From Bacteroidota bacterium (GTDB lineage: Bacteria > Bacteroidota > Bacteroidia > Bacteroidales > FEN-979): a stretch of 64,000 nt of DNA. Below are positions 1-64,000 of this stretch, piece after piece. Below the pieces are notes generated by a model that was not told the origin of the DNA, made no database searches, and saw only the letters and a list, made by a program, of their open reading frames with translations. Positions within the stretch are counted from its first letter, which is position 1. The number at the start of each line of letters is the position of its first letter. Location of the stretch: NCBI GenBank assembly GCA_037128705.1, contig JBAXVX010000007.1, positions 27,617 through 91,616 of the forward strand, read 5' to 3'. Made by a program: the position numbers and the translations under genes.

Positions 1-19
1 GTGACGCGTGACACGTGAC
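1..19 (+). repeat. Heptamer tandem array (GTGACRC) x ~3, truncated by the window edge. An A-rich tract and solo ATCGT / GTAACAGGG units follow, up to ~49.
   Basis: Read directly: GTGACGC GTGACAC GTGACA, then AAAATAA ATCGTTC ATCAGTAACAGGGTAG. Same unit as the arrays at 3838-3880, 41116-41142 and 59606-59645. Confidence 0.7.
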
Positions 20-67
20 AAAAATAAATCGTTCATCAGTAACAGGGTAGTTTTTTCATAGATTTTT

Positions 68-1849
68 ATGCCGTCGGAAAGGAAAATATACTGGGCGCTG
101 ATCATCCTGCTGATTGTTTCGGCGGTGGTTCGTGGTTTTATTGCCGGCTTTATTGAATTGGGCAACGATGAGGTTTATTACTGGACCTATGCGAAATTTC
201 CCGCGCTCAGCCATTTCGACCATCCCCCCATGGTTGGCTTCGTGATCCAGTTCTTTACCCTGAACCTGTTCCTCGACAGTGAATTCTTCATACGGCTGGC
301 CTCCGTGGTACTGGGAACGCTGAGTACGGGAATGATGTTCCTGATCGGCCGGCAGATTAAAAGCCCGCTCACCGGGTTGTACGCCGCCCTTTTATTTACA
401 GCCTCCTTTTATGGATTCATCCTGAGCGGGATCTTTATTCTCCCCGATACCCCCCAGGTGTTTTTCTGGCTGGTCACGCTTTATTGCCTGATAAAATCAT
501 TGCCTGACCAGGATACAGCGCCGGAGAGCAGGAATTATCTCTTCTTCGCAGGGGTCACCGCCGGCCTGGCCCTTTTATCGAAATATCATTCGGTTTTCCT
601 GATTGCCGGGACCTTTATGTACCTTCTTTTATATAACCGGAGATGGTTCATGGCCAAGGAGACCTACGCCTTTTTCCTGATCATCATCATGCTGTTTCTT
701 CCTGTCATTTTCTGGAACATCGATAATGATTTTATCAGTTTTACCTTTCATGAAAAGAGGATCGGGATTTCCGAATCGGGGTTCCAGCCACTCTACTTTC
801 TCACCGAAGTCACGGGCCAGTTTTTTTATAATAACCCGGTGAATGTGGTAATCATCATTGGCTCGCTGATCGCGCTGATCCGAAGGAAACAGTTCATTGA
901 GGTCTCCTACAAGCGCATCCTGCTGTGGACCAGTGTCCCGCTCATCCTGGTGTTCCTCTCTTTTTCACTTTTCCGCAGCACCCTGCCACACTGGACCGGA
1001 CCGGGTTACCTGGGTCTCATCCTGATCGCAGCGGCCTGGCTGTCAGAACCAAAGATGAATGAATCAAAAATGCGCCTTGTTCCTTTACCGGTAGTCATAT
1101 CCCTGGCGTTCCTGATAACGGTAGCCGTAACCGGGGTCGGACAGATCCGTTTTGGCTGGATCCCGCTCCAGCGAATGAAAATCGATGATGTTTCTCTCGA
1201 CATGTATGGATGGAGGCAACTCGGTACGAAGTTCCAGGCAATGGTAAAATGGGATGAGGAGCACTTTCTTATCGACAAGGGATCGCCGATCATTACCTTC
1301 AGGTGGTTCCCCGCGGCCAATTTTGATTATTACCTGGCTCACAATGACCGTAATCCGGTATATGCCCTCGGGGAGATAGAGCGCATCCATAAGTACCATT
1401 GGATAGATCAGCTGCGCGGAAATCTCAAGAAGGGAAGCGACGCCTATTTTATCGCCCTGAGCGATGACTATGAAGATCCGGTGGCGTTATACGGCAACCT
1501 GTTCGATATGGTCCTTCCATCCGATACCCTGTTCATCACGCGGGGCCGCGACACAGTCCGCAAAGCATTTATTTTCAGGATGGTCGACCTGAAACAGGAC
1601 ATGGTCTTCGGCCGCGATAAATATGCAACCCCCAAAAAACAGGATACATCCGATACCCTTTCCTTTTTTCTTAACCAGATCAGGTCGGACCGCCAGTTTC
1701 TCGATGTCCTTGAAAGGAGATCGGTCAAACTGAAAATGCCCCTCGATGACCTGATCAGGGAAGAGGCTGCCAAGCTGTATGAAGAGTCAAAAGACAAGCT
1801 GGTTTTACCGGATACCCTTAAGGAAAAAGGTGACAAGGTGACAAGGTGA
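68..1849 (+). CDS. Polytopic membrane glycosyltransferase, ArnT/PMT-like (GT-C fold, GT39/GT83-like), with a soluble C-terminal domain
   Basis: 593-aa ORF with ATG start. The N-terminal ~2/3 has many hydrophobic helices and the family-typical N-terminal segment (ELGNDEVYYWTYAKFP..HFDHPPMVGF). The last codons (GDKVTR) and the TGA stop lie inside the GGTGACAR array. Confidence 0.75.
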   Translation: MPSERKIYWALIILLIVSAVVRGFIAGFIELGNDEVYYWTYAKFPALSHFDHPPMVGFVIQFFTLNLFLDSEFFIRLASVVLGTLSTGMMFLIGRQIKSPLTGLYAALLFTASFYGFILSGIFILPDTPQVFFWLVTLYCLIKSLPDQDTAPESRNYLFFAGVTAGLALLSKYHSVFLIAGTFMYLLLYNRRWFMAKETYAFFLIIIMLFLPVIFWNIDNDFISFTFHEKRIGISESGFQPLYFLTEVTGQFFYNNPVNVVIIIGSLIALIRRKQFIEVSYKRILLWTSVPLILVFLSFSLFRSTLPHWTGPGYLGLILIAAAWLSEPKMNESKMRLVPLPVVISLAFLITVAVTGVGQIRFGWIPLQRMKIDDVSLDMYGWRQLGTKFQAMVKWDEEHFLIDKGSPIITFRWFPAANFDYYLAHNDRNPVYALGEIERIHKYHWIDQLRGNLKKGSDAYFIALSDDYEDPVALYGNLFDMVLPSDTLFITRGRDTVRKAFIFRMVDLKQDMVFGRDKYATPKKQDTSDTLSFFLNQIRSDRQFLDVLERRSVKLKMPLDDLIREEAAKLYEESKDKLVLPDTLKEKGDKVTR

Positions 1850-1995
1850 CAGGGTGACAAGGTAACAGGGTGACAAAGTAATGGAGTAATGGAGTAATGG
1901 AGTAATGAAATCGAATATCGTAAATCGTAGATCGTAAATCGTATATCGTAAATTAATCAATCATTCGTCATTCGTCATTCGCCATTCGTCATTCA
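1829..1995. repeat. Composite tandem-repeat block of four arrays: (GGTRACAR)x6 at 1829-1876, (AGTAATGG)x4 at 1877-1908, (ATCGTAN)x~5-6 at 1909-1958, (TCATTCG)x~5 at 1959-1995
   Basis: Read directly and unit boundaries counted base by base. The block spans the whole gap between two convergent stop codons (TGA 1847-1849 on +, TGA 1993-1995 on -). Confidence 0.95.
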
Positions 1996-3390
1996 TTTGG
2001 GTCCTGTCATCTTTTTAGGATCAACGATGCGGGTGAATTCTTCATCGGTCAGCAAACCAAGTTCCAGGGTGGCTTCACGCAGGGTTTTATGCTCCTTGTG
2101 TGCTTTCTTGGCTATTTTGGCAGAATTGTCATAGCCGATGTGGGGATTGAGTGCCGTAACCAGCATCAGGGAATTTTCGAGATTTTTGTTGATGGCCGCC
2201 ATGTTCGGTTCGATGCCGATGGCGCAGTTGTCGTTGAATGAAACGCAGGCATCGCCGAGCAGCCTGGCCGACATCAGGAGGTTGGAGATGAGCAGGGGCT
2301 TGAAAACATTGAGCTGGAAATGGCCGCTGATACCGCCGATGTTGATGGCCACATCGTTGCCGAGTACCTGGGCGCATACCATGGTCATTGCTTCGGGTTG
2401 GGTGGGATTCACCTTGCCCGGCATGATGCTGGAGCCGGGTTCATTTTCGGGAAGCATGAGTTCGCCGATGCCGCAACGGGGACCGGAGGCCAGCAGGCGG
2501 ATGTTGGAGGCAATGTGCATCAGGCTTACCGCCAGCGTTTTCAGGGCGCCGGAGGTTTCAACCATCGCATCGTGAGCCGACAGCGATTCAAACTTATTGT
2601 CAGCGGTGATGAAGGGCAGCCCGGTGAGTTCGGCTATTTTTTTAGCCACCAGCACATCATAGCCTTTGGGTGCATTCAGCCCGGTGCCTACAGCTGTGCC
2701 GCCCAGCGCCAGTTCCGACAAATGGGGGAGGGTGTTTTTGAGTGCTTTCAGGCCGTGATCAAGCTGGGAGACATATCCTGAAAATTCCTGCCCCAGGGTG
2801 AGCGGGGTGGCATCCATGAGGTGGGTACGACCTGTTTTCACGATCTCCTTAAACTCTTCGGATTTTTTTGCCAGGGTGCCCTTCAGCAGATCCACACCCG
2901 GTATGGTATTGCCGGTAACCATCTTGTATGCGGCAATGCTCATGGCTGCGGGGAAGGTGTCGTTCGAAGACTGCGATTTGTTTACATCATCGTTGGGGTG
3001 GATCACCGTTTTGCCTTCGCCGCCCAGTTCACCGCCGTTCAGGACGTGGGCCCGGTTGGCGATCACCTCGTTGAGGTTCATGTTGGTTTGCGTTCCCGAA
3101 CCGGTTTGCCAGATCACCAGCGGGAACTGGTCATCCAGCTTGCCATCCAGGATCTCATCACAAACTTTCACAATCAGGGTCATCTTCTCTGAAGGCAACA
3201 CGCCAAGGTCGGCATTCACCATGGCTGCCGCCTTTTTTAGGATGGCCATTCCGCGGATCACCTCTTTGGGCATGGATCCTGGCTCACCAATTTTGAAGTT
3301 GGTTAGTGAACGCTGGGTTTGGGCTCCCCAGTACTTATCCATAGCAACCTCAATGGGCCCCATGGTGTCTTTTTCGATGCGTGTTTTCAT
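1993..3390 (-). CDS. fumC: Fumarate hydratase, class II
   Basis: 465 aa with ATG start. Carries the class II fumarase/aspartase signature [13 protein letters not shown] and matches the family over its full length. Confidence 0.95.
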
Positions 3391-3442
3391 ATGTATATGG
3401 TTTTTAATATGATATCGGGATGAAGGAGGTCATTTTCAGATA

Positions 3443-3787
3443 TTATTTCAGTAGAGATTCAATGTTTTCAACCGGGTCGCCTACCACCGCCCTGTACCTG
3501 CCCTCAACAATCGGGCGTTGAAGGAGCCTGGGATTCTGAAGGATGATCTTCACCCATTCATGATCCTCGAAATTCTTCCCCTTCAGGTTTTGCTTAAAAT
3601 ATTCCTCCTGCGTGCGTACCATCTCCGCCGGCTTCCTGTTCAGTTTTATCAGCAGGATCTCCATCTCCTTTTCCGTCAGCGGATTCCTGATGTATTCAAC
3701 CACTTCGAACGCATTTCCGGAATCCTTCAGGAATTGCAGCCCGGCCCTGGATTTTTTGCACTGGGGATGGTGGTAGATCTTTAACAT
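3443..3787 (-). CDS. ArsC/Spx-family protein (YffB-like, CxxS type)
   Basis: 114 aa. The N-terminus MLKIYHHPQCKKSRAGLQFL matches the ArsC/Spx/YffB fold family. The ATG directly abuts the repeat array. Confidence 0.8.
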   Translation of the reverse strand: MLKIYHHPQCKKSRAGLQFLKDSGNAFEVVEYIRNPLTEKEMEILLIKLNRKPAEMVRTQEEYFKQNLKGKNFEDHEWVKIILQNPRLLQRPIVEGRYRAVVGDPVENIESLLK

Positions 3788-3880
3788 ATTTACGATATAC
3801 GATTTACGATATACGATTTACGATATACGATTTTTTTCGTCACGTGTCACGCGTCACGTGTCACGCGTCACGCGTCACGC
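3788..3880 (-). repeat. Composite array read on the minus strand: (GTGACRC)x6 at 3838-3880, A7 at 3831-3837, (TCGTAWA)x6 at 3789-3830
   Basis: Read directly. It fills the 97-nt spacer between the prfB stop (3883-3885) and the ArsC-family start (3787). Confidence 0.95.
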
Positions 3881-3882
3881 TT

Positions 3883-4972
3883 TTATGCATTACCATATTC
3901 CATCAGGTAGGATTTGATAAACGCGGAGAGGTCGCCATCGAGCACAGCCTGGGTATCCGACGTTTCCTGTCCCGTGCGCAGATCCTTGACCATTTTATAG
4001 GGATGCAGCACATAACTGCGGATCTGGCTGCCCCACTCGATCTTTTTCTTCCCGCTCTCGATCACTGCGATCTTCTCACGCTGCTTTCGGAGTTCGATTT
4101 CATACAACTGCGATTTCAGCAGTTTCAGCGCTTTTTCGCGGTTTTGTCCCTGTGAGCGGGTCTCCTGGCATTCGATGATGATCCCCGAAGGTTCGTGTTT
4201 CAAGCGCACCGCGGTCTCCACCTTGTTTACATTTTGTCCGCCCGGACCGCTGCTGCGAAAGGTGTCCCAGCTGATCTCGGCCGGGTTGATGTCGATCACA
4301 ATGTCGTCGTTGATGATGGGATAGACATAGACTGACGCGAAGGAGGTATGCCGTTTGTGGTTGGAATCGAATGGGGAGAGCCGCACCAGCCGGTGCACGC
4401 CATTCTCGCCCTTGAGGTAGCCATAGGCATAGTCGCCGTCAAACTCCAGGGTCACCGATTTGATCCCCGCCACATCCCCCTCCTGGAAATCCACCTCGGC
4501 GATTTTGAAGCGGCTCCGCTCACCGTACCGGATATACATGCGCATGAGCATCTGAGCCCAATCCTGGCTTTCGGTGCCTCCCGCCCCGGAATTGATCTGG
4601 ACGATGGCGCCGAGCCGGTCTTCAACACCGCTCAGCATGTTGCGGAATTCCAACTCTTCTATAAGCGCCAGTGTTTCGTTGTAGTGATTTTCAAGCTCCT
4701 CTTCAGTTCCTTCACCCTGGATGTGGAATTCCCACATCACCATCAGGTCTTCCTGCGTTGAAAGCGCTTTTAAAAAGGCATCCGTCCAGAGTTTTTTATC
4801 ACGGATGGCACGCTGGGCTGTTTCCGCGGCTTTCGGATTATTCCAGAAATCGGGAGCCTGTGAAAGTTGTTCTTCTTCTGCTATCTGGGAAAGTTTCTTG
4901 TCGATGTCAAAGGTACCTCCTCAAGACGTCGAGCCTGGTCTTCAGGTCTCTCAGTTGGTCTTGTGCTATCAT
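3883..4972 (-). CDS. prfB: Peptide chain release factor 2, expressed through a programmed +1 frameshift
   Basis: Frame-1 leader ATG 4972 reads [21 protein letters not shown] then TGA (4907-4909). After a +1 shift it continues [25 protein letters not shown]... into the 3883..4743 ORF. SPF (RLSPFDS) and GGQ ([10 protein letters not shown]) motifs are present. Confidence 0.93.
4906..4921 (-). promoter_or_regulatory. RF2 autoregulatory +1 frameshift site: AGGAGG (SD-like), 3 nt, then CTT TGA C
   Basis: The minus strand reads TTG AGG AGG TAC CTT TGA C, which is the canonical RF2 recoding cassette. Confidence 0.9.
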
Positions 4973-4973
4973 G

Positions 4974-5468
4974 TCAGATTTTAAGTTCTTTTATTATTTC
5001 GGCAGCCAGGTCAAATTCAAAACCCTTGCCAATTACAAAAGTGATAATTTTTTCGCGGATGTTCAAGTTTTTTCCCGGTTTTATTTCTGACTTTTTTTTC
5101 AGAACCAGTTCGCGCACGGTTTTCCGGTAATCTTCCGGGCTGATCTCCAGCAGGGCCGACCGGATGATGATGTCAGGAATCTTGCGTCCCTTCAGCTCGT
5201 AACCGATCTTTAACCGGCCCCATTTGTTGATCCGGAATTTACCCCTGACGAAGGTTCGGGCAAAACGTTCATCATCAATAAAACCTTCATCTTTCAGCGA
5301 TTTCATCAGTGTGCTGATCCTGCCCCCGGGAACCTTCCATTCAGCCAGCTTCTTCTCTGCATCCCACGCACACCGCTCCTGGTAAGCGCAATAGCGGCTG
5401 ATCCTTTCATAGATGCCTGCAGGATCGGGAGCGTGCTTCATCGCGGTATTGTCCTTATCTTTTTTCAT
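4974..5468 (-). CDS. recX: RecX-family regulatory protein
   Basis: 164 aa. Has the RecX-like N-terminus (ISRYCAYQERCAWDAEKKL) and a helical-repeat body. The stop lies 1 nt from the prfB start. Confidence 0.8.
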   Translation of the reverse strand: MKKDKDNTAMKHAPDPAGIYERISRYCAYQERCAWDAEKKLAEWKVPGGRISTLMKSLKDEGFIDDERFARTFVRGKFRINKWGRLKIGYELKGRKIPDIIIRSALLEISPEDYRKTVRELVLKKKSEIKPGKNLNIREKIITFVIGKGFEFDLAAEIIKELKI

Positions 5469-5538
5469 CCCCTGTAAAGCTGAAAGAACCGTTTTTTTGG
5501 TTTCTGTTTGAAAAGTAAAGATAATATTTACTTCTCAC

Positions 5539-5580
5539 GAAAAAAAGAAAATGCCCCCGTAGCACTTAGGTCACGGGGGC
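5539..5580 (-). terminator. Rho-independent terminator downstream of the YceI gene
   Basis: On the minus strand, GCCCCCGT (12-nt loop) ACGGGGGC is followed by ATTTTCTTTTTTT. A second 7-bp stem (AGCCTGT/ACAGGCT) lies just upstream at about 5604-5625. Confidence 0.75.
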
Positions 5581-5659
5581 AAAGTCATTTAGCTACGGAT
5601 GCGCAGCCTGTTAACGGGGACAGGCTCTTGTATCAGAGGGGCTGCCAGGCGGTATGCTA

Positions 5660-6256
5660 TTATTTAGCCTTGATAAATTCCGCATTGATGTTGATTGCAA
5701 CTTCAGGGCCTACGACGGCGCCTCCGGTTTCAAGCAGCGAATTCCATTTTAGGCCGTAATCAAGACGGTTGATGGTGGTGGATGCCCTGAAGCCGGCCCG
5801 GGTGTTTCCGTAGCCATCTTTCGCGGTGCCGCCATAGGTTACGGCAAACTTTACCCGTTTTGTTACCTCGCGGATGGTCAGGTTGCCTGTAAGTTCATAT
5901 TTGTTGCCCGAGAGTTTCTTCATCGAGATACTTTTGAAGGTCATGCTGGGAAACTTTTCAGCGTTGAAGAAATCATCTGACTTCAGGTGCTTGTCACGCT
6001 GTTCATTGTCCGTATTGATGCTGGCAATATCCACACTGAATTCGATGCTTGCATCGGTAAAATCGGGTTTTGCAGCAGTCAGGGTCCCTGTAAATGATTT
6101 GAAATTCCCCTCCACTTCCGAGATGACCATGTGGGTTACGGTGAATTTGACATTTGAGTGGGAGTTGTCTACGGCCCATTTGGTTTGAGCTTCACTTTTG
6201 CCGAAGATCATCATGGTGATCACCAGGGCGAATAAAAATTTAACTGTGTTTTTCAT
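5660..6256 (-). CDS. YceI-family periplasmic (polyisoprenoid-binding) protein
   Basis: 198 aa with a signal peptide. Has the YceI-type segment WAVDNSHSNVKFTVTHMVISEVEGNFKSFTG. Confidence 0.85.
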   Translation of the reverse strand: MKNTVKFLFALVITMMIFGKSEAQTKWAVDNSHSNVKFTVTHMVISEVEGNFKSFTGTLTAAKPDFTDASIEFSVDIASINTDNEQRDKHLKSDDFFNAEKFPSMTFKSISMKKLSGNKYELTGNLTIREVTKRVKFAVTYGGTAKDGYGNTRAGFRASTTINRLDYGLKWNSLLETGGAVVGPEVAININAEFIKAK

Positions 6257-6280
6257 TGTTGCTTGTTTTAGGTTGTTTGT

Positions 6281-7099
6281 TTAACTTATTTTAATTGAAG
6301 TCATTGAAAGTGAGCCATAGATGGTTTTATCATTGAAAAACGACACAGACTCATTTTTTTCCTGCATGGCCAATACATAAAGCAATGGAAGGAAGTGTTC
6401 GGGTGTTGGCACGGAAAGGCTTATGTCAGGCCCGAGCGTGGTGTAGTCCTTAAGTTTATTATGGTTCCCCTCCAGGATCAGTTTTTTTAATTTTTCGTTG
6501 GATTCATTTGCCCATTCATGCCCGCCATCGGGGTTGTGCCAGTTTATCATGCGGAGATTATGAACCATATTCCCGCTTCCGATCACAAGGATCCCTTTGC
6601 GCCGTAATCCGGCAAGTTGCCTTCCGAGGTCATAATGGGCCGAAGGGGAGAGGGTATAATCAAGGCTGAGTTGTAAAACCGGTATGGAAGCCTCAGGGAA
6701 CATATGCGTAAGGATACTCCAGCTTCCATGATCAATGCCCCAGCTTTCATCCAGGCCCACCTGTGAAGCCGGAGCTTCATCGCGGGTTTCGTAAGCCACG
6801 GGGATACTTCCGGGGGCAGGATACTGGACCCTGAAAAGTTGCTCGGGGAATCCATAAAAATCATGGATGGTGCGCGGTTTAGGCATGGCTGTGACCATCG
6901 TTCCTGCGGTTTCCCAGTGTGCAGAGATACAAAGGATGGCCCGGGGCTTCGGGAGGGATTTGCCCAGAGATTGCCAGGCCGCGGTAAATTCGTTGTTTTC
7001 AATGGCATTCATCGGGCTCCCGTGACCCACGAACAGCACCGGCATCAGGTTGGAGCTTTGGGTGCTTCCGGCGGAGGGGTTAAATTCTTTCAGGTTCAT
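6281..7099 (-). CDS. Class III extradiol dioxygenase (4,5-DOPA dioxygenase / YgiD-like)
   Basis: 272 aa. Has PVLFVGHGSPMNA and ISAHW motifs typical of the LigB/YgiD family. Confidence 0.85.
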   Translation of the reverse strand: MNLKEFNPSAGSTQSSNLMPVLFVGHGSPMNAIENNEFTAAWQSLGKSLPKPRAILCISAHWETAGTMVTAMPKPRTIHDFYGFPEQLFRVQYPAPGSIPVAYETRDEAPASQVGLDESWGIDHGSWSILTHMFPEASIPVLQLSLDYTLSPSAHYDLGRQLAGLRRKGILVIGSGNMVHNLRMINWHNPDGGHEWANESNEKLKKLILEGNHNKLKDYTTLGPDISLSVPTPEHFLPLLYVLAMQEKNESVSFFNDKTIYGSLSMTSIKIS

Positions 7100-7187
7100 G
7101 GTCTGTTGTGTTTCGATGAATGACGATGCAAAATTGCAACCTCTTCAGTGAATGGAGGTAACACAAAACAGAAATAGAGTGGTACTT

Positions 7188-8009
7188 TTAGGACAGGACA
7201 GGTTGCATGGCTGCGCGGAAGTCGGAGGGTGTCAGCCCGGTCTTTTTCGTAAAAACCCGCGTGAAATATGACTTTTCGTTGTATCCGAGGTCGTACCCGA
7301 TCTCCGAGATATTCAGGGGGGAGCTGAGCAGCAGCCGGCGTGCCTCGATCAGTTTCCGGGTCTCAATGATCTCGGAAACACTTTTCCCGAACACCTTCCG
7401 GCACACCAGGTTGAGATTGCGGACGGAGGTGTTCAGCTTGTCTGCGTAAAAGCCGACCCCCAGGGGCCTTTTATAATTGTCCTCAAGGATTTGCAGAAAA
7501 TTCCGGAAAGCAATCCCGGCGGGAGTCCGTGCCTCTTTTTCCTCCGACAGGTTGTGTTTTCCTTCCGCTTCCAGCTTGGCCATCATGGCAGACAGGAGGT
7601 ACCGGTAAACATCAGGGCTCCCGGGATGTTGTTCATATTCAAACAGGATCATTTCGCATAAATTCCCGATCTCCTGCTGGCAGCTCCCCTGATTGAAGGT
7701 GAAGTTTATTTTGTCGAGATAGTTGGAATAAAAGTGGAAATTGCTGGTGGGGATAAAATCGTTGCGATAACGGATGCACCAGCCCCGGGTTTCAGGATCG
7801 GGCATAAATTCATGCACCTTCCCCTGCGCTACATAGATCACAACCGGGGCCTTCAGGGTTTCTTCAAAAAAGTCAATAAAATGAACGGGATTTCCCTTTG
7901 TGACGATCAGAAGCTCCTCGTATTCATGACGATGTGGTTTCGTAGGATGACTTCGGATCTCCGAGATCACCTCCGCTGAAATAACAAACATGTGGAACAG
8001 CTTCTCCAT
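7188..8009 (-). CDS. AraC-family transcriptional regulator
   Basis: 273 aa. N-terminal cupin-like domain and a C-terminal double HTH (ISEIGYDLGYNEKSYFTRVFTKKTGLTPSDFR). Confidence 0.88.
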   Translation of the reverse strand: MEKLFHMFVISAEVISEIRSHPTKPHRHEYEELLIVTKGNPVHFIDFFEETLKAPVVIYVAQGKVHEFMPDPETRGWCIRYRNDFIPTSNFHFYSNYLDKINFTFNQGSCQQEIGNLCEMILFEYEQHPGSPDVYRYLLSAMMAKLEAEGKHNLSEEKEARTPAGIAFRNFLQILEDNYKRPLGVGFYADKLNTSVRNLNLVCRKVFGKSVSEIIETRKLIEARRLLLSSPLNISEIGYDLGYNEKSYFTRVFTKKTGLTPSDFRAAMQPVLS

Positions 8010-8032
8010 TGTTTCAGGGGGTTACCTTCCCG

Positions 8033-11000
8033 TTATTTTTGTTTCTCAAAAACATCCACCTCCCTGAAATAAAAGGGACCGTGCTGGGAATTTTCACTCA
8101 CCCACAACAGGTACCTGTATTCTTTCGATTTGTCCTTCAAGGGAAGGATGGTATATAGGGCTTTGCTGTTTCCCCAGAGATCTTCGGGCGGGGCAAGAAG
8201 GATGAAATTCCATCCCGCAGTCCTGGGATCGCCCTTTACCGATGGAACTTTATCCCCGGTAGCTCCCCAGAGCGAGAAAGATTGTGCGCCTCTTTTGATG
8301 TCCTGGGTCGTGAATAGATGCATGCTGTCCAGTTCAATTTCCTTCTGAAGATCCATTAATATCCTTCCCTCACCCTTTTCTGACCACTTGTCGTTCAGTG
8401 AATCACCCGGCAGCAGATCGTACATGCCGTCGTTGAGGGCCGAAACATTCATGCCGTTACTGATTGTGCCCTTGAGTATGGAGTCTGCATCGCTGAAATA
8501 ATAGTTCACCCTGACCCCGTTCGGCTGGTGAAGGTCGGCATAATCTTTCATGGTCAGGCGGGCCGGCAGCTCCGCCAGGTTGCGGTTGTTGGTCACAACA
8601 CAGCTGGCTGCGGGGACCTGATGATCATCCACATAACTTTTTGTCAGGTTCAGGGTCATGGCTTGCCGGTCGGTGAAATCATCATAAAGGGGAGAAGCCG
8701 GGCGAACCTGGTCGGAAGGATTGTCGGAGACGGAGATGGCAAAGATTTTAATGGCCTCATTTTCAGGAAGCTGAAGGGTGCCGCTCACAGGGGAGGCTTC
8801 CAATGAATATTTAAACAGGTAGGCATACTGGTAGGGAATGTTAAGGGTGTCCTTATGCAGGTGGGTTGAGAACCATGCAACCTCATTGCGTTTGATGAAC
8901 CCTTTGCCCAAACCGGTGATGCGTCCGTACTTATCCCACAGCCTGTTATCGAATTGCCCGATGTTCCCGTGATATTTCTGGATCCGGAGGGATGTTTTTG
9001 CACCGCCTACTTTAAAGGTTCCCGAGGTATCGCTGAGGGCACAAGCCAAAAGATAAACATGGTTGTAATTGCCCACTTTGGGCAGGATGATCTTTTGTCC
9101 CTTGCAGGCGAGCATGTTGTTTTTTCCATCGGCTTTCGGGCCGAAGTTAAACTGAACACCATCGACGATCAGCGACTCCGGCATCAGTTCGGCCGGAATG
9201 CTGAGGCCCTGATCATCAAAACGGCCGTTTTTCTTGTTCTTTTCACTGCTGATGGCATCTTCATCAAACGGGAGCGGCAGTTCCGCACAGGCCGGCTCTG
9301 TCAGCTTCACGGTGGACGGTTCCAGCTGAAGTGCAAAACTCCGGATGGCAAATGGCTTCATGTCGGTCATCAGTTTCCCGTTTTTCAGGGTTGCCTCGCC
9401 TGTGAGCCGTTCCTGCCCGTCGACCTCCCAGGCCTTGAGGATCTTTGCAGACAACGACACCTCCACATTCTGAATCTCTTTTCCAACCAGTTCCTGCAGG
9501 CGGATGATCACATCCTTACCGTTCTCCGCCTTTTTTATCGTGCGGATGTCAACCTGAGGTGCCGAGACCTTGGCAAAAGAAAAGCTCTTCCCCAGGGTTC
9601 CCGGATGTTGGGAAGCCTGGAAGACGCGGAGAGGCTGGTTGAGGCTGCGGCCCTGCCATTCCGAAAGTCCCGCCCTCCAGTCGCCCTTGTGACTGTATAT
9701 TCCGTAGGTAATTTCGTGGATTCCCCAATCCTGGGTCGCCTGGTCGTGGTAAAAATTGGCGGAGGGAGTGTAGAGCATTGTCAATCTGACCGTTTGATCG
9801 CCAGGCTTGTCGGAACCGAATTTACAGTCCTCGAATATGGTCACGCCAAAAGAGCCTGATTTGTCGGTAAGGTCGAACCATTCGCGGGAGGGAACTTCAT
9901 ACTTTTTTTCGTTGTTGTTGCTCCGTTCTTCGGTCCCCAGGCCCAGGTTATAAGTGGCCACCGGGTTGGAGGCGGTGAGGGGGAACGATGCTTTCAGGCT
10001 CACCCCGCGCGACTGCCAGGCGATAATGTTCCGCACGGTTACATTTTCCTTGCCTGCCCCAAGCTGGATGTATTGGGTGAAATGAGAATTCCTGGCATCC
10101 CGTTCAATTTTCAGGGTGCCGCGTACAGGGCCGTTTTCGAGCACCGTAATGGATGCCGGACCCTTTACCCAGTCGACGGGAGGACGTTTACGGTCATTCC
10201 AGTCCATGTTCCAGGCAGGCCAGTAAGCCGGATGTTCTTTCTGAAATTCAAGTCTTGAAGGGGCCGACAGGAGCTCTTTTCCCAGTTTTTTATCAATGAT
10301 ACTTGAAATATCCCCGTTCTGGTTGACGGTTATTTTCAGGAACTCATTGTCGAGGGTTGTATTTGAAACAGACAGGGCTGTTTTATATTTGACGGCTTCG
10401 GTTGCCGGCTGAACATCAAATACCGCAAGTCCCAGGGAAGGGATTGAAGCCAGAAAAAGGATCCGGAGACTGCCTTTGTTTGCCTGTATGACCTGCGAGG
10501 GAACTTCAGCGCCTGAGGCATCAAAAACCTTCAATGCTTTCGGAGCGCTCTCAGGGTAAAGAATTTCAGCCTCCACCATATCTTTACGGGGAACTGCCAG
10601 CGGATTGTACACCACCAGTGAAATGCCTTTTCCCTGGGTATCCAGGGCACGGATCACGGCCCCGGCCGAGGTTTCAAGGTTGGCCGAAAATCTGTTCAGG
10701 GCGAGCACCTCATCGTTCCATGCATATTCGTATGCTTTCGGAAGGCTTGTCCCGGGCACGATGTCATGCATCTGGCTGCCAAGGACCAGCCACCAGGCCT
10801 CGTTCATTGAACGTTGCGGATATTTAATGGCGCCCAGCCAGTCGGCCATGACGGCCAGGGGTTCAGCGGCCAGGGCAAGTTGTTCGTTCTTGCGGTTCCA
10901 CCGTTTCATGTAGGCCTGTGAAGAGAGCGACCCGGAAGAGTGTTCGGTGAGAAGCAGGTCGCCGCTGTAAGTTGGAAGCTGTTTTTTCTGATCTTCATTC

Positions 11001-11884
11001 AAATCCCTGAAAATCTGGTCGGAGGAGGAGAGATAGACATTGATTTTACGGTCGGGCTGGTCAAGGCATTCAACGGCATTTTTCACATCCTCTTCACGCG
11101 GCGCGCCTCCTTCATCGCCGACCCCGTAGTACCGGTAATCGGCAAAAACACCATATTTATTGCCGTTGCCCATCACCCGGTTTACCCAGTAGGCAGCGGT
11201 ATCGATCCGCTTTTTAATATCGCCGCCGTAGTTGGTAGCATTCAATGCGGCTACGACCCCTTTGCCATCCGGACCGATCCAGTTGCCGATGTTGAATGGG
11301 ATCCCGGCTGCAGATCCCCAGGAAAGCTTCTGGGTGGAAAAACCTTTTAACCCGGCATGGGCAAGAACCGAAGGAAGGTGGGCCTGGAATCCGAAACAGT
11401 CGGGAAGGAGAAAATCGACACTTTCCTTGTTAAATTCACTCCTGAAATACCCGTTCCCATACAGCACCTGACGGATCACCGATTCGGGGGAGGGGATGTT
11501 GGCATCACATTCATCCACAGATGAACCACCAACGAACCAGCGTCCCTGTGCGATGTATTTTTTTACCTTTTCATATTTTTCAGGATAATACTCCTTCATC
11601 ATTTTGTAACGGCGGGCCCCGGAAAAGGTGAAAACATAGGGTTTGTATTTTTCAAGGCGCTGAAAATTCTCATCCAGGGTGTTCTTGATACACACGTTGA
11701 TGGTCGCCTCATAGTCCCATCTCCATTCCGTATCGAGGTGGGCATAACCTACCGTGTAAAGCACCGGATCTCTCGACAGGTTGTATTTCGGGGCAGGTGA
11801 TTTTGAGGCCTCAGGCTGAGCCATTACCGGATTAAAAGTCAGTGATATCAGGAGTATCCACACCAGGGCAGCGACGTTCTTCAT
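8033..11884 (-). CDS. GH38 alpha-mannosidase with extra C-terminal beta-sandwich / discoidin-like domains
   Basis: 1283 aa with a signal peptide. The N-terminal GH38 catalytic region reads VGYAHLDTEWRWDYE...LPDCFG. The size exceeds typical GH38 enzymes because of a ~250-aa C-terminal extension. Confidence 0.85.
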   Translation of the reverse strand: MKNVAALVWILLISLTFNPVMAQPEASKSPAPKYNLSRDPVLYTVGYAHLDTEWRWDYEATINVCIKNTLDENFQRLEKYKPYVFTFSGARRYKMMKEYYPEKYEKVKKYIAQGRWFVGGSSVDECDANIPSPESVIRQVLYGNGYFRSEFNKESVDFLLPDCFGFQAHLPSVLAHAGLKGFSTQKLSWGSAAGIPFNIGNWIGPDGKGVVAALNATNYGGDIKKRIDTAAYWVNRVMGNGNKYGVFADYRYYGVGDEGGAPREEDVKNAVECLDQPDRKINVYLSSSDQIFRDLNEDQKKQLPTYSGDLLLTEHSSGSLSSQAYMKRWNRKNEQLALAAEPLAVMADWLGAIKYPQRSMNEAWWLVLGSQMHDIVPGTSLPKAYEYAWNDEVLALNRFSANLETSAGAVIRALDTQGKGISLVVYNPLAVPRKDMVEAEILYPESAPKALKVFDASGAEVPSQVIQANKGSLRILFLASIPSLGLAVFDVQPATEAVKYKTALSVSNTTLDNEFLKITVNQNGDISSIIDKKLGKELLSAPSRLEFQKEHPAYWPAWNMDWNDRKRPPVDWVKGPASITVLENGPVRGTLKIERDARNSHFTQYIQLGAGKENVTVRNIIAWQSRGVSLKASFPLTASNPVATYNLGLGTEERSNNNEKKYEVPSREWFDLTDKSGSFGVTIFEDCKFGSDKPGDQTVRLTMLYTPSANFYHDQATQDWGIHEITYGIYSHKGDWRAGLSEWQGRSLNQPLRVFQASQHPGTLGKSFSFAKVSAPQVDIRTIKKAENGKDVIIRLQELVGKEIQNVEVSLSAKILKAWEVDGQERLTGEATLKNGKLMTDMKPFAIRSFALQLEPSTVKLTEPACAELPLPFDEDAISSEKNKKNGRFDDQGLSIPAELMPESLIVDGVQFNFGPKADGKNNMLACKGQKIILPKVGNYNHVYLLACALSDTSGTFKVGGAKTSLRIQKYHGNIGQFDNRLWDKYGRITGLGKGFIKRNEVAWFSTHLHKDTLNIPYQYAYLFKYSLEASPVSGTLQLPENEAIKIFAISVSDNPSDQVRPASPLYDDFTDRQAMTLNLTKSYVDDHQVPAASCVVTNNRNLAELPARLTMKDYADLHQPNGVRVNYYFSDADSILKGTISNGMNVSALNDGMYDLLPGDSLNDKWSEKGEGRILMDLQKEIELDSMHLFTTQDIKRGAQSFSLWGATGDKVPSVKGDPRTAGWNFILLAPPEDLWGNSKALYTILPLKDKSKEYRYLLWVSENSQHGPFYFREVDVFEKQK

Positions 11885-11939
11885 AAGAGTCTAATTTTCA
11901 TGGTAAAATTAGAGATTTATTTTGTTTCTCAAAAAGCCG

Positions 11940-11947
11940 TACTTTTG
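11940..11947 (+). promoter_or_regulatory. Bacteroidota -7 promoter box (TAnnTTTG): TACTTTTG
   Basis: Exact consensus match, ending 27 nt upstream of the ATG at 11975. Confidence 0.55.
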
Positions 11948-11974
11948 CAGAAATAAACCAATGGAGGGGTATCA

Positions 11975-13108
11975 ATGAAAAAATATTTGTTCATCCTGTT
12001 AGTAGGGGCAATCCTCGCTTCATGTACAGGAAATAAGGATCAGTTTACCATCAAGGGAAAGGTCAACGGCGTTGATACAGGAATGATCTACCTGCAAAAA
12101 TTCGATGTTGACCAATGGGTCAAAGTCGATTCATCAAAACTTGAAAAAGGAGCATTTTCATTCAAAGGATCCGCTGCTCTTCCGGAGATGTGGCACATCG
12201 TCATGGATGAAAAGCAAATCATACTTCCCGTGTTTGTTGAAAATGCCGGAATCAAGGTAGAGATCTATGTTGACAGCCTTGATAAATCGTTGATCACAGG
12301 ATCTCCCTCCCATGATATTTACCAGAAGTATCTCACCCTGAATGAGTCCGTGTATAAAAAGATGGATGAGAACACCATGGAGTGGAAGAAAGCCAGAGAT
12401 GCCAATGATTCGGCAACCATGAAACGCACCGATTCGGTTTCGAATGAGCTGGATAAGGAGATGAAAAAGCAGCTCCAGGATTTTGCCAGGGCCAACAACA
12501 AGACTGTTGTTTCTCCCTACCTGGTTATACGCAATAGCTGGCAATTTGAGCTCCCCGACCTGGAAGAACTACTTGCCGCCATGGATACCAGTCTGAATGG
12601 TTCCCAATATGTGCTGGCTCTGAAGAAACGCATTGAAATCCTGAAGCGTGTTGAAATTGGGCAGATGGCTCCTGATTTTACCTTGAATGATACCACCGGG
12701 GCCCCTGTTGCGCTGTCATCCCTGAAAGGGAGGGTGCTGCTGGTTGATTTCTGGGCATCGTGGTGCAGTCCCTGCCGGGCTGAGAATCCCAACGTGGTGA
12801 AGGCTTACCAGGCTTATCACAAGAAGGGATTTGATGTGCTGGGCTGTTCGTTCGACCAGAACCGGGAAAAATGGCTGAAAGCTTTAAGGAATGATAAACT
12901 TACCTGGACCCATGTTTCAGACCTGAAGGGATGGGGCAATGCTGCAGGCAAACTTTATGGCATCAATTCCATCCCGGCAAATGTCCTGCTCGACAAGGAT
13001 CAGAAGATCATCGGCCGTAACCTTCGCGGTGCGGATCTGATGAAGAAGCTGGAAGAGATTTTCGGACCGGCGGTTCCTGAGAAAAAGGGAAAAAAGGCAA
13101 CCAGGTAA
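11975..13108 (+). CDS. TlpA-family thiol:disulfide oxidoreductase lipoprotein (DUF4369 N-domain + thioredoxin fold)
   Basis: 377 aa. Has a lipobox (ILASC) and the redox motif WASWCSPC. The stop TAA lies in the first GGTAACAG unit. Confidence 0.88.
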   Translation: MKKYLFILLVGAILASCTGNKDQFTIKGKVNGVDTGMIYLQKFDVDQWVKVDSSKLEKGAFSFKGSAALPEMWHIVMDEKQIILPVFVENAGIKVEIYVDSLDKSLITGSPSHDIYQKYLTLNESVYKKMDENTMEWKKARDANDSATMKRTDSVSNELDKEMKKQLQDFARANNKTVVSPYLVIRNSWQFELPDLEELLAAMDTSLNGSQYVLALKKRIEILKRVEIGQMAPDFTLNDTTGAPVALSSLKGRVLLVDFWASWCSPCRAENPNVVKAYQAYHKKGFDVLGCSFDQNREKWLKALRNDKLTWTHVSDLKGWGNAAGKLYGINSIPANVLLDKDQKIIGRNLRGADLMKKLEEIFGPAVPEKKGKKATR

Positions 13109-13156
13109 CAGGGTAACAGGGTAACAGGGTAACAGGGTAACAGGGTAACAGGGTGA
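13104..13156 (+). repeat. Octamer tandem array (GGTAACAG)x6 + GGTGA
   Basis: Read directly, with units counted 13104-13151. It contains the upstream stop (13106-13108) and runs into the downstream GTG/ATG start (13153/13156). Confidence 0.95.
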
Positions 13157-14574
13157 TGAGTAAAGGGTTGCGGTATTTCACGTTTTCATTTCAACGCTTT
13201 TTTTTCGAACGAGTAATTTTCTTGCTCATTTTTTTGCTGACTTCATGGTTGCTTCCTGCCCAGGGTGTTTTTGACGGCACCATTTCCGGGATTGGCCAAA
13301 GCAGGATCATGCTGATGAGCATATACGGGGAGAAGCTTACTGCGATCGATTCAACCTCAGGCGATTCCCTTGGGCATTTCAGGATCTCCCTGAGCGGCCG
13401 CATGCCTGGCATTTACCGTGTCAAATGGTCCAAGGAGGGATTTGTCGACCTCGTGTGGAACAATCAAAATGTTCAGTTCAGCACCAACGGTTCAAGCCCT
13501 GAGGATAGTTTAAAGATCATCTCCTCGTTGGAAAACCAGATCAACCAGGCTTTTACAAAACTCGACCGGCTCAACCAGTCAAAACTTCAGCTGTTAATGC
13601 CGGTGGTTGACTATTATCCCCCCAATGAAGCTTTTTATACGCTCATAACCAATGAATTTGAGGGGATCCAGCGTTCGCAGCAGCACTATCTCGATTCACT
13701 GGCAAAACTGTACCCGAATGCCTACGCCGTGCGAATTGCGAAAGTTTACCAGACCCCGTTCCTGCCAGTCACCCTGAAAAAGGATGTAAGGATCAACTTC
13801 CTGAAACAGCATTATTTCGACCAGGTCGATTTCAGGGATACCGCCCTGCTGCACAGCATGGTTTTTGCAAACAAGGCGATCTCCTATCTCTCCCTATACA
13901 GCAACAACCGCCTGACTCAAAAACAACTTGAAGGGGAGTTCATCAAGGCGGTCACCATCATGCTCAGCGCGGCATCGGTGAATACCGAGATCTTTAAATT
14001 CTGGCTCGATTACCTGGTCGGCGGATTTGACAAGTACCACCTCGACGAGGTGATCACCTACATCGCGGATAATTTCCAGGATCCCTATTCATGTGAAGAC
14101 CAGCAGCGGAAAACGGCCCTGCAGAAAAAGCTCGAAACCTTCAAGAAGATCTCCATCGGGAAAATATCACCGGATATGGAGGTGGCTGACAGTAAGGGTA
14201 ACCCGGTAAAGCTATCAGCGATCAATTCGGAGTATACCCTCGTGGTATTCTGGTCGACCCAATGTCCGCACTGCACAGCCATGATGCCAAGGCTTAAGGA
14301 ATTGTACGATCAGCAAAAGCCCAGACGATTTGAGGTGATGGCGGTTTCGATCGATACCAGCCGCATTGCCTGGACGGCATTCATTAAGGAGCAGAAGCTC
14401 AACTGGATCAATGTTTCTGATCTGAAGGGATTTGCAGGCAAGCCGGCCGATGATTTCAATATCTACGCCACGCCGACCATTTTCCTCCTCAACCGGGAGA
14501 AGAAAATCCTGTCGAAACCCATTTCGCTCAGGGAACTGGAAGCAGCCCTTCGGGAGAATAAACTCATTCAATAA
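13153..14574 (+). CDS. Thioredoxin-fold (TlpA/ResA-like) protein with a large N-terminal domain of unknown function
   Basis: 473 aa with an N-terminal hydrophobic anchor. The C-terminal redox motif is FWSTQCPHC. The likely start is ATG 13156. Confidence 0.8.
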   Translation: MMSKGLRYFTFSFQRFFFERVIFLLIFLLTSWLLPAQGVFDGTISGIGQSRIMLMSIYGEKLTAIDSTSGDSLGHFRISLSGRMPGIYRVKWSKEGFVDLVWNNQNVQFSTNGSSPEDSLKIISSLENQINQAFTKLDRLNQSKLQLLMPVVDYYPPNEAFYTLITNEFEGIQRSQQHYLDSLAKLYPNAYAVRIAKVYQTPFLPVTLKKDVRINFLKQHYFDQVDFRDTALLHSMVFANKAISYLSLYSNNRLTQKQLEGEFIKAVTIMLSAASVNTEIFKFWLDYLVGGFDKYHLDEVITYIADNFQDPYSCEDQQRKTALQKKLETFKKISIGKISPDMEVADSKGNPVKLSAINSEYTLVVFWSTQCPHCTAMMPRLKELYDQQKPRRFEVMAVSIDTSRIAWTAFIKEQKLNWINVSDLKGFAGKPADDFNIYATPTIFLLNREKKILSKPISLRELEAALRENKLIQ

Positions 14575-14588
14575 ATCGGTGATTTTTT

Positions 14589-14596
14589 TACCTTTG
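14589..14596 (+). promoter_or_regulatory. -7 promoter box TACCTTTG
   Basis: Exact TAnnTTTG match about 50 nt upstream of the ruvA ATG. Confidence 0.5.
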
Positions 14597-14645
14597 CACT
14601 TTTTCCGGGAAAACCGGCATTGATTTATCTTTAGGCACTGCGCAC

Positions 14646-15230
14646 ATGTACGATTATATCCAAGGAAGGTTGGTTGAAAAGAACCCGGCCTATGCGGTTG
14701 TTGATGTCGGTGGTATCGGGTACCTGCTGAATATTTCCATCCACACCTATTCCATGCTGAGGGAAGATGAAAAATGCATCCTTTACACCCACCTGGTGGT
14801 TCGTGAAGATGACATGTTGCTGTACGGTTTTGCCGACCAGGCTGAGCGTGAACTTTTCCGACAGCTCATCAGCGTATCGGGAGTCGGCGTCAATACGGCA
14901 CGCATCATTTTATCCTCGCTTTCACCCGAAGAGGTGATCAGGGCCATTGCCGAAGGGGATGCAGTTCAGTTACAGCGAATTAAAGGAATCGGGGCAAAGA
15001 CTGCCCAAAGGATTATCATCGACTTAAAAGATAAGGTTCCACGGGAGTTGATTCCCTATGAAAAATCCGGATTTTTGCACAATACAAAGAAGGAAGAAGC
15101 GTTATCTGGATTGATCATTCTGGGCTTCCCAAAGATGCTTGCTGAGAAAGCATTGATTAAAATCATCGAAACGGAAGGAACAGGCTTGACAGTGGAACAG
15201 CTGATCAAACACGCCCTCAAGGTTTTGTAG
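14646..15230 (+). CDS. ruvA: Holliday junction branch migration complex subunit RuvA
   Basis: 194 aa. MYDYIQGRLVEK..VDVGGIGY.. plus HhH motifs (ISVSGVGVNTA, IKGIGAKTAQRI). Confidence 0.93.
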   Translation: MYDYIQGRLVEKNPAYAVVDVGGIGYLLNISIHTYSMLREDEKCILYTHLVVREDDMLLYGFADQAERELFRQLISVSGVGVNTARIILSSLSPEEVIRAIAEGDAVQLQRIKGIGAKTAQRIIIDLKDKVPRELIPYEKSGFLHNTKKEEALSGLIILGFPKMLAEKALIKIIETEGTGLTVEQLIKHALKVL

Positions 15231-15257
15231 CGTTCAGGTTCCGGAGTTTAATTCACC

Positions 15258-18200
15258 TTGAAGAGTTTAGTGAAGAAACGCATTTTATACTGTCTTATCT
15301 GCCTGGCCGTCCTGATTGCCATACGTATCCCGGTTTTTGCCGGTGAAACAATGGACAATTATGGACCTGGCCGGTTTATTCCTTTTCCCCCCGACAGCAT
15401 CATCACAAACCCTGATTCGGTAAAACTGCGTTATCCGTTCAATGATGAGAATGTCATGCCCGGTTCCGGACAGGAAAGTCCGCTCTATCTGAAGAATCCT
15501 TCGAACATGAAGACCGATGTGGAGTACGACCCCATCACGCGTCAGTATTACTATTCGTACAAGATCGGGGAAACAACCTACCGGATCCCGACCACGTTGT
15601 CTTTTGACGAATTCCAGAACCAGGACCTGCAGTCGATGATCAACCAGTACTGGAAGGAGCGCTCGGAAGCAGCAAGCATGGATAATTCGAAGGGGATCAT
15701 TCCCAAGATCCACATTCCAGGGAAGGTGTTTGAAACAATTTTCGGGAACAATACCGTGGATATCAGGCCGCAGGGATCGGCGGAAATTATGTTCGGCATC
15801 GTGTCGAACCGCCGCGACGACCCCATGCTGAATACCAACCAGCGCCGGCAGACCAACTTTGACTTTCAGGAGCAGATCCAGATGAACGTCATCGCGAAGA
15901 TCGGCGATAAGATTGAATTCAAGGTGAATTACAACACCCAGGCCACCTTTGATTTCGAGAACAAGCTGAAGTTGAAATACGAGGGTAAGGAGGATGACAT
16001 CATCCAGCTGATCGAAGCGGGTGATGTCAACCTGCCGCTCAGCACTTCATTGATCCGGGGTACGGAAAGCCTTTTCGGGATCAAAACCAAATTGCGGTTT
16101 GGCCGCGTCACCGTCACGGCACTCTATTCGCAGCAGAAGAGCGAGACCAAGAATATCACCGTACAGGGCAACGCGCAAACCTCAAAATTCAGGCTGCGTG
16201 CCGATGAATATGAGGAGAACAAGCACTTTTTCCTTGGTCAGAATTTCAGGGACACCTACAAGGCCTCGTTGCAGAATTTGCCGGTGATCACCTCCAACGT
16301 GAACATCCTGAAGATTGAGGTTTGGGTAACGAATATCGGCGCTGCCGTGACGGAGAACCGGAATGTTGTGGCATTTATGGATCTCGGGGAATACAAACCG
16401 TACAATACCAGGCTGTTCACCGGTGATCCGGGTAAAAAATTCACCTCCAATAATTCCAACGACCTGTTCCAGAAGATCATGCCTACGCCGGCCGATACCG
16501 CGCAGGTCCGCAACATCAACACTGTTTCGGGTTACCTGAAAAACCCGCCTTTCTATATGATTTCGGGTCAGGATTTCGAAAAGGTTGAAAACGCCCGGAA
16601 GCTGCTCCCTTCGGAGTTTACTTTTAACCCTAAACTGGGATTTGTCTCGCTGAACACCGCCCTCAACAGCGATCAGACCCTTGCGGTAGCTTACCAGTAC
16701 CAGGTTGTGGGCGATACTGCCGTTCACATGGTCGGAGAATTCTCCGACCAGGGGATCACCTCTCCCAAGAGTTTGATCGTTAAATTGTTGAAGAGCACCT
16801 CTCTCAATACCAAGCTTCCGCTCTGGAACCTGATGATGAAAAACGTTTATCCCCTGGGTGCCTACCAGGTGCAGGCGAACGATTTTACACTGAACGTGCT
16901 CTATTCCGGTAATGCGAACGGTGTTCCTACAGCATACATCACCGAGGGTAGGATTAAAGGGGTTCCCCTGATAAGGGTCCTCAATTTTGATAACCTGAAT
17001 CAGCAGTTCAATCCCCCGGCCGATGGAATGTTCGATTTCATCGATCAGGCGGCAACCCAGGGAGGAACGATCCAGGCCTCGAACGGGAGGGTTTTCTTCA
17101 CGGTTCTCGAACCCTTCGGCAACGACCTCAGGGACTCAATTTTAGATATGAACGATCCAAAAGGATCTGCAGCATTGGCTGATAAATATTGCTTCGATTC
17201 CTTGTATACCATGACGAAGACCATGGCCAAACAATACCCGGACAAGAATAAATTTGTCCTTGACGGATTTTATAAATCGGCCGCAGGATCTGAAATTTCC
17301 CTTAACGCATTGAACGTCCCCGCGGGATCGGTGAGGGTGACGGCAGGCGGAATCCAGTTGCAGGAAAATGTGGACTTCACCGTTGACTATACCCTTGGTC
17401 GCGTAAGGATCATCAACGACGGCATTCTCTCGTCGGGAACCCCGATCAGCATCTCCCTCGAGAGCAACGAGATGTTCAATGTTCAGACCAAACGGCTGAT
17501 GGGGGCGCACATCGATTACAAGATCAACAAGGACTTCTTTATCGGGGGTACCGTCCTGAACCTGAATGAGCGGCCCCTCACGCAAAAGGTCAATTACGGG
17601 GATGAGCCCATGTCGAATACCCTCTGGGGACTGAATCTCTCGTACCGCACCCAGTCGAGGCTGATCACCCGTTTTATTGATGCGCTGCCGCTTATTACCA
17701 CCAAGGCCCCCTCGTCCATTGCCGTAGATGCTGAATTTGCCCAGTTCATCCCCGGCCATTCAAAGGCCATCGGGGCGGCAGGAACCACCTACATCGATGA
17801 TTTTGAAGGCGCCAAGTCGACCATCGACCTGAAAAATATCGGAACCTGGTTTATGGCGAGCACCCCCCAGGGACAAACCACCAGTGCCATGTTTCCCGAA
17901 GCTGCCAACAACACCAAGCTGATGTATGGATTCAACCGCGCCAAGATAGCCTGGTATATCATTGACCCCCTGTTTTATGATAAAAATACCAGCCTGATGC
18001 CACCCAATGTTTCGAACACGGAACTGTCGAAACAATATGTCAGGCAGATCTGGGAAACCGAAATTTTTCCGAATAAGCAGCCCCTGAATGGTGTGCCGGT
18101 AAACATGGCTGTTCTGAACATGGCCTATTACCCGTCGGAAAGAGGTCCCTACAATTATGATGTATTGGCTTCCCCTTACTCCAGGGGGTTGAATGCAGAC

Positions 18201-21200
18201 GGCACCCTGGCCAACCCGGCCAGCCGCTGGGGCGGGGTGATGCGTAAGATTGAAACGACCGACTTTGAGGCCACAAACATCCAGTATATCGAGTTCTGGA
18301 TGATGGATCCTTTCGTGTATGATTCAACCAACGCAGGCCAATTGTATTTCAACCTGGGGGATGTTTCCGAGGATATTTTACGGGACGGGCGGAAGAGTTA
18401 CGAAAATGGATTGCCCACCACATCGGTCGCGACCGGGGTGGATACTACCCTGTGGGGACGGGTACCGCAGTTGCAGTCGCTCGTGGATGCCTTCGACAAC
18501 AATCCCGGTTCGCGTCCCTTCCAGGATGTCGGGTATGACGGTTTGCGCGATGCGGATGAACTTACCTTTTTTGATACGGTTTATAATGCCAAGATCAGCA
18601 ATGCGTTCGGGCAGAGTTCAGGTGCCTTTAAAAATGCAGCGACCGACCCCTCAGCCGATGACTTTCATTATTTCCGGGGAACGGATTATGACAATGACCC
18701 GAACTTCAGCGACATATTGAACCGGTATAAAAAATACAACGGGCCCGACGGGAACAGCCCAACCACTGATCAGTCACCCGAGAATTATCCAACCATCGCA
18801 ACCACACTTCCGAATGTAGAGGATATCAACAAGGACAACACCTTAAGTGAGTCGGAACGTTACTACCAGTATGTTGTTCAGCTTCGCCCCGACCAGATGA
18901 AACCGGGTATGAATTACATTACCAATGTGTATCATGCCACTGACATTCCGCTGGCCGACGGAACCCGCGGGTCCGTCAACTGGTACCAGTTCAAAATCCC
19001 CATCCGTACTCCGGATAAGGTGATCGGCGGTATCAATGATTTCAACTCGATCCGTTTCATGCGGATGTTTTTCAAGAATTTTCCGCGGCCGGTTGTCTGC
19101 CGTTTTGCCACCCTGGAACTTACCCGCGGTGAATGGCGGAAATACACCTACAGCCTGCTTTCACCGGGAGAATATATCCCGGATGATTATCAGAACCAGA
19201 CCCAGTTCGACATTGCCACGGTGAGCCTTGAAGAAAACGGAAGCAAACAGCCAATCCCCTACGTGATGCCCCCGGGTATCGACCGTGAAACAAACTGGGG
19301 ATCGACCAACATGCAAAAGCTGAATGAGCAATCGATGTCCTTCAATGTTTGCAACCTGGTGGATGGAGATGCCCGCGCCGCCTATAAAACCACGGAATTC
19401 GATTTCCGCCAGTTCAAGCGGCTGAAGATGTTTGTTCATGCCGAGCAAGCCATCCGTTCGCAAAACCTGAAAACAGGCGACCTCACCATTATCATGCGCC
19501 TTGGTTCCGACTTCACCGGAAATTATTACGAGTATGAGATCCCACTGAGCTTTACCCCCTGGGGAACGAGAAGCGATAATCCTGATGCCATCTGGCCTGA
19601 AAGCAACGCCTTCGACATTGAGCTGGACCGGCTGGTCCAGGTAAAATACAACCGGCTTGTTGCCATGCGCGACAAGGGGATAGAACTGACGGCGGCAACA
19701 CCCTATTCGGAGTATGACGGGAAAAATAAGATCACCATTGTCGGTTCACCGACCATCAGCGATGTCAAGGCGATCATGGTCGGGATCCGGAATCCAAAGA
19801 AGAGTTCGCAGACACCTGATGACGACGGGCAGGCAAAATGTGCTGAAGTGTGGGTGGATGAACTACGTCTTTCCGACTTTAACAAGCAGGGAGGATGGGC
19901 CGCCACAGCCAGGGTGGCCGTGGAACTGGCTGACCTTGGACGCATTCAGTTAACCGGGTCTTACAGCAGCGCTGGTTTTGGAACCCTCGAACAAAAACAG
20001 ACCCAACGGCAAATGGAATCGATCCTCACCTTCGGTTTCGATACCGATCTCGAATTGGGAAAGTTCTTCCCGGCCAAGTCAGGAGTCAGGATCCCGATGC
20101 ACTTCGATTATTCCATGCAGCAAAACAGCCCGAAGTACGATCCGCTTAATCCTGACCTGTACCTGTCGGATGTGCTGAATGCGTTTGACACAAAGGAGCA
20201 GAAAGATTCCATTAAAAACCTTACGCAGGGCTATACGCAGAGGAAAAACTTCAACCTGATGAATGTCAGGAAGGATCGTACCTCCAACAAAAAACCAAGG
20301 ATTTATGACATCGAGAACTTCAACATCAGTTACGCCTATTCTGAAATTTACCACCGCGATGTCGACATTGAGTATGACCTGAAGAAGACCTATGCCGGGG
20401 GACTGGGATATAATTTTGCCACCCAGCCTAAAAATGTAGTGCCGTTCCAGCGTGTGGCAGGGTTAAGCCGTTCAAAGGCATTTGCTTTGATCAAGGATTT
20501 CAATTTCTATTACCTCCCCAAATCATTTGCCTTCCGAACCGACATGAACCGGGAGTTCAACCAGCGCAAGTACAGGAACAAGAGCCAGGCCATCGTCCCG
20601 ATGGAGACCTTTTACATCAAGCGATGGGACTGGAGCCGCACCTATGACCTGAAATACGATTTCTCGAAATCATTCAGGATCAGCCTTGTCGCCAATGCCA
20701 ACGCATTTATCAATGAACCACCCGGCCAGATCGACCGTTCCAACCGCGACCAGGTTTGGAGTGAAATTTTCTCCTTCGGGACCATGAACAATTATAACCA
20801 GGGATTTAATGTAACCTGGGACATTCCCATCCCCAAGATACCCTATCTCGATTTCATTAACGTGACGGCTGCTTACCAATCAACCTACCGATGGACCGCC
20901 ACGCCGATCTCCATCCAGGCCCAATTTGGCAACTCCATCGAAAATGGATCCCAGAAGAGTTTGAACGGAGGATTGAACATGGTAACCTTGTACAATAAAA
21001 TCCCATATCTCAAAAGAATAAACCAGAACGCATCATCCAATTCCCGGAATGTCCCTCCACCCCAGCCTAAAGTGGGCAAAGATAAAAATCTTGCCAAGCA
21101 GGACAGCATCAAACTTCAGAAGACCGGTCCCAGCGTGGGCAAGATCATCCTGGATGGGACGATCCGTTTCCTGATGGGGGTGAGGACCGCAAGGTTCACC

Positions 21201-22520
21201 TATGCCCAGGGAACAGGAACCCTTTTGCCTGGCTTCAAACCTGAACCCATCGCACTGGGCAACAACTGGAATTTAAATGCGCCGGGACTTGGTTTCATTT
21301 TTGGTGATCAGCGGGATATTCGTCCAAATGCCATCGAACATGACTGGATCACGTCAGATACCATGCTGAATAACCCTTACATCAACAAATTCAATGAAAA
21401 CCTGAATATTACCGTCAGCCTTGAACCGATCAGGGATTTGAAAATTGAGGTGGTGGCAAACAGGCAATATTCAAAAACCCACCAGGAGTACTACAGGGCG
21501 GATGCCACGGGGGAATTCAAAAACTTTTCCCCCATGGATATGGGCAGTTTCTCCATGTCGTACATCATGATCGGAACCTCCTTTGATAAAGAGGATGAGT
21601 TCGGGAAGTCACAGACATTTGAATTGATGAAATCATACCGGATGCAGATTGCCATGCGATATGCCGCGGAAAACCCGAATTCGAAAACATTCAATGACTC
21701 GACCGGATTCCCTTCCGGGTATGGCCCAACCAACCAGGAGGTGCTTGTTACCGCTTTTCTTTCAGCCTATTCAGGAAAGGATCCTGCGAAAATCAAACTA
21801 TCCGCCTTCCCGAGCATTCCGCTTCCCAACTGGCGGATAACCTACGATGGACTTTCCAAACTGAAAATTTTCAAAACCTGGCTTCGCACCCTCACCCTGA
21901 GCCATGCATATCTCTCCACCTACAGCGTTGGCAGTTTCAATTCGAATATCTATTACGCGGAGCAAAACGGAATGCCTTCGGTAACGGACAATGCGGGCAA
22001 TTTCATTCCCCAGGCCCAGATGACGGTTGTTTCGCTTACCGAACAGTTTAACCCTTTGTTTAAGATCGACCTTGGTTTCATAAACAGCCTCCTGGCCAGT
22101 CTCGAACTGCGACGTGCAAGGAATTTGTCATTCAGTTTTGCAAACAACCAGATGACTGAAATAACAAGCAATGAATTTATCATCGGGATGGGATACCGGT
22201 TAAAAGGAATCCGTTTCAATCTTTCGGGAATGCTGGGCGGAGGGAAGAAGATGAAATCCAGCAGCGACCTGAACCTGAAACTTGATTTCTCGATCCGTAA
22301 AAACAAGACTGTGCTGCGGCGGGTCGACCAGGAGGTGAACCAGATTTCGGTGGGCCAGCAGGTGCTTTCGCTCAATTTCTCAGCCGACTATAACCTGAGC
22401 GCCCGGTTCAATGTACGCTTCTATTTCGATAAGATCATCAACACCCCCTATGTTTCAAATCAATACCGCACCTCGAACACCAAAGGGGGCATTGCCTTGC
22501 GGTTTACCCTGTCGCAATAA
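15258..22520 (+). CDS. sprA: T9SS translocon / gliding-motility protein SprA (Sov family)
   Basis: 2420 aa with a signal peptide and giant beta-barrel-type composition. Length and sequence character fit SprA. The start is non-ATG (TTG 15258 or GTG 15270), because no ATG precedes the signal peptide. Confidence 0.9.
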   Translation: MKSLVKKRILYCLICLAVLIAIRIPVFAGETMDNYGPGRFIPFPPDSIITNPDSVKLRYPFNDENVMPGSGQESPLYLKNPSNMKTDVEYDPITRQYYYSYKIGETTYRIPTTLSFDEFQNQDLQSMINQYWKERSEAASMDNSKGIIPKIHIPGKVFETIFGNNTVDIRPQGSAEIMFGIVSNRRDDPMLNTNQRRQTNFDFQEQIQMNVIAKIGDKIEFKVNYNTQATFDFENKLKLKYEGKEDDIIQLIEAGDVNLPLSTSLIRGTESLFGIKTKLRFGRVTVTALYSQQKSETKNITVQGNAQTSKFRLRADEYEENKHFFLGQNFRDTYKASLQNLPVITSNVNILKIEVWVTNIGAAVTENRNVVAFMDLGEYKPYNTRLFTGDPGKKFTSNNSNDLFQKIMPTPADTAQVRNINTVSGYLKNPPFYMISGQDFEKVENARKLLPSEFTFNPKLGFVSLNTALNSDQTLAVAYQYQVVGDTAVHMVGEFSDQGITSPKSLIVKLLKSTSLNTKLPLWNLMMKNVYPLGAYQVQANDFTLNVLYSGNANGVPTAYITEGRIKGVPLIRVLNFDNLNQQFNPPADGMFDFIDQAATQGGTIQASNGRVFFTVLEPFGNDLRDSILDMNDPKGSAALADKYCFDSLYTMTKTMAKQYPDKNKFVLDGFYKSAAGSEISLNALNVPAGSVRVTAGGIQLQENVDFTVDYTLGRVRIINDGILSSGTPISISLESNEMFNVQTKRLMGAHIDYKINKDFFIGGTVLNLNERPLTQKVNYGDEPMSNTLWGLNLSYRTQSRLITRFIDALPLITTKAPSSIAVDAEFAQFIPGHSKAIGAAGTTYIDDFEGAKSTIDLKNIGTWFMASTPQGQTTSAMFPEAANNTKLMYGFNRAKIAWYIIDPLFYDKNTSLMPPNVSNTELSKQYVRQIWETEIFPNKQPLNGVPVNMAVLNMAYYPSERGPYNYDVLASPYSRGLNADGTLANPASRWGGVMRKIETTDFEATNIQYIEFWMMDPFVYDSTNAGQLYFNLGDVSEDILRDGRKSYENGLPTTSVATGVDTTLWGRVPQLQSLVDAFDNNPGSRPFQDVGYDGLRDADELTFFDTVYNAKISNAFGQSSGAFKNAATDPSADDFHYFRGTDYDNDPNFSDILNRYKKYNGPDGNSPTTDQSPENYPTIATTLPNVEDINKDNTLSESERYYQYVVQLRPDQMKPGMNYITNVYHATDIPLADGTRGSVNWYQFKIPIRTPDKVIGGINDFNSIRFMRMFFKNFPRPVVCRFATLELTRGEWRKYTYSLLSPGEYIPDDYQNQTQFDIATVSLEENGSKQPIPYVMPPGIDRETNWGSTNMQKLNEQSMSFNVCNLVDGDARAAYKTTEFDFRQFKRLKMFVHAEQAIRSQNLKTGDLTIIMRLGSDFTGNYYEYEIPLSFTPWGTRSDNPDAIWPESNAFDIELDRLVQVKYNRLVAMRDKGIELTAATPYSEYDGKNKITIVGSPTISDVKAIMVGIRNPKKSSQTPDDDGQAKCAEVWVDELRLSDFNKQGGWAATARVAVELADLGRIQLTGSYSSAGFGTLEQKQTQRQMESILTFGFDTDLELGKFFPAKSGVRIPMHFDYSMQQNSPKYDPLNPDLYLSDVLNAFDTKEQKDSIKNLTQGYTQRKNFNLMNVRKDRTSNKKPRIYDIENFNISYAYSEIYHRDVDIEYDLKKTYAGGLGYNFATQPKNVVPFQRVAGLSRSKAFALIKDFNFYYLPKSFAFRTDMNREFNQRKYRNKSQAIVPMETFYIKRWDWSRTYDLKYDFSKSFRISLVANANAFINEPPGQIDRSNRDQVWSEIFSFGTMNNYNQGFNVTWDIPIPKIPYLDFINVTAAYQSTYRWTATPISIQAQFGNSIENGSQKSLNGGLNMVTLYNKIPYLKRINQNASSNSRNVPPPQPKVGKDKNLAKQDSIKLQKTGPSVGKIILDGTIRFLMGVRTARFTYAQGTGTLLPGFKPEPIALGNNWNLNAPGLGFIFGDQRDIRPNAIEHDWITSDTMLNNPYINKFNENLNITVSLEPIRDLKIEVVANRQYSKTHQEYYRADATGEFKNFSPMDMGSFSMSYIMIGTSFDKEDEFGKSQTFELMKSYRMQIAMRYAAENPNSKTFNDSTGFPSGYGPTNQEVLVTAFLSAYSGKDPAKIKLSAFPSIPLPNWRITYDGLSKLKIFKTWLRTLTLSHAYLSTYSVGSFNSNIYYAEQNGMPSVTDNAGNFIPQAQMTVVSLTEQFNPLFKIDLGFINSLLASLELRRARNLSFSFANNQMTEITSNEFIIGMGYRLKGIRFNLSGMLGGGKKMKSSSDLNLKLDFSIRKNKTVLRRVDQEVNQISVGQQVLSLNFSADYNLSARFNVRFYFDKIINTPYVSNQYRTSNTKGGIALRFTLSQ

Positions 22521-22573
22521 ATCATTTTGTCATTTTAATTAGGCATGACTGCCGGTATTTTTTAAAAAAGATG

Positions 22574-22581
22574 TATTTTTG
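22574..22581 (+). promoter_or_regulatory. -7 promoter box TATTTTTG
   Basis: Exact TAnnTTTG match, ending 17 nt upstream of the gcvH ATG. Confidence 0.5.
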
Positions 22582-22598
22582 AAAAAACATTAAATACA

Positions 22599-22985
22599 AT
22601 GACTATGAACGTTCCTGCAAATCTGAAGTACACGAAGGACCATGAATGGCTGAAAGTTGAAGGTGACCTGGCTTTGATCGGCATTACTGATTATGCACAG
22701 CATGAGTTGGGCGATATTGTTTATGTGGAGGTGGAGACTGTTGGTGAAACCATTGGCAAACATGAATCCTTTGGTACCATCGAAGCCGTTAAAACCGTGT
22801 CCGACATGTTCATGCCGGTATCCGGAGAAATCCTTGCATTCAACGAGGAACTCACAACCAAGCCTGAAACGATCAATCAGGATCCCTATGACAAAGGTTG
22901 GGTGGTAAGGATTAAGATTTCAGAGGCAGGCGAATTAGCTGATTTGCTTGATGCAGCACAATATCAGGCATTGATCGGGGACTGA
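22599..22985 (+). CDS. gcvH: Glycine cleavage system protein H
   Basis: 128 aa. YTKDHEWL.. and the lipoyl-lysine context IEAVKTVSD. Confidence 0.93.
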
Positions 22986-22990
22986 TGCAG

Positions 22991-24814
22991 TTAAAGGGAG
23001 CCGGATTTAAAGTAGTCAAAGACCAGCTTACCTTTTGCTTTCCCAATGACCTCCTGTAACTCTTCAAGGGCAGCCAGCCGGATATTTTTCACCGACTTGA
23101 ATTTCCACAGCATCTTCTGATTGAGACTGAACCCAATTCCTGGAATTTCCATGAGTTGAGGCGACATGGCTGATTTTTCGCGGAGGCGCCGGTGATGGGT
23201 GATACCAAAGCGGTGTGCTTCATCCCTCATCTGCTGGATGATCCTGAGCGACTCTGACTTTTTATCCAGGTACATCGGGAGCGGATCGTTGGGATAATAG
23301 ATCTCTTCCAGCTTTTTTGCAATCCCGATGACGGTCATTTTTCCTGTCAGTCCAAGCGCATCCAGGCTTTTAAGCGCGGCGCTCAGCTGGCCTTTCCCTC
23401 CATCGACGATGATCAGCTGGGGCAGCGGTTTCTCTTCATCCATCAATCGTTTGTACCGGCGGAAGATGATCTCCTCCATCGAGGCAAAATCGTTGGGACC
23501 CTCCACTGTTTTAATGTTGAAATGACGGTATTCGCTTTTGTCGGGTTTGGCATTTTTAAAGCAGACCATCGCAGCCACCGGATTGCTTCCCTGGATGTTG
23601 GAATTGTCGAAACATTCGATGTGTACCGGCAATTCGGTCATCCGGAGATCTTTCATCATGGTATCCAGGATGCGACGTGATTTATGTTCTGGGTCGACCA
23701 GTTCTTTTTGTTTTTCCCGTTCCAGCTGGTAATATTTTACATTACGCTCGGAAAGTTCCAGCAGTTTCTTTTTGTCGCCGATCTTGGGAACGGTGAAGGT
23801 TACCCCGGGAATCTCAAAATCCAATGTAAAGGGTAAAATGATCTCGGGGGAGACGCTTTCGAACCGCTGCCTGATCTCGGTCATGGCAAACCCGAGCAGT
23901 TCTTCGGGACTTTCATCCAGCTTTTTAATGAGCTCGATCGTGTGAACCTGGATGATGGCTCCATTCATCACCTTCATAAAATTGACATAGGCATGCGACC
24001 CGGAGGAGACGATGGAGAAGACATCCACATTGTTGATGGAGGGGTTGACCACGGTGGATTTGCTCTGGTATTTATCGAGCAGGGCCAGTTTCTCCTTGAT
24101 GAAATGTGCCTTTTCAAATTCCTGGGTACCGGCATATTGCATCATGAGCTCTCTCAGCTGTTTTGCAACCGTAGTGATGTTCCCTTTGATGATCTCCTTG
24201 ATTGCCGCGATCGAGTTGTTGTAGTCTTCGGCACTTTGATGACCTTCGCAGGGTCCCTTGCAGTTACCGATATGATATTCGAGACAGACCCTGAGTTTTT
24301 TTGCCTGAATGTTCTTTTCGGTGAGCAGCAGGGCACAGTTGCGCAAAGGATATAGCTGACGGCTCAACTCCAGCAGGGTATGCATCAGCCGCACATTGGC
24401 ATACGGTCCGAAATAGGTTGATCCGTCGCGGATTACATGGCGTGTCGAGAATATCCGCGGGAATGGTTCATTTTTAATACAGATCCAGGGGAAGGTTTTG
24501 TCATCCTTCAGCGCCACATTGTAGTGTGGCTGATACTTCTTGATCAGGTTGTTTTCAAGGAGGAGGGCATCCTGTTCGGTTTCAACCACGATGTATTTAA
24601 TGTCGGCGATTTTCCGTACCAGCATCTGCACTTTACCGCTGATGGAGTTAATTTTGGCAAAATAGGAACTTACCCGTTTCCTCAGGTCCTTGGCTTTCCC
24701 GACATAGATAATCTTGTTCTTATCATCGAAATACTGGTAAACGCCGGGTTTGTGAGGAAGGTTCCTCACGATGGATTCGAGATGCGAAAAATATTTATTC
24801 AGAGAATTGACCAC
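22991..24814 (-). CDS. uvrC: Excinuclease ABC subunit C
   Basis: 607 aa. GIY-YIG N-domain (PGVYQYF..IIYVGKAKDLRKRVSSYF) and a C-terminal RNaseH-like + (HhH)2 region. GTG start, because no ATG lies upstream of the GIY motif. Confidence 0.93.
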   Translation of the reverse strand: MVNSLNKYFSHLESIVRNLPHKPGVYQYFDDKNKIIYVGKAKDLRKRVSSYFAKINSISGKVQMLVRKIADIKYIVVETEQDALLLENNLIKKYQPHYNVALKDDKTFPWICIKNEPFPRIFSTRHVIRDGSTYFGPYANVRLMHTLLELSRQLYPLRNCALLLTEKNIQAKKLRVCLEYHIGNCKGPCEGHQSAEDYNNSIAAIKEIIKGNITTVAKQLRELMMQYAGTQEFEKAHFIKEKLALLDKYQSKSTVVNPSINNVDVFSIVSSGSHAYVNFMKVMNGAIIQVHTIELIKKLDESPEELLGFAMTEIRQRFESVSPEIILPFTLDFEIPGVTFTVPKIGDKKKLLELSERNVKYYQLEREKQKELVDPEHKSRRILDTMMKDLRMTELPVHIECFDNSNIQGSNPVAAMVCFKNAKPDKSEYRHFNIKTVEGPNDFASMEEIIFRRYKRLMDEEKPLPQLIIVDGGKGQLSAALKSLDALGLTGKMTVIGIAKKLEEIYYPNDPLPMYLDKKSESLRIIQQMRDEAHRFGITHHRRLREKSAMSPQLMEIPGIGFSLNQKMLWKFKSVKNIRLAALEELQEVIGKAKGKLVFDYFKSGSL

Positions 24815-24865
24815 TTTTTTGAACGGAATAATCCCGGCAAAGATATCTGAAATTTCCTTTGTCAG

Positions 24866-27283
24866 TTATCGGTCCATCCCGTTATCGAACTCAAACTTCG
24901 TCTCCTTTTGCTTTTTCCCGTTGGTGCCGAAATTAAAGACAAACCCGGCATAAATCACGCGTGCATCGCGGCGGCGCGTCGATTCCTGGATCAAAACAGG
25001 CGTGTTCACCGTAGCCTTGTAGGTTTGGGAATTGAAAAGGTCAGAAATGGTGGCGATCAGGGAGATCCGTTTCTTCCAGAAATCCTGGCGGAAGCCCAGG
25101 TTTACCACCCAGTTAGGCAGCCTGTTCCCCTGCGGCGTGAGGACCTCTGACCGGTATTGGCCGAAAACCTGGAACAGGGTGGTCTTTGTGATGTTGAACG
25201 ACGCATTCACCTTGGCGTTCCATGAGAAGGTGGACTTGTTGCTGCCATATCCGATGTTGGAGGCATCGATCACGCTGTAAAATCCCGAGGCACTGAAGTT
25301 AAGGTTCATGATCTTTCCCGCCTGCCAGCTGCCGCTCAAATCAACCCCGGCCGACTGGTCTTTGGCCATGTTCTCGATGGTAGTTTTGAGCACGCTGTCG
25401 TTCACACTTGTGGTGACCCTGGTAAATCCGTTGATCTTGTACCGGTAAAAGAGGGTAGGGATGATGATGAAGTTCTCGGGCCGGAATGCATAGCCAAATT
25501 CGATTGAATGAATGTCTTCGGGTTTGAGATCCGGGTTGCCTACATAAATATTTCGCGGGTCGCGGAATTCGGGAACCGGGTTCATGTCCTCCCCGTCTGG
25601 ACGGTTAACTCGCCTGCTGTAATTCAGCTGCCATTCATTTTTCCCGGATGCCAGTGCCAGGTGAAGGGTAGGGTAGAGGGCAAAGTAGTTGCTGCTGATG
25701 GCTGTGTCGAGGGTGATGAATTTCAGGTCAACGGTTGTTTCTTCGGCACGCAGCCCAGCCATGGCGGTGAACTTTTTCCATGTGCCGGTCACCGTGCCGT
25801 ACAGTGCGTAAACCGTTTGATTTGATTTAAAATGGTTGCTGGCGGCGGTATCGTTGTACCATTTCCCCGATTCCGGATCCAGGTGATCGACCACCTGGTC
25901 CTGGTCGCTGATCTGCACGATCTGCTGATAACCTCCTTCAAAGCTTGCATTTTCCCAGAGCGGCCGGGAATAGTTGGCCGAGAAGTTGAACTCCTGGTTC
26001 CCGTTATTCCCGGTTGTATGATCCTGTCCCCGGGGATAGGCTGGAAGAGTGTAATCATCAGTCCAGTAGTCATCTTCCTTTTCAGTTTCCTGCTGGTATT
26101 CAAAATCGGCCCGGAAAATATGCTCCGCCTCCCTGTTAAAGACATGCTCATAAAAGGCAGTTAATCCGGCGCTTTGTTCACCCTCTGTGCCTGAAAGGGT
26201 GCGGGTGTACTGTTCCTCCGGTTGAAAGGCATTGTCCCTGTATAGGTTTTCATCGGTATTGGATCGCTTGTTCTCACGGAAGTTATAGGTGCCCGAAATG
26301 CCTGCCACATCCTTTTTCCCCATGCTCCAGTCGGATCCCAGCTGGGCCAGGTGCGACTGGGAGCGTGCGTTTCCCGTGGAGGTTTGTTGCAGGTAGGTCG
26401 ACAGGTTCTTCACCGTGTCGATGGTCTGGGAACTGAGATCACCGCTGCGGAAGCGGTAATCCTGCCTGTAACCGTAACTTCCGAACAGGTTGATCTTGCC
26501 GGTGTTGTAGTTGATCTGAAGGTTTGTATTGAAGCGGCTGTTATTGCCGGCATTGGCCCCGAGAATGGTGTTGATCCCGGCTTTCCGTTCCTTTTTCAGG
26601 ATGATGTTGATGATGCCGCCGGTACCATCGGGACGGTATTTGGCTGATGGATTTGTGATGACTTCGATTTTTTCGACCAGGGAGGCGGGCATCTGTTCCA
26701 GGTTTGCCGAGCCGGTCATGACCGATGGCCGGCCGTTTATCAGGATCGTCACATTTCCCGATCCCCGGAGGCTGATGTTTCCGTCAATATCAACCGAAAT
26801 CGAAGGAATGGTCTGGAGCATATCGGTCACGGTCCCGGTTTGTGCCTGGATATCCTTCTGTACATTGAAAACCTTCCGGTCGATCTTGTTGATCATCATA
26901 CTCCGCTCGGCGGTAACGGTCACTTCATTCATGGTAATGGAAGAGGTTCCGATGGTCAGGGTTCCCAGGTCCGCCTTCGGGCTTTTCCGGCTGATCACCA
27001 CGGGCCGGGAACGCTGTTTTTCATAGCCGATGAAGGTGTATTCCAGGTAAAAGGTGCCATAGGGAACATCCTTCATCCTGAAAAAACCCGTGCTGTCGGA
27101 AACCACGCCGGTGACCATCGCATGGTTGATGGTGTCGCGGAGTACTATGTTGGCATACTCCACCGGGGCTTTCGTTTGCACATCGATGATTTTGCCTGAA
27201 ATGGAACCGGGAAATTTATTTTGAGCTAAAATGGGAAAAGAGAACAACGAAAAAATCAGGAGTAAAATGAGCGGTCGTGTCAT
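24866..27283 (-). CDS. TonB-dependent outer-membrane receptor with a carboxypeptidase-regulatory-like N-domain
   Basis: 805 aa. Signal peptide, CarbopepD_reg-like segment (ISGKIIDVQTKAPVEYANIVL), plug and beta-barrel sequence character. Confidence 0.82.
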   Translation of the reverse strand: MTRPLILLLIFSLFSFPILAQNKFPGSISGKIIDVQTKAPVEYANIVLRDTINHAMVTGVVSDSTGFFRMKDVPYGTFYLEYTFIGYEKQRSRPVVISRKSPKADLGTLTIGTSSITMNEVTVTAERSMMINKIDRKVFNVQKDIQAQTGTVTDMLQTIPSISVDIDGNISLRGSGNVTILINGRPSVMTGSANLEQMPASLVEKIEVITNPSAKYRPDGTGGIINIILKKERKAGINTILGANAGNNSRFNTNLQINYNTGKINLFGSYGYRQDYRFRSGDLSSQTIDTVKNLSTYLQQTSTGNARSQSHLAQLGSDWSMGKKDVAGISGTYNFRENKRSNTDENLYRDNAFQPEEQYTRTLSGTEGEQSAGLTAFYEHVFNREAEHIFRADFEYQQETEKEDDYWTDDYTLPAYPRGQDHTTGNNGNQEFNFSANYSRPLWENASFEGGYQQIVQISDQDQVVDHLDPESGKWYNDTAASNHFKSNQTVYALYGTVTGTWKKFTAMAGLRAEETTVDLKFITLDTAISSNYFALYPTLHLALASGKNEWQLNYSRRVNRPDGEDMNPVPEFRDPRNIYVGNPDLKPEDIHSIEFGYAFRPENFIIIPTLFYRYKINGFTRVTTSVNDSVLKTTIENMAKDQSAGVDLSGSWQAGKIMNLNFSASGFYSVIDASNIGYGSNKSTFSWNAKVNASFNITKTTLFQVFGQYRSEVLTPQGNRLPNWVVNLGFRQDFWKKRISLIATISDLFNSQTYKATVNTPVLIQESTRRRDARVIYAGFVFNFGTNGKKQKETKFEFDNGMDR

Positions 27284-27409
27284 AGGCAGATCGGAAATTA
27301 CAGGACCGTAAAGGTAGGTAAATATCGCTTCGGAGGATCTGTCCCGGTAGTATTTTGGGGCATTTCAGTCAGGCAATCATGGTTTCCTCTCGGGCAGGGT
27401 GAACTTTAT

Positions 27410-28255
27410 TTACTCATCTATTATTTTCAGGTACCTCAATACCTGAAGTGTGATTGTTTTCCTTGCCATCGCGAAATCGCTTATCTCCTGCTGATTTTTT
27501 GGCTCAACCAGGGTCGCGATGAAATACACCTTCCCTTTCGTTTCAATCCACCCCACAAACCAGCCGTAATTGTTGCCATTGCGCACAGCCCAGCCGGTTT
27601 TGCCGCTCAGGGTATACTCCGGGGTGGTTTCCTGTACCATGATGTCTTTCACCTCCTGAATGACTAAAGTTTTCAACGGCAGCTTCTCTTCATAAAGCCG
27701 CCTTAGAAACTCAACCTGTTGCCGTGGTGTGATCCTTGAATTTCCCTCCAGCCAGAAAAGATCAATGTTATCGTCACGGACATCCATACCGGGATAACCC
27801 ATTTCCTGCAGAAACTGCTTCATCCGCGCCGGGCCGATCTTACGTGCAAGTTCCTGGAAACAGGGAACACAGGAAACCTGGAATGCATCGCGCAGCGTTA
27901 GATCCTGCTCCCATTGCGGAAGTCGTCGTGCCTCCCCCTTCCATTTGAACAGATGGTTTGGTTTTATCACCCCGGTTTCCAGTCCGATAAGGGTATTCGG
28001 AATCTTGAAGGTGGATGCCGGGAGATATCCGCTGTCCCACCTGGCAGGATGATATCCGAATGACCGGCCTGATTTCGGGTCGAGGATCAGGATGGTCCCG
28101 GTCATGTCGTATTTGTCAAAAATGCCCTTCAGGATCAATAATGAATCATTGCCCGATTTCATGGCCGTAACCTGTTTCATGAGGTCGTTCGGAATGGTCG
28201 CAGAAAGAATCAGCGTTACCAGGAAACAAGGAATCATGACAAGAAATTTTTTCAT
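27410..28255 (-). CDS. Class D (OXA-type) beta-lactamase family protein
   Basis: 281 aa with a signal peptide. Motifs appear in the correct order: STFK, SCV (SxV), FWLEG, KTG (SGKTGW), WFVGW. The YGN box is divergent (GYPG). Confidence 0.78.
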   Translation of the reverse strand: MKKFLVMIPCFLVTLILSATIPNDLMKQVTAMKSGNDSLLILKGIFDKYDMTGTILILDPKSGRSFGYHPARWDSGYLPASTFKIPNTLIGLETGVIKPNHLFKWKGEARRLPQWEQDLTLRDAFQVSCVPCFQELARKIGPARMKQFLQEMGYPGMDVRDDNIDLFWLEGNSRITPRQQVEFLRRLYEEKLPLKTLVIQEVKDIMVQETTPEYTLSGKTGWAVRNGNNYGWFVGWIETKGKVYFIATLVEPKNQQEISDFAMARKTITLQVLRYLKIIDE

Positions 28256-28360
28256 ATGGGAAAGTGAAGGGTTACAGTAAAATTACAAAACTTATGGTAT
28301 TTATAATGTATACTCTGATCCGGATGAACTCATTTTTTTCCGACCTTTGAGAAAATCCTT

Positions 28361-29371
28361 ATGATGAAAAAAATAACCTGGTTTTTGATGGCGGTAACGC
28401 TCTTTCTGGTCCATGGCTCTTTTGCACAAAAGGGGGGACAGGAATACAAGGTGATTAAAACCATCCCCGTGGATGGTAATGGAGGTTGGGATTATCTGAC
28501 TGTTGATAAACCAACCCAACGACTGTTTATTTCGCACGGAACATGTGTGGATGTGGTTGATCTGAAGACAGATAAGCTGGTCGGGCAGATACCGAACACA
28601 CCGGGTGTTCACGGAATTGCCATTGTCAACAGCCTGAACAAGGGCTTTATTACGGCAGGCCGTATTGATTCGGTCGTTGTATTTGACCTGAATACACTTC
28701 AGGTTCTCGACCGGGTCCCCACAGGCAGGAACCCTGATGCCATCCTGTATGATCCGTTCAGTAACCGCATCTTTACCTTTAACGGCAGGGGGAGCTCGGT
28801 CACGGCCATTGATGCAAAAACAAACCAGGTGGCGGGCACCCTGCCGGTATCAGGAAAACCTGAAGCTGCGGTGACCGATGGAAAGGGAAAGATATTCTGC
28901 AACATCGAGGATAAGTCGACGGTGGTGAAGTTCGATGCACTCACCCTGAAAATTGAGGCTGAATGGCCGCTTGACCCGGGAAAAGAACCCACGGGGCTCG
29001 GTTTTGATCCTAAAAACAACCGGCTGTTTTCTGCATGCAGTGACTCAAAGCATATGGTTGCGCTGGATGCCACCAGCGGAAAGATCGTTTCGATTGTGCC
29101 CATTGGCGAAGGTTGCGACGGGCTCCTCTTTATCGCGGGAGATAAAAGCATATTGACATCCAACGGAGAGGGAACGCTCACCATCATAAACCAGGGCGGA
29201 CCCGACGATTACAAAGTTGTGCAAACGCTGGCCACCCGGAAAAGTGCCCGTACCATCACCTATGATGAAACAACGAAAAGAATCTATCTGTCATCTGCAG
29301 AAGTAAGCATGGAAAATGGTAAACGGAGCATCACTCCCAGATCCTTTGAGATCCTTGTAGTCGGTAAATAG
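28361..29371 (+). CDS. Secreted YVTN/YncE-like beta-propeller protein
   Basis: 336 aa with a signal peptide and repeated ~40-aa blades of YncE/YVTN character. Confidence 0.65.
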   Translation: MMKKITWFLMAVTLFLVHGSFAQKGGQEYKVIKTIPVDGNGGWDYLTVDKPTQRLFISHGTCVDVVDLKTDKLVGQIPNTPGVHGIAIVNSLNKGFITAGRIDSVVVFDLNTLQVLDRVPTGRNPDAILYDPFSNRIFTFNGRGSSVTAIDAKTNQVAGTLPVSGKPEAAVTDGKGKIFCNIEDKSTVVKFDALTLKIEAEWPLDPGKEPTGLGFDPKNNRLFSACSDSKHMVALDATSGKIVSIVPIGEGCDGLLFIAGDKSILTSNGEGTLTIINQGGPDDYKVVQTLATRKSARTITYDETTKRIYLSSAEVSMENGKRSITPRSFEILVVGK

Positions 29372-29464
29372 TTCCCTGCCGGGAGATGGCTTCCGTGCAA
29401 CCTGGTTTTGACTTAACAGGGATGCATGGTCCGATGACGAAAAAATATCGTAAAATAAAGTTCA

Positions 29465-30517
29465 ATGATCGATTTAAGAAGTGACACAGTTACACGTCCG
29501 TCAAAGGAGATGCTCGAAGCCATGTTTGCCGCGCAGGTTGGCGATGATGTTTTTGGTGATGACCCGACGGTGAATGCCCTGGAGGCGAAGGCTGCGGAGA
29601 TGTTTGGCAGGGAAGCAGCCATCTTTTGCCCATCAGGCACCATGACCAACCAGATTGCCATCAACGTACATACCCGGCCGGGGGATGAGGTGATCTGCCA
29701 TAAATATGCTCACATCTATTATTACGAGGGCGGATCCATCATGCGCAATTCGGGGGCGTCGGTATGCCTGCTTGACGGACCCCGCGGGCAAATTACCGCG
29801 GAGGAGGTTGAAAGCCATATTAACCCCGATGATATTCACCGGCCGGTGACATCGCTGGTTGAAGTTGAAAATACCATGAACAAGGGAGGGGGAACCATAT
29901 ACAGGTATGATGACCTGGTATCGATCTCAGCTGTATGCCGGAAACACGGGCTCAGGCTTCATCTCGATGGAGCGCGTTTATTCCATGCCCTGGTGGAGAC
30001 CGGCGAAAAACCGGATGATTATGCCAGGCTGTTCGACTCGGTTTCAATCTGCCTGTCGAAAGGACTTGGAGCGCCCATAGGTTCTTTGCTGATAGGAGAC
30101 AAGCTGTTCATCAAGCGTGCACGCAGGGTAAGGAAGGCATTTGGAGGTGCCATGCGTCAGGCCGGGTACCTGGCTGCTGCCGGAATCTATGCCCTCGGCA
30201 ACAACATTGACCGGCTGAAGGTGGATAATGAAAGGGCCCGGTATCTTGGAAATATACTTGAAAAACTCTCCTTTGTTGAGTCGGTGATCCCGGTCGAATC
30301 AAACATTGTGATTTTCCGGCTGCGGAAAAAGGATGGTGCCAAAGAATTCCTGTCAGTGTTCAGGGATCATGACATCCATGCCCTGCCGATGGACCCGCAG
30401 ACCGTGCGTTTTGTAACCCATCTTGATTTTACCGATGCCATGCTGATGAAGGTGGAAACCGTGCTGAAAGCGCTCAAATTTACTTCCCCCGCATCCCATC
30501 CCATCCCTGGGCCATAA
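29465..30517 (+). CDS. ltaE: Low-specificity L-threonine aldolase
   Basis: 350 aa. IDLRSDTVTRPS N-terminal motif and PLP-fold character with a SxSKGLGAP lysine region. Confidence 0.88.
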   Translation: MIDLRSDTVTRPSKEMLEAMFAAQVGDDVFGDDPTVNALEAKAAEMFGREAAIFCPSGTMTNQIAINVHTRPGDEVICHKYAHIYYYEGGSIMRNSGASVCLLDGPRGQITAEEVESHINPDDIHRPVTSLVEVENTMNKGGGTIYRYDDLVSISAVCRKHGLRLHLDGARLFHALVETGEKPDDYARLFDSVSICLSKGLGAPIGSLLIGDKLFIKRARRVRKAFGGAMRQAGYLAAAGIYALGNNIDRLKVDNERARYLGNILEKLSFVESVIPVESNIVIFRLRKKDGAKEFLSVFRDHDIHALPMDPQTVRFVTHLDFTDAMLMKVETVLKALKFTSPASHPIPGP

Positions 30518-31550
30518 TCGGGATGGATTTCCCATCGGGAGTGATCATGTTTTTTCCCTCCGAGGCTGCAGTCATATGGCCGATGATGGAAATCCCGGTG
30601 ATATCTTTGACCTTTTCGTAATCCTCCTGTTTAACCGTGAAGAGCAGTTCATAATCCTCCCCGCCACTCAGGGCCGCAACACTCGGGATGATTTTATATT
30701 CCTTAGCGAGTTCCTTTGTGTATTCATCCATTGGAATTTTTCCCTCGAAAAGTTTACATCCAACGCCCGATTGTTTACAAAGATGGAGGATCTCGGAGGC
30801 CAGCCCGTCGGAAATGTCGATCATCGACGTTGGTTTTACCCCGATTCCCAGGAGCAGATTGCGAACATCGGTGCGGGCCTCGGGCCTTAATTGCCGCCCG
30901 ATCTGGTAGTCAAACCCCGTCAGTTCGGGCTGCATGTTGGGATCAGCCTGGAACACCGACTTCTCTCGTTCAAGGATGAGCAGCCCGATATAGGCACTTC
31001 CCAGGTCGCCGGTAACGCAGAGCAGGTCGCCCGATCTGGCGCCGCTCCGGTAGGTGACCTCCTCTTTTTTAGCCTCACCCAGGATGGAGACGGAGATCAT
31101 CAGTCCTTTGACATTCGAGCTGGTGTCGCCGCCAACCAGGTCGATCCTGTATTTTTCACAAGCCATCAGAACACCGGCGTAAAGTTCGTCGAGCGCCTCA
31201 GCTGAAAACCGGCTTGAAACAGCCAATGAAACGGTCATTTGCCTGGGAATACCGTTCATTGCGGCAATATCTGAGATGTTCACAACCGCAGCCTTGTAGC
31301 CAAGGTGTTTGAAGGGCATGTAGGTCAGGTCAAAATGAATTCCCTCCACCAGCAGGTCAGTGGAAAACAGGATGACTTTGTCCCCGGCATCAATCACGGC
31401 TGCATCGTCGCCAATCCCCATCAATGTTTCTGCATGATGGTATTTTACATCCTTTGTCAGCCGGTCAATCAGACCAAATTCACCCAGTTCGGCCAGGGAG
31501 GTTAACTTCGGTTTTTTCTCTGCCGGCTGCTTGTCTTTTTTCTCAAACAT
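30480..31550 (-). CDS. thiL: Thiamine-monophosphate kinase
   Basis: 356 aa. GEFGLIDRL.. and GIGDDAAV motifs of the AIR-synthase-related fold. Confidence 0.9.
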   Translation of the reverse strand: MFEKKDKQPAEKKPKLTSLAELGEFGLIDRLTKDVKYHHAETLMGIGDDAAVIDAGDKVILFSTDLLVEGIHFDLTYMPFKHLGYKAAVVNISDIAAMNGIPRQMTVSLAVSSRFSAEALDELYAGVLMACEKYRIDLVGGDTSSNVKGLMISVSILGEAKKEEVTYRSGARSGDLLCVTGDLGSAYIGLLILEREKSVFQADPNMQPELTGFDYQIGRQLRPEARTDVRNLLLGIGVKPTSMIDISDGLASEILHLCKQSGVGCKLFEGKIPMDEYTKELAKEYKIIPSVAALSGGEDYELLFTVKQEDYEKVKDITGISIIGHMTAASEGKNMITPDGKSIPIMAQGWDGMRGK

Positions 31551-31594
31551 GTGTTATTCTTCAGGGAAACAGTGAGTTCCCCGGTAATTCCAAC

Positions 31595-31696
31595 CTACTT
31601 CTTTGCTTTCTTCTCTTTCTTTTCCAGTCTTTTTTCTTTCAGTGATTTGGTTGGCTCTTTCTTAGCCTCTTTTTTTTGATCTTGTCCTTTTGACAT
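31595..31696 (-). CDS. Possible 33-aa lysine-rich micro-protein (MSKGQDQKKEAKKEPTKSLKEKRLEKKEKKAKK)
   Basis: Hand-translated ATG..TAG ORF, below the ORF-track cutoff, 40 nt downstream of the DUF3127 gene on the same strand. There is no independent support. Confidence 0.3.
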   Translation of the reverse strand: MSKGQDQKKEAKKEPTKSLKEKRLEKKEKKAKK

Positions 31697-31736
31697 GACG
31701 TTCAGTATTTAAGTTATTAAATAGGTTTACTGTATA

Positions 31737-32081
31737 TTAAAATGGCATTCCATCGCCCGAAGGCATTTCATCATAACCTGGAATCGGCTCCTGTTCCTGC
31801 GGAATCGATTGCCCTGCGCCTTTTTTGACAATTTTCCAGGCTTTGGCTTCCGTGTACCACCGGCTGTTGAATTCCCGGCTTTCCAGGTCAAAGGAAACCT
31901 CGGTATTTTCTCCCTCCGTAAGTTTAAACTGATCGATTTTATCACCCCAGAGCGAAAAACAAATTTTCCGGGGAACCTGAGCAGCAGTTTCCAGGATAAA
32001 TTCCTGTTTTTTCCAGGTCCCGTTCTTTCCAGCACCAGACTGAAGGGGCAAAAGTTTGATAATCGTTCCCGTTATATCCAT
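31737..32081 (-). CDS. DUF3127-family protein
   Basis: MDITGTIIKLLPLQSGAGKNGTWKKQEFILE is typical of DUF3127. The ORF-track start at 32090 is a TTG artefact, and ATG 32081 is the likely start. Confidence 0.75.
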   Translation of the reverse strand: MDITGTIIKLLPLQSGAGKNGTWKKQEFILETAAQVPRKICFSLWGDKIDQFKLTEGENTEVSFDLESREFNSRWYTEAKAWKIVKKGAGQSIPQEQEPIPGYDEMPSGDGMPF

Positions 32082-32190
32082 GATAATCAATTGTTTTTAA
32101 ATTGAGACCCAGAATGAATTCAAGAAAGCTAAATTAACACAATTCAATGAGATTTCTCAGCAGGGAAAAAATGGATATGAACATATTTGT

Positions 32191-34311
32191 TTATCCATAT
32201 TTTTTGACGATCCTCTTCAGATCTTCCTGTGATACCGGTTTGGCAAGAAAATCGTTGAAGCCTGCATCCTGCGCCTTGTATTTATCCTCATTCGAAGTAA
32301 ATGCTGTAAGCGCGATCACAGGCAACTCGGGGCGGAAAGATCGAATGATCTTGGTGGCCGTATATCCATCCATTACAGGCATTTTCAGATCCATGAGCAC
32401 CATGGAGATCTCCGGATGCTCTTTGCACCGATCTACGGCCTCTTTACCGTCGACGGCAAAGTAGGTCTTGGAGGAATATTCCTTCATGATGATTTCAAGA
32501 AAATAACTGCTGATGGACTCATCTTCAGCAATGAGGATGACGGGAGCTTTTGAAGCGGATGGTTCAGGAACATTGTCTGCCTGCTGGGTCAATTCCTCCG
32601 ATCGTACCTCATAAGGCAGTGAGAATTTAACAGTTGTACCGAGCCCTGTTTCTGATTCTATTCTGATATCCCCTCCAAGTATACGGACGAGTCCGACTGC
32701 GATCGTCAGCCCGAGTCCGCTGCCTTCGTAACTCCGCGTGGTTGTATGATCTCCCTGCATAAAGGGGATGAAGATCTTATCCAGTACATCACTGCTGATG
32801 CCAATCCCTGTGTCGGTTAAAAAAAAATCAATCTGGCCGGGCTGAACTGTATAACCAATCGTGATGGAGCCCTTCTTTGTGAACTTGAATGCATTGTCAA
32901 GCAGGGCATTAAAAACTTTTTGCAGGAACTCCTCGTCTGTTTGCAGCATGCTGACATGAGGAACTTCAGGGATCTTCAGGAACAGAGAGAGGTGATTTAT
33001 TATACAGAGCCGGTCGTACTTCTTCACCATTTTCTGAAGGAACTTCCCGATTTCCAGCTCCCTGATAATAGGCTTGTGAGATCCGGCCGCCAGCAACGAA
33101 ACATCTATATAATCGGTGATGGTCCGGAGTAACCTGTCGCTCGAAGTCTTAAGCAGGAAAACATACTCTTCCCTTTCAGACTGGGAGACATTTTCCTGGG
33201 AAAGCAAATTGCCAAACCCGATGATCCCATTAAGCGGAGTGCGCACTTCGTGGGAGATGTTATTCATGAAAGCAGTCTTGATCCGGTCACTGGCTTCAGC
33301 GTTTTCTTTTGCCTTGATCAACTCTTTCTCCATGATCGTACGTTCCGTGATGTCGGCATCAGATCCCCGGTATCCTGCCAGCACTCCGGCCTGGTCAAAA
33401 ACGGGGATCCCGTTGGTTGAAATCCAGACCTCTTTTCCTTCGGCGGTGGTGATCTTATTGATAAGATCATGAAAGTGCCCTTTTTTCTCGAAAACCTCCA
33501 GGGCTGCGAGTGTGATTGTTTTCTGTTCAACCACCGGGTAGAGGTCATAATAATGCATTTTCCCAACCATCTCCTCCGGCGTATAACCATAAACCGTCTT
33601 TGAAACGGGACTCACATAGGTATACAATCCTTTGCTGTCAACTTCCCAAACAACTTCCCGGTTGTGTTCTGTAAGCTGCCGCAACCGTTCTTCGCTGTTT
33701 TTCAAATTCAAGGTGATCTGTTCTTCGAGCTCCTTCACGGGTTTTTCGGTCCACGGATGATCAGGAATGCCACTGATCATCACCTGGTAACCGGGAGTGC
33801 CTTCTGCATCAGGCGCGGTGGAGATCTCCATCCCGACCCTGAAAGGATTCCCGTGATTGCGTTTAATCCTTATCGCATAATGCTTCGGTGCACTTGTTTC
33901 AAAACGGGTTTTAAAATGATGTTGAAGGATGCCCTGGTCTTCATGGACGATATAATCTGCGAATGGTTGTTTGATCAGGGATTCTTTTGAAACGCCGAAC
34001 ATGCTCGCAACAGAATGGTTGGCCTCTATGATGAAGCCTTTTTCATTCAGCAGCAGGTAACCCACAGGTCCAAAATCAAAAAAGTTAAAATACCGGTCGC
34101 GTGAAACCTCAATCTCCTTCACTGTTCGGCGGAGTTCATCATTTTGCATCGACATTTCAATCTGCGCTGTCAGGAGTTGATAATAAACCTGGCGGGCCTC
34201 CGTAATGGTATTAAAACCAGGCTCATTGATACCGGATTCGGTTATCTTTTTCTCTGGCTGACTGGAATTTGCAGCAGCTTTATCTCCAATTAGGATCTTC
34301 ATTATTGTCAT
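32191..34311 (-). CDS. Hybrid sensor histidine kinase / response regulator (PAS-PAS-HisKA-HATPase-REC)
   Basis: 706 aa. H-box SHEVRTPLNGI, G-boxes (GSGLGL), and a C-terminal receiver domain (ILIAEDE..MDLKMPVMDG). Confidence 0.9.
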   Translation of the reverse strand: MTIMKILIGDKAAANSSQPEKKITESGINEPGFNTITEARQVYYQLLTAQIEMSMQNDELRRTVKEIEVSRDRYFNFFDFGPVGYLLLNEKGFIIEANHSVASMFGVSKESLIKQPFADYIVHEDQGILQHHFKTRFETSAPKHYAIRIKRNHGNPFRVGMEISTAPDAEGTPGYQVMISGIPDHPWTEKPVKELEEQITLNLKNSEERLRQLTEHNREVVWEVDSKGLYTYVSPVSKTVYGYTPEEMVGKMHYYDLYPVVEQKTITLAALEVFEKKGHFHDLINKITTAEGKEVWISTNGIPVFDQAGVLAGYRGSDADITERTIMEKELIKAKENAEASDRIKTAFMNNISHEVRTPLNGIIGFGNLLSQENVSQSEREEYVFLLKTSSDRLLRTITDYIDVSLLAAGSHKPIIRELEIGKFLQKMVKKYDRLCIINHLSLFLKIPEVPHVSMLQTDEEFLQKVFNALLDNAFKFTKKGSITIGYTVQPGQIDFFLTDTGIGISSDVLDKIFIPFMQGDHTTTRSYEGSGLGLTIAVGLVRILGGDIRIESETGLGTTVKFSLPYEVRSEELTQQADNVPEPSASKAPVILIAEDESISSYFLEIIMKEYSSKTYFAVDGKEAVDRCKEHPEISMVLMDLKMPVMDGYTATKIIRSFRPELPVIALTAFTSNEDKYKAQDAGFNDFLAKPVSQEDLKRIVKKYG

Positions 34312-34334
34312 CTAATTTAGCTTAGGCGCCTTCT

Positions 34335-34697
34335 CTAAGTTAACTTTTCCAGGGTGTTTAATAAATCTGAGAAAGAGTATGGTTTTGAAAGGATGGCATC
34401 TGCTTTAAAGGCTTTTGCCATGGTAAGATATTCGTAAGCTGTTGCCCTTCCTCCTCCCGAAATGGCAATGATCTTGGACTGGATATTCCTTTGTTTAATG
34501 TCCAAAATGAGTTCAATCCCCTCTTTACGCGGCATAACAATGTCGGTAATGATAAAATCATACTGGTTTGATTCCAGGAAGGATTCTGCATCCACTCCGT
34601 CCATGGCTGTATCTACTTTGTAACCGGCACCCTCCAGAAGTTTCCTGGAAGCATCTCTAAAGGCCTTTTCATCATCGACAAACAGGATCTTTTTCAT
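34335..34697 (-). CDS. Single-domain response regulator (CheY-like receiver)
   Basis: 120 aa. MKKILFVDDE...ITDIVMPRKEGIE.. Confidence 0.9.
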   Translation of the reverse strand: MKKILFVDDEKAFRDASRKLLEGAGYKVDTAMDGVDAESFLESNQYDFIITDIVMPRKEGIELILDIKQRNIQSKIIAISGGGRATAYEYLTMAKAFKADAILSKPYSFSDLLNTLEKLT

Positions 34698-34700
34698 AGC

Positions 34701-37700
34701 TCAGATATTATTAATTATGTCAGAATTACTTGTAAATAATATATCAACCGATGTCCCTTTATTGGGCTCAGAATCAATCTTGATGGTTGCATTGTGTTTC
34801 TTTACGATGCCAAGCACGGTTGCTAATCCCAAACCTGTTCCTTCTCCAACACCTTTGGTGGTAAAAAAAGGATCAAATACCCGGTCGAGCACCTCCTTCT
34901 TCATCCCTATTCCATTGTCGGTGACCTGAAGCATGATATCATGTTTTGAACTCTTTTCAAGTGTTTTAATTCTTGTCAGGTTGACTGTAATTGTGCCTCT
35001 TCCGCTCATAGCATCAATGGCGTTGTTGAACAGGTTGAAGATGATCTGCTGAATCTGAACCGGATCGCATAATACCATACCGGTCGGTTCAATTTTCAAA
35101 ATTATTTCTACGGATGTAGGAAAGATTGGACGGGCAATGTGGATAATTTCCTTCACCAGGAAATCAAAGCTGTACGGCGCCATCTCATTGGGAGCCTGTC
35201 TGCTGAAGGAGAGAATGTTGTTGACCAGGCTTTTTCCCCTGGTGCAAGCCCTGATGATTTCCTTTATATTCGCAGAAACCTGGGTGTTGTCCTTTTCCTG
35301 GTATTCGATCAGCTCGGTATAAGCCTGTACAATTTGCAGAATGTTGTTGAAATCATGGGCAATGCCTCCCGCGAGCGTTCCGAGAGAGCGAAGCTTCTCC
35401 GACTGCTGAATCACCTGGTCATGCCTCAACTCCTGGGTGATGTCCCGGGTGATCGCAATAAAATTAGTGATATTGCCGTCGGAACTTCGCACCGGCGAAA
35501 TCACATCATCTTCGGTATATTCTGTGCCATCCTTCCTTTTATTGATGATCCGCCCTTTCCAGGTCTGACCCGACTGAATGGCTTGAGAAAGCTCAAGATA
35601 GAATTCATCGGTGTGTTTATAGGACCGCACGATTTTCGGAGTTTTTCCCAGCAGTTCCTCCAGGCTGTATCCGCATGTCAGCACATACTGCTGATTGACA
35701 TACAGGATTTTATGGTCAATATCGGTTATCATGATCCCGCTTGCAGAATGGTCGGCGGCCTGCCATAATATCTTCAGCTCCTGTTCTCCCTTTTTTCTTT
35801 CAGTCAGGTCGGTAAAGGATACTACAAAAAACATCAGGAATCCCTCCTTGTCAAAAATCGCTGAGGCATTGGCCAGTGCGGGAATCTTTTTACCGGAAAG
35901 GTGAATGATCATCACCTCCATGGAGGTGATATCAGAACGTCGTTTTATAAATTGTGAAAATTTATTGTAATTCGGCCCTTCGTGATCGACGAACTTATTT
36001 ATAAATTCGGAATTTGCCAGAGTTTGCTCAGAACAGCCGGTGATCCTGGAAATCATCCTGTTTGAATAGACGACCAATCCTTTTGAGGACAACAGCATGA
36101 TGGGGTAGTTGGCCTTATCGGCAATGGTTTTGAACTTCACTAATTCGTCATTCTGCTTTGCCAGCTTTCCCAGGGATTCATTCAGTGCTTTATAGCTGGC
36201 CTCAAGCTCCCCGGTTCTCTCTTTGATCAGAACTTCGAGATGATTCTTGTAATTTTCAATCGCCGATTCATTCTCTTTACGCTGAAGGGCATTGGTGATG
36301 GCGATCGATGCATTTCGCAGCAACAGTTCCGTATCGCTGTCCCATTGCTTGTATTCCATAACTGCATCAAATCCGACAAAGCCGGTCACTCCCAATTTAC
36401 TGATCAGCGGGACTACAATGATAGACTTGATATCCTGGGATTCCAGAAGTTCCTTCTCCACCGATGCTTCCGGCGGCATTTTTCTTACATCCTCAATATT
36501 GATTGACTGTTTCGCTGAAATTTTAGCCATCCACCAGGGTAAAATGGAAACCGGTATATTCTGCAGATTCTCTTTCTGGGGAATTATACCCTTTCTGCAC
36601 CATTCATGCGTGTTTGATGATTCGATTCCCAACGGATCCATTAAAAATATGTAGGCCCGGTCAACCCCGATAAACCCGCCTATTTTTTTTAGCAGCACTT
36701 CCAGTTGTTCGTCAATCTGAGGTAAAGGGATGTTAATCAGTCCTGTAGCAACCTCGTTGATGAGCTGCTCGAACGACTCACGAAAAAGCAATTTCTTCTC
36801 TGCCAGTTTTTTTTCTGTAATGTCAGCGTGGGTTCCTGCCATTCTCAAAGGACGATTCTCCTGGTCCCACTCCACAATTTTTCCACGGTCGAGGATCCAA
36901 ACCCAACTGCCATCTTTACTTTTCACCCGGTGTTCAGACTGATACCGGGATATTTTTCCTTTTAAATGATTTTCAATCTCAGAAAACACCTCCTGCTGAT
37001 CATCGGGATGGACGATTTCTTCCCAGAATTTCACATTGTGTTCGAACTCATCCAGCCTGTATCCTATCATTTCGGCCCACCGGGTACTGAATACTACCTC
37101 ACCCGTTTGTATATTCCAGTCCCAGAACCCGTCATTTGCCCCATCCAGAACCTGACTCAACTGTTTCTGGCTGGTTGCCAGGGCTACCTCATTCTTCTTC
37201 TTTTCAGTGATGTCTTCTGCAACCGTAAGCAGGTATTTATGGCTGTTCAATTCGAATATGATGGCATCAAATGAACAGAGGATCGTTTTATCCTTTCGTG
37301 AGAAATAAATTTCAAACTCCTCCCCTCTGACCGATTTCCCGTTTTTCAGATCATTGATCAGCTTGTCACGCAAACTTGGTTTAAACAGTTGAAGATCGAT
37401 CGAAGTCTTGCCAATAACCTCCTGACGTTCATATCCTGTTAAAAGTGTAAACTGTTCATTGATATCGAGATACTCCCCGGTTTCGTAATCACTGATGGCC
37501 TTCATCCGGGAGCTTAATTCAAACGATTTTTTAAATTTTTCTTCCGATTGAGACAACATCCGGTTGGAGTTGATCCACGCTGAAATATCTCTTGAAATGC
37601 CGAGAATATAGGTTTTGTCTTTCAATTTCAGGGTGGATACTTTCGTTTCGACGGGTACTGTATCTCCCGATTTTGCCAACAGGGGGATCGGACAAACCGA

Positions 37701-37955
37701 TTCGATCCCGGCAAGCATATTTTGCACAATGATGCCTGCCTGGTTGCGCTGGTCGACCGGGTGGACCTCCATAACATTCATTCCCGAAAACTCTTCAGCC
37801 GTATATCCAAGCTTCCTGATCACAGCATCATTGGCAAATACGATCATCCCCTTTTCATCAAGCAGAAACACGTAGTCATCGAAACTGTTTAGCGCCTTTA
37901 TGAGGACCTGATCGAGGGTCGAAGAAGTATGCATGAGGTTAAAGTTAGCAACCAA
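34701..37955 (-). CDS. Multi-PAS/GAF sensor histidine kinase
   Basis: ~1080 aa with several PAS/PAC repeats and a GAF-like region. H-box GGIAHDFNNILQ and a HATPase C-terminus. The ORF-track start is TTG, and ATG 37934 is a likelier start. Confidence 0.9.
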   Translation of the reverse strand: MVANFNLMHTSSTLDQVLIKALNSFDDYVFLLDEKGMIVFANDAVIRKLGYTAEEFSGMNVMEVHPVDQRNQAGIIVQNMLAGIESVCPIPLLAKSGDTVPVETKVSTLKLKDKTYILGISRDISAWINSNRMLSQSEEKFKKSFELSSRMKAISDYETGEYLDINEQFTLLTGYERQEVIGKTSIDLQLFKPSLRDKLINDLKNGKSVRGEEFEIYFSRKDKTILCSFDAIIFELNSHKYLLTVAEDITEKKKNEVALATSQKQLSQVLDGANDGFWDWNIQTGEVVFSTRWAEMIGYRLDEFEHNVKFWEEIVHPDDQQEVFSEIENHLKGKISRYQSEHRVKSKDGSWVWILDRGKIVEWDQENRPLRMAGTHADITEKKLAEKKLLFRESFEQLINEVATGLINIPLPQIDEQLEVLLKKIGGFIGVDRAYIFLMDPLGIESSNTHEWCRKGIIPQKENLQNIPVSILPWWMAKISAKQSINIEDVRKMPPEASVEKELLESQDIKSIIVVPLISKLGVTGFVGFDAVMEYKQWDSDTELLLRNASIAITNALQRKENESAIENYKNHLEVLIKERTGELEASYKALNESLGKLAKQNDELVKFKTIADKANYPIMLLSSKGLVVYSNRMISRITGCSEQTLANSEFINKFVDHEGPNYNKFSQFIKRRSDITSMEVMIIHLSGKKIPALANASAIFDKEGFLMFFVVSFTDLTERKKGEQELKILWQAADHSASGIMITDIDHKILYVNQQYVLTCGYSLEELLGKTPKIVRSYKHTDEFYLELSQAIQSGQTWKGRIINKRKDGTEYTEDDVISPVRSSDGNITNFIAITRDITQELRHDQVIQQSEKLRSLGTLAGGIAHDFNNILQIVQAYTELIEYQEKDNTQVSANIKEIIRACTRGKSLVNNILSFSRQAPNEMAPYSFDFLVKEIIHIARPIFPTSVEIILKIEPTGMVLCDPVQIQQIIFNLFNNAIDAMSGRGTITVNLTRIKTLEKSSKHDIMLQVTDNGIGMKKEVLDRVFDPFFTTKGVGEGTGLGLATVLGIVKKHNATIKIDSEPNKGTSVDILFTSNSDIINNI

Positions 37956-38040
37956 TCATATCCAATAAACATGCCGTGTTTGTAAATGCATGATAATCAT
38001 TTACATGCAAAAAGAACAAATCAGAATGCCATGGATTTAC

Positions 38041-38077
38041 ATTACGGAATCGGAAGATTGCCTTCCGATTCCGTAAT
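38041..38077 (-). other. Perfect 16-bp stem / 5-nt loop hairpin (ATTACGGAATCGGAAG attgc CTTCCGATTCCGTAAT)
   Basis: Verified base by base. It begins 6 nt downstream of the EBP stop codon. Neither strand has a U-tract. Confidence 0.9.
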
Positions 38078-38082
38078 GTCTG

Positions 38083-39486
38083 TTATACAGGGAGTGTGAT
38101 TCCGAATTTCTTGATTCTTCTCAGCAACGACTGATCTGTAATCTGAAGTATCCTGGCAGCCCTGGCAATCACATTATCCGATTTTTTCAAAGCGTCGATG
38201 ATAAGGTTGGCCTCCAGCCGGGCCATACTGTTGTTTGTTGTTTCCACGGGTTTTCCGGCCAGGTTATGCCGGTCCATCACATTGGAAATCATTCTGTTGG
38301 TTATCCTGGATTCATCGTTGAGGATGATGATCTGCTCAGCCATGTTTTTTAACTCGCGCACATTGCCAGGGAATGAATAGCCGAGAAGCAGATCAATGGC
38401 CTGCTGCTGGATACTCACCGGGTTTCGCTGATGTTCCATGACTGCCTGATTAATGAAAAGTTCGAACAAGGCTGGAATATCTTCCTTTCGATCGCGTAAA
38501 GGAGGCACATGGATAGAAAAAATATTCAGCCGGTAAAAGAGATCCATCCTGAATTTATTTTCAACACAAAGCCCCTGAAGATCGTTGTTAGAGGCTGCAA
38601 TCACCCTGACATTCAATGGGATAATGCTTGAACTTCCTACCTTGTTCAGATTTTTTTCTTCCAGGACTCTCAGCAGTTTTGGTTGCATCGATAATGGAAG
38701 CTCATTTATTTCATCCAGTAAAAGGGTGCTGTCCTGCGCCGTCTCAAACCATCCTTTATGGTCGCTGATCGCATTGGTGAATGCCCCCTTTACATGCCCG
38801 AAAAACTCACTCTCGAACAGCTGCTCAGGAACGGTCGCACAATTTTTCGCAAAAAAGGGATGTGATTTACGTGGACTCATCCTGTGAATTTGCCGCGCGA
38901 TGATCTCCTTCCCTGTTCCTGTTTCTCCCGTGATCAGGACAGAAGTATCATTGGTCCTGGCTATTTTTTCGATTAAAAGGCGAATGTTTTCAATTGACTT
39001 ACTTATCCCGACCACCTCCGGGAATTGATTGTTTGACACGGTGGAGGATGGTTTACCGGTATGTTTTTTTCCGGTCGCCTTGCCCCTGATGCTGATGAAT
39101 TTGACAGCCCGGTCCACGCTGGCTTTCAGCATATCGAGCGGGAAGGGTTTTTCCAAAAAATCAATGGCGCCCAGCCTGAGGCATTGAATGGCATTCCATT
39201 TTTCACCATACCCGGTAATGATAATGATCTCCGGTTGGTTCCCGGGCAGTTCCTTGACCATTTTGATGAAAGAGATGCCATCGGTTTCAGGAAGGTTCAG
39301 GTCGCAAATCAGGATATCGGGAGCTGAATTTTTAATGGCCGCCATCGCTTCGGCGGGGTGACCAAATGCTGTGACCTGGTGATGAAGATAGGTCGACAAA
39401 AAATGTTTCAGTGCTGCGGAAATAGACTTGTCGTCATCGAGGATTAAAATCGATAAAGTTTCGTGATTCATAGGGACAGACAACAT
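38083..39486 (-). CDS. Sigma-54-dependent response regulator (REC - AAA+ - Fis-type HTH; NtrC family)
   Basis: 467 aa. Receiver domain (ILILDDD..CDLNLPETDG), Walker A GETGTGKE, the ESEFFGH..GAFTNA loop, and a C-terminal HTH. Confidence 0.92.
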   Translation of the reverse strand: MLSVPMNHETLSILILDDDKSISAALKHFLSTYLHHQVTAFGHPAEAMAAIKNSAPDILICDLNLPETDGISFIKMVKELPGNQPEIIIITGYGEKWNAIQCLRLGAIDFLEKPFPLDMLKASVDRAVKFISIRGKATGKKHTGKPSSTVSNNQFPEVVGISKSIENIRLLIEKIARTNDTSVLITGETGTGKEIIARQIHRMSPRKSHPFFAKNCATVPEQLFESEFFGHVKGAFTNAISDHKGWFETAQDSTLLLDEINELPLSMQPKLLRVLEEKNLNKVGSSSIIPLNVRVIAASNNDLQGLCVENKFRMDLFYRLNIFSIHVPPLRDRKEDIPALFELFINQAVMEHQRNPVSIQQQAIDLLLGYSFPGNVRELKNMAEQIIILNDESRITNRMISNVMDRHNLAGKPVETTNNSMARLEANLIIDALKKSDNVIARAARILQITDQSLLRRIKKFGITLPV

Positions 39487-39586
39487 GAAATCATATACGG
39501 AATTAACAGCACGAAATTAACAAATTTATGGCAGTTTACTACAATTGCGAATTTTCAAATCAGGCATTCGAATACTTAAATTATTG

Positions 39587-39594
39587 TATCTTTG
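39587..39594 (+). promoter_or_regulatory. -7 promoter box TATCTTTG
   Basis: Exact TAnnTTTG match, ending 64 nt upstream of the sufB ATG. Confidence 0.5.
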
Positions 39595-39658
39595 CATGTC
39601 GGGTTGTCAGAGCCTTTTTATTTGACAAATTGACGGGATTGAAATTAATATCTGATCT

Positions 39659-41107
39659 ATGGAATCCGAAGCAAATAAGATCCTTGACGAAGTTACCCAG
39701 GGTGATTACAAGTATGGCTTTGTCACGGACATCGATACGGAATTTGCGCCGGTTGGACTTTCTGAAGATACCATTCGCTATATCTCCGCAAAAAAAAACG
39801 AACCGGAATTCCTTCTCGAATTCCGGTTGAAGGCATACCGTCACTGGCTTACCATGTCCATGCCCAAATGGGGTCACCTGAAGGTCGCGCCCATCAATTT
39901 TCAGGATATCATCTTTTATGCCGCGCCAAAGCAAAAGAAAGAACTTGCGAGCCTGGATGAGGTTGATCCGGAGTTGCTGGCAACTTTCACCAAGCTCGGG
40001 ATCTCGCTCGATGAACAGAAAAAGCTGTCGGGGGTGGCTGTTGACGCGGTAATTGACAGTGTATCCGTTAAAACCACCTTCTCCGAAACGTTATCAAAAC
40101 ACGGTATCATTTTCTGCTCCTTCAGCGAGGCAGTGCAGAATCATCCTGACCTGGTGAAACAATACATGGGATCGGTGGTTCCCTACACCGACAACTATTT
40201 TGCAGCACTTAATTCCGCCGTGTTCAGCGATGGCTCCTTTTGTTTTATTCCGAAAGGGGTTCGCTGTCCCATGGAGTTATCGACCTATTTTCGTATCAAT
40301 GCTGCCAATACCGGGCAGTTTGAACGTACCCTTATCGTAGCCGAAGAGGGAGCCTATGTCAGTTATATGGAGGGCTGTACGGCGCCCCGGCGAGATGAAA
40401 ATCAGCTGCATGCAGCCATTGTTGAGATCGTGGCCATGAAGGATGCGGAAGTAAAATATTCAACTGTGCAGAACTGGTATCCCGGTGATAAAAACGGGGT
40501 GGGAGGGATCTACAACTTTGTTACCAAACGCGGCATCTGCAAGGGAAGCAATTCGAAGATCAGCTGGACGCAGGTGGAGACCGGATCGGCCATCACCTGG
40601 AAATATCCCAGTTGTATCCTGATGGGAGATCATTCGGTGGGAGAGTTTTATTCTGTTGCCGTGACAAACAACCATCAGCAGGCCGATACAGGAACTAAAA
40701 TGATACACCTGGGCAAAAATACCCGGAGTACCATCATCTCAAAGGGAATTTCGGCCGGGAAGAGCAACAACTCCTACCGGGGACTGGTCCGCATCTCAAA
40801 GAATGCGGTCAATTCGCGCAATTACAGCCAGTGCGATTCCCTGCTTCTCGGCTCCATGTGCGGGGCCCATACCTGGCCTTACATCCAGGTTGATAATAAA
40901 TCGTCGATCGTGGAGCATGAGGCCACCACGTCAAAAATTTCGGAAGATCAGCTTTTTTATTGCCAGCAGCGGGGTATTTCTGCCGAAAGCGCCATCGGGC
41001 TTATTGTAAACGGATATGCGAAAGAGGTTTTAAAGCAGCTGCCCATGGAGTTTGCCGTAGAGGCCCAGAAACTGCTGTCGATCAGCCTGGAGGGAAGCGT
41101 GGGATGA
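39659..41107 (+). CDS. sufB: Fe-S cluster assembly protein SufB
   Basis: 482 aa. Full-length SufB character, followed by sufC and sufD. Confidence 0.95.
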
Positions 41108-41142
41108 CGAATCGCGTGACACGTGACGCGTGACGCGTGACC
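41108..41142 (+). repeat. Solo CGAATCG unit + heptamer array (GTGACRC)x4 (41116-41142)
   Basis: Read directly. It begins immediately after the sufB TGA (41105-41107). Confidence 0.9.
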
Positions 41143-41196
41143 AATGAAGAGTGTTGTTAAGGAAACAGATAATTTTGAATATTGAGTTAAAAAAGT

Positions 41197-41952
41197 ATGT
41201 TGTTACAAATTAAAAATCTGCATGCCGGCATCAACGGCAAAGAAATTCTCCGGGGTGTCAATCTTGAGGTGAACAAAGGCGAGGTGCATGCCATCATGGG
41301 TCCCAACGGAACCGGAAAGAGTACGCTTGCATCGGTCATTGCCGGCCGGGAGGTGTTCAACATCACCGCCGGTGAAATTCTTTACAAGGGGAAAGATCTG
41401 CAGGCGCTTTCAATCGAGGACCGCGCCCGCGAAGGGATATTCCTGGGATTCCAGTACCCGGTGGAAATCCCGGGTGTGAGCATCACCAACTTCATGCGCA
41501 CTTCCGTGAATGAAATACGGAAATTCAAAGGGCTTGATCCGCTCCCGGGAGGAGAATTTTTGCGGCTGATGGAGGAAAAAAAGCGACTGGTGGAGATCAC
41601 TTCAAACCTGACCAACCGTTCGGTGAACGAAGGATTTTCGGGTGGTGAAAAGAAAAAGAATGAGATATTCCAGATGGCCATGCTGGAGCCCATGCTGGCG
41701 ATCCTGGATGAAACCGATTCGGGGCTCGACATTGATGCTTTGCGTATCGTGGCCAATGGGGTGAATAACCTTCGTCGCGCCGATAATGCGTTCGTGGTGA
41801 TCACCCATTACCAGCGCCTGCTCGAATATATCGTTCCCGATTTTGTTCATGTGCTTTTTGAAGGAAAGATCGTAAAATCGGGCGGCAAAGAGCTGGCGAT
41901 CGAGCTGGAAGAAAAAGGTTACGACTGGATCAAAAAGGAACAGGAGGCGTGA
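41197..41952 (+). CDS. sufC: Fe-S cluster assembly ATPase SufC
   Basis: 251 aa. Walker A GPNGTGKST, ABC signature FSGGEKK, Walker B ILDETDSGLD. Confidence 0.95.
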   Translation: MLLQIKNLHAGINGKEILRGVNLEVNKGEVHAIMGPNGTGKSTLASVIAGREVFNITAGEILYKGKDLQALSIEDRAREGIFLGFQYPVEIPGVSITNFMRTSVNEIRKFKGLDPLPGGEFLRLMEEKKRLVEITSNLTNRSVNEGFSGGEKKKNEIFQMAMLEPMLAILDETDSGLDIDALRIVANGVNNLRRADNAFVVITHYQRLLEYIVPDFVHVLFEGKIVKSGGKELAIELEEKGYDWIKKEQEA

Positions 41953-43367
41953 TGCAGACTGAAAATAAAGAGATCATTTCAAAGGCACGGCTGATCAATC
42001 TTTTCAGGAAGAACAGAACTTTCCTGATAAAGAATGACACCCCTGAGCTTGCAGCAAAACGCGATAAGGCCTTCACCTCTTTCGAAAAACTTGGATTTCC
42101 CGACAACAGCCTGGAAGCCTGGCGTCTTACCGACCTGGACGATAGTTTTGCACGCGGATATGATTATCATTTGCATCCGATAAAGGAGATGGATATCCAG
42201 AAGGTATTCCGCTGCAACATTCCGCACCTCGATACGGCCGTGATCGGTCAGCTGAATGGCTGGTATGTTTCAAAAGACGTGCCCCTGATGGAGCTTGGAA
42301 ATGGCATCATCATGGGCAGCCTGGCCGAAGCCAGGAAAACCTATCCTCATCTGATCGAAAAATATTATGGCACCATGGCCGATGATGAGGCCGAAGGATT
42401 AACCGCGCTGAATACTGCTTTTGCCCAGGACGGGGTGTTTATCTATGTGCCTGATCATATCAAAAGCCCCAAGCCGGTTCAACTGATCAATGTAATCCAT
42501 CATGGGGAGAACCTTTTCCTTCAGCCGCGAAACCTGATCGTAGTGGGCGCCCATGCAAAATTATCTTTGGTTCATTGCGATGATTCCTATAATCACCAGG
42601 CCAGTTTTTCGAACATTGTCACCGAGGTCCACCTGGGAGCACATGGCACGCTTGATCATTACAAACTCCAGAATCTGAACAACGAAAGCACCCTGGTGAG
42701 TTCGGTCTATTTCAGGCTGGAAGAGGCGGCCAGTCTTGAATCGCATTATATTTCACTGAACGGGGGAATGCTGAGGAACAACATCCGCCTGCTGTTCAAT
42801 GGTCCGCATGGAAATGCCAATATTTACGGCATCTATCTCATGGATGGCAGGCAGCACGTTGATAACCAGGTATTTGTTGATCATGCCTTTCCCGATTGCA
42901 CCAGCCATGAAATGTTCAAGGGGATCCTCGATGAACATGCCCATGCCATATTCAACGGCCATGTGCTGGTTCGCCGCGATGCTGTCAAAACGGATGCCCG
43001 CCAGACGAACAAGAATATTTTGCTCACCGATACAGCCAGGGTCAATTCAAAACCCTTCCTGGAGATCTACAATGATGACGTGAAATGTTCACACGGTTCA
43101 ACAACCGGCCAGCTTGATACGGAGTCGATGTTCTACATGCGCCAGCGTGGCATCGGAGAGGATACGGCGCGCATGCTGCTGATGTTTGCCTTTGCCGATG
43201 AAATCGTTTGTAAAATTGCCATTCCCCAACTGCGCCAGCGCATTGAAGACATGGTCAAAAAGCGGCTGCAGGGAGAATTGCAGATCTGCGAACAATGCGT
43301 TCTTCACTGCAGCACGCCGGAGCACCCGGTTGAGTTTCAGATAGACATGAGCAAAATCCTTGCATGA
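41949..43367 (+). CDS. sufD: Fe-S cluster assembly protein SufD
   Basis: ~471 aa with SufB/D-family C-terminal beta-helix character. The likely start is ATG 41952, overlapping the sufC TGA (TGATG). Confidence 0.9.
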   Translation: MMQTENKEIISKARLINLFRKNRTFLIKNDTPELAAKRDKAFTSFEKLGFPDNSLEAWRLTDLDDSFARGYDYHLHPIKEMDIQKVFRCNIPHLDTAVIGQLNGWYVSKDVPLMELGNGIIMGSLAEARKTYPHLIEKYYGTMADDEAEGLTALNTAFAQDGVFIYVPDHIKSPKPVQLINVIHHGENLFLQPRNLIVVGAHAKLSLVHCDDSYNHQASFSNIVTEVHLGAHGTLDHYKLQNLNNESTLVSSVYFRLEEAASLESHYISLNGGMLRNNIRLLFNGPHGNANIYGIYLMDGRQHVDNQVFVDHAFPDCTSHEMFKGILDEHAHAIFNGHVLVRRDAVKTDARQTNKNILLTDTARVNSKPFLEIYNDDVKCSHGSTTGQLDTESMFYMRQRGIGEDTARMLLMFAFADEIVCKIAIPQLRQRIEDMVKKRLQGELQICEQCVLHCSTPEHPVEFQIDMSKILA

Positions 43368-45181
43368 GTACCCCTCTTTCAATCTATCAGCAGCGCATAG
43401 GTGAATTCTCTGCCCGAATTGATCAATTGGAAAAACCACTCCGATGGATACCATGGCTGAGGCTGCTCCTGATTATCATTACAGGTTTTTCCATCTTTTA
43501 TACTGTCAAATTTCCGGGAGCCCTTTTTGTGGTCGTCTCCATTTTGGCATTCACAGGGTTCCTGTTTGCAGGATGGTACGACGCCCGGTTAAAAAGGAAG
43601 ATGCTTCACCTGAATAAACTGATAAGGATCAACTCCCGGGAAACAGAGGTGCTGAATGGTAATTATTCCACACTGGATTCCGGAAATGAATTTGTAAACG
43701 AGGATCATCCCTATACCCATGACCTGGATATTTTTGGCATGGGATCCTTATTCCAGTATATAAACAGGACTTCGACCATTTTTGGGAAGGAGAGGCTTGC
43801 CGATTATTTCAACAGTGCCTTTCAATACAAGGATGTAATCCCGGAGCGCCAGAAGGCGGTTGAAGAACTTGCAGGCAGTATTGAATTCAGGCAGCGACTC
43901 CAGCTGATTTTCCAGGATCAGGAGACCTCCCGCCACGACCTGGCCGCACTTTCCGGATGGCTGAACGGAAATGAGGGAATCCAATGGGCCGGTCCCTTGA
44001 AGTTTTTATCGTTTTTTCTTCCGGCCATTACATTGTGTACAATGATCTTATCAGGCGCCGGAATCCTGCCATACCAGCTGCCTGTTTTCATGGTCATCAT
44101 GCAACTGCTGGTGGTATTTGGTTATGGCCGGAAAACCCTGTCGGTTCATCAACAGGTTACTTCACAGGTCGACATCCTGGGAAAATACGCCCTGGCTCTT
44201 TCATTGATCGAGGAAAACAACTTCAATGCAGCATTCAATAAAAAATTGCACGGCCAGCTGAGGTCCCAATCCCAGGGGATGCCTGCCCGCCTGATCAAAC
44301 GGCTGTCGAAGCTGCTGAATATGATGGATTCAAACCTCAACATCCTGGTTTCGGTGATCATGAACGGACTTTTCATGTTCAACATCCATGTATTGATCGC
44401 AGTGGAGCAGTGGCGGCTGACCTACCGCAGCATGGTTCCAGATTGGTTCAAGGTACTGGCTGAATTTGACGCCCTGTCGAGCCTTGGAACTTTCGCTTTC
44501 AACAACCCGAAGTACATTTACCCCGAACCGGTCACGGACAGTTTTCAGTTCGTTGCCGAAAAAATTGGCCATCCGCTGATCCCGTTTGAAGCTTGTGTTA
44601 CGAATGATATAGAGATTTGTGGCTGGAACCAGTTCCGAATCATTACCGGGGCCAACATGTCGGGAAAGAGCACCTTTTTACGGACCATTGGCACAAACCT
44701 CCTGCTGGCCATGATGGGCGCGCCTGTTTTTGCATCGAGGCTCACCTTTTATCCCATCGAAATCCACAGCAGCATCCGGACCAATGATTCGCTTACAAAG
44801 CGTGAGTCATACTTTTATGCTGAGCTCAGGCGGCTGAAGAAGATCATTTCCGAACTTGAAACCGGCCGTCAGAAGCTGATCCTGCTTGATGAGATCCTGA
44901 AGGGGACCAATTCATCAGACAAGCAAACCGGGTCGATCGCCCTGATCAGGCAACTGATGAAATACAAACTGGCAGGACTGTTTGCAACGCATGACCTGGC
45001 GCTTGGCGAACTGATAAACCATTATCCTGAAAATATCAGGAACCTCTGTTTTGAGATTCACATCACCGGCGAGCGGATGGAGATCGATTACAAGCTTTCG
45101 ACGGGCGTATGCCGCAACCTGAATGCATCCTTCCTGATGAAAAACATGGGGATTATCCTGGATGAACCCCCTCACATTTAA
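43364..45181 (+). CDS. Membrane-anchored MutS-related ATPase (MutS domain V only, no mismatch-binding domain)
   Basis: 605 aa with at least 4-5 predicted TM helices in the N-terminal and middle parts. The C-terminal MutS ATPase has Walker A GANMSGKST and Walker B LILLDEILKGTN. Its ATG overlaps the sufD stop (ATGA). Confidence 0.85.
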   Translation: MSTPLSIYQQRIGEFSARIDQLEKPLRWIPWLRLLLIIITGFSIFYTVKFPGALFVVVSILAFTGFLFAGWYDARLKRKMLHLNKLIRINSRETEVLNGNYSTLDSGNEFVNEDHPYTHDLDIFGMGSLFQYINRTSTIFGKERLADYFNSAFQYKDVIPERQKAVEELAGSIEFRQRLQLIFQDQETSRHDLAALSGWLNGNEGIQWAGPLKFLSFFLPAITLCTMILSGAGILPYQLPVFMVIMQLLVVFGYGRKTLSVHQQVTSQVDILGKYALALSLIEENNFNAAFNKKLHGQLRSQSQGMPARLIKRLSKLLNMMDSNLNILVSVIMNGLFMFNIHVLIAVEQWRLTYRSMVPDWFKVLAEFDALSSLGTFAFNNPKYIYPEPVTDSFQFVAEKIGHPLIPFEACVTNDIEICGWNQFRIITGANMSGKSTFLRTIGTNLLLAMMGAPVFASRLTFYPIEIHSSIRTNDSLTKRESYFYAELRRLKKIISELETGRQKLILLDEILKGTNSSDKQTGSIALIRQLMKYKLAGLFATHDLALGELINHYPENIRNLCFEIHITGERMEIDYKLSTGVCRNLNASFLMKNMGIILDEPPHI

Positions 45182-45187
45182 CTTTAC

Positions 45188-45195
45188 TATTTTTG
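45188..45195 (+). promoter_or_regulatory. -7 promoter box TATTTTTG
   Basis: Exact TAnnTTTG match, ending 17 nt upstream of the sufS ATG and starting 7 nt after the MutS-like stop. Confidence 0.5.
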
Positions 45196-45212
45196 TATTT
45201 TAATCCCGATCC

Positions 45213-46433
45213 ATGATTTTTAATATCGAACAGATAAGAGCTGATTTTCCCATCCTGCACCAGCAGATTTACAAAAGGCCCCTGGTCTATTTGGATAATG
45301 CTGCCTCCACGCAGAAACCGCGACAGGTCATTGATGCCATCCGGCATTACTATGAACATGATAACTGCAACATCCATCGTGGTGTGCATTACCTCAGTGT
45401 GAAGGCCACCGAGGCGTACGAAGAGGCGCGGAAGGAGATCCGCCAGTTTATCAATGCAAGGAACACCCATGAAATAATCTTCACAAAAGGGACAACGGAA
45501 TCCCTGAACCTTGTTGCTTCTACCTTCGGGAAGCGTTACCTGGCGGCGGGGGATGAGGTGATCACCACCATCATGGAACACCACTCCAATTTTGTTCCCT
45601 GGCAGCAAATGTGCCTTGAGCGGGGGGCCAGGCTGCAGGTTGCGGGGATCGATGACAAGGGCGGGCTGGATGTGGCCGGGCTGAAAGGTCTGGTGAACGA
45701 AAAGACCAGGCTGATTGCACTTACGCATGTTTCGAATGTACTCGGAACCATCAACCCGGTTAAGGAGATCATTGAATTTGCTCATCTGCACAACATCCCG
45801 GTTCTGATCGACGGAGCACAGGGGGTGTCGCATATACAGGTTGATGTACAGGATCTTGATTGCGATTTTTACTGTTTTTCCGGTCATAAGATGTACGCCC
45901 CGATGGGAATAGGGGTGATGTACGGGAAGGAAAAATACCTGGAAGAACTGCCGCCTTACCAGTTTGGCGGCGAGATGATCAAAGAGGTGCACCTCGATCA
46001 TACCACCTTTAACGACCTGCCATTCAAGTTCGAAGCCGGAACACCGAATGTGGAAGGGGTATTGGGGCTGCAGGCGGCCGTTTCCTACCTCACATCGCTG
46101 GGAATGGCGGAGATTGCCAGGTACGAGCACGATCTGCTGAAATATGCCACCGGAAAACTGTCCGGAATCGAAGGAATGAAATTCTTTGGTACCTCCCCTC
46201 AAAAAGCCGGTGTCATCTCCTTTCTCATCGGAGATATTCATCCTTACGATGCCGGGATGATCATTGATAAAATGGGGATCGCGGTTCGCACCGGCCACCA
46301 TTGTGCCCAGCCCCTGATGGAATTCCTCGGAATTCCGGGAACTGTAAGGGCATCCTTCTCTTTCTATAACACCTTCGAAGAGGTTGACCGGCTGGCGGAA
46401 GCCATCCTGAAAGTGAAACAGATGTTTGCATGA
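45213..46433 (+). CDS. sufS: Cysteine desulfurase SufS (class V aminotransferase, group II)
   Basis: 406 aa. PLP lysine context FSGHKMYAP and catalytic cysteine loop RTGHHCAQP. Confidence 0.95.
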   Translation: MIFNIEQIRADFPILHQQIYKRPLVYLDNAASTQKPRQVIDAIRHYYEHDNCNIHRGVHYLSVKATEAYEEARKEIRQFINARNTHEIIFTKGTTESLNLVASTFGKRYLAAGDEVITTIMEHHSNFVPWQQMCLERGARLQVAGIDDKGGLDVAGLKGLVNEKTRLIALTHVSNVLGTINPVKEIIEFAHLHNIPVLIDGAQGVSHIQVDVQDLDCDFYCFSGHKMYAPMGIGVMYGKEKYLEELPPYQFGGEMIKEVHLDHTTFNDLPFKFEAGTPNVEGVLGLQAAVSYLTSLGMAEIARYEHDLLKYATGKLSGIEGMKFFGTSPQKAGVISFLIGDIHPYDAGMIIDKMGIAVRTGHHCAQPLMEFLGIPGTVRASFSFYNTFEEVDRLAEAILKVKQMFA

Positions 46434-46460
46434 CGCCGGCCCACCGTGGCATCTGATGGA

Positions 46461-48089
46461 TTACCTCGCACTGTCGGCTGCAGGGATTTCCTTGTTGGCC
46501 AGGGAGTCTGATGCCGGATCAAATTCCTCAATCCCCGAACCGGTCATTTTAAAGAGGAGCTCACCTTCTGAATCGGTCAAATAATACCAGTTCGGCTTTA
46601 AATCCCTGAAACGTTTGTCAAACCGGATAAACTTTCCCTGCGGGATACGGATCAGTATGTTCACCCCCTCACCGCGCCAGCATTCCTCCCTGGGTAACCT
46701 GGCAAAGGGACTTATCCTGAGCGCAGAACCCGAAGCGGCCGACTGGAACCTGATCCCGGCCAGGTGCTGCAAGGCCTCGAGGCGGTTCTTCCCCCGGGCC
46801 AGGGTGACTTGTGATACGGAGAACAGGCTGTCGCTGCTCTCCTCCATCCTGATCTGCGGGATCATATACAATTCTTTATTGTCGGTGATTATTCCTCTCC
46901 AGTTGTCTGCAAACACATATTTTTCATAACCAAGGTAGGCCATCCCGGGGTCATCCTCAAAAAAGTTCACCTGAAGTGTATCCGAAGCTGGCTTTTCGAG
47001 GGCGATCTCGATCTTTTTTTCTTCCTTGAACTGAAAGAGGCGGTACACCTTAAATCCCGACCAGGCAAGAAAGAAAAGCCCAACAACCCAGATGTTGAAC
47101 ATGGTGAGCCCGAGATGCCTGATCCGGTCGAAGCGGAAGATCATACGCAGGCCGTTGTAAAACATCATGAACAGCGGGATTCCTACGACCACCATGAGGA
47201 TCACCTGCAGGTATCCCACCGGTATGTTACAGCCAATCAACAGCCGGGTGAAGTATGGGAAGGTGAGCATCGAAAAGTCATTGTCGGCATACAAACCACC
47301 GGTCCATCCGAAGGCAAATGCCACAAGGGCAATGATCAGCCCCAGTCCAAGCAGCGCGAGCACCAGCCCGGTCAAAATTACAAGGCCTCTTCCAATGTAG
47401 GTTAACACTTCAACAATCCCTTTCCCGGCCACCTCAAAGAACCGGCCCGAGCCGGCTCCGGCGCGCTTGATGGTGGCCATCGATTCAACGGCCATCGAAC
47501 CCAGTTTACCCTGGAGCTCGGTGATCTCTTCGCGGACCGACTTTTCGATGTTGGAAATGTTGATTTTCGCACCCCGCATTTCCAGCTTATCCGAAGTGGT
47601 TTTTGCCTCAGGAATCACGATCCACAGAACGAGATAAACAAGAAGCCCAAAGCCCCCTGCGGCCAGGCTGACCAGGAAAATCAACCGGATCCAGACAGGA
47701 TCCATATGAAGCCAGGCGGCAATGCCGGAACAGACTCCTGCGATCATCTTTTCATCCGGATTTCTGAAAAACCGTTTGTCACCCCTGTCATTACCGGATG
47801 AATCTGCGTTTGTTTCCCGGCCCTCTTCCCGGTCAATTTCAACAGGTTGCCCCATGACAACGATCACCTCGTTCACATCCACGATGGTAATCACCTGCTT
47901 TGTTCCTGAACATTTTTCACTGAACAATTCCGCGATCCGTGATTCAATATCGTTCAGGATATCCTGTGATCCCTCCAGCCGGCTGAAATGTTTGTTCAAC
48001 CTGTTCAGGTACTGACTCAGCAACAGATAGGCATCTTCATCGATATGGAAGACAATGCCTCCCAGGTTTATTGTTAAGGTCTTTTTCAT
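46461..48089 (-). CDS. PspC-domain membrane protein (envelope-stress type)
   Basis: 542 aa. PspC domain (KMIAGVCSGIAAWLHMDPVWIRLIF), several TM helices and a C-terminal extracytoplasmic domain. Confidence 0.85.
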   Translation of the reverse strand: MKKTLTINLGGIVFHIDEDAYLLLSQYLNRLNKHFSRLEGSQDILNDIESRIAELFSEKCSGTKQVITIVDVNEVIVVMGQPVEIDREEGRETNADSSGNDRGDKRFFRNPDEKMIAGVCSGIAAWLHMDPVWIRLIFLVSLAAGGFGLLVYLVLWIVIPEAKTTSDKLEMRGAKINISNIEKSVREEITELQGKLGSMAVESMATIKRAGAGSGRFFEVAGKGIVEVLTYIGRGLVILTGLVLALLGLGLIIALVAFAFGWTGGLYADNDFSMLTFPYFTRLLIGCNIPVGYLQVILMVVVGIPLFMMFYNGLRMIFRFDRIRHLGLTMFNIWVVGLFFLAWSGFKVYRLFQFKEEKKIEIALEKPASDTLQVNFFEDDPGMAYLGYEKYVFADNWRGIITDNKELYMIPQIRMEESSDSLFSVSQVTLARGKNRLEALQHLAGIRFQSAASGSALRISPFARLPREECWRGEGVNILIRIPQGKFIRFDKRFRDLKPNWYYLTDSEGELLFKMTGSGIEEFDPASDSLANKEIPAADSAR

Positions 48090-48189
48090 AATCTTTTTAC
48101 TTTACTTTTGGTGGCCGCCTGCATGATCTGCAGTTCCATAATCCCTTGAGGCCGTTGTTTTCTAAATAGTTTTTTTGGTTTTCAGTCCT

Positions 48190-48537
48190 TTAGGTCGACT
48201 GGATTATCTTTTCAACTGATCCGACCAGGTCTTTCCAGTCGGCCTTCAGATCGGCAAGGGTCTGTATGCCCATGTCAGTGATCTGGTGATATTTCCTCGG
48301 GGGCCCCGATTTTGATTCTTCCCAACGGTAGGTCGTGAGGCCTTCGTTTTTTAACCGGGTGAGCAAAGGGTAGAGGGTTCCCTCGACCACGATGAGTCTG
48401 GCTTCCTTCAGCTTGGCGATGATGTCGGAAGCATATGCGTCTTGTTCCTTTACAATTGAAAGGATACAGAGTTCAAGAACTCCTTTTCGCATCTGGGCAT
48501 TCTGATTGTCTGTATTCATGCGGCAAATATAATACAT
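48190..48537 (-). CDS. PadR-family transcriptional regulator
   Basis: Winged HTH (RKGVLELCILSIV...GTLYPLLTRLKNEGL). A -7 box on the minus strand (TATATTTG, 48524-48531) argues that the real start is ATG 48519. Confidence 0.88.
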   Translation of the reverse strand: MYYICRMNTDNQNAQMRKGVLELCILSIVKEQDAYASDIIAKLKEARLIVVEGTLYPLLTRLKNEGLTTYRWEESKSGPPRKYHQITDMGIQTLADLKADWKDLVGSVEKIIQST

Positions 48538-48542
48538 TATTT

Positions 48543-48565
48543 AGTACTATGCAAGACATAGTATT
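48543..48565. promoter_or_regulatory. Candidate PadR operator: inverted repeat TACTATG-N5-CATAGTA
   Basis: Perfect 7-bp arms at 48545-48551 and 48557-48563. They sit just upstream of the padR -7 box, in the -33 region. Confidence 0.45.
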
Positions 48566-48625
48566 AAATATTTCAGAGAAGTTATGAACATACACCCGGA
48601 TGACCGCTGATCTGCTCATTTTTCG

Positions 48626-48633
48626 TACCTTTG
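48626..48633 (+). promoter_or_regulatory. -7 promoter box TACCTTTG
   Basis: Exact TAnnTTTG match. Only 9 nt separate it from the sufE ATG at 48643. Confidence 0.5.
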
Positions 48634-48642
48634 TATACCAAT

Positions 48643-49074
48643 ATGCGGCCCATGACCATTTCTGAAATACAATCCCAGATCATCGGTGAGTTTTCAATGT
48701 TTGATGACTGGATGGATAAGTACAATTACCTGATTGAACTTGGGAAAACCTTACCTCTCATTGATGAACAGTACAAAACAGACCAGTTTACCATCACGGG
48801 ATGCCAGTCAAAAGTTTGGCTGCATGCATCGGTTCTTGACGGGCATGTTTTTTTTACCGCCGACAGCGATGCCATCATCACCAAAGGAATTGTCGGTTTG
48901 CTGGTCAGGGTTTTATCGGGACAGACTCCGGATGCCATCCTGGGGGCCGATCTCCAGTTTATTGACCAGATCGGCCTGCGGGAACACCTGTCCCCGACAC
49001 GGAGCAACGGCCTGAGCTCCATGATCAGGCAGATGAAGCTTTACGCCACGGTGTTCAAAATGAAGAATAACTGA
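48643..49074 (+). CDS. sufE: Sulfur acceptor protein SufE
   Basis: ~143 aa. SufE catalytic-Cys context ITGCQSKVWL. The ORF-track start at 48631 is a TTG inside the promoter box. Confidence 0.9.
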   Translation: MRPMTISEIQSQIIGEFSMFDDWMDKYNYLIELGKTLPLIDEQYKTDQFTITGCQSKVWLHASVLDGHVFFTADSDAIITKGIVGLLVRVLSGQTPDAILGADLQFIDQIGLREHLSPTRSNGLSSMIRQMKLYATVFKMKNN

Positions 49075-49081
49075 TAAAAAT

Positions 49082-52000
49082 TCACATCTCCATTTCCGGG
49101 AACAAGAATTCAACCCGCGTACCTGACGGCATTCCATCGGGCCCTTCGAGATCGGTGATGATGATTTTAAAGTCCTCGGTATGATGTGTCTCATTCAGTA
49201 AGCGGATGCGGTCAACGGAAATTTGCAATCCAAGCGATTTGTGTTCACCATTCATCCGGCGTCCCATTTCCTGGCTCTGCTTTCGGCCCACCCCGTTATC
49301 CTGAATCACCATTTTGAATATGTTTTTCCGTTCGCGGGAGAGTTCCACCAGCAGGAATCCACCGTTTGCCCTATGCATCAGTCCGTGCTTAATTGAATTT
49401 TCAATAAACAGCTGAGCAATCATCGGCGGAATCAGTGTGGTTTCAACAGGTAAATCCTGAGCAATATGGATTTCATATTCGAACAGACCTTCGAATCTCA
49501 TTTTTTCAATTTCAATGTAATATTTCAGGTAATCCAGCTCCTCGACGATGGGGATAAATTCTTTTGAGGCATTTTCCAGCGTTTTCCTGATCAGCTTTGA
49601 AAACACAGAGAGATAGTGCAAGGCCTTGTCGATGTTATTGTTCAGGATATAGCTCTGCATTGAATTTATGGCGTTGAAGATGAAGTGGGGCTTCATCTGT
49701 GCCTGAAGTGCCTCCATTTCCATCCGGGAAACCTGAAGCAAAAGGACATTCCTTTCTTCCGCGCGTTTTTTGATCAATTTGATTCGCCACAGGAAGATCC
49801 CGTAAGCGGATGTGAATATCAAAATGATGGAAACAGCGATGAACCACCAGGTTGAATACCATGGCCTTCGGATGGTAAAGGGGTATTCAATGTGCATGAT
49901 CTTCAGATTATCTGATTTATTGTAACACTCGGCTTTAAGTATGTATTTTCCCGGGTCGAGGTTGGTGAACACGGCTTTATGATCGGTGGTGAATTGGCTC
50001 CAGCCATTGTTCAAGCCGTCAAGCCTGTAGCGGTACATAATGTGTCCGGGATTTGAAAAGTCCTGGCCTTCGAGATAAAATGTCAGGGAATTCTCCGTGT
50101 GACTGAATTTCCATGAAGGCACAGGGGAAACGCTCCAACCATCGGAACCGGCCTCCCCGGGAAATAAAAACGGCATGTTGTTTACATCCAAACCGGAGAT
50201 TTGAAAGTTAAGCTGATGGTTGCCCACAGAGGAAAGCTGCCGGGGGTTGAACATCAGTAAATGTGAGGCAGTTCCTACCCAGATATTCCCGGAACTATCA
50301 ATTTCAGCAGTACTTCCTGTATAATCGTAATAGCCTTCATCCTGATCATAAAAGTTGATGTGCAGAACCCGGTCATGGTAAAGCCTGTTCAGGTCGATGC
50401 GGTTCAGACCCTGGTTGGTGCCTGCATAAAGCATGTTGTCGTGATCAACCAGCATCCACTGGATGGTGCTGCCTGTTAAACCCTGGACTGAAGAGATCCT
50501 GTGCAGGATGGTCAGTTTCCGTCCCTCGGTTTTTGCGATGATAATCTCCCCGTTGATGCCTCCTGCGATGACATTCCCCTGTTGATCGAAGCAAATTTCG
50601 GTGATGATTTTCGGAAGGGACGAATCCTGCGTGTTGAAGGCATCAACCTGGCCGTCGATCATCCGGAACAGCCCTTCACTCCGGCTTCCGCACCAGATTT
50701 CATTGCCCCGGCCTGCCATACTGATCACATTGGGCGGGCCCTTCTCCTCCTCCCATCCGCAGTAGGGATGTATGGCATGCCGGAATGTTGGAAACAAAGC
50801 GGCAATAAAAACGCCCTTGTGCCAGACATCACCTATAAAAAGGGTATCGGTCTTATCAATCGCAAAAATGGTTGTCCTTACCTGAATATAAAACGTTTCC
50901 TGTAACTGATATCCTTGTTCTTCGGAAAATTTGTTTATAAACCTGATGTTGCTGGCATAAATATTCCCCTTGGTGTCTTTTCCCAGGCATGTATTACGGA
51001 TCAGGCGTTCTGAAGAATACTGTTGAATCAGTTTGAGATATCTTTGATATTCTTTAGGACTGTATAGCGAACCCGGAGGTTCAATCCGGGTGGCTCCAAA
51101 CTCTGCCATGATATTCAGGTAGGGGTTTATGTAAGGCCAGCTCCCATTCCTGATCAGCTCCTCGTACTTTTCAAAGGAACCCTGCCTGTCGAGATACACT
51201 TTGCTTAAGACAGCTGCGCTCTTTTTCCAAATTTCCAGCTGTGATTTGAGATAACCGGAAGGATCAATGATTTCAACATGGTTATCAGAAAATTTACGGA
51301 TGAGGCCTGTATTTGCTGCAATCCAAAGGGTTCCGGTGCGATCGAACTGAAGATCATTGATAATCAGGGATTTGCATTTAAAAAATCCGGTATCGTACCA
51401 GGTGAAGCAAGGCTCCGGGATTTTGAAAAGGCCCTGGTTTAAGGTTCCTGCCCAGGCCTGATGAAAACTGGTGTCGTAATAAACCGTCCACACACTGCGG
51501 TCGGTGATGCCCGTTTTTTCACTGAGTGGTTCCGCCGTTTTGCCGTCATATCTGAAGAGCCCGCTGGTATAAGTTTTCGGATCCATCGGATCGGCCCAGC
51601 CAGCGATCCAAACATTCCCGCGGGCATCGGCCGACAGCCCGAATACCTGACCTGCACCCAAACTGGGTGAAATCCCCTGTTTATTGTAAATTAACATCCC
51701 GTTTCTTCCTGCGCCTGAAATGGTATCGCCCGATGCAAGGATGAGGGGTGAAACCGAGGTGGCATAGCTCCAGTTTTTCTCACCTGTGTGCCTATACCGT
51801 TTTTTTTCCGGATCATAAAGAACACGGATCGGAGAGGAATAGGCGTAAACATTGATGGAATGAAGGCCATCGAGGAACCCGGTCACGAAAATCTTGACAG
51901 ACTCCGGGTTCCATTCTTTCGACGTAAAGGAGACAAATTTTCCCTGTTCCATCGCGCTGCATCCATCGTTGGTGCCGATCATCAGCACATCGAACTTTTT

Positions 52001-52402
52001 AGAGTACCAAACAATCCTGACATTGTTGCTTACCAGTCCGTTTTTTGTGGTGTAATTGTAAAATTTCCTGCCATTGAACCTCGATATTCCGGCTGCCATG
52101 CAACCGATCCAGAGATCGCCATTTTTATCCTCGGCAATCGAGTACACATTGTCGCCCACCAGTCCATGGCTGGTGTTGTAAACCTGGAAGTTGGTGCCAT
52201 CAAAGCGGCATAAACCGCCCCCGGTGCCAATCCACATGATTCCCCTGGAATCCTTTAGGACGGAGTGGATGATGTTACTGGGCAATCCTTCGTTGATCGT
52301 GAAATTCCGGGAATAAAAATGCTGGGCCGACCCTGTTAAGGTAAAAATCAGGAAGGTGATGATGACAGATGCCCGGCATTTAAACATTACCAAATTTAAC
52401 AT
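49082..52402 (-). CDS. Sensor kinase with two-component-regulator beta-propeller repeats + Y_Y_Y domain + TM + LytS/YehU-type His_kinase/HATPase
   Basis: 1106 aa with many propeller repeats (..IWIGT..GL.RF..) and one TM helix (WWFIAVSIILIFTSAYGIFLW). The His_kinase motif is MKPHFIFNAINSM. Confidence 0.85.
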   Translation of the reverse strand: MLNLVMFKCRASVIITFLIFTLTGSAQHFYSRNFTINEGLPSNIIHSVLKDSRGIMWIGTGGGLCRFDGTNFQVYNTSHGLVGDNVYSIAEDKNGDLWIGCMAAGISRFNGRKFYNYTTKNGLVSNNVRIVWYSKKFDVLMIGTNDGCSAMEQGKFVSFTSKEWNPESVKIFVTGFLDGLHSINVYAYSSPIRVLYDPEKKRYRHTGEKNWSYATSVSPLILASGDTISGAGRNGMLIYNKQGISPSLGAGQVFGLSADARGNVWIAGWADPMDPKTYTSGLFRYDGKTAEPLSEKTGITDRSVWTVYYDTSFHQAWAGTLNQGLFKIPEPCFTWYDTGFFKCKSLIINDLQFDRTGTLWIAANTGLIRKFSDNHVEIIDPSGYLKSQLEIWKKSAAVLSKVYLDRQGSFEKYEELIRNGSWPYINPYLNIMAEFGATRIEPPGSLYSPKEYQRYLKLIQQYSSERLIRNTCLGKDTKGNIYASNIRFINKFSEEQGYQLQETFYIQVRTTIFAIDKTDTLFIGDVWHKGVFIAALFPTFRHAIHPYCGWEEEKGPPNVISMAGRGNEIWCGSRSEGLFRMIDGQVDAFNTQDSSLPKIITEICFDQQGNVIAGGINGEIIIAKTEGRKLTILHRISSVQGLTGSTIQWMLVDHDNMLYAGTNQGLNRIDLNRLYHDRVLHINFYDQDEGYYDYTGSTAEIDSSGNIWVGTASHLLMFNPRQLSSVGNHQLNFQISGLDVNNMPFLFPGEAGSDGWSVSPVPSWKFSHTENSLTFYLEGQDFSNPGHIMYRYRLDGLNNGWSQFTTDHKAVFTNLDPGKYILKAECYNKSDNLKIMHIEYPFTIRRPWYSTWWFIAVSIILIFTSAYGIFLWRIKLIKKRAEERNVLLLQVSRMEMEALQAQMKPHFIFNAINSMQSYILNNNIDKALHYLSVFSKLIRKTLENASKEFIPIVEELDYLKYYIEIEKMRFEGLFEYEIHIAQDLPVETTLIPPMIAQLFIENSIKHGLMHRANGGFLLVELSRERKNIFKMVIQDNGVGRKQSQEMGRRMNGEHKSLGLQISVDRIRLLNETHHTEDFKIIITDLEGPDGMPSGTRVEFLFPEMEM

Positions 52403-52517
52403 TCTTGTTTGAGAACAGCCGGATGAATTAGTAAACGTGGCATTTTATCAATGAATGCTCGCTTCTGATAAACGATCGCTGAAATGATTGAATCCTGGCT
52501 GAATTTCACGGTTTCAT

Positions 52518-52525
52518 TACCTTTG
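52518..52525 (+). promoter_or_regulatory. -7 promoter box TACCTTTG
   Basis: Exact TAnnTTTG match, ending 15 nt upstream of ATG 52541. Confidence 0.5.
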
Positions 52526-52540
52526 CAAAAATTTTCTAAA

Positions 52541-52873
52541 ATGGACAACAGGAATTCGCCGATCCAATCTCCTTTTGAAGCGAAGGTTGTAGCTGCCCTG
52601 CGATCAGTTTTTGATCCGGAGATCCCGGTCAATATTTATGATCTCGGGCTGATATATAACCTTCAGATCAATGAACAGACCAACGATGTGTCAATTCTGA
52701 TGACCCTGACCACCCCCAACTGCCCGGTTGCAGAAGACATGCCCGGCCAGGTGCAGGATGCTGTTAAACTGGTCGAAGGCGTGGGCAGCGTGAAGGTAGA
52801 GCTTACCTTCGAACCTCCCTGGGATAAGGAGATGCTTTCAGAATCAGCATTGCTGGATTTGGGATTACTTTAA
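52541..52873 (+). CDS. sufT: SUF-associated DUF59/MIP18-family Fe-S assembly protein (SufT-like)
   Basis: 110 aa. VFDPEIPVNIYDLGLIY and TLTTPNCPVAE motifs. The start is set by the promoter box. Confidence 0.85.
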   Translation: MDNRNSPIQSPFEAKVVAALRSVFDPEIPVNIYDLGLIYNLQINEQTNDVSILMTLTTPNCPVAEDMPGQVQDAVKLVEGVGSVKVELTFEPPWDKEMLSESALLDLGLL

Positions 52874-52888
52874 TGCATTTGAAACTAT

Positions 52889-52935
52889 GTCACGCGTCAC
52901 GCTTTTCCGTCACGCGTCACGCTTCATGTGTCACG
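52889..52935 (-). repeat. Interrupted heptamer array: plus strand reads (GTCACGC)x2 ttttcc (GTCACGC)x2 ttcatgt GTCACG, then T7
   Basis: Read directly. This is the reverse orientation of the GTGACRC family. The 16-nt super-unit GTCACGCGTCACGCTT occurs twice, 20 nt apart. Confidence 0.9.
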
Positions 52936-52943
52936 TTTTTTTA

Positions 52944-52951
52944 TACCTTTG
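52944..52951 (+). promoter_or_regulatory. -7 promoter box TACCTTTG
   Basis: Exact TAnnTTTG match, ending 21 nt upstream of the dxs ATG at 52973. Confidence 0.5.
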
Positions 52952-52972
52952 CCCACCTAATTGATCAGAACA

Positions 52973-54874
52973 ATGCCCCCGTTTTCCGGACCCCTTTTAT
53001 CTAAGGTCAACCTGCCATCCGATCTGAAAAAACTCAAGCTGGAAGAGCTTCCGCAGTTGTGTGAAGAGGTCAGGAAATTCATCATTGAGGTGATGTCTGA
53101 AAATCCCGGCCACCTGGGAGCCAGCCTTGGCGCTGTTGAGCTGGCTGTCGCGCTCCATTATGTTTATGATGCCCCTTTTGATAAGATTATCTGGGATGTC
53201 GGGCATCAGGCCTATGCCCACAAGATCCTGACCGGGAGAAAAGAACGTTTTGAAACCATCCGAACCTACCAGGGGATCAGCGGGTTTCCCAAAATGTCGG
53301 AAAGCGAATTTGATGCCTTTGGAGTCGGACATTCATCCACCTCCATCTCGGCTGCACTTGGGATGGCTGTAGCGGCCAAGTTGGGCGGCCAGGCCAACCG
53401 TCATCATGTGGCCGTCATCGGCGATGGGGCCATGACCGGTGGTATGGCCATGGAGGCGCTGAACAACGCCGGGGTTTCAAATGCCAACCTCATGGTAATC
53501 CTCAACGACAACCAGATTGCCATTGATAAAAATGTAGGAGCCATCAAGGATTATCTTGCTGATATTGTCACTTCAAGAACCTATAATAAATTTCGCGACA
53601 AGGTTTGGCTGTTACTGGGAGGTGGTACAAAATATGGCCAAAACTCCCGTGCCATCGTCAAGCAGTTGGGAAATGCACTGAAAACGACCCTTCTGAATAG
53701 CGGAAATCTGTTTGAAGCATTTAATTTCCGGTATTTTGGCCCGGTGGATGGGAACGATGTGATCCGCCTTGCGAAATTACTTAAGGACATGAACGACATC
53801 AAAGGCCCCAAACTTCTGCACATTCATACCATCAAAGGAAAAGGATTTGAGAAGGCGGAGAAGGACCAGACGGTGTATCACGCCCCGGGCGTATTTGACA
53901 AGAACACCGGTACCATCAGGGCAGATAACTGCCATGGAATGGCCCCGAAATACCAGACGGTTTTTGGCAGGACGATCATTGAACTTGCCGAGGCGAATCC
54001 GAAAATCGTCGGGATAACCCCGGCCATGTCGACGGGTTGCTCCCTCAACCTGATGATGAACAAGATGCCCGATCGCACCTTCGATGTTGGCATCGCCGAG
54101 CAGCATGCCGTTACCTTCAGTGCCGGAATGGCTGCTTCAGGATACATCCCATTCTGCAACATTTATTCAACCTTCATGCAGCGCGGATATGACCAGATCA
54201 TCCACGACGTTGCGCTGCAGAAACTCCATGTCGTGTTTTGCCTCGACCGGGGAGGACTGGTTGGAGAAGATGGGGCAACCCACCATGGTGCATTCGACCT
54301 CGCTTACCTTCGCTGTATTCCAAACATGGTTGTGGCTTCACCCATGAATGAGGAGGATTTGCGGAATATGATGTATACCGCGCAACTGGAAGGAATGGGC
54401 CCTTTTGCAATTCGATATCCAAAAGGTCGCGGCGTGATGCCCCACTGGAAAACACCGATGGTCCCTCTTGAGGTAGGAAAAGGACGAATGGTCAGGGATG
54501 GAAAGGATGCAGCCATTATAACCCTGGGTCATGTGGGGAATTATGCGGTGGAGGCCTGTGCGGCCGTGGAAGCAGCAGGACATTCCGTCGCACTGTTTGA
54601 TCTTCGGTTCCTGAAGCCGCTGGACGAGGCGCTCCTTCATGAAATTTTCGGACGGTTTAAAAAAATATTCACGGTTGAAGATGGTTCAGTGATGGGAGGC
54701 ATGGGGTCGGCGGTGCTGGAATTCATGGCCGATCATGGTTATTCAGCCCGGGTCATCCGCCTTGGGGTTCCCGATCACTTCATCGAACAGGGTTCTGTTG
54801 CAGAGCTGCATCACGAATGCGGCTTCGACAAGGAGGGAATCATTCATTCACTGACTGAACTTCTTGGCAACTAG
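52973..54874 (+). CDS. dxs: 1-deoxy-D-xylulose-5-phosphate synthase
   Basis: ~633 aa. GHSSTSISAALGMA and the TPP-binding motif GDGAMTGGMAMEALNN. The ORF-track start at 52961 is a TTG. Confidence 0.95.
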   Translation: MPPFSGPLLSKVNLPSDLKKLKLEELPQLCEEVRKFIIEVMSENPGHLGASLGAVELAVALHYVYDAPFDKIIWDVGHQAYAHKILTGRKERFETIRTYQGISGFPKMSESEFDAFGVGHSSTSISAALGMAVAAKLGGQANRHHVAVIGDGAMTGGMAMEALNNAGVSNANLMVILNDNQIAIDKNVGAIKDYLADIVTSRTYNKFRDKVWLLLGGGTKYGQNSRAIVKQLGNALKTTLLNSGNLFEAFNFRYFGPVDGNDVIRLAKLLKDMNDIKGPKLLHIHTIKGKGFEKAEKDQTVYHAPGVFDKNTGTIRADNCHGMAPKYQTVFGRTIIELAEANPKIVGITPAMSTGCSLNLMMNKMPDRTFDVGIAEQHAVTFSAGMAASGYIPFCNIYSTFMQRGYDQIIHDVALQKLHVVFCLDRGGLVGEDGATHHGAFDLAYLRCIPNMVVASPMNEEDLRNMMYTAQLEGMGPFAIRYPKGRGVMPHWKTPMVPLEVGKGRMVRDGKDAAIITLGHVGNYAVEACAAVEAAGHSVALFDLRFLKPLDEALLHEIFGRFKKIFTVEDGSVMGGMGSAVLEFMADHGYSARVIRLGVPDHFIEQGSVAELHHECGFDKEGIIHSLTELLGN

Positions 54875-54937
54875 CATCTCACCGATTCAATCATTCCGGT
54901 AAACCAGTTTTCCTGATCAGGCTATCTGTCCGGGTTA

Positions 54938-55336
54938 TTATTCCGATGCATCGGTTCCGGGGTTTTTCCTTTTGAGAAAGTGGCTCAGGACAAAGAGGAT
55001 GCCAACGACAATGAACGGGACATTGATGACCAGTACAATACCAACGCTCATCCATACGGAATGATTCATGTGGTAGTTGGTCATATAGATGAAGGGCAGC
55101 AACCCAAGGCCGAGGATCACAAACATTCCCCCACCGATGAGTTCCCATCTCCATGCGACGATCAAAAACAGGATCAGAGCGAAGGAGGGGATCAGATGCA
55201 TAAAAAAGCCGCCAATTTGTTGCCAAAGCGGCGCTCCCGGCTGAAATGCATCCAATGCGAACATGCTCACGAACAAAATAGCCAGGATGCACAGGATTCT
55301 AGGGAGCCAATGAATGATGCGAATGGTTGTCTTCAT
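54938..55336 (-). CDS. Small integral membrane protein (4 TM), unknown function
   Basis: 132 aa with four clear hydrophobic helices. Preferred over the overlapping alternative-frame ORF 54891..55292. Confidence 0.6.
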   Translation of the reverse strand: MKTTIRIIHWLPRILCILAILFVSMFALDAFQPGAPLWQQIGGFFMHLIPSFALILFLIVAWRWELIGGGMFVILGLGLLPFIYMTNYHMNHSVWMSVGIVLVINVPFIVVGILFVLSHFLKRKNPGTDASE

Positions 55337-55449
55337 GCTCAGGCGTTTTATAATTTACCCTGCAAGGTATTATAATTTTAAACATCACTGTTGCCCATGA
55401 TGAATTGGTTAAAAAGATATCTCTATTTTTGAATTCAAATTATCATGTG

Positions 55450-56247
55450 ATGGAACCAAACAGTAAATCTGCCATTGTTACAGGGGCGTATGGCGCCATT
55501 GGCCTGGCAATTTGTGAAGGGATTGCTGAACGGGGTTTTGAAGTCACCCTGGTGGGCCGCGACCCGTCGAGCCTGGAGAAATTGCGCGTGAAGCTCAATC
55601 AGCATACCGAAAACGACCGGGTTTTTTGCGAAACAGTGGATCTCTCATCTCAGAAAGAGATTTTTGAATTCAGCCGGAGATGGAATCGGCCCCTCCACCT
55701 GCTTGTGAACAATGCAGCCACGGCCCCCCGGAGACGAACTGAATCAGATGATGGGACCGAGATGCAATGGGCCGTTAATGTCCTTGGATACTTCAGGATG
55801 ATGCGTTTTTTTCATTCGTTTATGGAGGGTATCCCCAATGCCAGAATCATAAATGTTGCAAGTTACTGGGCCGGAGGAATGGATCTGGATGATCCTGAAT
55901 TTAAAAGAAGACCCTATGACAATGATGTGGCCTATCGCCAGGCCAAACAGGCCGACCGCATGCTCAGCGTGGCTTTCGCAGAAAGGCTGAAGTCAAAAGG
56001 AATATCCGTAAATTCCTGTCACCCGGGAGATGTCAATTCAAAACTCAGCAATGCATTTGGCTTTGGGGGGTCCGAATCCCCAGCCCAGGGCGCCTCAACG
56101 CCGCTCTTCCTGGCATTTTCAGAATCGATAAAGGAGGTGACGGGAAAATATTTTGAACACCGCAAAGAGGTGAGGTGCCCGTTCTCATCAGATATGGAGG
56201 CGGTGGAAAAGTTATACCGGCTTTGTGAAAAAAGCACGCTACTCTAA
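55450..56247 (+). CDS. SDR-family oxidoreductase
   Basis: ~265 aa. Rossmann motif VTGAYGAIG, NNAA, and the catalytic Y..xK (YRQAK). The ORF-track start at 55405 is a TTG. Confidence 0.85.
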   Translation: MEPNSKSAIVTGAYGAIGLAICEGIAERGFEVTLVGRDPSSLEKLRVKLNQHTENDRVFCETVDLSSQKEIFEFSRRWNRPLHLLVNNAATAPRRRTESDDGTEMQWAVNVLGYFRMMRFFHSFMEGIPNARIINVASYWAGGMDLDDPEFKRRPYDNDVAYRQAKQADRMLSVAFAERLKSKGISVNSCHPGDVNSKLSNAFGFGGSESPAQGASTPLFLAFSESIKEVTGKYFEHRKEVRCPFSSDMEAVEKLYRLCEKSTLL

Positions 56248-56251
56248 CCCG

Positions 56252-57001
56252 TTAAATTTCAATCCGCTTTTTAACAGTCTCCCAGGTTTCAGTGATCAGG
56301 AAACTTTCATCCATGTTGCCGACCATGGTTTCAAATTTTTTCATGGGGATGGCAAATGAAAGGGTGTCCCTGGGAACACATGGCCTGGCAGATGCATCAA
56401 ACATGCCGAGGACGGCCTTTTGATTTTCCTTGTCCTGCTGAATGACGGTCTGGTATACGATTGATCCGCACCCTGAACCAAAAGGAGCAATCACTGCGTC
56501 ACCATCCAGCTGATCAAAATTAGCAAGCGTAAAGAGGCCGGAAAGTACGTCGGGTTTGGCAAAAAAGATGACCGCCAACGGCTCTTCCTCCGGGGTCAGC
56601 TGGTCAAACCGTTTAAAAACAATGTATTTTCCCCTGGCCGGGATACACCGCATATTGGTCATGATCTCCTTTACCATTTCAGGTGTTTTGATGTACCGTT
56701 CCCCCTCCATTTTGCCGGGGATCCCGTGCGAAAGGAAGTACTCGAAATCTGTCCTCATGGTGTCGGCAAAGCCGAGATACCGGCGCGCTCCGCCACAACC
56801 AATGGATTGTACATTCCAGGCAAGCGGTCTGCCTTTTCGCACGATGGCCAGTTCGCAAACGATGCAATTGTGACCTTTCGGAAGGTTTGCCCGGTCAATG
56901 TCTCCGGGATCTTCAGTATAGAAGAAGGTAACGGGCAGTTCACTATCGCCAAAGTAGGCAGCCCATTTTTGAAGGAATGTGTTTTTAAATTTCAAATTCA
57001 T
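56252..57001 (-). CDS. DUF169-family protein
   Basis: 249 aa. Recognised as DUF169-like by overall sequence character. No catalytic motif was identified. Confidence 0.6.
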   Translation of the reverse strand: MNLKFKNTFLQKWAAYFGDSELPVTFFYTEDPGDIDRANLPKGHNCIVCELAIVRKGRPLAWNVQSIGCGGARRYLGFADTMRTDFEYFLSHGIPGKMEGERYIKTPEMVKEIMTNMRCIPARGKYIVFKRFDQLTPEEEPLAVIFFAKPDVLSGLFTLANFDQLDGDAVIAPFGSGCGSIVYQTVIQQDKENQKAVLGMFDASARPCVPRDTLSFAIPMKKFETMVGNMDESFLITETWETVKKRIEI

Positions 57002-57032
57002 GGCAACGGTTATTGGTCACAATCATAATTCA

Positions 57033-57647
57033 TTAACTGGAAAGGGCAGGCATTTTGCCATCATACTGCGTATCATTCAGTAATTTAAGCATAAAATCAG
57101 CCACATCTGCACGGGGAATGCTTCTTGAAGCCGGAATTTCGAGGTTCACCTTGTAGGAGTTGGTTTTTGGTGAATCGGTAAGCATGGTTGGACGAAGGAT
57201 CACCCAGTTGGCGCTGCTTTCGCGGATAATGTCGGCCTGGCGGCGTTTATCGGCAAATACATGACGCAGAAACAGGGGCATGAACACCTTCCCGAACCAG
57301 AAACCGCTGTCATTCCCCAGGATCCCGGCAGACGACATGCAGATAAACCGTTTGACCCCCGATGCTTTCATGGCATCCAGTATGTTTTTTGTGCCATCGG
57401 AAAGCACGGTATTGGGCTTGTTTATGTTCACGCCAAGTGCACAGAGGACTGCCGCCTGGCCTTCAACAGCCAGTTTGACTTTATCGGCGTCCAGGATATC
57501 ACCCTCGATGACCCGGAGATTTTTATGCTGGATGGGAACTTTGGAGGTCACCCGGGCAAAGGCTGTTACCTCATGACCCTGGTTCAGTGCCTGGTAGATA
57601 ATCAGGATCCCCGTCTTTCCGCTCGCACCAAATACTGCTATTTTCAT
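57033..57647 (-). CDS. NAD(P)H-binding protein (atypical SDR, NmrA / flavin-reductase-like)
   Basis: 204 aa. MKIAVFGASGKTG Rossmann start, typical of the NAD(P)-binding domain family. Confidence 0.8.
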   Translation of the reverse strand: MKIAVFGASGKTGILIIYQALNQGHEVTAFARVTSKVPIQHKNLRVIEGDILDADKVKLAVEGQAAVLCALGVNINKPNTVLSDGTKNILDAMKASGVKRFICMSSAGILGNDSGFWFGKVFMPLFLRHVFADKRRQADIIRESSANWVILRPTMLTDSPKTNSYKVNLEIPASRSIPRADVADFMLKLLNDTQYDGKMPALSS

Positions 57648-57795
57648 GGGTTATCCATTTTTTTGAAGTAAACGATAATTTCTCCACTAAATTACAATTT
57701 TTCTCCATTTCTCTAGCCCAATTCATGTAACTAAGTACGGGATCTTCGGTTCACCCTTCAATTGAAAATATTCTATCTTTATAAAAATTTTTTCA

Positions 57796-59600
<1,805 letters not shown>

Positions 59601-59616
<16 letters not shown>

Positions 59617-59685
59617 CAAAAAAATCGTGACACGTGACGCGTGACAAAAAATATTGTAAATCGTAAATCATACATCGTAAATTTT
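59601..59685 (+). repeat. Composite array: [ATC (GTGACRC)1-2 GTGAC A6-7] x2 (59603-59651) followed by (ATYGTAA)-type units x4 (59653-59681)
   Basis: Read directly. It contains the permease stop (59614-59616) and ends 12 nt before the tauE-family ATG. Confidence 0.92.
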
Positions 59686-59696
59686 AAAAGAGTCTC

Positions 59697-60479
59697 ATGT
59701 CAGTCACCACAATCATCGTAATCATCTTAGCCGGCATCCTGGTCGGCTTTATCAACACCCTTTCAGGAGGAGGTTCGGTGATCAGCCTTTCCCTCCTGTT
59801 GCTCCTGGGACTCCCGGCAAACATTGCAAACGGAACAAACCGGATCAGTATTTTTTTCCAAACCCTCTCCTCGGTTGGCAGTTTTACCCGCCAGAAAATG
59901 TTTACGGATCTCCGCCCTGTGTGGCTGGCCATCCCGGCAACCATTGGGGCCATCCTTGGGGCTTATGTGGCTGTTGATGTAAATACCCGGGTTATTGAAA
60001 TCGCCATGGCAACCTCCATGGTCATCATGTTGTTCTTCCTGTTTTACAAACCTGATAAGTGGCTCAAAGAAAACCCCGGACTTCTCTCGGGCCCTGTCAG
60101 GTGGTGGCAACTGGTCATCTTTTTCATGGTTGGTTTTTATGGCGGATTTATCCAGGTGGGGGTTGGTTATTTTTTATTGATGGCGCTGGTATTGGGAACC
60201 GGGTATGACCTGGTGAAGGCCAATGCGGTAAAAAACCTGATCGTCTTTTTCTACGCAATATTTGCCTTGCTTGTCTTTATGATTGATGGAAAGGTGAATT
60301 ACCTTTATGGCATCATCCTTTCGGTGGGAAGTATGATCGGTGCTCTGGTCGCCTCCTACCTGGCTGTAAAAAAGGGAGGCGGATTTATCCGTGCGGTCAT
60401 ATTGTTGTCAGTGGTATTGACAATTCTGCAACTTTCAGGATTGATTAACTTTACCACCCTGCTGAAATACATATTGTAA
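59697..60479 (+). CDS. TauE/SafE-family anion exporter (sulfite exporter family membrane protein)
   Basis: 260 aa, about 8 TM helices, with glycine-rich TM segments typical of TauE/SafE. Confidence 0.82.
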   Translation: MSVTTIIVIILAGILVGFINTLSGGGSVISLSLLLLLGLPANIANGTNRISIFFQTLSSVGSFTRQKMFTDLRPVWLAIPATIGAILGAYVAVDVNTRVIEIAMATSMVIMLFFLFYKPDKWLKENPGLLSGPVRWWQLVIFFMVGFYGGFIQVGVGYFLLMALVLGTGYDLVKANAVKNLIVFFYAIFALLVFMIDGKVNYLYGIILSVGSMIGALVASYLAVKKGGGFIRAVILLSVVLTILQLSGLINFTTLLKYIL

Positions 60480-60510
60480 CATTTGCAAGTGGGATTTAGA
60501 ACCATCACGG

Positions 60511-61629
60511 ATGAATAAAATGAACAGGATAACCATTGGAATGAACCCGGGACCTGCGCGCCATTCAACCCTTCGCGGGTACCATTTTGGGATGATCGGT
60601 TGCCTGGTGCTGTTTTTCTTGCCCGGGATTTTAATTTTTGCACAGCCCGGGGCTCCTGTTGCAAAATCATCAGCCCCCGATTCCGGTAAATGGGCCCTCG
60701 TGATACACGGAGGTGCTGGAGGACCGGCCAGGGGAACCATGTCGGCCGAATCGGAAAAGGAATACCTGGTGAAGCTGGAGGAGGCGCTTAAACGGGGCTC
60801 TGATATTCTTGCCGCGGGTGGCAGCAGCCTGGATGCAGTGGAGAGGGTCGTTCGGTTCATGGAGGATTGTCCCTTGTTTAATGCCGGGAAGGGAGCGGTG
60901 CTGGATGAGGAGGGGAAAGCAGAACTTGATGCTGCCATTATGGACGGTAGAACAGGGATGGCCGGGGCGGTTGCCGGGGTCAGTGTGATCAAGAACCCGG
61001 TTACGGCAGCACGTTGCGTAATGGAGAAATCCAACCATGTGCTGCTGATTGGAGCAGGAGCTGAAAAATTTGCAAAAGAACATGGACTTGACCTGGTCGA
61101 TCCTTCCTATTTCATAACCCCTGAACGGCTGAAAGCCTGGGAAAAATGGAAATCTGGAACTCAGACAAAACCTGCTGCTCCTGCAGACAAGCCTGGAAAT
61201 TCAGGGCCTGACGCTGAGAAACATGGTACAGTGGGAGCGGTCGCTTTGGATCAGCAGGGCAATCTCGCAGCAGCCACATCCACAGGCGGGATGACCGGAA
61301 AAATGGTTGGCCGGATAGGGGATTCGCCCATCATCGGTGCCGGAACCTATGCGAACAATCAAACCTGCGCCGTTTCGGCAACGGGTCACGGTGAGTATTT
61401 TATCCGGAATGTGGTAGCTTACGATCTTTCTTCGCTGATGGAATACCGCGGACTATCGCTTGAAGAGGCAGGTAAATCGATTATCATGGATAAGCTGGTC
61501 CGTCAGAAAGCCAACGGCGGATTGATCGCGGTGGACCGGGAAGGAAACATCAGCATGCCGTTTAATACCAATGCCATGTTCAGGGGTGTTGCAGCCTCAG
61601 ACGGGAGACACGAAGTGGCAATATATTGA
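60511..61629 (+). CDS. Isoaspartyl peptidase / L-asparaginase (Ntn hydrolase, plant-type asparaginase family)
   Basis: 372 aa. LVIHGGAG and the autoprocessing site HGTVGAVALD. A possible later start is M at 60592, which would give a signal peptide. Confidence 0.88.
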   Translation: MNKMNRITIGMNPGPARHSTLRGYHFGMIGCLVLFFLPGILIFAQPGAPVAKSSAPDSGKWALVIHGGAGGPARGTMSAESEKEYLVKLEEALKRGSDILAAGGSSLDAVERVVRFMEDCPLFNAGKGAVLDEEGKAELDAAIMDGRTGMAGAVAGVSVIKNPVTAARCVMEKSNHVLLIGAGAEKFAKEHGLDLVDPSYFITPERLKAWEKWKSGTQTKPAAPADKPGNSGPDAEKHGTVGAVALDQQGNLAAATSTGGMTGKMVGRIGDSPIIGAGTYANNQTCAVSATGHGEYFIRNVVAYDLSSLMEYRGLSLEEAGKSIIMDKLVRQKANGGLIAVDREGNISMPFNTNAMFRGVAASDGRHEVAIY

Positions 61630-61631
61630 CG

Positions 61632-62384
61632 ATGATGAGAGCATTTAAAATCAGGTATATCCAAATCCTTTTCCTTGCCATATCGGTGACAGCAGGGTTC
61701 ACCTCCTGCCGGAAAGAGGCTGTTCAGCCCTCCAAAACCGAATATTACCTGGTCAACAATACAAGGCACTGGTTTGTTTTATATTATTACAATGAAAGAC
61801 GGATCCAGGATTCCAGCAGGATTCCACCACACGCCAAATTTCAGATATATCAGGCGACAGGTGTCGCCGGGAACAGGTCACTGGAATCCCTGGTTGGCCA
61901 GCGAATGATCCGGCTGGTGGATGAACACAACGTGGACTGGCTTCCCCGGATCTCGGATACAAACAAATGGTCGGATTTGAAATTACCTGCAGGATCCGGA
62001 ACGAGGGAATTGTATTTTATCCTGATGAATCCACTCGACGATGAGATGCCCCGGATTCAGCGCCTCGGGTTGGTTAAAATTTTCCGTGTTTCGCAGGGCC
62101 TTGCCTACCTTGTGGTACTTTCATCTGTTTTGGGGCTGTTCTATATGCGGCTCAGGTTCAAATCCCTTTATATCCTGGTGGCTGTTTTTCTTAATTTTCC
62201 GGTGATCTGTTACACGGCCGATTTCGGATATTTCATCCGGTACTCACTTGATCCATGGTTTATTATCCCCAATTGGGTTCTGGATTCCGCGCAGTATTAT
62301 GTGCAGTTCTCGATCCCGGTGGGTGCCATGATCGTATGGGCCCTGCTGATCGGCCGGAAGTTGCTGCAAAATGGTAAGAATTGA
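61632..62384 (+). CDS. Hypothetical lipoprotein-like N-domain fused to a 4-TM C-terminal region
   Basis: ~250 aa. Signal peptide and lipobox (GFTSC) with C-terminal hydrophobic helices. I recognise no family. Confidence 0.5.
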   Translation: MMRAFKIRYIQILFLAISVTAGFTSCRKEAVQPSKTEYYLVNNTRHWFVLYYYNERRIQDSSRIPPHAKFQIYQATGVAGNRSLESLVGQRMIRLVDEHNVDWLPRISDTNKWSDLKLPAGSGTRELYFILMNPLDDEMPRIQRLGLVKIFRVSQGLAYLVVLSSVLGLFYMRLRFKSLYILVAVFLNFPVICYTADFGYFIRYSLDPWFIIPNWVLDSAQYYVQFSIPVGAMIVWALLIGRKLLQNGKN

Positions 62385-62394
62385 GAAGGAGGAA

Positions 62395-62892
62395 TTACTG
62401 TTTATCGTACTGCTGAATTTCGTCGTGCACATATTCAAGCAATACCCCAGCCTGCGTAAACATCACTTCCGATTCTTTTGAATCATGGTATTTCCGTTCA
62501 CAAACAACGCGCAAAATGCCGCAATTGATGATAAGCATGGCACAGGTGCGGCAGGGCGTCATACGGCAATACAGGGTTCCCTTATCCAGGGAAATTCCCC
62601 TGCGGGCAGCCTGGCAGATGGCGTTTTGTTCGGCATGCACGGTGCGCATGCAATGCTGCGTTGTACGGTCATCCTCATGCATGACCTTTTTCATCAGATG
62701 ACCAACCTCATCACAATGAGGCAATCCCTGCGGAGAACCGACATAGCCGGTCACCAGTATCTGCTTGTCGCGGACAATAACGCAGCCACTGCGGCCACGA
62801 TCACAGGTGGCACGGGTTGATACCGTACGCGCAATTTCCATAAAATATTCATCCCAGGATGGACGGACGTAGGCTGTGGGTTCCATAGGCAT
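62395..62892 (-). CDS. dCMP deaminase (ComEB/CMP-dCMP deaminase zinc-binding family)
   Basis: 165 aa. SWDEYFM.. N-terminus and zinc motifs HAEQNA and PCRTCA. Confidence 0.88.
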   Translation of the reverse strand: MPMEPTAYVRPSWDEYFMEIARTVSTRATCDRGRSGCVIVRDKQILVTGYVGSPQGLPHCDEVGHLMKKVMHEDDRTTQHCMRTVHAEQNAICQAARRGISLDKGTLYCRMTPCRTCAMLIINCGILRVVCERKYHDSKESEVMFTQAGVLLEYVHDEIQQYDKQ

Positions 62893-62923
62893 TTATAAAG
62901 TCAAAGTGAATGTACAAATTGTT

Positions 62924-63514
62924 TCATGATGATGTCGGCGGCTGAGGATCATTTAAATTTTTTCCGATCTGGCTGAGGATTTTTTCGACCTGAAGAAACA
63001 GATCCTCCCTGGAGCCATCATTGTTCAGGACAAAGTCAGCCCGGCTGATACAAGCCCGGAGATTTTGTTTGTTCGGATCGGTGGCATTCATCTCCCTGGT
63101 CTCATTTTCAATGAATGTGTCGAAGGAGATCTTATCCGTTTCCGACGACCGCTGCACAATGCGTTCGTACCGCAAACCAGGATCCGCATCCACGGCAAAG
63201 AGGAAAAATTGTCCCTTCTTCCGTAACGAATCGATCTCGCCCGGAGTCCTGATGCTTTCAATGATGCAGTTTTTTCCAACCTGTGCAGCGTCGAAAAAAA
63301 GCTGATCGGTTACATACGACGGACCATGTTTGCTGCGTAATTCGTTTGCAACGACCACCATGCTGTCACGGTTTTCGGCCATGCCCCGCAGGTGGATCTC
63401 TTTCAGCAGAAAGGCCCGCACCGAATAGTGATCAAAACCCTTATGCTTTTCAAGGTATTCAACCACGGTTCCTTTCCCGGCACCCAGTGTTCCTGTTATT
63501 CCGATGATTATCAT
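62924..63514 (-). CDS. P-loop nucleotide/nucleoside-monophosphate kinase-like protein (dephospho-CoA-kinase-like fold)
   Basis: 196 aa. Walker A GITGTLGAGKGT at the extreme N-terminus. The substrate cannot be told from sequence. Confidence 0.6.
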   Translation of the reverse strand: MIIIGITGTLGAGKGTVVEYLEKHKGFDHYSVRAFLLKEIHLRGMAENRDSMVVVANELRSKHGPSYVTDQLFFDAAQVGKNCIIESIRTPGEIDSLRKKGQFFLFAVDADPGLRYERIVQRSSETDKISFDTFIENETREMNATDPNKQNLRACISRADFVLNNDGSREDLFLQVEKILSQIGKNLNDPQPPTSS

Positions 63515-63524
63515 GCAAGATTGT

Positions 63525-63573
63525 TAATTCGTCATTCGCAATTCATCATTTGTCATTCGTCATTCGTCATTCC
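63525..63573 (-). repeat. Heptamer tandem array (TCATTCG)x7 on plus, which reads (CGAATGA)x7 on the gene-sense minus strand
   Basis: Read directly, with units counted. It begins 1 nt after the LOG-family stop (63575-63577), and 10 nt separate it from the kinase ATG (63514). Confidence 0.92.
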
Positions 63574-63574
63574 T

Positions 63575-64000
63575 TCAAATGCTCCCCGCCTTCAGCCTTT
63601 CAATCCATTTTTCAGCCGTTACGGGCTGATAGGTTTCCAGTTTATGGAAAAGCCGCTCAAAGTCGTCATCGGTCACAAGCAGGTTGCGATGTTCGGGGCG
63701 CAGAAATTTTTCCTCAACAGCATGATCCAGCATCTGGAGTAAAGGCTCGAAAAACCCGTCAAGGTTCAGCAATCCGATGGGTTTGTTGATGATGCCCAGC
63801 TGATTCCAGGTGAGTACTTCAAACAGTTCATCCAGTGTTCCATAGGCGCCGGGAAGGGCGACAAATGCATCAGAAAGATCGGCCATCAGGGCCTTCCGCT
63901 CCTGCATCCCTTCAACAATGTGCATCTCCGTGAGAGAAGTGTGCGCAACTTCACGCTGCACAAGCGATTTGGGCATGACCCCAATTACTTTCCCTCCGGC
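63575..64000 (-). CDS. LOG-family (TIGR00730) nucleotide phosphoribohydrolase, N-terminus off-window
   Basis: PGAYGTLDELFE (PGGxGTxxE motif). The reading frame stays open to the window edge (..AGGKVIGVMPKSL..). Confidence 0.85.
   Translation of the reverse strand, partial: AGGKVIGVMPKSLVQREVAHTSLTEMHIVEGMQERKALMADLSDAFVALPGAYGTLDELFEVLTWNQLGIINKPIGLLNLDGFFEPLLQMLDHAVEEKFLRPEHRNLLVTDDDFERLFHKLETYQPVTAEKWIERLKAGSI

What the first reader, a model, noticed from the sequence alone, without database searches (positions are those of the whole stretch)
41108..41142. Heptamer array sits inside the suf operon, between sufB and sufC
A CGAATCG unit and (GTGACRC)x4 follow the sufB TGA immediately. sufB and sufC are normally tightly co-transcribed, and I find no TAnnTTTG box in the 89-nt gap. 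The array is therefore probably part of a housekeeping polycistronic mRNA. This argues against a simple terminator role and for tolerance, or function, at the RNA level.
Basis: partly seen in the sequence, partly recalled or inferred. Interest (0 to 1): 0.55.

Follow-up and report, generated by a model that had tools for sequence, protein, structure and literature searches.

The report
Heptamer repeat array in suf spacer
The four CGTGACR heptamers after sufB are real, but they are one ordinary copy of a fast-evolving family of 7-8-base tandem repeats that fills many gene spacers in this uncultured freshwater Bacteroidales lineage, and nothing here points to a suf-specific RNA function.

Summary
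sufB ends with TGA at 41105-41107. CGAATCG follows, then four CGTGACR units (41115-41142). sufC starts at 41197.

The array is not special to suf. At least eight spacers in the window hold 7-8-nt arrays, and GTGACRC recurs at five of them.

Three related lineages have three different units in the same register at this site: CGTGACR here, AATGACC at 82% nt identity, and CGAATKA at 93%. Eight same-species contigs are identical. I read this as one orthologous microsatellite evolving in concert. It sits in the dispensable, stop-proximal half of the spacer.

About 30% of Bacteroidales sufB-sufC spacers carry some such array, and more than 25 different units are seen. Distant relatives have spacers of 24-46 nt with no array.

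A perfect TAATTTTG lies at 41170-41177, 27 nt before the sufC ATG. It sits in a 47-nt block that is conserved at 82% genome identity, and its distance matches the boxes in front of other genes in the window. An internal sufC promoter therefore cannot be excluded.

The array is not a terminator. It has a -15 kcal/mol hairpin but no U-tract, and the hairpin is absent from the orthologues.

The closest known kinds are heptanucleotide LSSRs and cyanobacterial STRRs, which are also known inside operons. This is a new member of a known kind. Interest is low to moderate.

The parts
39659..41107 (+). sufB (482 aa), stop TGA at 41105-41107
   Evidence: NCBIfam NF008773 SufB, 897.5 bits, profile positions 6-484 of 484
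41108..41114 (+). CGAATCG: a degenerate edge unit of the heptamer tract. It resembles the CGAATKA units of the sister lineage. The AATCG-(C)GTGAC junction also occurs at 59602-59612 and 59622-59632.
41115..41142 (+). Core array: CGTGACA CGTGACG CGTGACG CGTGACC (4 x 7 nt). TGA occurs in all three frames. The RNA can form a 12-bp hairpin of -15.2 kcal/mol.
   Evidence: TRF; pattern statistics; fold
41143..41156 (+). Two degenerate 3' edge units, AATGAAG and AGTGTTG, in register with the AATGACC/AATGAAG/CGTGTTG units of L129. The whole 49 nt from 41108 to 41156 is seven heptamer slots.
   Evidence: alignment A1; sequences
41150..41196 (+). Conserved sufC leader block (AGTGTTGTTAAGGAAACAGATAATTTTGAATATTGAGTTAAAAAAGT). 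It overlaps the last degenerate unit.
   Evidence: Only 2 substitutions from TGTTGTT to the ATG versus L129 (82% nt identity overall). L082 has 3 substitutions and one T deleted.
41170..41177 (+). TAATTTTG: a perfect match to the Bacteroidetes -7 promoter consensus TAnnTTTG, 27 nt upstream of the sufC ATG. It is a candidate internal promoter and is unproven.
   Evidence: 8 of 47 genes have a box 15-45 nt upstream of the start; conserved in L129, broken by a 1-nt deletion in L082
41197..41952 (+). sufC (251 aa)
   Evidence: TIGR01978, 355.6 bits
41949..43367 (+). sufD. It overlaps sufC by 4 nt with the GTG start (1 nt with the ATG at 41952) and is followed, with a 4-nt overlap, by a MutS-domain gene (43364-45181).
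1..20 (+). GTGACRC array (same family) at the window edge, followed by AAAAATAAATCGT
1827..1994 (.). Four consecutive arrays (AAGGTGAC x6, AGTAATGG x4, AAATCGT x6.6, TCATTCG x5) fill the whole convergent spacer. Both flanking stop codons lie inside arrays.
   Evidence: copy-number polymorphism in L212
3788..3880 (-). Composite on the gene (-) strand: (GTGACRC)x6, then A7, then (TCGTAWA)x6. It fills the RF2-to-ArsC co-directional spacer.
   Evidence: the sister lineage has the same composite with fewer copies
13104..13154 (+). GGTAACAG x6.4. It contains the upstream stop codon and ends 1 nt before the next ATG.
52889..52935 (-). GTGACGC-family array in reverse orientation relative to the flanking + genes, directly upstream of a TACCTTTG box (52944)
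59606..59682 (+). GTGACRC blocks separated by A-runs, then a GTAAATC array, in a co-directional spacer
63527..63572 (-). (AATGACG)n array on the gene (-) strand, directly after a stop codon. This is the same unit family as the sister lineage's suf array.

Best explanation
The array is a heptanucleotide microsatellite: a long simple-sequence repeat, STRR-like. It is one of a genome-wide family of 7-8-nt tandem arrays in this uncultured freshwater Bacteroidales lineage.

Inferred mechanism. Short units next to a stop codon are duplicated and deleted by replication slippage or unequal exchange. The array is repeatedly homogenised (concerted evolution), so its unit sequence drifts between lineages (AATGACC / AATGACG / CGTGACG). 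Its position, register and edge units persist.

The array occupies the stop-proximal half of the sufB-sufC spacer because that half is selectively free. The sufC-proximal 47 nt, which is conserved, carries whatever sufC expression needs: a leader and possibly a TAnnTTTG promoter.

The array is most likely transcribed as the trailer of sufB, because nothing terminates transcription before or in it, and it is tolerated there. It contributes no sequence-specific function to suf expression. Its hairpin and its TGA in all three frames are by-products of the unit that happens to be fixed in this species.
For: (1) The array family is window-wide. At least 8 array-bearing spacers were found in 64 kb. 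GTGACRC occurs at 5 of them. They lie in co-directional and convergent spacers and in both orientations.

(2) Across the window and about 90 related loci, intergenic arrays are overwhelmingly of period 7 (54) or 8 (28), against 5 and 8 in coding sequence. These counts still include nine near-identical same-species suf loci. This is the signature reported for prokaryotic LSSRs (PMC4679880 and PMC4692102, both citing Mrazek 2007).

(3) The site is orthologous but the unit differs. The window and L129 both have an 89-nt spacer with seven heptamer slots in register, CGTGACR versus AATGACC. L082/L086 (93% nt identity, identical SufC) have (CGAATKA)x6. The window's edge units keep the relatives' unit types.

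(4) The same concerted pattern occurs at other loci. In the convergent spacer the window has (AATGACG)5 and the sister has (AATGACC)6. The RF2-ArsC composite is shared with the sister lineage with different copy numbers, while a more distant relative has overlapping genes and no array.

(5) Copy number varies within the species at one array: 5 versus 8 units in L212.

(6) The sufB-sufC spacer holds arrays of more than 25 different units: 6/6 genomes at >=90% SufB identity, 13/27 at 80-90%, 13/64 at 70-80%. Array-free relatives have short spacers.

(7) There is no terminator, no Rfam family, and no structure in the orthologous arrays.

(8) Many arrays begin with the stop codon as part of the first unit (L002, L003, L014; window 13104). 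This fits seeding by duplication at the one place where an indel changes neither protein.
Against: Independent slippage should give each locus its own unit. Here a small vocabulary recurs: GTGACRC at 5 loci, AATGACS at 3, TCGTAWA at 3. So does a composite order, GTGACRC array, then A-run, then TCGTAA array. This points to copying between loci or to selection on the units.

sufB-sufC spacers carry arrays more often than other co-directional spacers in the same loci: 21/70 versus 20/150, Fisher p=0.005. The loci are not phylogenetically independent.

Arrays with stops in all three frames favour the sense strand: 22 sense-only versus 10 antisense-only, p=0.05.

The suf array is invariant in 8 same-species contigs from different samples. 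Its hairpin of -15.2 kcal/mol (z=-1.8) could affect mRNA decay.

No transcript data were available, so 'transcribed and tolerated' is an inference.
Confidence: 0.65

Rival explanations
1. The array is a functional RNA element within a polycistronic sufBCD mRNA. It could act as a stem-loop that blocks 3'-5' exonucleases or directs processing, as REP elements do in E. coli operons and as proposed for STRRs between hupS and hupL. It could also be a periodic binding platform for an RNA-binding protein of the S1, cold-shock or CsrA type, as MacGregor proposed for TAACTGA repeats. Either way it would set the SufB:SufC ratio.
For: The array RNA folds into a 12-bp hairpin of -15.2 kcal/mol that makes up 56% of the ensemble. 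The longer GTGACRC array at 3834-3886 gives -23.1 kcal/mol with z=-3.2. GTGACRC is in the sense orientation in 3 of 4 co-directional spacers. The array is identical in all same-species contigs. There are precedents in PMC2670836 and PMC4679880.
Against: The orthologous arrays in L129 and L082 have no structure (z=+1.7 and -0.9 kcal/mol) and different sequences, yet SufC is identical or 96% identical. The wider region folds no better than shuffles (z=-0.03). The same units occur in a convergent spacer and in reverse orientation. There is no Rfam hit.
Confidence: 0.12
2. The array lies outside the sufC transcription unit. sufC(D) has its own promoter (the TAATTTTG -7 box at 41170-41177). The array, at roughly -40 to -70, then acts as an upstream spacer or regulator-binding region, or simply marks the untranslated end of a sufB transcript. 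The 'housekeeping polycistronic mRNA' premise would then fail.
For: A perfect -7 box lies 27 nt before the ATG, within the 17-42-nt range seen for 7 other genes in the window. The box is 10-fold enriched in intergenic DNA. The chance of a perfect box in that 31-nt window is about 1-6%. The box and its 47-nt block are conserved in L129 at 82% genome identity. L082 lost this box but has TAGTTTTG 47 nt upstream of its sufC start. Another GTGACGC array directly abuts a TACCTTTG box at 52944.
Against: No terminator separates sufB from the box, so read-through is still expected. No TTTG -33 element is seen at the canonical spacing (sequence). The box is broken by a 1-nt deletion in the 93% sister lineage and is absent from nearly all other Bacteroidales sufB-sufC spacers. 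Array units differ between lineages, so a conserved operator is unlikely.
Confidence: 0.15
3. The array is a translational backstop. Units that contain a stop codon and have a period not divisible by 3 place TGA in all three frames just after sufB. Ribosomes that read through the first stop codon or have shifted frame are then released before they reach the sufC initiation region.
For: TGA occurs in all three frames within 41115-41142 (sequence). Among 7/8-nt arrays in co-directional spacers, 22 have three-frame stops on the sense strand only and 10 on the antisense strand only. Most vocabulary units here carry TGA or TAA on the gene strand. MacGregor noted the same property for TAACTGA repeats (PMC4679880).
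Against: The bias is marginal (p=0.05) and is equally expected if arrays are seeded by duplicating the stop codon itself (L002, L003, L014, window 13104). 16 of 53 arrays have three-frame stops on neither strand. Array 52889-52935 is in the stop-free orientation. Any AT-rich spacer already contains stops.
Confidence: 0.05
4. The arrays are modules of a non-autonomous mobile or copy-paste element (GTGACRC block, A-run, TCGTAA block). An unknown sequence-specific mechanism inserts them into spacers, and the suf copy is one insertion.
For: The same units and the same composite order recur at several loci. The AATCG-(C)GTGAC junction recurs at the suf locus and at 59602 and 59622. Spacers that are absent in a more distant relative (overlapping RF2/ArsC, 13-nt convergent spacer) are filled with arrays in this genus.
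Against: There are no terminal inverted repeats, target-site duplications or associated transposase. At the suf site the three lineages share register and length, which fits in-situ evolution better than insertion. GTGACRC triples are absent from all other relatives' loci. The few viral-contig hits are in unrelated high-GC DNA.
Confidence: 0.08
5. The array is an intrinsic transcription terminator or attenuator that ends the sufB transcript.
For: A GC-rich hairpin of -15.2 kcal/mol lies immediately after the stop codon.
Against: No U-tract follows; the next bases are CCAAUGAAGAG. The terminator scan finds nothing in 41108-41196. The orthologous arrays lack the hairpin. Arrays of the same family fill spacers that have no room for a downstream promoter.
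Confidence: 0.03

Closest known systems
Long simple sequence repeats (LSSRs) with 5-11-nt units, heptanucleotides being the commonest class (Mrazek, Guo & Shah 2007, as summarised in PMC4679880 and PMC4692102)
   Same: Head-to-tail 7-nt units. Almost exclusively intergenic. Period 7 dominates. Sporadic phylogenetic distribution. Length and sequence vary between close relatives. Slippage is the proposed origin.
   Different: The lineage is new: uncultured freshwater Bacteroidales. The units are new: GTGACRC, AATGACS, TCGTAWA, GGTAACAG and others. An unusually large share of spacers is affected, several different units lie side by side, and 8-mers are also common.
Cyanobacterial STRR heptamers, including those between the co-transcribed hupS and hupL genes
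   Same: A few heptamer families are scattered over many intergenic sites. Some lie inside operons between co-transcribed genes. Some can form hairpins. Function is unknown, with 'transcript stability or translational coupling' suggested (PMC2670836).
   Different: Different phylum and different unit sequences. Here the hairpin is not conserved even between sister lineages.
TAACTGA direct repeats of Beggiatoaceae, Cyanobacteria and five Bacteroidetes (MacGregor 2015, PMC4679880)
   Same: Intergenic heptamer direct repeats. Units give stop codons in all three frames in the forward orientation. They are found inside ribosomal-protein operons. In Gramella, Aequorivita and Elizabethkingia they sit in spacers alongside other heptamer repeats, and close relatives have shorter, repeat-free spacers.
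   Different: The unit is not TAACTGA. The BOGUAY repeats sit a few nt upstream of start codons and replace SD sequences. The suf array abuts the stop codon and lies 55 nt from the start.
GGGAATC (Xanthomonas) and GGGGAYT (Nostoc) heptameric repeats (Rehm 2015, PMC4692102)
   Same: Mostly intergenic and between co-directional ORFs. Much closer to the upstream ORF's end (mean 28 nt) than to the downstream ORF. [quoted passage not shown] One lies inside the pec operon (pecE-pecF).
   Different: Those units are G-rich and form G-quadruplexes. GTGACRC cannot. Its only structural potential is self-complementary ACGCGU/CACGUG pairing.
REP/BIME elements within E. coli operons, e.g. malE-malF (own knowledge, not tested here)
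   Same: Repeated extragenic sequence in the spacer of a polycistronic operon. It is transcribed, forms a stem-loop, and can stabilise the upstream mRNA segment.
   Different: REPs are imperfect palindromes mobilised by RAYT transposases. This element is a direct tandem repeat without a palindromic unit, and no RAYT was seen.
Phase-variable contingency-locus SSRs (Haemophilus, Neisseria; PMC2651432, PMC12721329)
   Same: A tandem short repeat prone to slippage.
   Different: It lies neither in an ORF nor between promoter elements. No copy-number variation was seen among 8 population samples. The flanking genes are housekeeping.

Membership tests
Prokaryotic LSSR / heptanucleotide microsatellite | Head-to-tail tandem copies (>=3) of a 5-11-nt unit, more than chance | tested here: met
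   TRF: period 7, 4.1 copies, score 51. Two-unit pattern: 14 hits against 0.01 expected.
Prokaryotic LSSR / heptanucleotide microsatellite | Predominantly non-coding location, with period 7 the dominant class | tested here: met
   Period-7 arrays: 54 intergenic, 5 coding. Period-8 arrays: 28 intergenic, 8 coding.
Prokaryotic LSSR / heptanucleotide microsatellite | Copy number and unit change between close relatives (slippage dynamics) | tested here: met
   Different units in the same register in L129 and L082. Copy-number differences at other arrays: 5 versus 8 units within the species, 6 versus 3 between sister lineages. The suf array itself is invariant within the species.
Cyanobacterial STRR family (sensu stricto) | One of the described STRR heptamer sequences in a cyanobacterial genome | tested here: not met
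   The flanking genes and the closest genomes are Bacteroidales. The units are GTGACRC and others. It works like an STRR but is not a member.
TAACTGA repeat family (MacGregor 2015) | Unit TAACTGA, typically a few nt upstream of start codons | tested here: not met
   No TAACTGA array appears in the TRF list. The suf array is 55 nt from the ATG.
Intrinsic (Rho-independent) terminator | GC-rich hairpin immediately followed by a U-tract | tested here: not met
   A hairpin is present (-15.2 kcal/mol), but CCAAUGAAGAG follows it. The scan finds no terminator in 41108-41196.
Phase-variable contingency locus | SSR within an ORF or the promoter core, with copy-number polymorphism in populations | tested here: not met
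   The array lies between the stop codon and the leader. Eight contigs from different samples are identical.
Known structured RNA family (Rfam) | Covariance-model match at the gathering score | tested here: not met
   No matches in the whole window. The region's fold z-score is -0.03.
Bacteroidetes sigma-A promoter (TTTG -33 / TAnnTTTG -7) in front of sufC | TAnnTTTG at a promoter-like distance from the start codon | tested here: met
   TAATTTTG at 41170-41177, 27 nt before the ATG. Seven other genes have a box at 17-42 nt.
Bacteroidetes sigma-A promoter (TTTG -33 / TAnnTTTG -7) in front of sufC | -33 TTTG element at the canonical spacing, and a mapped transcription start | tested here: inconclusive
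   Only a GTTG lies 13 nt upstream of the box (sequence). The canonical spacing of about 19-21 nt is from my own knowledge. No transcript data are available with these tools.
REP/MITE-type mobile intergenic repeat | Palindromic unit or terminal inverted repeats, target-site duplication, cognate transposase | tested here: inconclusive
   The arrays are direct tandem repeats. No terminal inverted repeats or target-site duplications are visible in the sequences read. The repeat finder inverted-repeat scan was not run. No RAYT or transposase search was made.

The most novel reading that the evidence does not exclude
The arrays are not passive microsatellites but a lineage-specific system. A small vocabulary of stop-containing 7-8-nt units (GTGACRC, AATGACS, TCGTAWA, GGTRACAG) is written into, or exchanged between, many spacers, including spacers inside formerly overlapping operon genes. 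The agent would be a sequence-specific copying mechanism, or the units would be maintained as periodic binding sites for an RNA- or ssDNA-binding protein. Either way this would be an operon-internal layer of post-transcriptional control. The recurring composite order and the concerted, genome-wide unit changes between sister species are what simple slippage does not explain.
Probability: 0.12. Interest if true: 0.65.

Novelty: new member of a known kind. Interest (0 to 1): 0.3.

Why it matters
As a suf feature it matters little. The array is a tolerated passenger, and the interesting-sounding inference of an RNA function inside a housekeeping operon rests on a missed promoter box.

The surrounding picture has some value. 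Here is an uncultured Bacteroidales genus in which roughly one spacer in six is built from 7-8-nt arrays. The arrays enter tightly packed or overlapping gene pairs. They share a small unit vocabulary across loci and evolve in concert between species that are 82-93% identical.

This gives a clean natural series for asking two questions about heptamer repeats that have been open since the STRRs were described in cyanobacteria: how they arise, and why seven. It also explains why assemblies of these organisms break at spacers.

Tried and rejected
(1) Rfam at gathering threshold over the whole window found nothing.

(2) The sigma-70 promoter and terminator scan found nothing in the spacer. Sigma-70 hexamers are not the relevant promoter type in Bacteroidetes.

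(3) The single metagenome scan, with the 17-mer at the sufB 3' end, was too unspecific. It returned 120 loci from many phyla. After a tblastn filter it yielded only L129, L174 and L139 as informative relatives.

(4) I looked for copy-number polymorphism of the suf array among same-species contigs and found none. Two further arrays were also invariant. Only the CGAATGA array in the convergent spacer varied.

(5) A viral-contig scan for (GTGACRC)3 gave seven hits. The contigs range from 33 to 73% GC, and the four clearest intergenic arrays are in 63-73% GC contigs. None resembles this genome, so there is no link to a phage of this host.

(6) I rejected a small ORF in the spacer (ATG 41144 to TGA 41185, 13 codons). 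The 7-nt indel in L129 destroys its frame (sequence).

(7) I considered Fur-box-like AATGA repeats in relatives (L010, L082, L129). The period is 7, not the 6 of Fur hexamers, and the window's own unit is unrelated, so I did not pursue this.

(8) I tried to learn whether the SRR85171xx assemblies are metatranscriptomes, which would show a sufB-sufC-sufD transcript. No paper in the library mentions them.

(9) A literature search for heptamer repeats specifically in Bacteroidales returned nothing relevant.
Full report
**1. The observation**

Reading 40900-41400 shows sufB ending ...GGA TGA at 41105-41107. CGAATCG follows at 41108-41114. Then come CGTGACA CGTGACG CGTGACG CGTGACC at 41115-41142.

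Tandem Repeats Finder reports period 7, 4.1 copies, score 51. The flanking ORFs are SufB (NF008773, 897 bits, aligned to the last profile position) and SufC (TIGR01978, 356 bits, aligned from profile position 1). The gap is therefore exactly 89 nt. sufD overlaps sufC by 4 nt. A MutS-domain gene overlaps sufD by 4 nt.

The two-unit pattern occurs 14 times in the window against 0.01 expected. The array is real and non-random.

**2. It is not a suf feature**

TRF lists 7- and 8-nt arrays at 1-20, 1827-1994, 3788-3880, 13104-13154, 41113-41141, 52889-52935, 59606-59682 and 63527-63572. With a simple ORF map, all are intergenic.
- Five lie in co-directional spacers. Two of these spacers are filled completely by arrays: 13104-13154, where the upstream TAA is inside the first unit and the next ATG is 1 nt after the last unit, and 3788-3880.
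- One lies in a convergent spacer that is made entirely of four different arrays, with both stop codons inside arrays.
- One is at the window edge.

GTGACRC recurs at five loci, four forward and one reverse relative to the neighbouring genes. AATGACG recurs at two loci. TCGTAWA recurs at three.

A composite order, GTGACRC block, then A-run, then TCGTAA block, is seen at 1-40, 3788-3880 and 59606-59682.

**3. Source and relatives**

A genome-collection scan with SufB found only uncultured Bacteroidales and other Bacteroidota MAGs, mostly freshwater or sediment, with a best hit of 94% aa.

An exact-protein look-up with SufC found eight contigs of the same species from several lake samples (99.9% nt identity). 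All have the identical 4-copy array. It also found two contigs of a sister lineage (L082/L086) at 93% nt identity with identical SufC.

The metagenome scan added L129: 82% nt identity over 11 kb, SufB 96% aa.

**4. Orthologous site, different unit**

After the stop codon the three lineages read as follows (alignment A1):
- window: CGAATCG CGTGACA CGTGACG CGTGACG CGTGACC AATGAAG AGTGTTG
- L129: GCAAACC AATGACC AATGACC AATGACC AATGAAG AATGTTA CGTGTTG
- L082: G GAATGAC GAATTAC AAATTAC GAATGAT GAATTAC GAATAAA ...

The window and L129 have the same spacer length (89 nt) and seven heptamer slots in the same register (xxTGAxx). The window's edge units keep the unit types of its relatives.

I infer that this is one old array whose interior is repeatedly homogenised, so that the window's CGTGACG differs from AATGACG by AA>CG. 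I do not read it as three independent insertions.

Other loci behave the same way:
- In the convergent spacer, the window has (AATGACG)5 and the sister has (AATGACC)6.
- In the RF2-to-ArsC spacer, both lineages have the GTGACRC / A-run / TCGTAAA composite, with 6+6 versus about 3+2 copies.
- A relative with 82% ArsC identity has overlapping RF2/ArsC genes and a 13-nt convergent spacer with no array.

One same-species contig has 8 instead of 5 CGAATGA units. This is direct evidence of slippage-type dynamics.

**5. The sufB-sufC spacer across Bacteroidales**

Among 108 non-redundant spacers, arrays (period 5-12, at least 2.8 copies) are present in:
- 6/6 genomes with >=90% SufB identity,
- 13/27 at 80-90%,
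- 13/64 at 70-80%,
- 2/11 below 70%.

More than 25 different units are seen. Array-free spacers in the 70-90% identity bins have medians of 52-65 nt, and many are only 24-46 nt.

Within the 80 genome loci, the suf spacer carries arrays somewhat more often than other co-directional spacers: 21/70 versus 20/150, Fisher p=0.005. The genomes are not independent.

Over all loci, intergenic arrays are mostly of period 7 (54) or 8 (28) and rarely in coding sequence. These counts include nine near-identical same-species suf loci. This matches what is described for prokaryotic long SSRs (PMC4679880, PMC4692102).

**6. The promoter premise**

There is one: TAATTTTG at 41170-41177, 27 nt before the ATG.

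In the window, 8 of 47 genes have a perfect box 15-45 nt upstream. The seven others are at 17-42 nt. The motif is about ten times more frequent in intergenic than in coding DNA. The chance of a perfect box in that 31-nt window is about 1-6%, depending on the background rate used.

The box lies in a block (TGTTGTTAAGGAAACAGATAATTTTGAATATTGAGTTAAAAAAGT) with two substitutions relative to L129, although the genomes are only 82% identical.

Points against a promoter:
- L082 has lost one T of the box. It has another perfect box, TAGTTTTG, 47 nt upstream of sufC instead.
- Almost no other Bacteroidales sufB-sufC spacer has a box.
- No -33 TTTG is seen at the usual spacing.
- No terminator separates sufB from it.

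My reading is that read-through from sufB is likely and an additional internal promoter is plausible. Neither is shown.

**7. RNA-level properties**

The 116-nt region folds no better than shuffles (z=-0.03).

The array alone forms a 12-bp hairpin, because ACGCGU and CACGUG are self-complementary. Its energy is -15.2 kcal/mol with z=-1.8. The longer GTGACRC array at 3834-3886 gives -23.1 kcal/mol with z=-3.2.

No U-tract follows the hairpin. The orthologous arrays of L129 and L082 are unstructured (z=+1.7; -0.9 kcal/mol). Rfam finds nothing in the window. Whatever the hairpin does, it is not a conserved requirement of this operon.

**8. Stop codons**

Most units in this genome carry TGA or TAA on the gene strand. 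With period 7 or 8 this puts stops in all three frames.

Over all loci, arrays in co-directional spacers have three-frame stops on the sense strand only in 22 cases, on the antisense strand only in 10, on both in 5 and on neither in 16 (p=0.05).

A neutral explanation fits. Many arrays begin with the stop codon itself as part of the first unit (L002 TAATGTGA/TGATGTGA, L003, L014, window 13104). The window's own stop context, TGACGAA, resembles the unit TGACGCG. Duplicating the stop-containing heptamer is the one indel that alters neither protein nor the downstream leader. I therefore rank the 'translational backstop' idea low.

**9. Mechanism, with shown and inferred steps**

Shown:
- The array exists, and its family is genome-wide.
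- It is positionally orthologous in three lineages but differs in sequence.
- Copy number changes within and between lineages.
- The sufC-proximal block is conserved while the stop-proximal part is not.
- There is no terminator.
- A -7 box is present.

Inferred:
- Origin and turnover by slippage or unequal exchange, with homogenisation.
- Transcription through the array as the sufB trailer.
- Neutrality for suf expression.

Unexplained by this account:
- The small shared unit vocabulary.
- The recurring composite order across loci.

These two points keep alive a copy-between-loci mechanism or selection on the units as binding sites.

**10. Comparison with known kinds**

The closest kinds are:
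- heptanucleotide LSSRs;
- cyanobacterial STRRs, which are known between the co-transcribed hupS and hupL and have been suggested to stabilise transcripts (PMC2670836);
- TAACTGA repeats, which are found inside ribosomal-protein operons and, in some Bacteroidetes, next to other heptamer repeats, while close relatives have short repeat-free spacers (PMC4679880);
- GGGAATC/GGGGAYT repeats, which lie close to the upstream ORF between co-directional genes, are variable between related species, and in one case sit inside the pec operon (PMC4692102).

The array meets the generic LSSR criteria. It is not a member of the STRR or TAACTGA families, because the sequences and the phylum differ. It fails the tests for a terminator, a contingency locus and an Rfam RNA.

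A heptamer array inside an operon is therefore not new in kind. The lineage, the units and the density are new.

**11. Verdict**

'Not a terminator, tolerated in an operon' is reasonable. 'No promoter box', and hence 'necessarily polycistronic, perhaps RNA function', is not. This is a new member of a known kind, with interest 0.3.

Noticed in passing
window 1827-1994: A 143-nt convergent spacer (PMT-family glycosyltransferase >< fumarase C) consists entirely of four different tandem arrays in a row: AAGGTGAC x6, AGTAATGG x4, AAATCGT x6.6, TCATTCG x5. Both genes' stop codons lie inside arrays. A same-species contig (L212) has 8 instead of 5 CGAATGA units. The 92% sister lineage has AATGACC there instead and lacks the AGTAATGG block.
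   Followed up: partly
window 1-20; L212-L214 ends: Assemblies of this organism tend to break at the arrays. The window itself starts inside a GTGACRC array, and the one contig end I read (L213) stops inside the 1827-1994 array cluster. L212 runs about 100 nt past it and L214 stops before it. MAGs of this clade may therefore under-represent arrays.
   Followed up: no
window 4902-4972 (- strand): prfB (RF2) appears to have the classical +1 programmed frameshift. A short ORF0 ([21 protein letters not shown]) ends at CTT TGA C and is preceded by AGGAGG. The TACCTTTG 'promoter box' hit at 4908-4915 is part of this frameshift site, not a promoter. The site is conserved in the sister lineage.
   Followed up: partly
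window 43364-45181: A 605-aa MutS-domain protein (MutS_III weak, MutS_V; below the NCBIfam MutS1/MutS2 cutoffs) follows sufD with a 4-nt overlap, where a sufS might be expected. The arrangement is the same in all same-species and sister contigs.
   Followed up: no
window 52484-52973: A DUF59/FeS_assembly_P (SufT-like) gene is followed by a reverse-orientation GTGACGC-family array. The array runs into a T-run and a TACCTTTG box 29 nt before the next gene. This is a second Fe-S assembly gene with an array next to it, and here the array directly abuts a likely promoter.
   Followed up: no
L001 3781-3859, L003 2750-2796, L069 338-401: The same 8-mer array (TGTCCGCC, 6-10 copies) lies upstream of sufB in three different MAGs with 92-94% SufB identity: about 140 nt upstream in L001 and L069, and further in L003, where another ORF intervenes. 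This array family is conserved across species, unlike the suf spacer units.
   Followed up: no
L225 758-778 and 1498-1518; L230 4989-5009 (IMG/VR contigs): Unrelated high-GC viral contigs carry (GTGACGC)3 blocks about 10-25 bp upstream of divergently read start codons (CAT...CCTC GTGACG...). These may be operator-like sites. They have no evident relation to the Bacteroidales arrays.
   Followed up: no
L009, L010, L072, L073, L044 sufB-sufC spacers: In several relatives the sufB-sufC spacer has grown to 380-1300 nt and seems to contain an inserted small ORF, often flanked by arrays. The spacer therefore also accepts gene-sized insertions.
   Followed up: no

What the first reader, a model, noticed from the sequence alone, without database searches (positions are those of the whole stretch)
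59601..59685. Duplicated super-unit differing by exactly one heptamer, with a repeat-encoded permease C-terminus
The module ATC-(GTGACRC)n-GTGAC-A6-7 occurs twice in tandem. The first copy has one full heptamer and the second has two, which is direct in-locus evidence for unit gain or loss. Four ATYGTAA-type units follow. The permease ends ..VNRDA-TGA inside the first module. The last unit runs into TAAATTTT, a near -7 box, 12 nt before the tauE-family ATG.
Basis: seen in the sequence. Interest (0 to 1): 0.55.

Follow-up and report, generated by a model that had tools for sequence, protein, structure and literature searches.

The report
Polymorphic mosaic heptamer-repeat spacer between genes
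The 80-base spacer between a permease gene and a tauE-family gene in an uncultured lake Bacteroidales bacterium consists almost wholly of 7-base tandem repeats, and it is one copy of a genome-wide family of repeat cassettes with a fixed block order whose function is unknown.

Summary
Window 59604-59680 reads TCGTGAC GCGTGAC | A7 | TCGTGAC ACGTGAC GCGTGAC | A6T | ATTGTAA ATCGTAA ATCATAC ATCGTAA, all in one 7-nt register. The permease ends ..VNRDA-TGA inside the second unit.

Unit gain and loss is now shown directly. Eight sequences carrying the identical TauE protein (the window and seven contigs) show five alleles. These differ by 7 nt, by whole 35-nt super-units, or by one ATCGTAA. In strains 99.6-99.9% identical, this array holds the only indel in about 10 kb.

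The locus is not unique. The same units recur in 7 of 33 intergenic regions of the window and at 10 or more unlinked loci of related genomes. They always appear in one order: (GGTAACAG)n, (AGTAATGR)n, (GTGACRC)n, A7, (TCGTAWA)n, then the start codon. They are usually sense to the flanking genes. The forward strand has stops in all three frames; the reverse strand has none.

I found no RNA structure, terminator, Rfam family or convincing promoter box. Neighbouring arrays are invariant across close strains, so this is slippage on an evolutionary time scale, not a demonstrated phase switch.

It belongs to the known but unexplained class of intergenic heptamer repeats. The ordered mosaic grammar appears to be undescribed.

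The parts
57796..59616 (+). APC-family amino-acid permease ORF. Gene callers use the ATG at 57862, giving 584 aa. The last codons, ..AAT CGT GAC GCG TGA (N R D A stop), lie in the repeat.
   Evidence: PF13520, PF00324 and PF13906, the last ending at residue 595 of 606. One search gives the gene calls.
59604..59617 (+). GTGACRC-block module 1: TCGTGAC GCGTGAC. It contains the permease stop TGA at 59614-59616.
   Evidence: This module has 4 units in alleles L001, L006 and L007.
59618..59624 (+). A7 unit. It is exactly one heptamer long and separates the modules.
   Evidence: A-runs separate GTGACRC blocks at other loci too.
59625..59645 (+). GTGACRC-block module 2: TCGTGAC ACGTGAC GCGTGAC.
   Evidence: There is one more GCGTGAC in L003 and L005, and the whole A7+module is duplicated in L001, L006 and L007.
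59646..59652 (+). A6T unit: the junction between the GTGACRC block and the TCGTAWA-type block.
   Evidence: The junction GTGAC-A7-TCGT recurs at 10 unlinked loci.
59653..59680 (+). ATCGTAA-type block: ATTGTAA ATCGTAA ATCATAC ATCGTAA.
   Evidence: L002 and L004 differ by one ATCGTAA unit.
59681..59696 (+). Start-proximal tail ATTTTAAAAGAGTCTC. The tail is invariant in the close alleles.
59697..60479 (+). TauE/SafE-family membrane protein ORF, the downstream gene.
   Evidence: PF01925, E 1.4e-40. The N-terminus is conserved in L008.
1..67 (+). Sister cassette, cut by the window start: GTGACGC GTGACAC GTGAC A5 T AAATCGT .., lying before the ATG at 68.
1827..1994 (+). Sister cassette between convergent genes: (AAGGTGAC)6 (AGTAATGG)4 (AWATCGT)6 (TCATTCG)5. 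The upstream ORF ends inside it.
   Evidence: L100 has +21 nt here.
3788..3882 (-). Sister cassette between prfB and an ArsC-family gene: (CGTGACR)7 A7 (TCGTAWA)6 T ATG.
   Evidence: It is identical in 8 contigs. Its ortholog in a 92%-identical relative (L091) has different copy numbers.
13104..13152 (+). Sister array (GGTAACAG)6. It fills the whole spacer, from the stop inside the first unit to the start.
41113..41141 (+). Sister array (CRCGTGA)4, starting 6 nt after a stop codon.
52889..52935 (-). Sister GTGACGC array in the opposite orientation to its flanking genes. It is interrupted, and is followed by T7 and a good TACCTTTG box.
   Evidence: It is identical in 4 contigs.
63527..63572 (+). 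Sister array (ATTCGTC)6.6 between two minus-strand genes.
   Evidence: There is a 28-nt (4-unit) difference in the 95% lineage.

Best explanation
The spacer is one copy of a genome-wide family of mosaic short-tandem-repeat cassettes. These cassettes form the short spacers at gene ends in this uncultured Bacteroidales lineage.

**Shown**
- Its length changes by gain or loss of 7-nt units and of 28-35-nt super-units (an A-run plus 3-4 NCGTGAC units). This is what slipped-strand mispairing or unequal recombination in a repeat produces.
- These changes are the only indels between near-identical strains.
- The same unit vocabulary, block order and orientation recur at many unlinked loci.

**Inferred**
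- The cassettes descend from, or are kept alike by copying between, a common composite array. The block junctions are conserved and the units are mutationally related: GGTGACA ~ CGTGACA, CGTAAAT ~ CGTAATT ~ CGTCATT.
- Their orientation is shaped by translation. The strand that is sense to the genes has stop codons in all three frames, so a neighbouring ORF that runs into the cassette ends within a few codons whatever the copy number. The stop-free reverse strand is the only orientation seen inside an ORF.
- At this locus the copy-number changes leave both the permease stop and the tauE start region untouched. The array therefore acts as a length-variable intercistronic spacer with at most a quantitative effect on tauE. 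It is not an on/off switch.
For: - **Allelic series.** Eight sequences encoding the identical TauE protein (the window and seven contigs) give five alleles, with spacers of 80, 87, 136, 78 and 85 nt. Alleles recur in independent assemblies: L001, L006 and L007 come from three JGI samples, L003 and L005 from two assemblers, and the 78-nt spacing appears in three more records.
- **Indels confined to arrays.**
  - Against L003 and L005 (99.78% identity) the single gap in 10.3 kb is the 7-nt unit here.
  - Against the 95.4% lineage, the multiple alignment places every indel in this array or the 63527 array, apart from one 1-nt indel.
  - L002 and L004 are 99.70% identical; their 4 gaps sum to 21 nt, matching the 7-nt and 14-nt array differences.
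- **Non-randomness.** 15 matches against 0.01 expected.
- **Shared grammar.** A scan for the junction ACGCGTGACAAAAAAATCGT found 11 stretches. Ten are unlinked gene-end loci with the same block order. In all, 18 of 18 neighbouring same-strand block pairs follow one order, and 13-14 of these are independent of the search pattern.
- **Orientation.** About 21 of 26 cassettes between co-directional genes are sense. They start at or over the upstream stop and end 0-25 nt before the downstream ATG.
- **Stop asymmetry.** Forward units have stops in 3 of 3 frames, except TCGTATA; the reverse strands of the four ordered block types have stops in 0 of 3. In-ORF copies, in reverse orientation, are translated in L093. 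The stop-rich strand is also the sense strand in other species, 16 against 4.
- **No competing signal.** There is no RNA or DNA fold (z about 0), no Rfam hit and no plus-strand terminator.
Against: - Slippage alone cannot explain why unrelated loci share the same blocks in the same order with the same junctions. A copying or dispersal step has to be assumed, and it was not observed.
- The strong orientation bias and the position of the TCGTAWA block next to start codons would also fit a function in the mRNA.
- The metagenome loci were selected with a pattern that already contained the GTGAC-A7-TCGT junction.
- Gene calls in the loci come from a simple ORF heuristic.
- No read-level data were available, so within-population heterogeneity is untested.
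Confidence: 0.55

Rival explanations
1. The cassette is a functional cis-element in the transcript or in single-stranded DNA. The repeated 7-8-nt units are binding sites for a protein with OB-fold, S1, cold-shock or RRM-type domains, at roughly one unit per domain or monomer. This sets translation initiation or mRNA stability of the downstream gene in a phylum that lacks Shine-Dalgarno pairing. Copy number tunes the output.
For: - Block order and sense orientation are fixed at unlinked loci.
- The AU-rich TCGTAWA block abuts the start codon, 0-25 nt away, at most loci.
- The same was reported for TAACTGA repeats, which lie in forward orientation just upstream of start codons. S1, Csp and CsrA were proposed as binders (PMC4679880).
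- Deleting heptamer repeats changed recO reporter output in Nostoc (bioRxiv 10.1101/2022.06.06.494920).
- The vocabulary is retained in a 92%-identical relative.
Against: - The orthologous permease-tauE spacer carries entirely different units, or none, in related genera.
- Cassettes are often partial.
- Some arrays lie antisense or between convergent genes.
- The same units are tolerated inside an ORF.
- No binder is known and nothing here tests binding.
Confidence: 0.22
2. The cassette is a small non-autonomous mobile element, or a target of site-specific copying, that inserts at gene ends. The internal repeats are secondary expansions.
For: - Junctions are conserved at unlinked loci: AGTAAAAT-CGTGAC and GTGAC-A7-TCGT.
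- Upstream ORFs of unrelated proteins end in similar cassette-encoded tails..KEKGDKVTR* at 1849 and ..EKKGKKATR* at 13108.
- Cassette units occur inside an ORF as insertions relative to homologues.
Against: - No terminal inverted repeats, target duplications or associated transposase were seen.
- The cassette usually is the entire spacer, rather than an insert within one.
- Partial cassettes are common.
- Presence and absence at orthologous sites was seen only between genera.
Confidence: 0.13
3. The array is a classical contingency locus. Copy number changes promoter spacing, or the reading frame, and switches tauE or the permease on and off at high frequency.
For: - It is a tandem short repeat with proven length polymorphism next to two membrane-transport genes.
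- Two assemblies break inside tauE close to the array.
Against: - The permease stop falls in the second unit in every allele, and the 45 nt before the ATG are constant in the close alleles.
- There is no credible -33/-7 promoter around the variable part.
- Neighbouring arrays are invariant in 8 and 4 contigs. The variation therefore accrues at about the pace of 0.1-0.3% sequence divergence.
Confidence: 0.07
4. The length differences are assembly artefacts of short-read metagenomes.
For: - Repeats can collapse or expand in de Bruijn graphs.
- Some contigs end near the array.
Against: - The arrays are at most about 140 nt, shorter than the k=141 used for several contigs.
- The same alleles recur in independent samples and with different assemblers.
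- The differences are clean multiples of 7.
Confidence: 0.03

Closest known systems
Intergenic heptanucleotide tandem repeats of bacteria. Examples are the long SSRs with 5-11-nt units of Mrazek et al. 2007 (as summarised in PMC4679880 and PMC4692102), the STRR sequences of heterocystous cyanobacteria, and the survey by Mori et al. 2019 (PMC6344855).
   Same: - The units are 7 nt, tandem and intergenic.
- Several unit families occur per genome and recur at many loci.
- Copy number differs between relatives.
- The function is unknown: 'no clear clue', in the words of PMC6344855.
   Different: - The host is an uncultured Bacteroidales, and the units are new. None of the unit strings occurs in the searchable literature.
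- The blocks of different units follow one fixed order and orientation, with A7 separators in register. I did not find this described.
TAACTGA direct repeats of marine Beggiatoaceae, cyanobacteria and five Bacteroidetes (MacGregor 2015, PMC4679880)
   Same: - The repeats are heptamers in forward orientation directly upstream of start codons.
- The unit contains stop triplets.
- Some Bacteroidetes spacers hold several different heptamer arrays side by side.
   Different: - The unit sequence is different.
- Here the cassettes are anchored at the upstream stop as well as at the start.
- Here there is direct strain-level polymorphism data.
GGGAATC / GGGGAYT repeats of Xanthomonas and Nostoc (Rehm et al. 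2015, PMC4692102)
   Same: - The repeats are intergenic heptamers lying close to the end of the upstream ORF, mostly between co-directional genes.
- Length varies between close relatives at conserved positions.
   Different: - Those units are G-rich and form quadruplexes.
- Here only the (GGGTAACA)n block has such a motif. The focal GTGACRC and ATCGTAA units do not.
Simple-sequence contingency loci of Haemophilus and Neisseria
   Same: The mutational mechanism is the same: slipped-strand mispairing in a tandem short repeat.
   Different: - No frame or promoter-spacing consequence is visible here.
- The variation is seen between strains rather than as a demonstrated rapid switch.
BIMEs (mosaic REP clusters) of enterobacteria. 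This comparison rests on my own knowledge of the family.
   Same: - They are mosaic intergenic elements built from a few motif types in a set order.
- They sit at gene ends and within operons.
- The number of motif copies varies.
   Different: - BIME units are palindromic hairpins of about 35 nt in alternating orientation.
- Here the units are 7-8 nt, direct, and without predicted structure.

Membership tests
Intergenic heptanucleotide SSR / STRR-like repeats | Head-to-tail repeats of a 7-nt unit | tested here: met
   Identity at lag 7 is 0.49 in this spacer, against about 0.2-0.3 at other lags.
Intergenic heptanucleotide SSR / STRR-like repeats | Located outside coding sequence | tested here: met
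   The array lies between the permease stop and the tauE start. Only the first 1.5 units overlap the ORF end.
Intergenic heptanucleotide SSR / STRR-like repeats | The same unit families are dispersed over many loci of the genome | tested here: met
   There are 15 GTGACRCGTGAC matches at 5 loci in 64 kb, and 10 further loci in related genomes.
Intergenic heptanucleotide SSR / STRR-like repeats | Copy number differs between related strains | tested here: met
   Five alleles. The indels are multiples of 7.
STRR in the strict sense (cyanobacterial) | Heterocystous cyanobacterial host and the STRR1-3 unit sequences | tested here: not met
   The host is Bacteroidales-like and uses TAnnTTTG promoter boxes. 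The units are different.
Phase-variable contingency locus | A repeat-number change alters the reading frame or the promoter element spacing of a gene | tested here: not met
   The stop codon and the start-proximal 45 nt are identical in the close alleles. No -33/-7 pair brackets the variable part.
Phase-variable contingency locus | High-frequency reversible length variation within a population | not testable with these tools
   This needs reads or amplicons. The indirect evidence is against it, because sister arrays are invariant in 8 and 4 contigs.
Intrinsic terminator | A G+C-rich hairpin followed by a U-run on the transcribed strand | tested here: not met
   No plus-strand site was found. 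There is only a weak 5-pair site on the minus strand, and the fold z-score is 0.05.
Structured RNA family (Rfam) | A match to a curated covariance model | tested here: not met
   There are no gathering-score hits in the window. In the E-value scan of 59500-59800, only chance-level hits lie over or beside the array.
Bacteroidetes sigma-A promoter (-7 box TAnnTTTG) | TAnnTTTG at a typical distance from the start, and conserved in relatives | tested here: not met
   TAAATTTT lacks the G and is 11 nt from the ATG, whereas true boxes lie 9-64 nt (mostly 17-34) away. It reads TAAATAAT in L002 and L004.
REP/BIME or MITE-type dispersed element | Palindromic units or terminal inverted repeats, with defined ends | tested here: not met
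   There is no significant self-complementarity. Cassettes fill whole spacers and are often partial.

The most novel reading that the evidence does not exclude
The ordered, orientation-specific cassettes, (GGTAACAG)n-(AGTAATGR)n-(GTGACRC)n-A7-(TCGTAWA)n, may be a previously undescribed class of intercistronic element in Bacteroidales. In this reading they are spread or homogenised by a dedicated copying process and are read by a nucleic-acid-binding protein with repeated domains. Unit number would then tune the expression of the downstream gene. The same process would occasionally seed peptide-repeat insertions in proteins.
Probability: 0.25. Interest if true: 0.75.

Novelty: new variant of a known kind. 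Interest (0 to 1): 0.52.

Why it matters
Tandem heptamers are the commonest intergenic periodic repeat across prokaryotes, yet their origin and function remain unexplained (PMC6344855).

This lineage offers three things that help with that question:
- A natural allelic series at defined loci, which shows the step sizes of change: 7 nt and 28-35 nt.
- A simple rule tying orientation to stop codons. The forward strand has stops in all three frames and the reverse strand has none, and only the reverse strand is seen inside an ORF.
- A fixed block grammar, which points to copying between loci or to recognition by a factor.

Together these give concrete hypotheses that can be tested with metagenome reads, metatranscriptomes from the same lakes, and two-cistron reporters.

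For annotation, it also explains why unrelated proteins in these genomes end in similar short tails, and why contigs break at such spacers.

Tried and rejected
- **RNA or DNA secondary structure of the spacer.** The z-scores were 0.05 and 0.39. Rejected.
- **Intrinsic terminator.** No plus-strand site was found.
- **Known RNA family.** None.
- **Promoter -7 box.** It is atypical and not conserved.
- **Preference for a type of intergenic region.**
  - In the window, 0 of 7 divergent spacers carry arrays against 7 of 26 others. This is not significant.
  - In 87 loci of other Bacteroidota, arrays occupy about 9% of spacers of every type.
- **A shared GTNA core in units of other species.** It is modestly enriched (0.41 against 0.24 in shuffles), but the test was post hoc and AT-rich patterns score as high. 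I do not rely on it.
- **The 18-nt insert in L002 and L004 as a dispersed small element.** No other copy exists in the sequence held.
- **Viral contigs.** (GTGACGC)3-4 occurs in ten unrelated phage-like contigs of 33-73% G+C, without the cassette grammar. This was uninformative about origin.
- **More alleles through exact-protein look-ups.** The window's permease is not on record. The asparaginase look-up returned only two contigs, both ending inside tauE.
- **Literature.** Full-text searches for the unit strings found nothing relevant.

Full report
**1. The observation**

Window 59597-59699 reads, in one 7-nt register: CGGTAAA | TCGTGAC | GCGTGAC | AAAAAAA | TCGTGAC | ACGTGAC | GCGTGAC | AAAAAAT | ATTGTAA | ATCGTAA | ATCATAC | ATCGTAA | ATTTTAA | AAGAGTC | TC ATG.

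Four ATYGTAA-type units follow.
- ORF 57796-59616 is an APC-family amino-acid permease (PF13520, PF00324, PF13906). It ends ..KPVNRDA with TGA at 59614-59616, inside the second unit.
- The downstream ORF 59697-60479 is a TauE/SafE-family protein.
- TAAATTTT lies at 59678-59685, 11 nt before the ATG.
- The pattern GTGACRCGTGAC occurs 15 times in the window against 0.01 expected from shuffles. TRF lists both sub-arrays.

I add that the A-runs are exactly one unit long, so the whole spacer keeps one heptamer register.

**2. The requested strain comparison**

An exact-protein look-up with TauE returned metagenome contigs from boreal-lake and other samples. Seven of them came with DNA.

| Allele | Sequences | Structure | Spacer |
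|---|---|---|---|
| 1 | window | 2 units, A7, 3 units | 80 nt |
| 2 | L003, L005 | 2 units, A7, 4 units | 87 nt |
| 3 | L001, L006, L007 | 4 units, A7, 4 units, A7, 4 units | 136 nt |
| 4 | L002 | GTGACGC GTAACGC GTGAC, A7, then an ATCGTAA block carrying an 18-nt insert and 2 ATCGTAA units | 78 nt |
| 5 | L004 | as L002, with 3 ATCGTAA units | 85 nt |

The gene spacing of allele 4 also appears in three records that came without DNA.

- Against L003 and L005 (99.78% identity) the only gap in 10.3 kb is the 7-nt unit in this array.
- Against L001, L006 and L007 (99.4-99.9% identity per aligned segment) the only length differences lie in this array.
- Against the 95.4% lineage, all indels in a multiple alignment of about 10.3 kb fall in this array or in the array at 63527, where the difference is 28 nt (4 units). 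The one exception is a 1-nt indel.
- L002 and L004 are 99.70% identical, with 4 gaps totalling 21 nt, which matches the 7-nt and 14-nt array differences.
- The same alleles recur in independent samples and assemblers, and the arrays are shorter than the k-mers used. Assembly artefact is therefore unlikely.

Unit gain and loss, and gain and loss of the whole super-unit, are thus shown.

**3. How unstable the arrays are**

- The sister cassette at 3788-3882 is identical in 8 further contigs. The array at 52889-52935 is identical in 4. The convergent cassette at 1827-1994 differs in one of four contigs, by three units.
- The arrays therefore change on about the time scale of 0.1-0.3% sequence divergence. 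This is not the rate expected of a contingency locus.
- In every close allele the permease stop and the 45 nt before the tauE ATG are unchanged.

**4. The surroundings**

- The organism is an uncultured Bacteroidales or Prolixibacteraceae-like bacterium. The best permease matches are 81% and 79% identical, to MAGs.
- Its genes carry typical TAnnTTTG boxes 9-64 nt (mostly 17-34) before starts.
It has no G, lies 11 nt from the ATG, and reads TAAATAAT in the 95% lineage.
- The spacer has no significant RNA or DNA fold, no plus-strand terminator and no Rfam match.

**5. The locus is one of a family**

Seven of 33 intergenic regions of 25 nt or more in the window show strong period-7 or period-8 structure. 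They are built from a small vocabulary:

- GGTAACAG / AAGGTGAC
- AGTAATGG
- GTGACRC
- TCGTAWA
- CATTCGT

These units are listed.

- A metagenome scan for the junction ACGCGTGACAAAAAAATCGT returned 11 stretches. Ten are gene-end loci with different flanking genes.
- All ten have the same layout: the upstream stop, (GGTAACAG)n, (AGTAATGR)n, AAAATC, (GTGACRC)n, sometimes [A6-7 (NCGTGAC)3-4] repeated up to five times, A7, (TCGTAWA)n, and then the downstream ATG.
- One of them, L091, is the ortholog of window 2425-6017 at 92% identity. The grammar therefore persists between species while the copy numbers differ.
- In a strict parse, 18 of 18 neighbouring same-strand block pairs follow one order. 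Of these, 13-14 are independent of the search pattern.
- About 21 of 26 cassettes between co-directional genes are sense. They begin at or over the upstream stop and end 0-25 nt before the start.

**6. Orientation and translation**

- Every forward unit except TCGTATA gives stop codons in all three frames when repeated. For the four ordered block types the reverse strand gives none; CATTCGT shows the opposite asymmetry.
- Upstream ORFs run a few codons into cassettes. This yields similar tails in unrelated proteins..KEKGDKVTR* at 1849..EKKGKKATR* at 13108, and ..NRDA* here.
- In locus L093, a 905-aa MurF-alanine racemase fusion contains the same units in the stop-free orientation, and they are translated.
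  - HASRVTCHDEDG x3 aligns as an insertion relative to solved alanine racemases.
  - FTIYD-type stretches lie between the Mur ligase domains.
- In other species, the stop-rich strand is the sense strand in 16 arrays against 4.

**7. Wider distribution**

- Among 80 permease loci from other Bacteroidota, about 9% of spacers carry 7- or 8-mer arrays, with no preference for a spacer type.
- The orthologous permease-tauE spacer holds different units in different genera:
  - ATCGTAA x5 in L008
  - TMACTCT in L009
  - GGATGCA in L011
  - AAATAGCG in L044
  - none in L010 or L012
- The position is repeatedly occupied while the units turn over.

**8. Interpretation**

*Shown.* The spacer is a tandem heptamer array that changes by whole units and super-units. 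It is also one copy of a cassette family with a fixed grammar and orientation.

*Inferred.*
- The changes arise by slipped-strand mispairing or unequal recombination.
- The family is kept alike by descent from a composite array or by copying between loci.
- Orientation is constrained by translation.
- At this locus the effect is that of a length-variable intercistronic spacer, not a switch.

*Rivals.* I considered four:
- a protein-binding platform in the mRNA;
- a small mobile element;
- a classical contingency locus;
- an assembly artefact.

The first two are not excluded, and they overlap with the favoured account.

**9. Comparison with the known**

- Intergenic heptamer repeats are documented as the most abundant intergenic periodic repeat in prokaryotes, with no known function (PMC6344855).
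- Specific cases are the TAACTGA repeats, which lie upstream of starts and also occur in some Bacteroidetes (PMC4679880), and the GGGAATC / GGGGAYT repeats close to upstream ORF ends (PMC4692102).
- Heptamer repeats influenced reporter output in Nostoc.
- The present units do not occur in the searchable literature, and I found no description of a fixed multi-block order.

I therefore class the locus as a member of the known kind of intergenic heptamer repeats, and the ordered mosaic cassette as a new variant of that kind.

**10. Limits**

- Gene calls in the loci are heuristic.
- The metagenome loci were selected through one junction.
- No reads, transcripts or experiments were available.
- The dispersal step and any function remain inferences.

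Noticed in passing
L093 2042-4759 (minus strand): A 905-aa MurF-alanine racemase fusion ORF contains the cassette units in the stop-free orientation, and they are translated. HASRVTCHDEDG x3 has a 36-nt period and is an insertion relative to solved alanine racemases. FTIYDVRFTIY and IYDLRYTIYD lie between the Mur ligase domains.
   Followed up: partly
L002 5943-5965 and L004 5936-5958: An 18-nt insert, GGCTCCACCGAGCTCCGC, sits inside the ATCGTAA block of the 95% lineage. No other copy was found in any sequence held.
   Followed up: partly
L027 9600-9690: A C/G-rich, apparently self-complementary segment of about 80 nt is inserted within a CTGTAACC / CTGAAACC octamer array of about 28 units in a more distant Bacteroidales MAG. 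From memory, this resembles the small dispersed repeats reported within cyanobacterial heptamer arrays.
   Followed up: no
window 13104-13152: (GGGTAACA)6 fills a whole spacer. It is a canonical G-quadruplex motif, G3N5 repeated six times, on the sense strand.
   Followed up: no
window 1815-1849 and 13076-13108: Two unrelated ORFs end in similar cassette-encoded tails, ..KEKGDKVTR* and ..PEKKGKKATR*. An A-run precedes the octamer block in both.
   Followed up: partly
L122 (SESF01023199.1) and L123 (SESB01019236.1), contig ends: Two contigs that carry the window's exact asparaginase end inside tauE. For L122 the end is about 36 nt after the tauE ATG, next to the array. This suggests an assembly break at the repeat or at strain variation.
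   Followed up: no
L001 10520-10600 versus L002 10550-10745 and L004 10550-10735 (beyond the window's right end): An ATTCGTC array upstream of the next gene has about 5 units in the 99% strains, but about 22 units in L002 and about 20 in L004.
   Followed up: partly
L112-L121 (viral contigs): (GTGACGC)3-4 occurs in intergenic regions of ten unrelated phage-like contigs of 33-73% G+C. In several it lies just upstream of a ribosome-binding site on the other strand.
   Followed up: no
window about 4905-4975 (minus strand): The release-factor gene at 3883-4743 is prfB, with the classical programmed +1 frameshift site. A short [24 protein letters not shown], ends at CTT TGA C and is preceded by AGGAGG.
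   Followed up: partly
window 52929-52945: T7 followed by ATACCTTTG. Several promoters in the window show a T-run directly upstream of the TAnnTTTG box, for example before the genes at 14646, 28361 and 48631.
   Followed up: no
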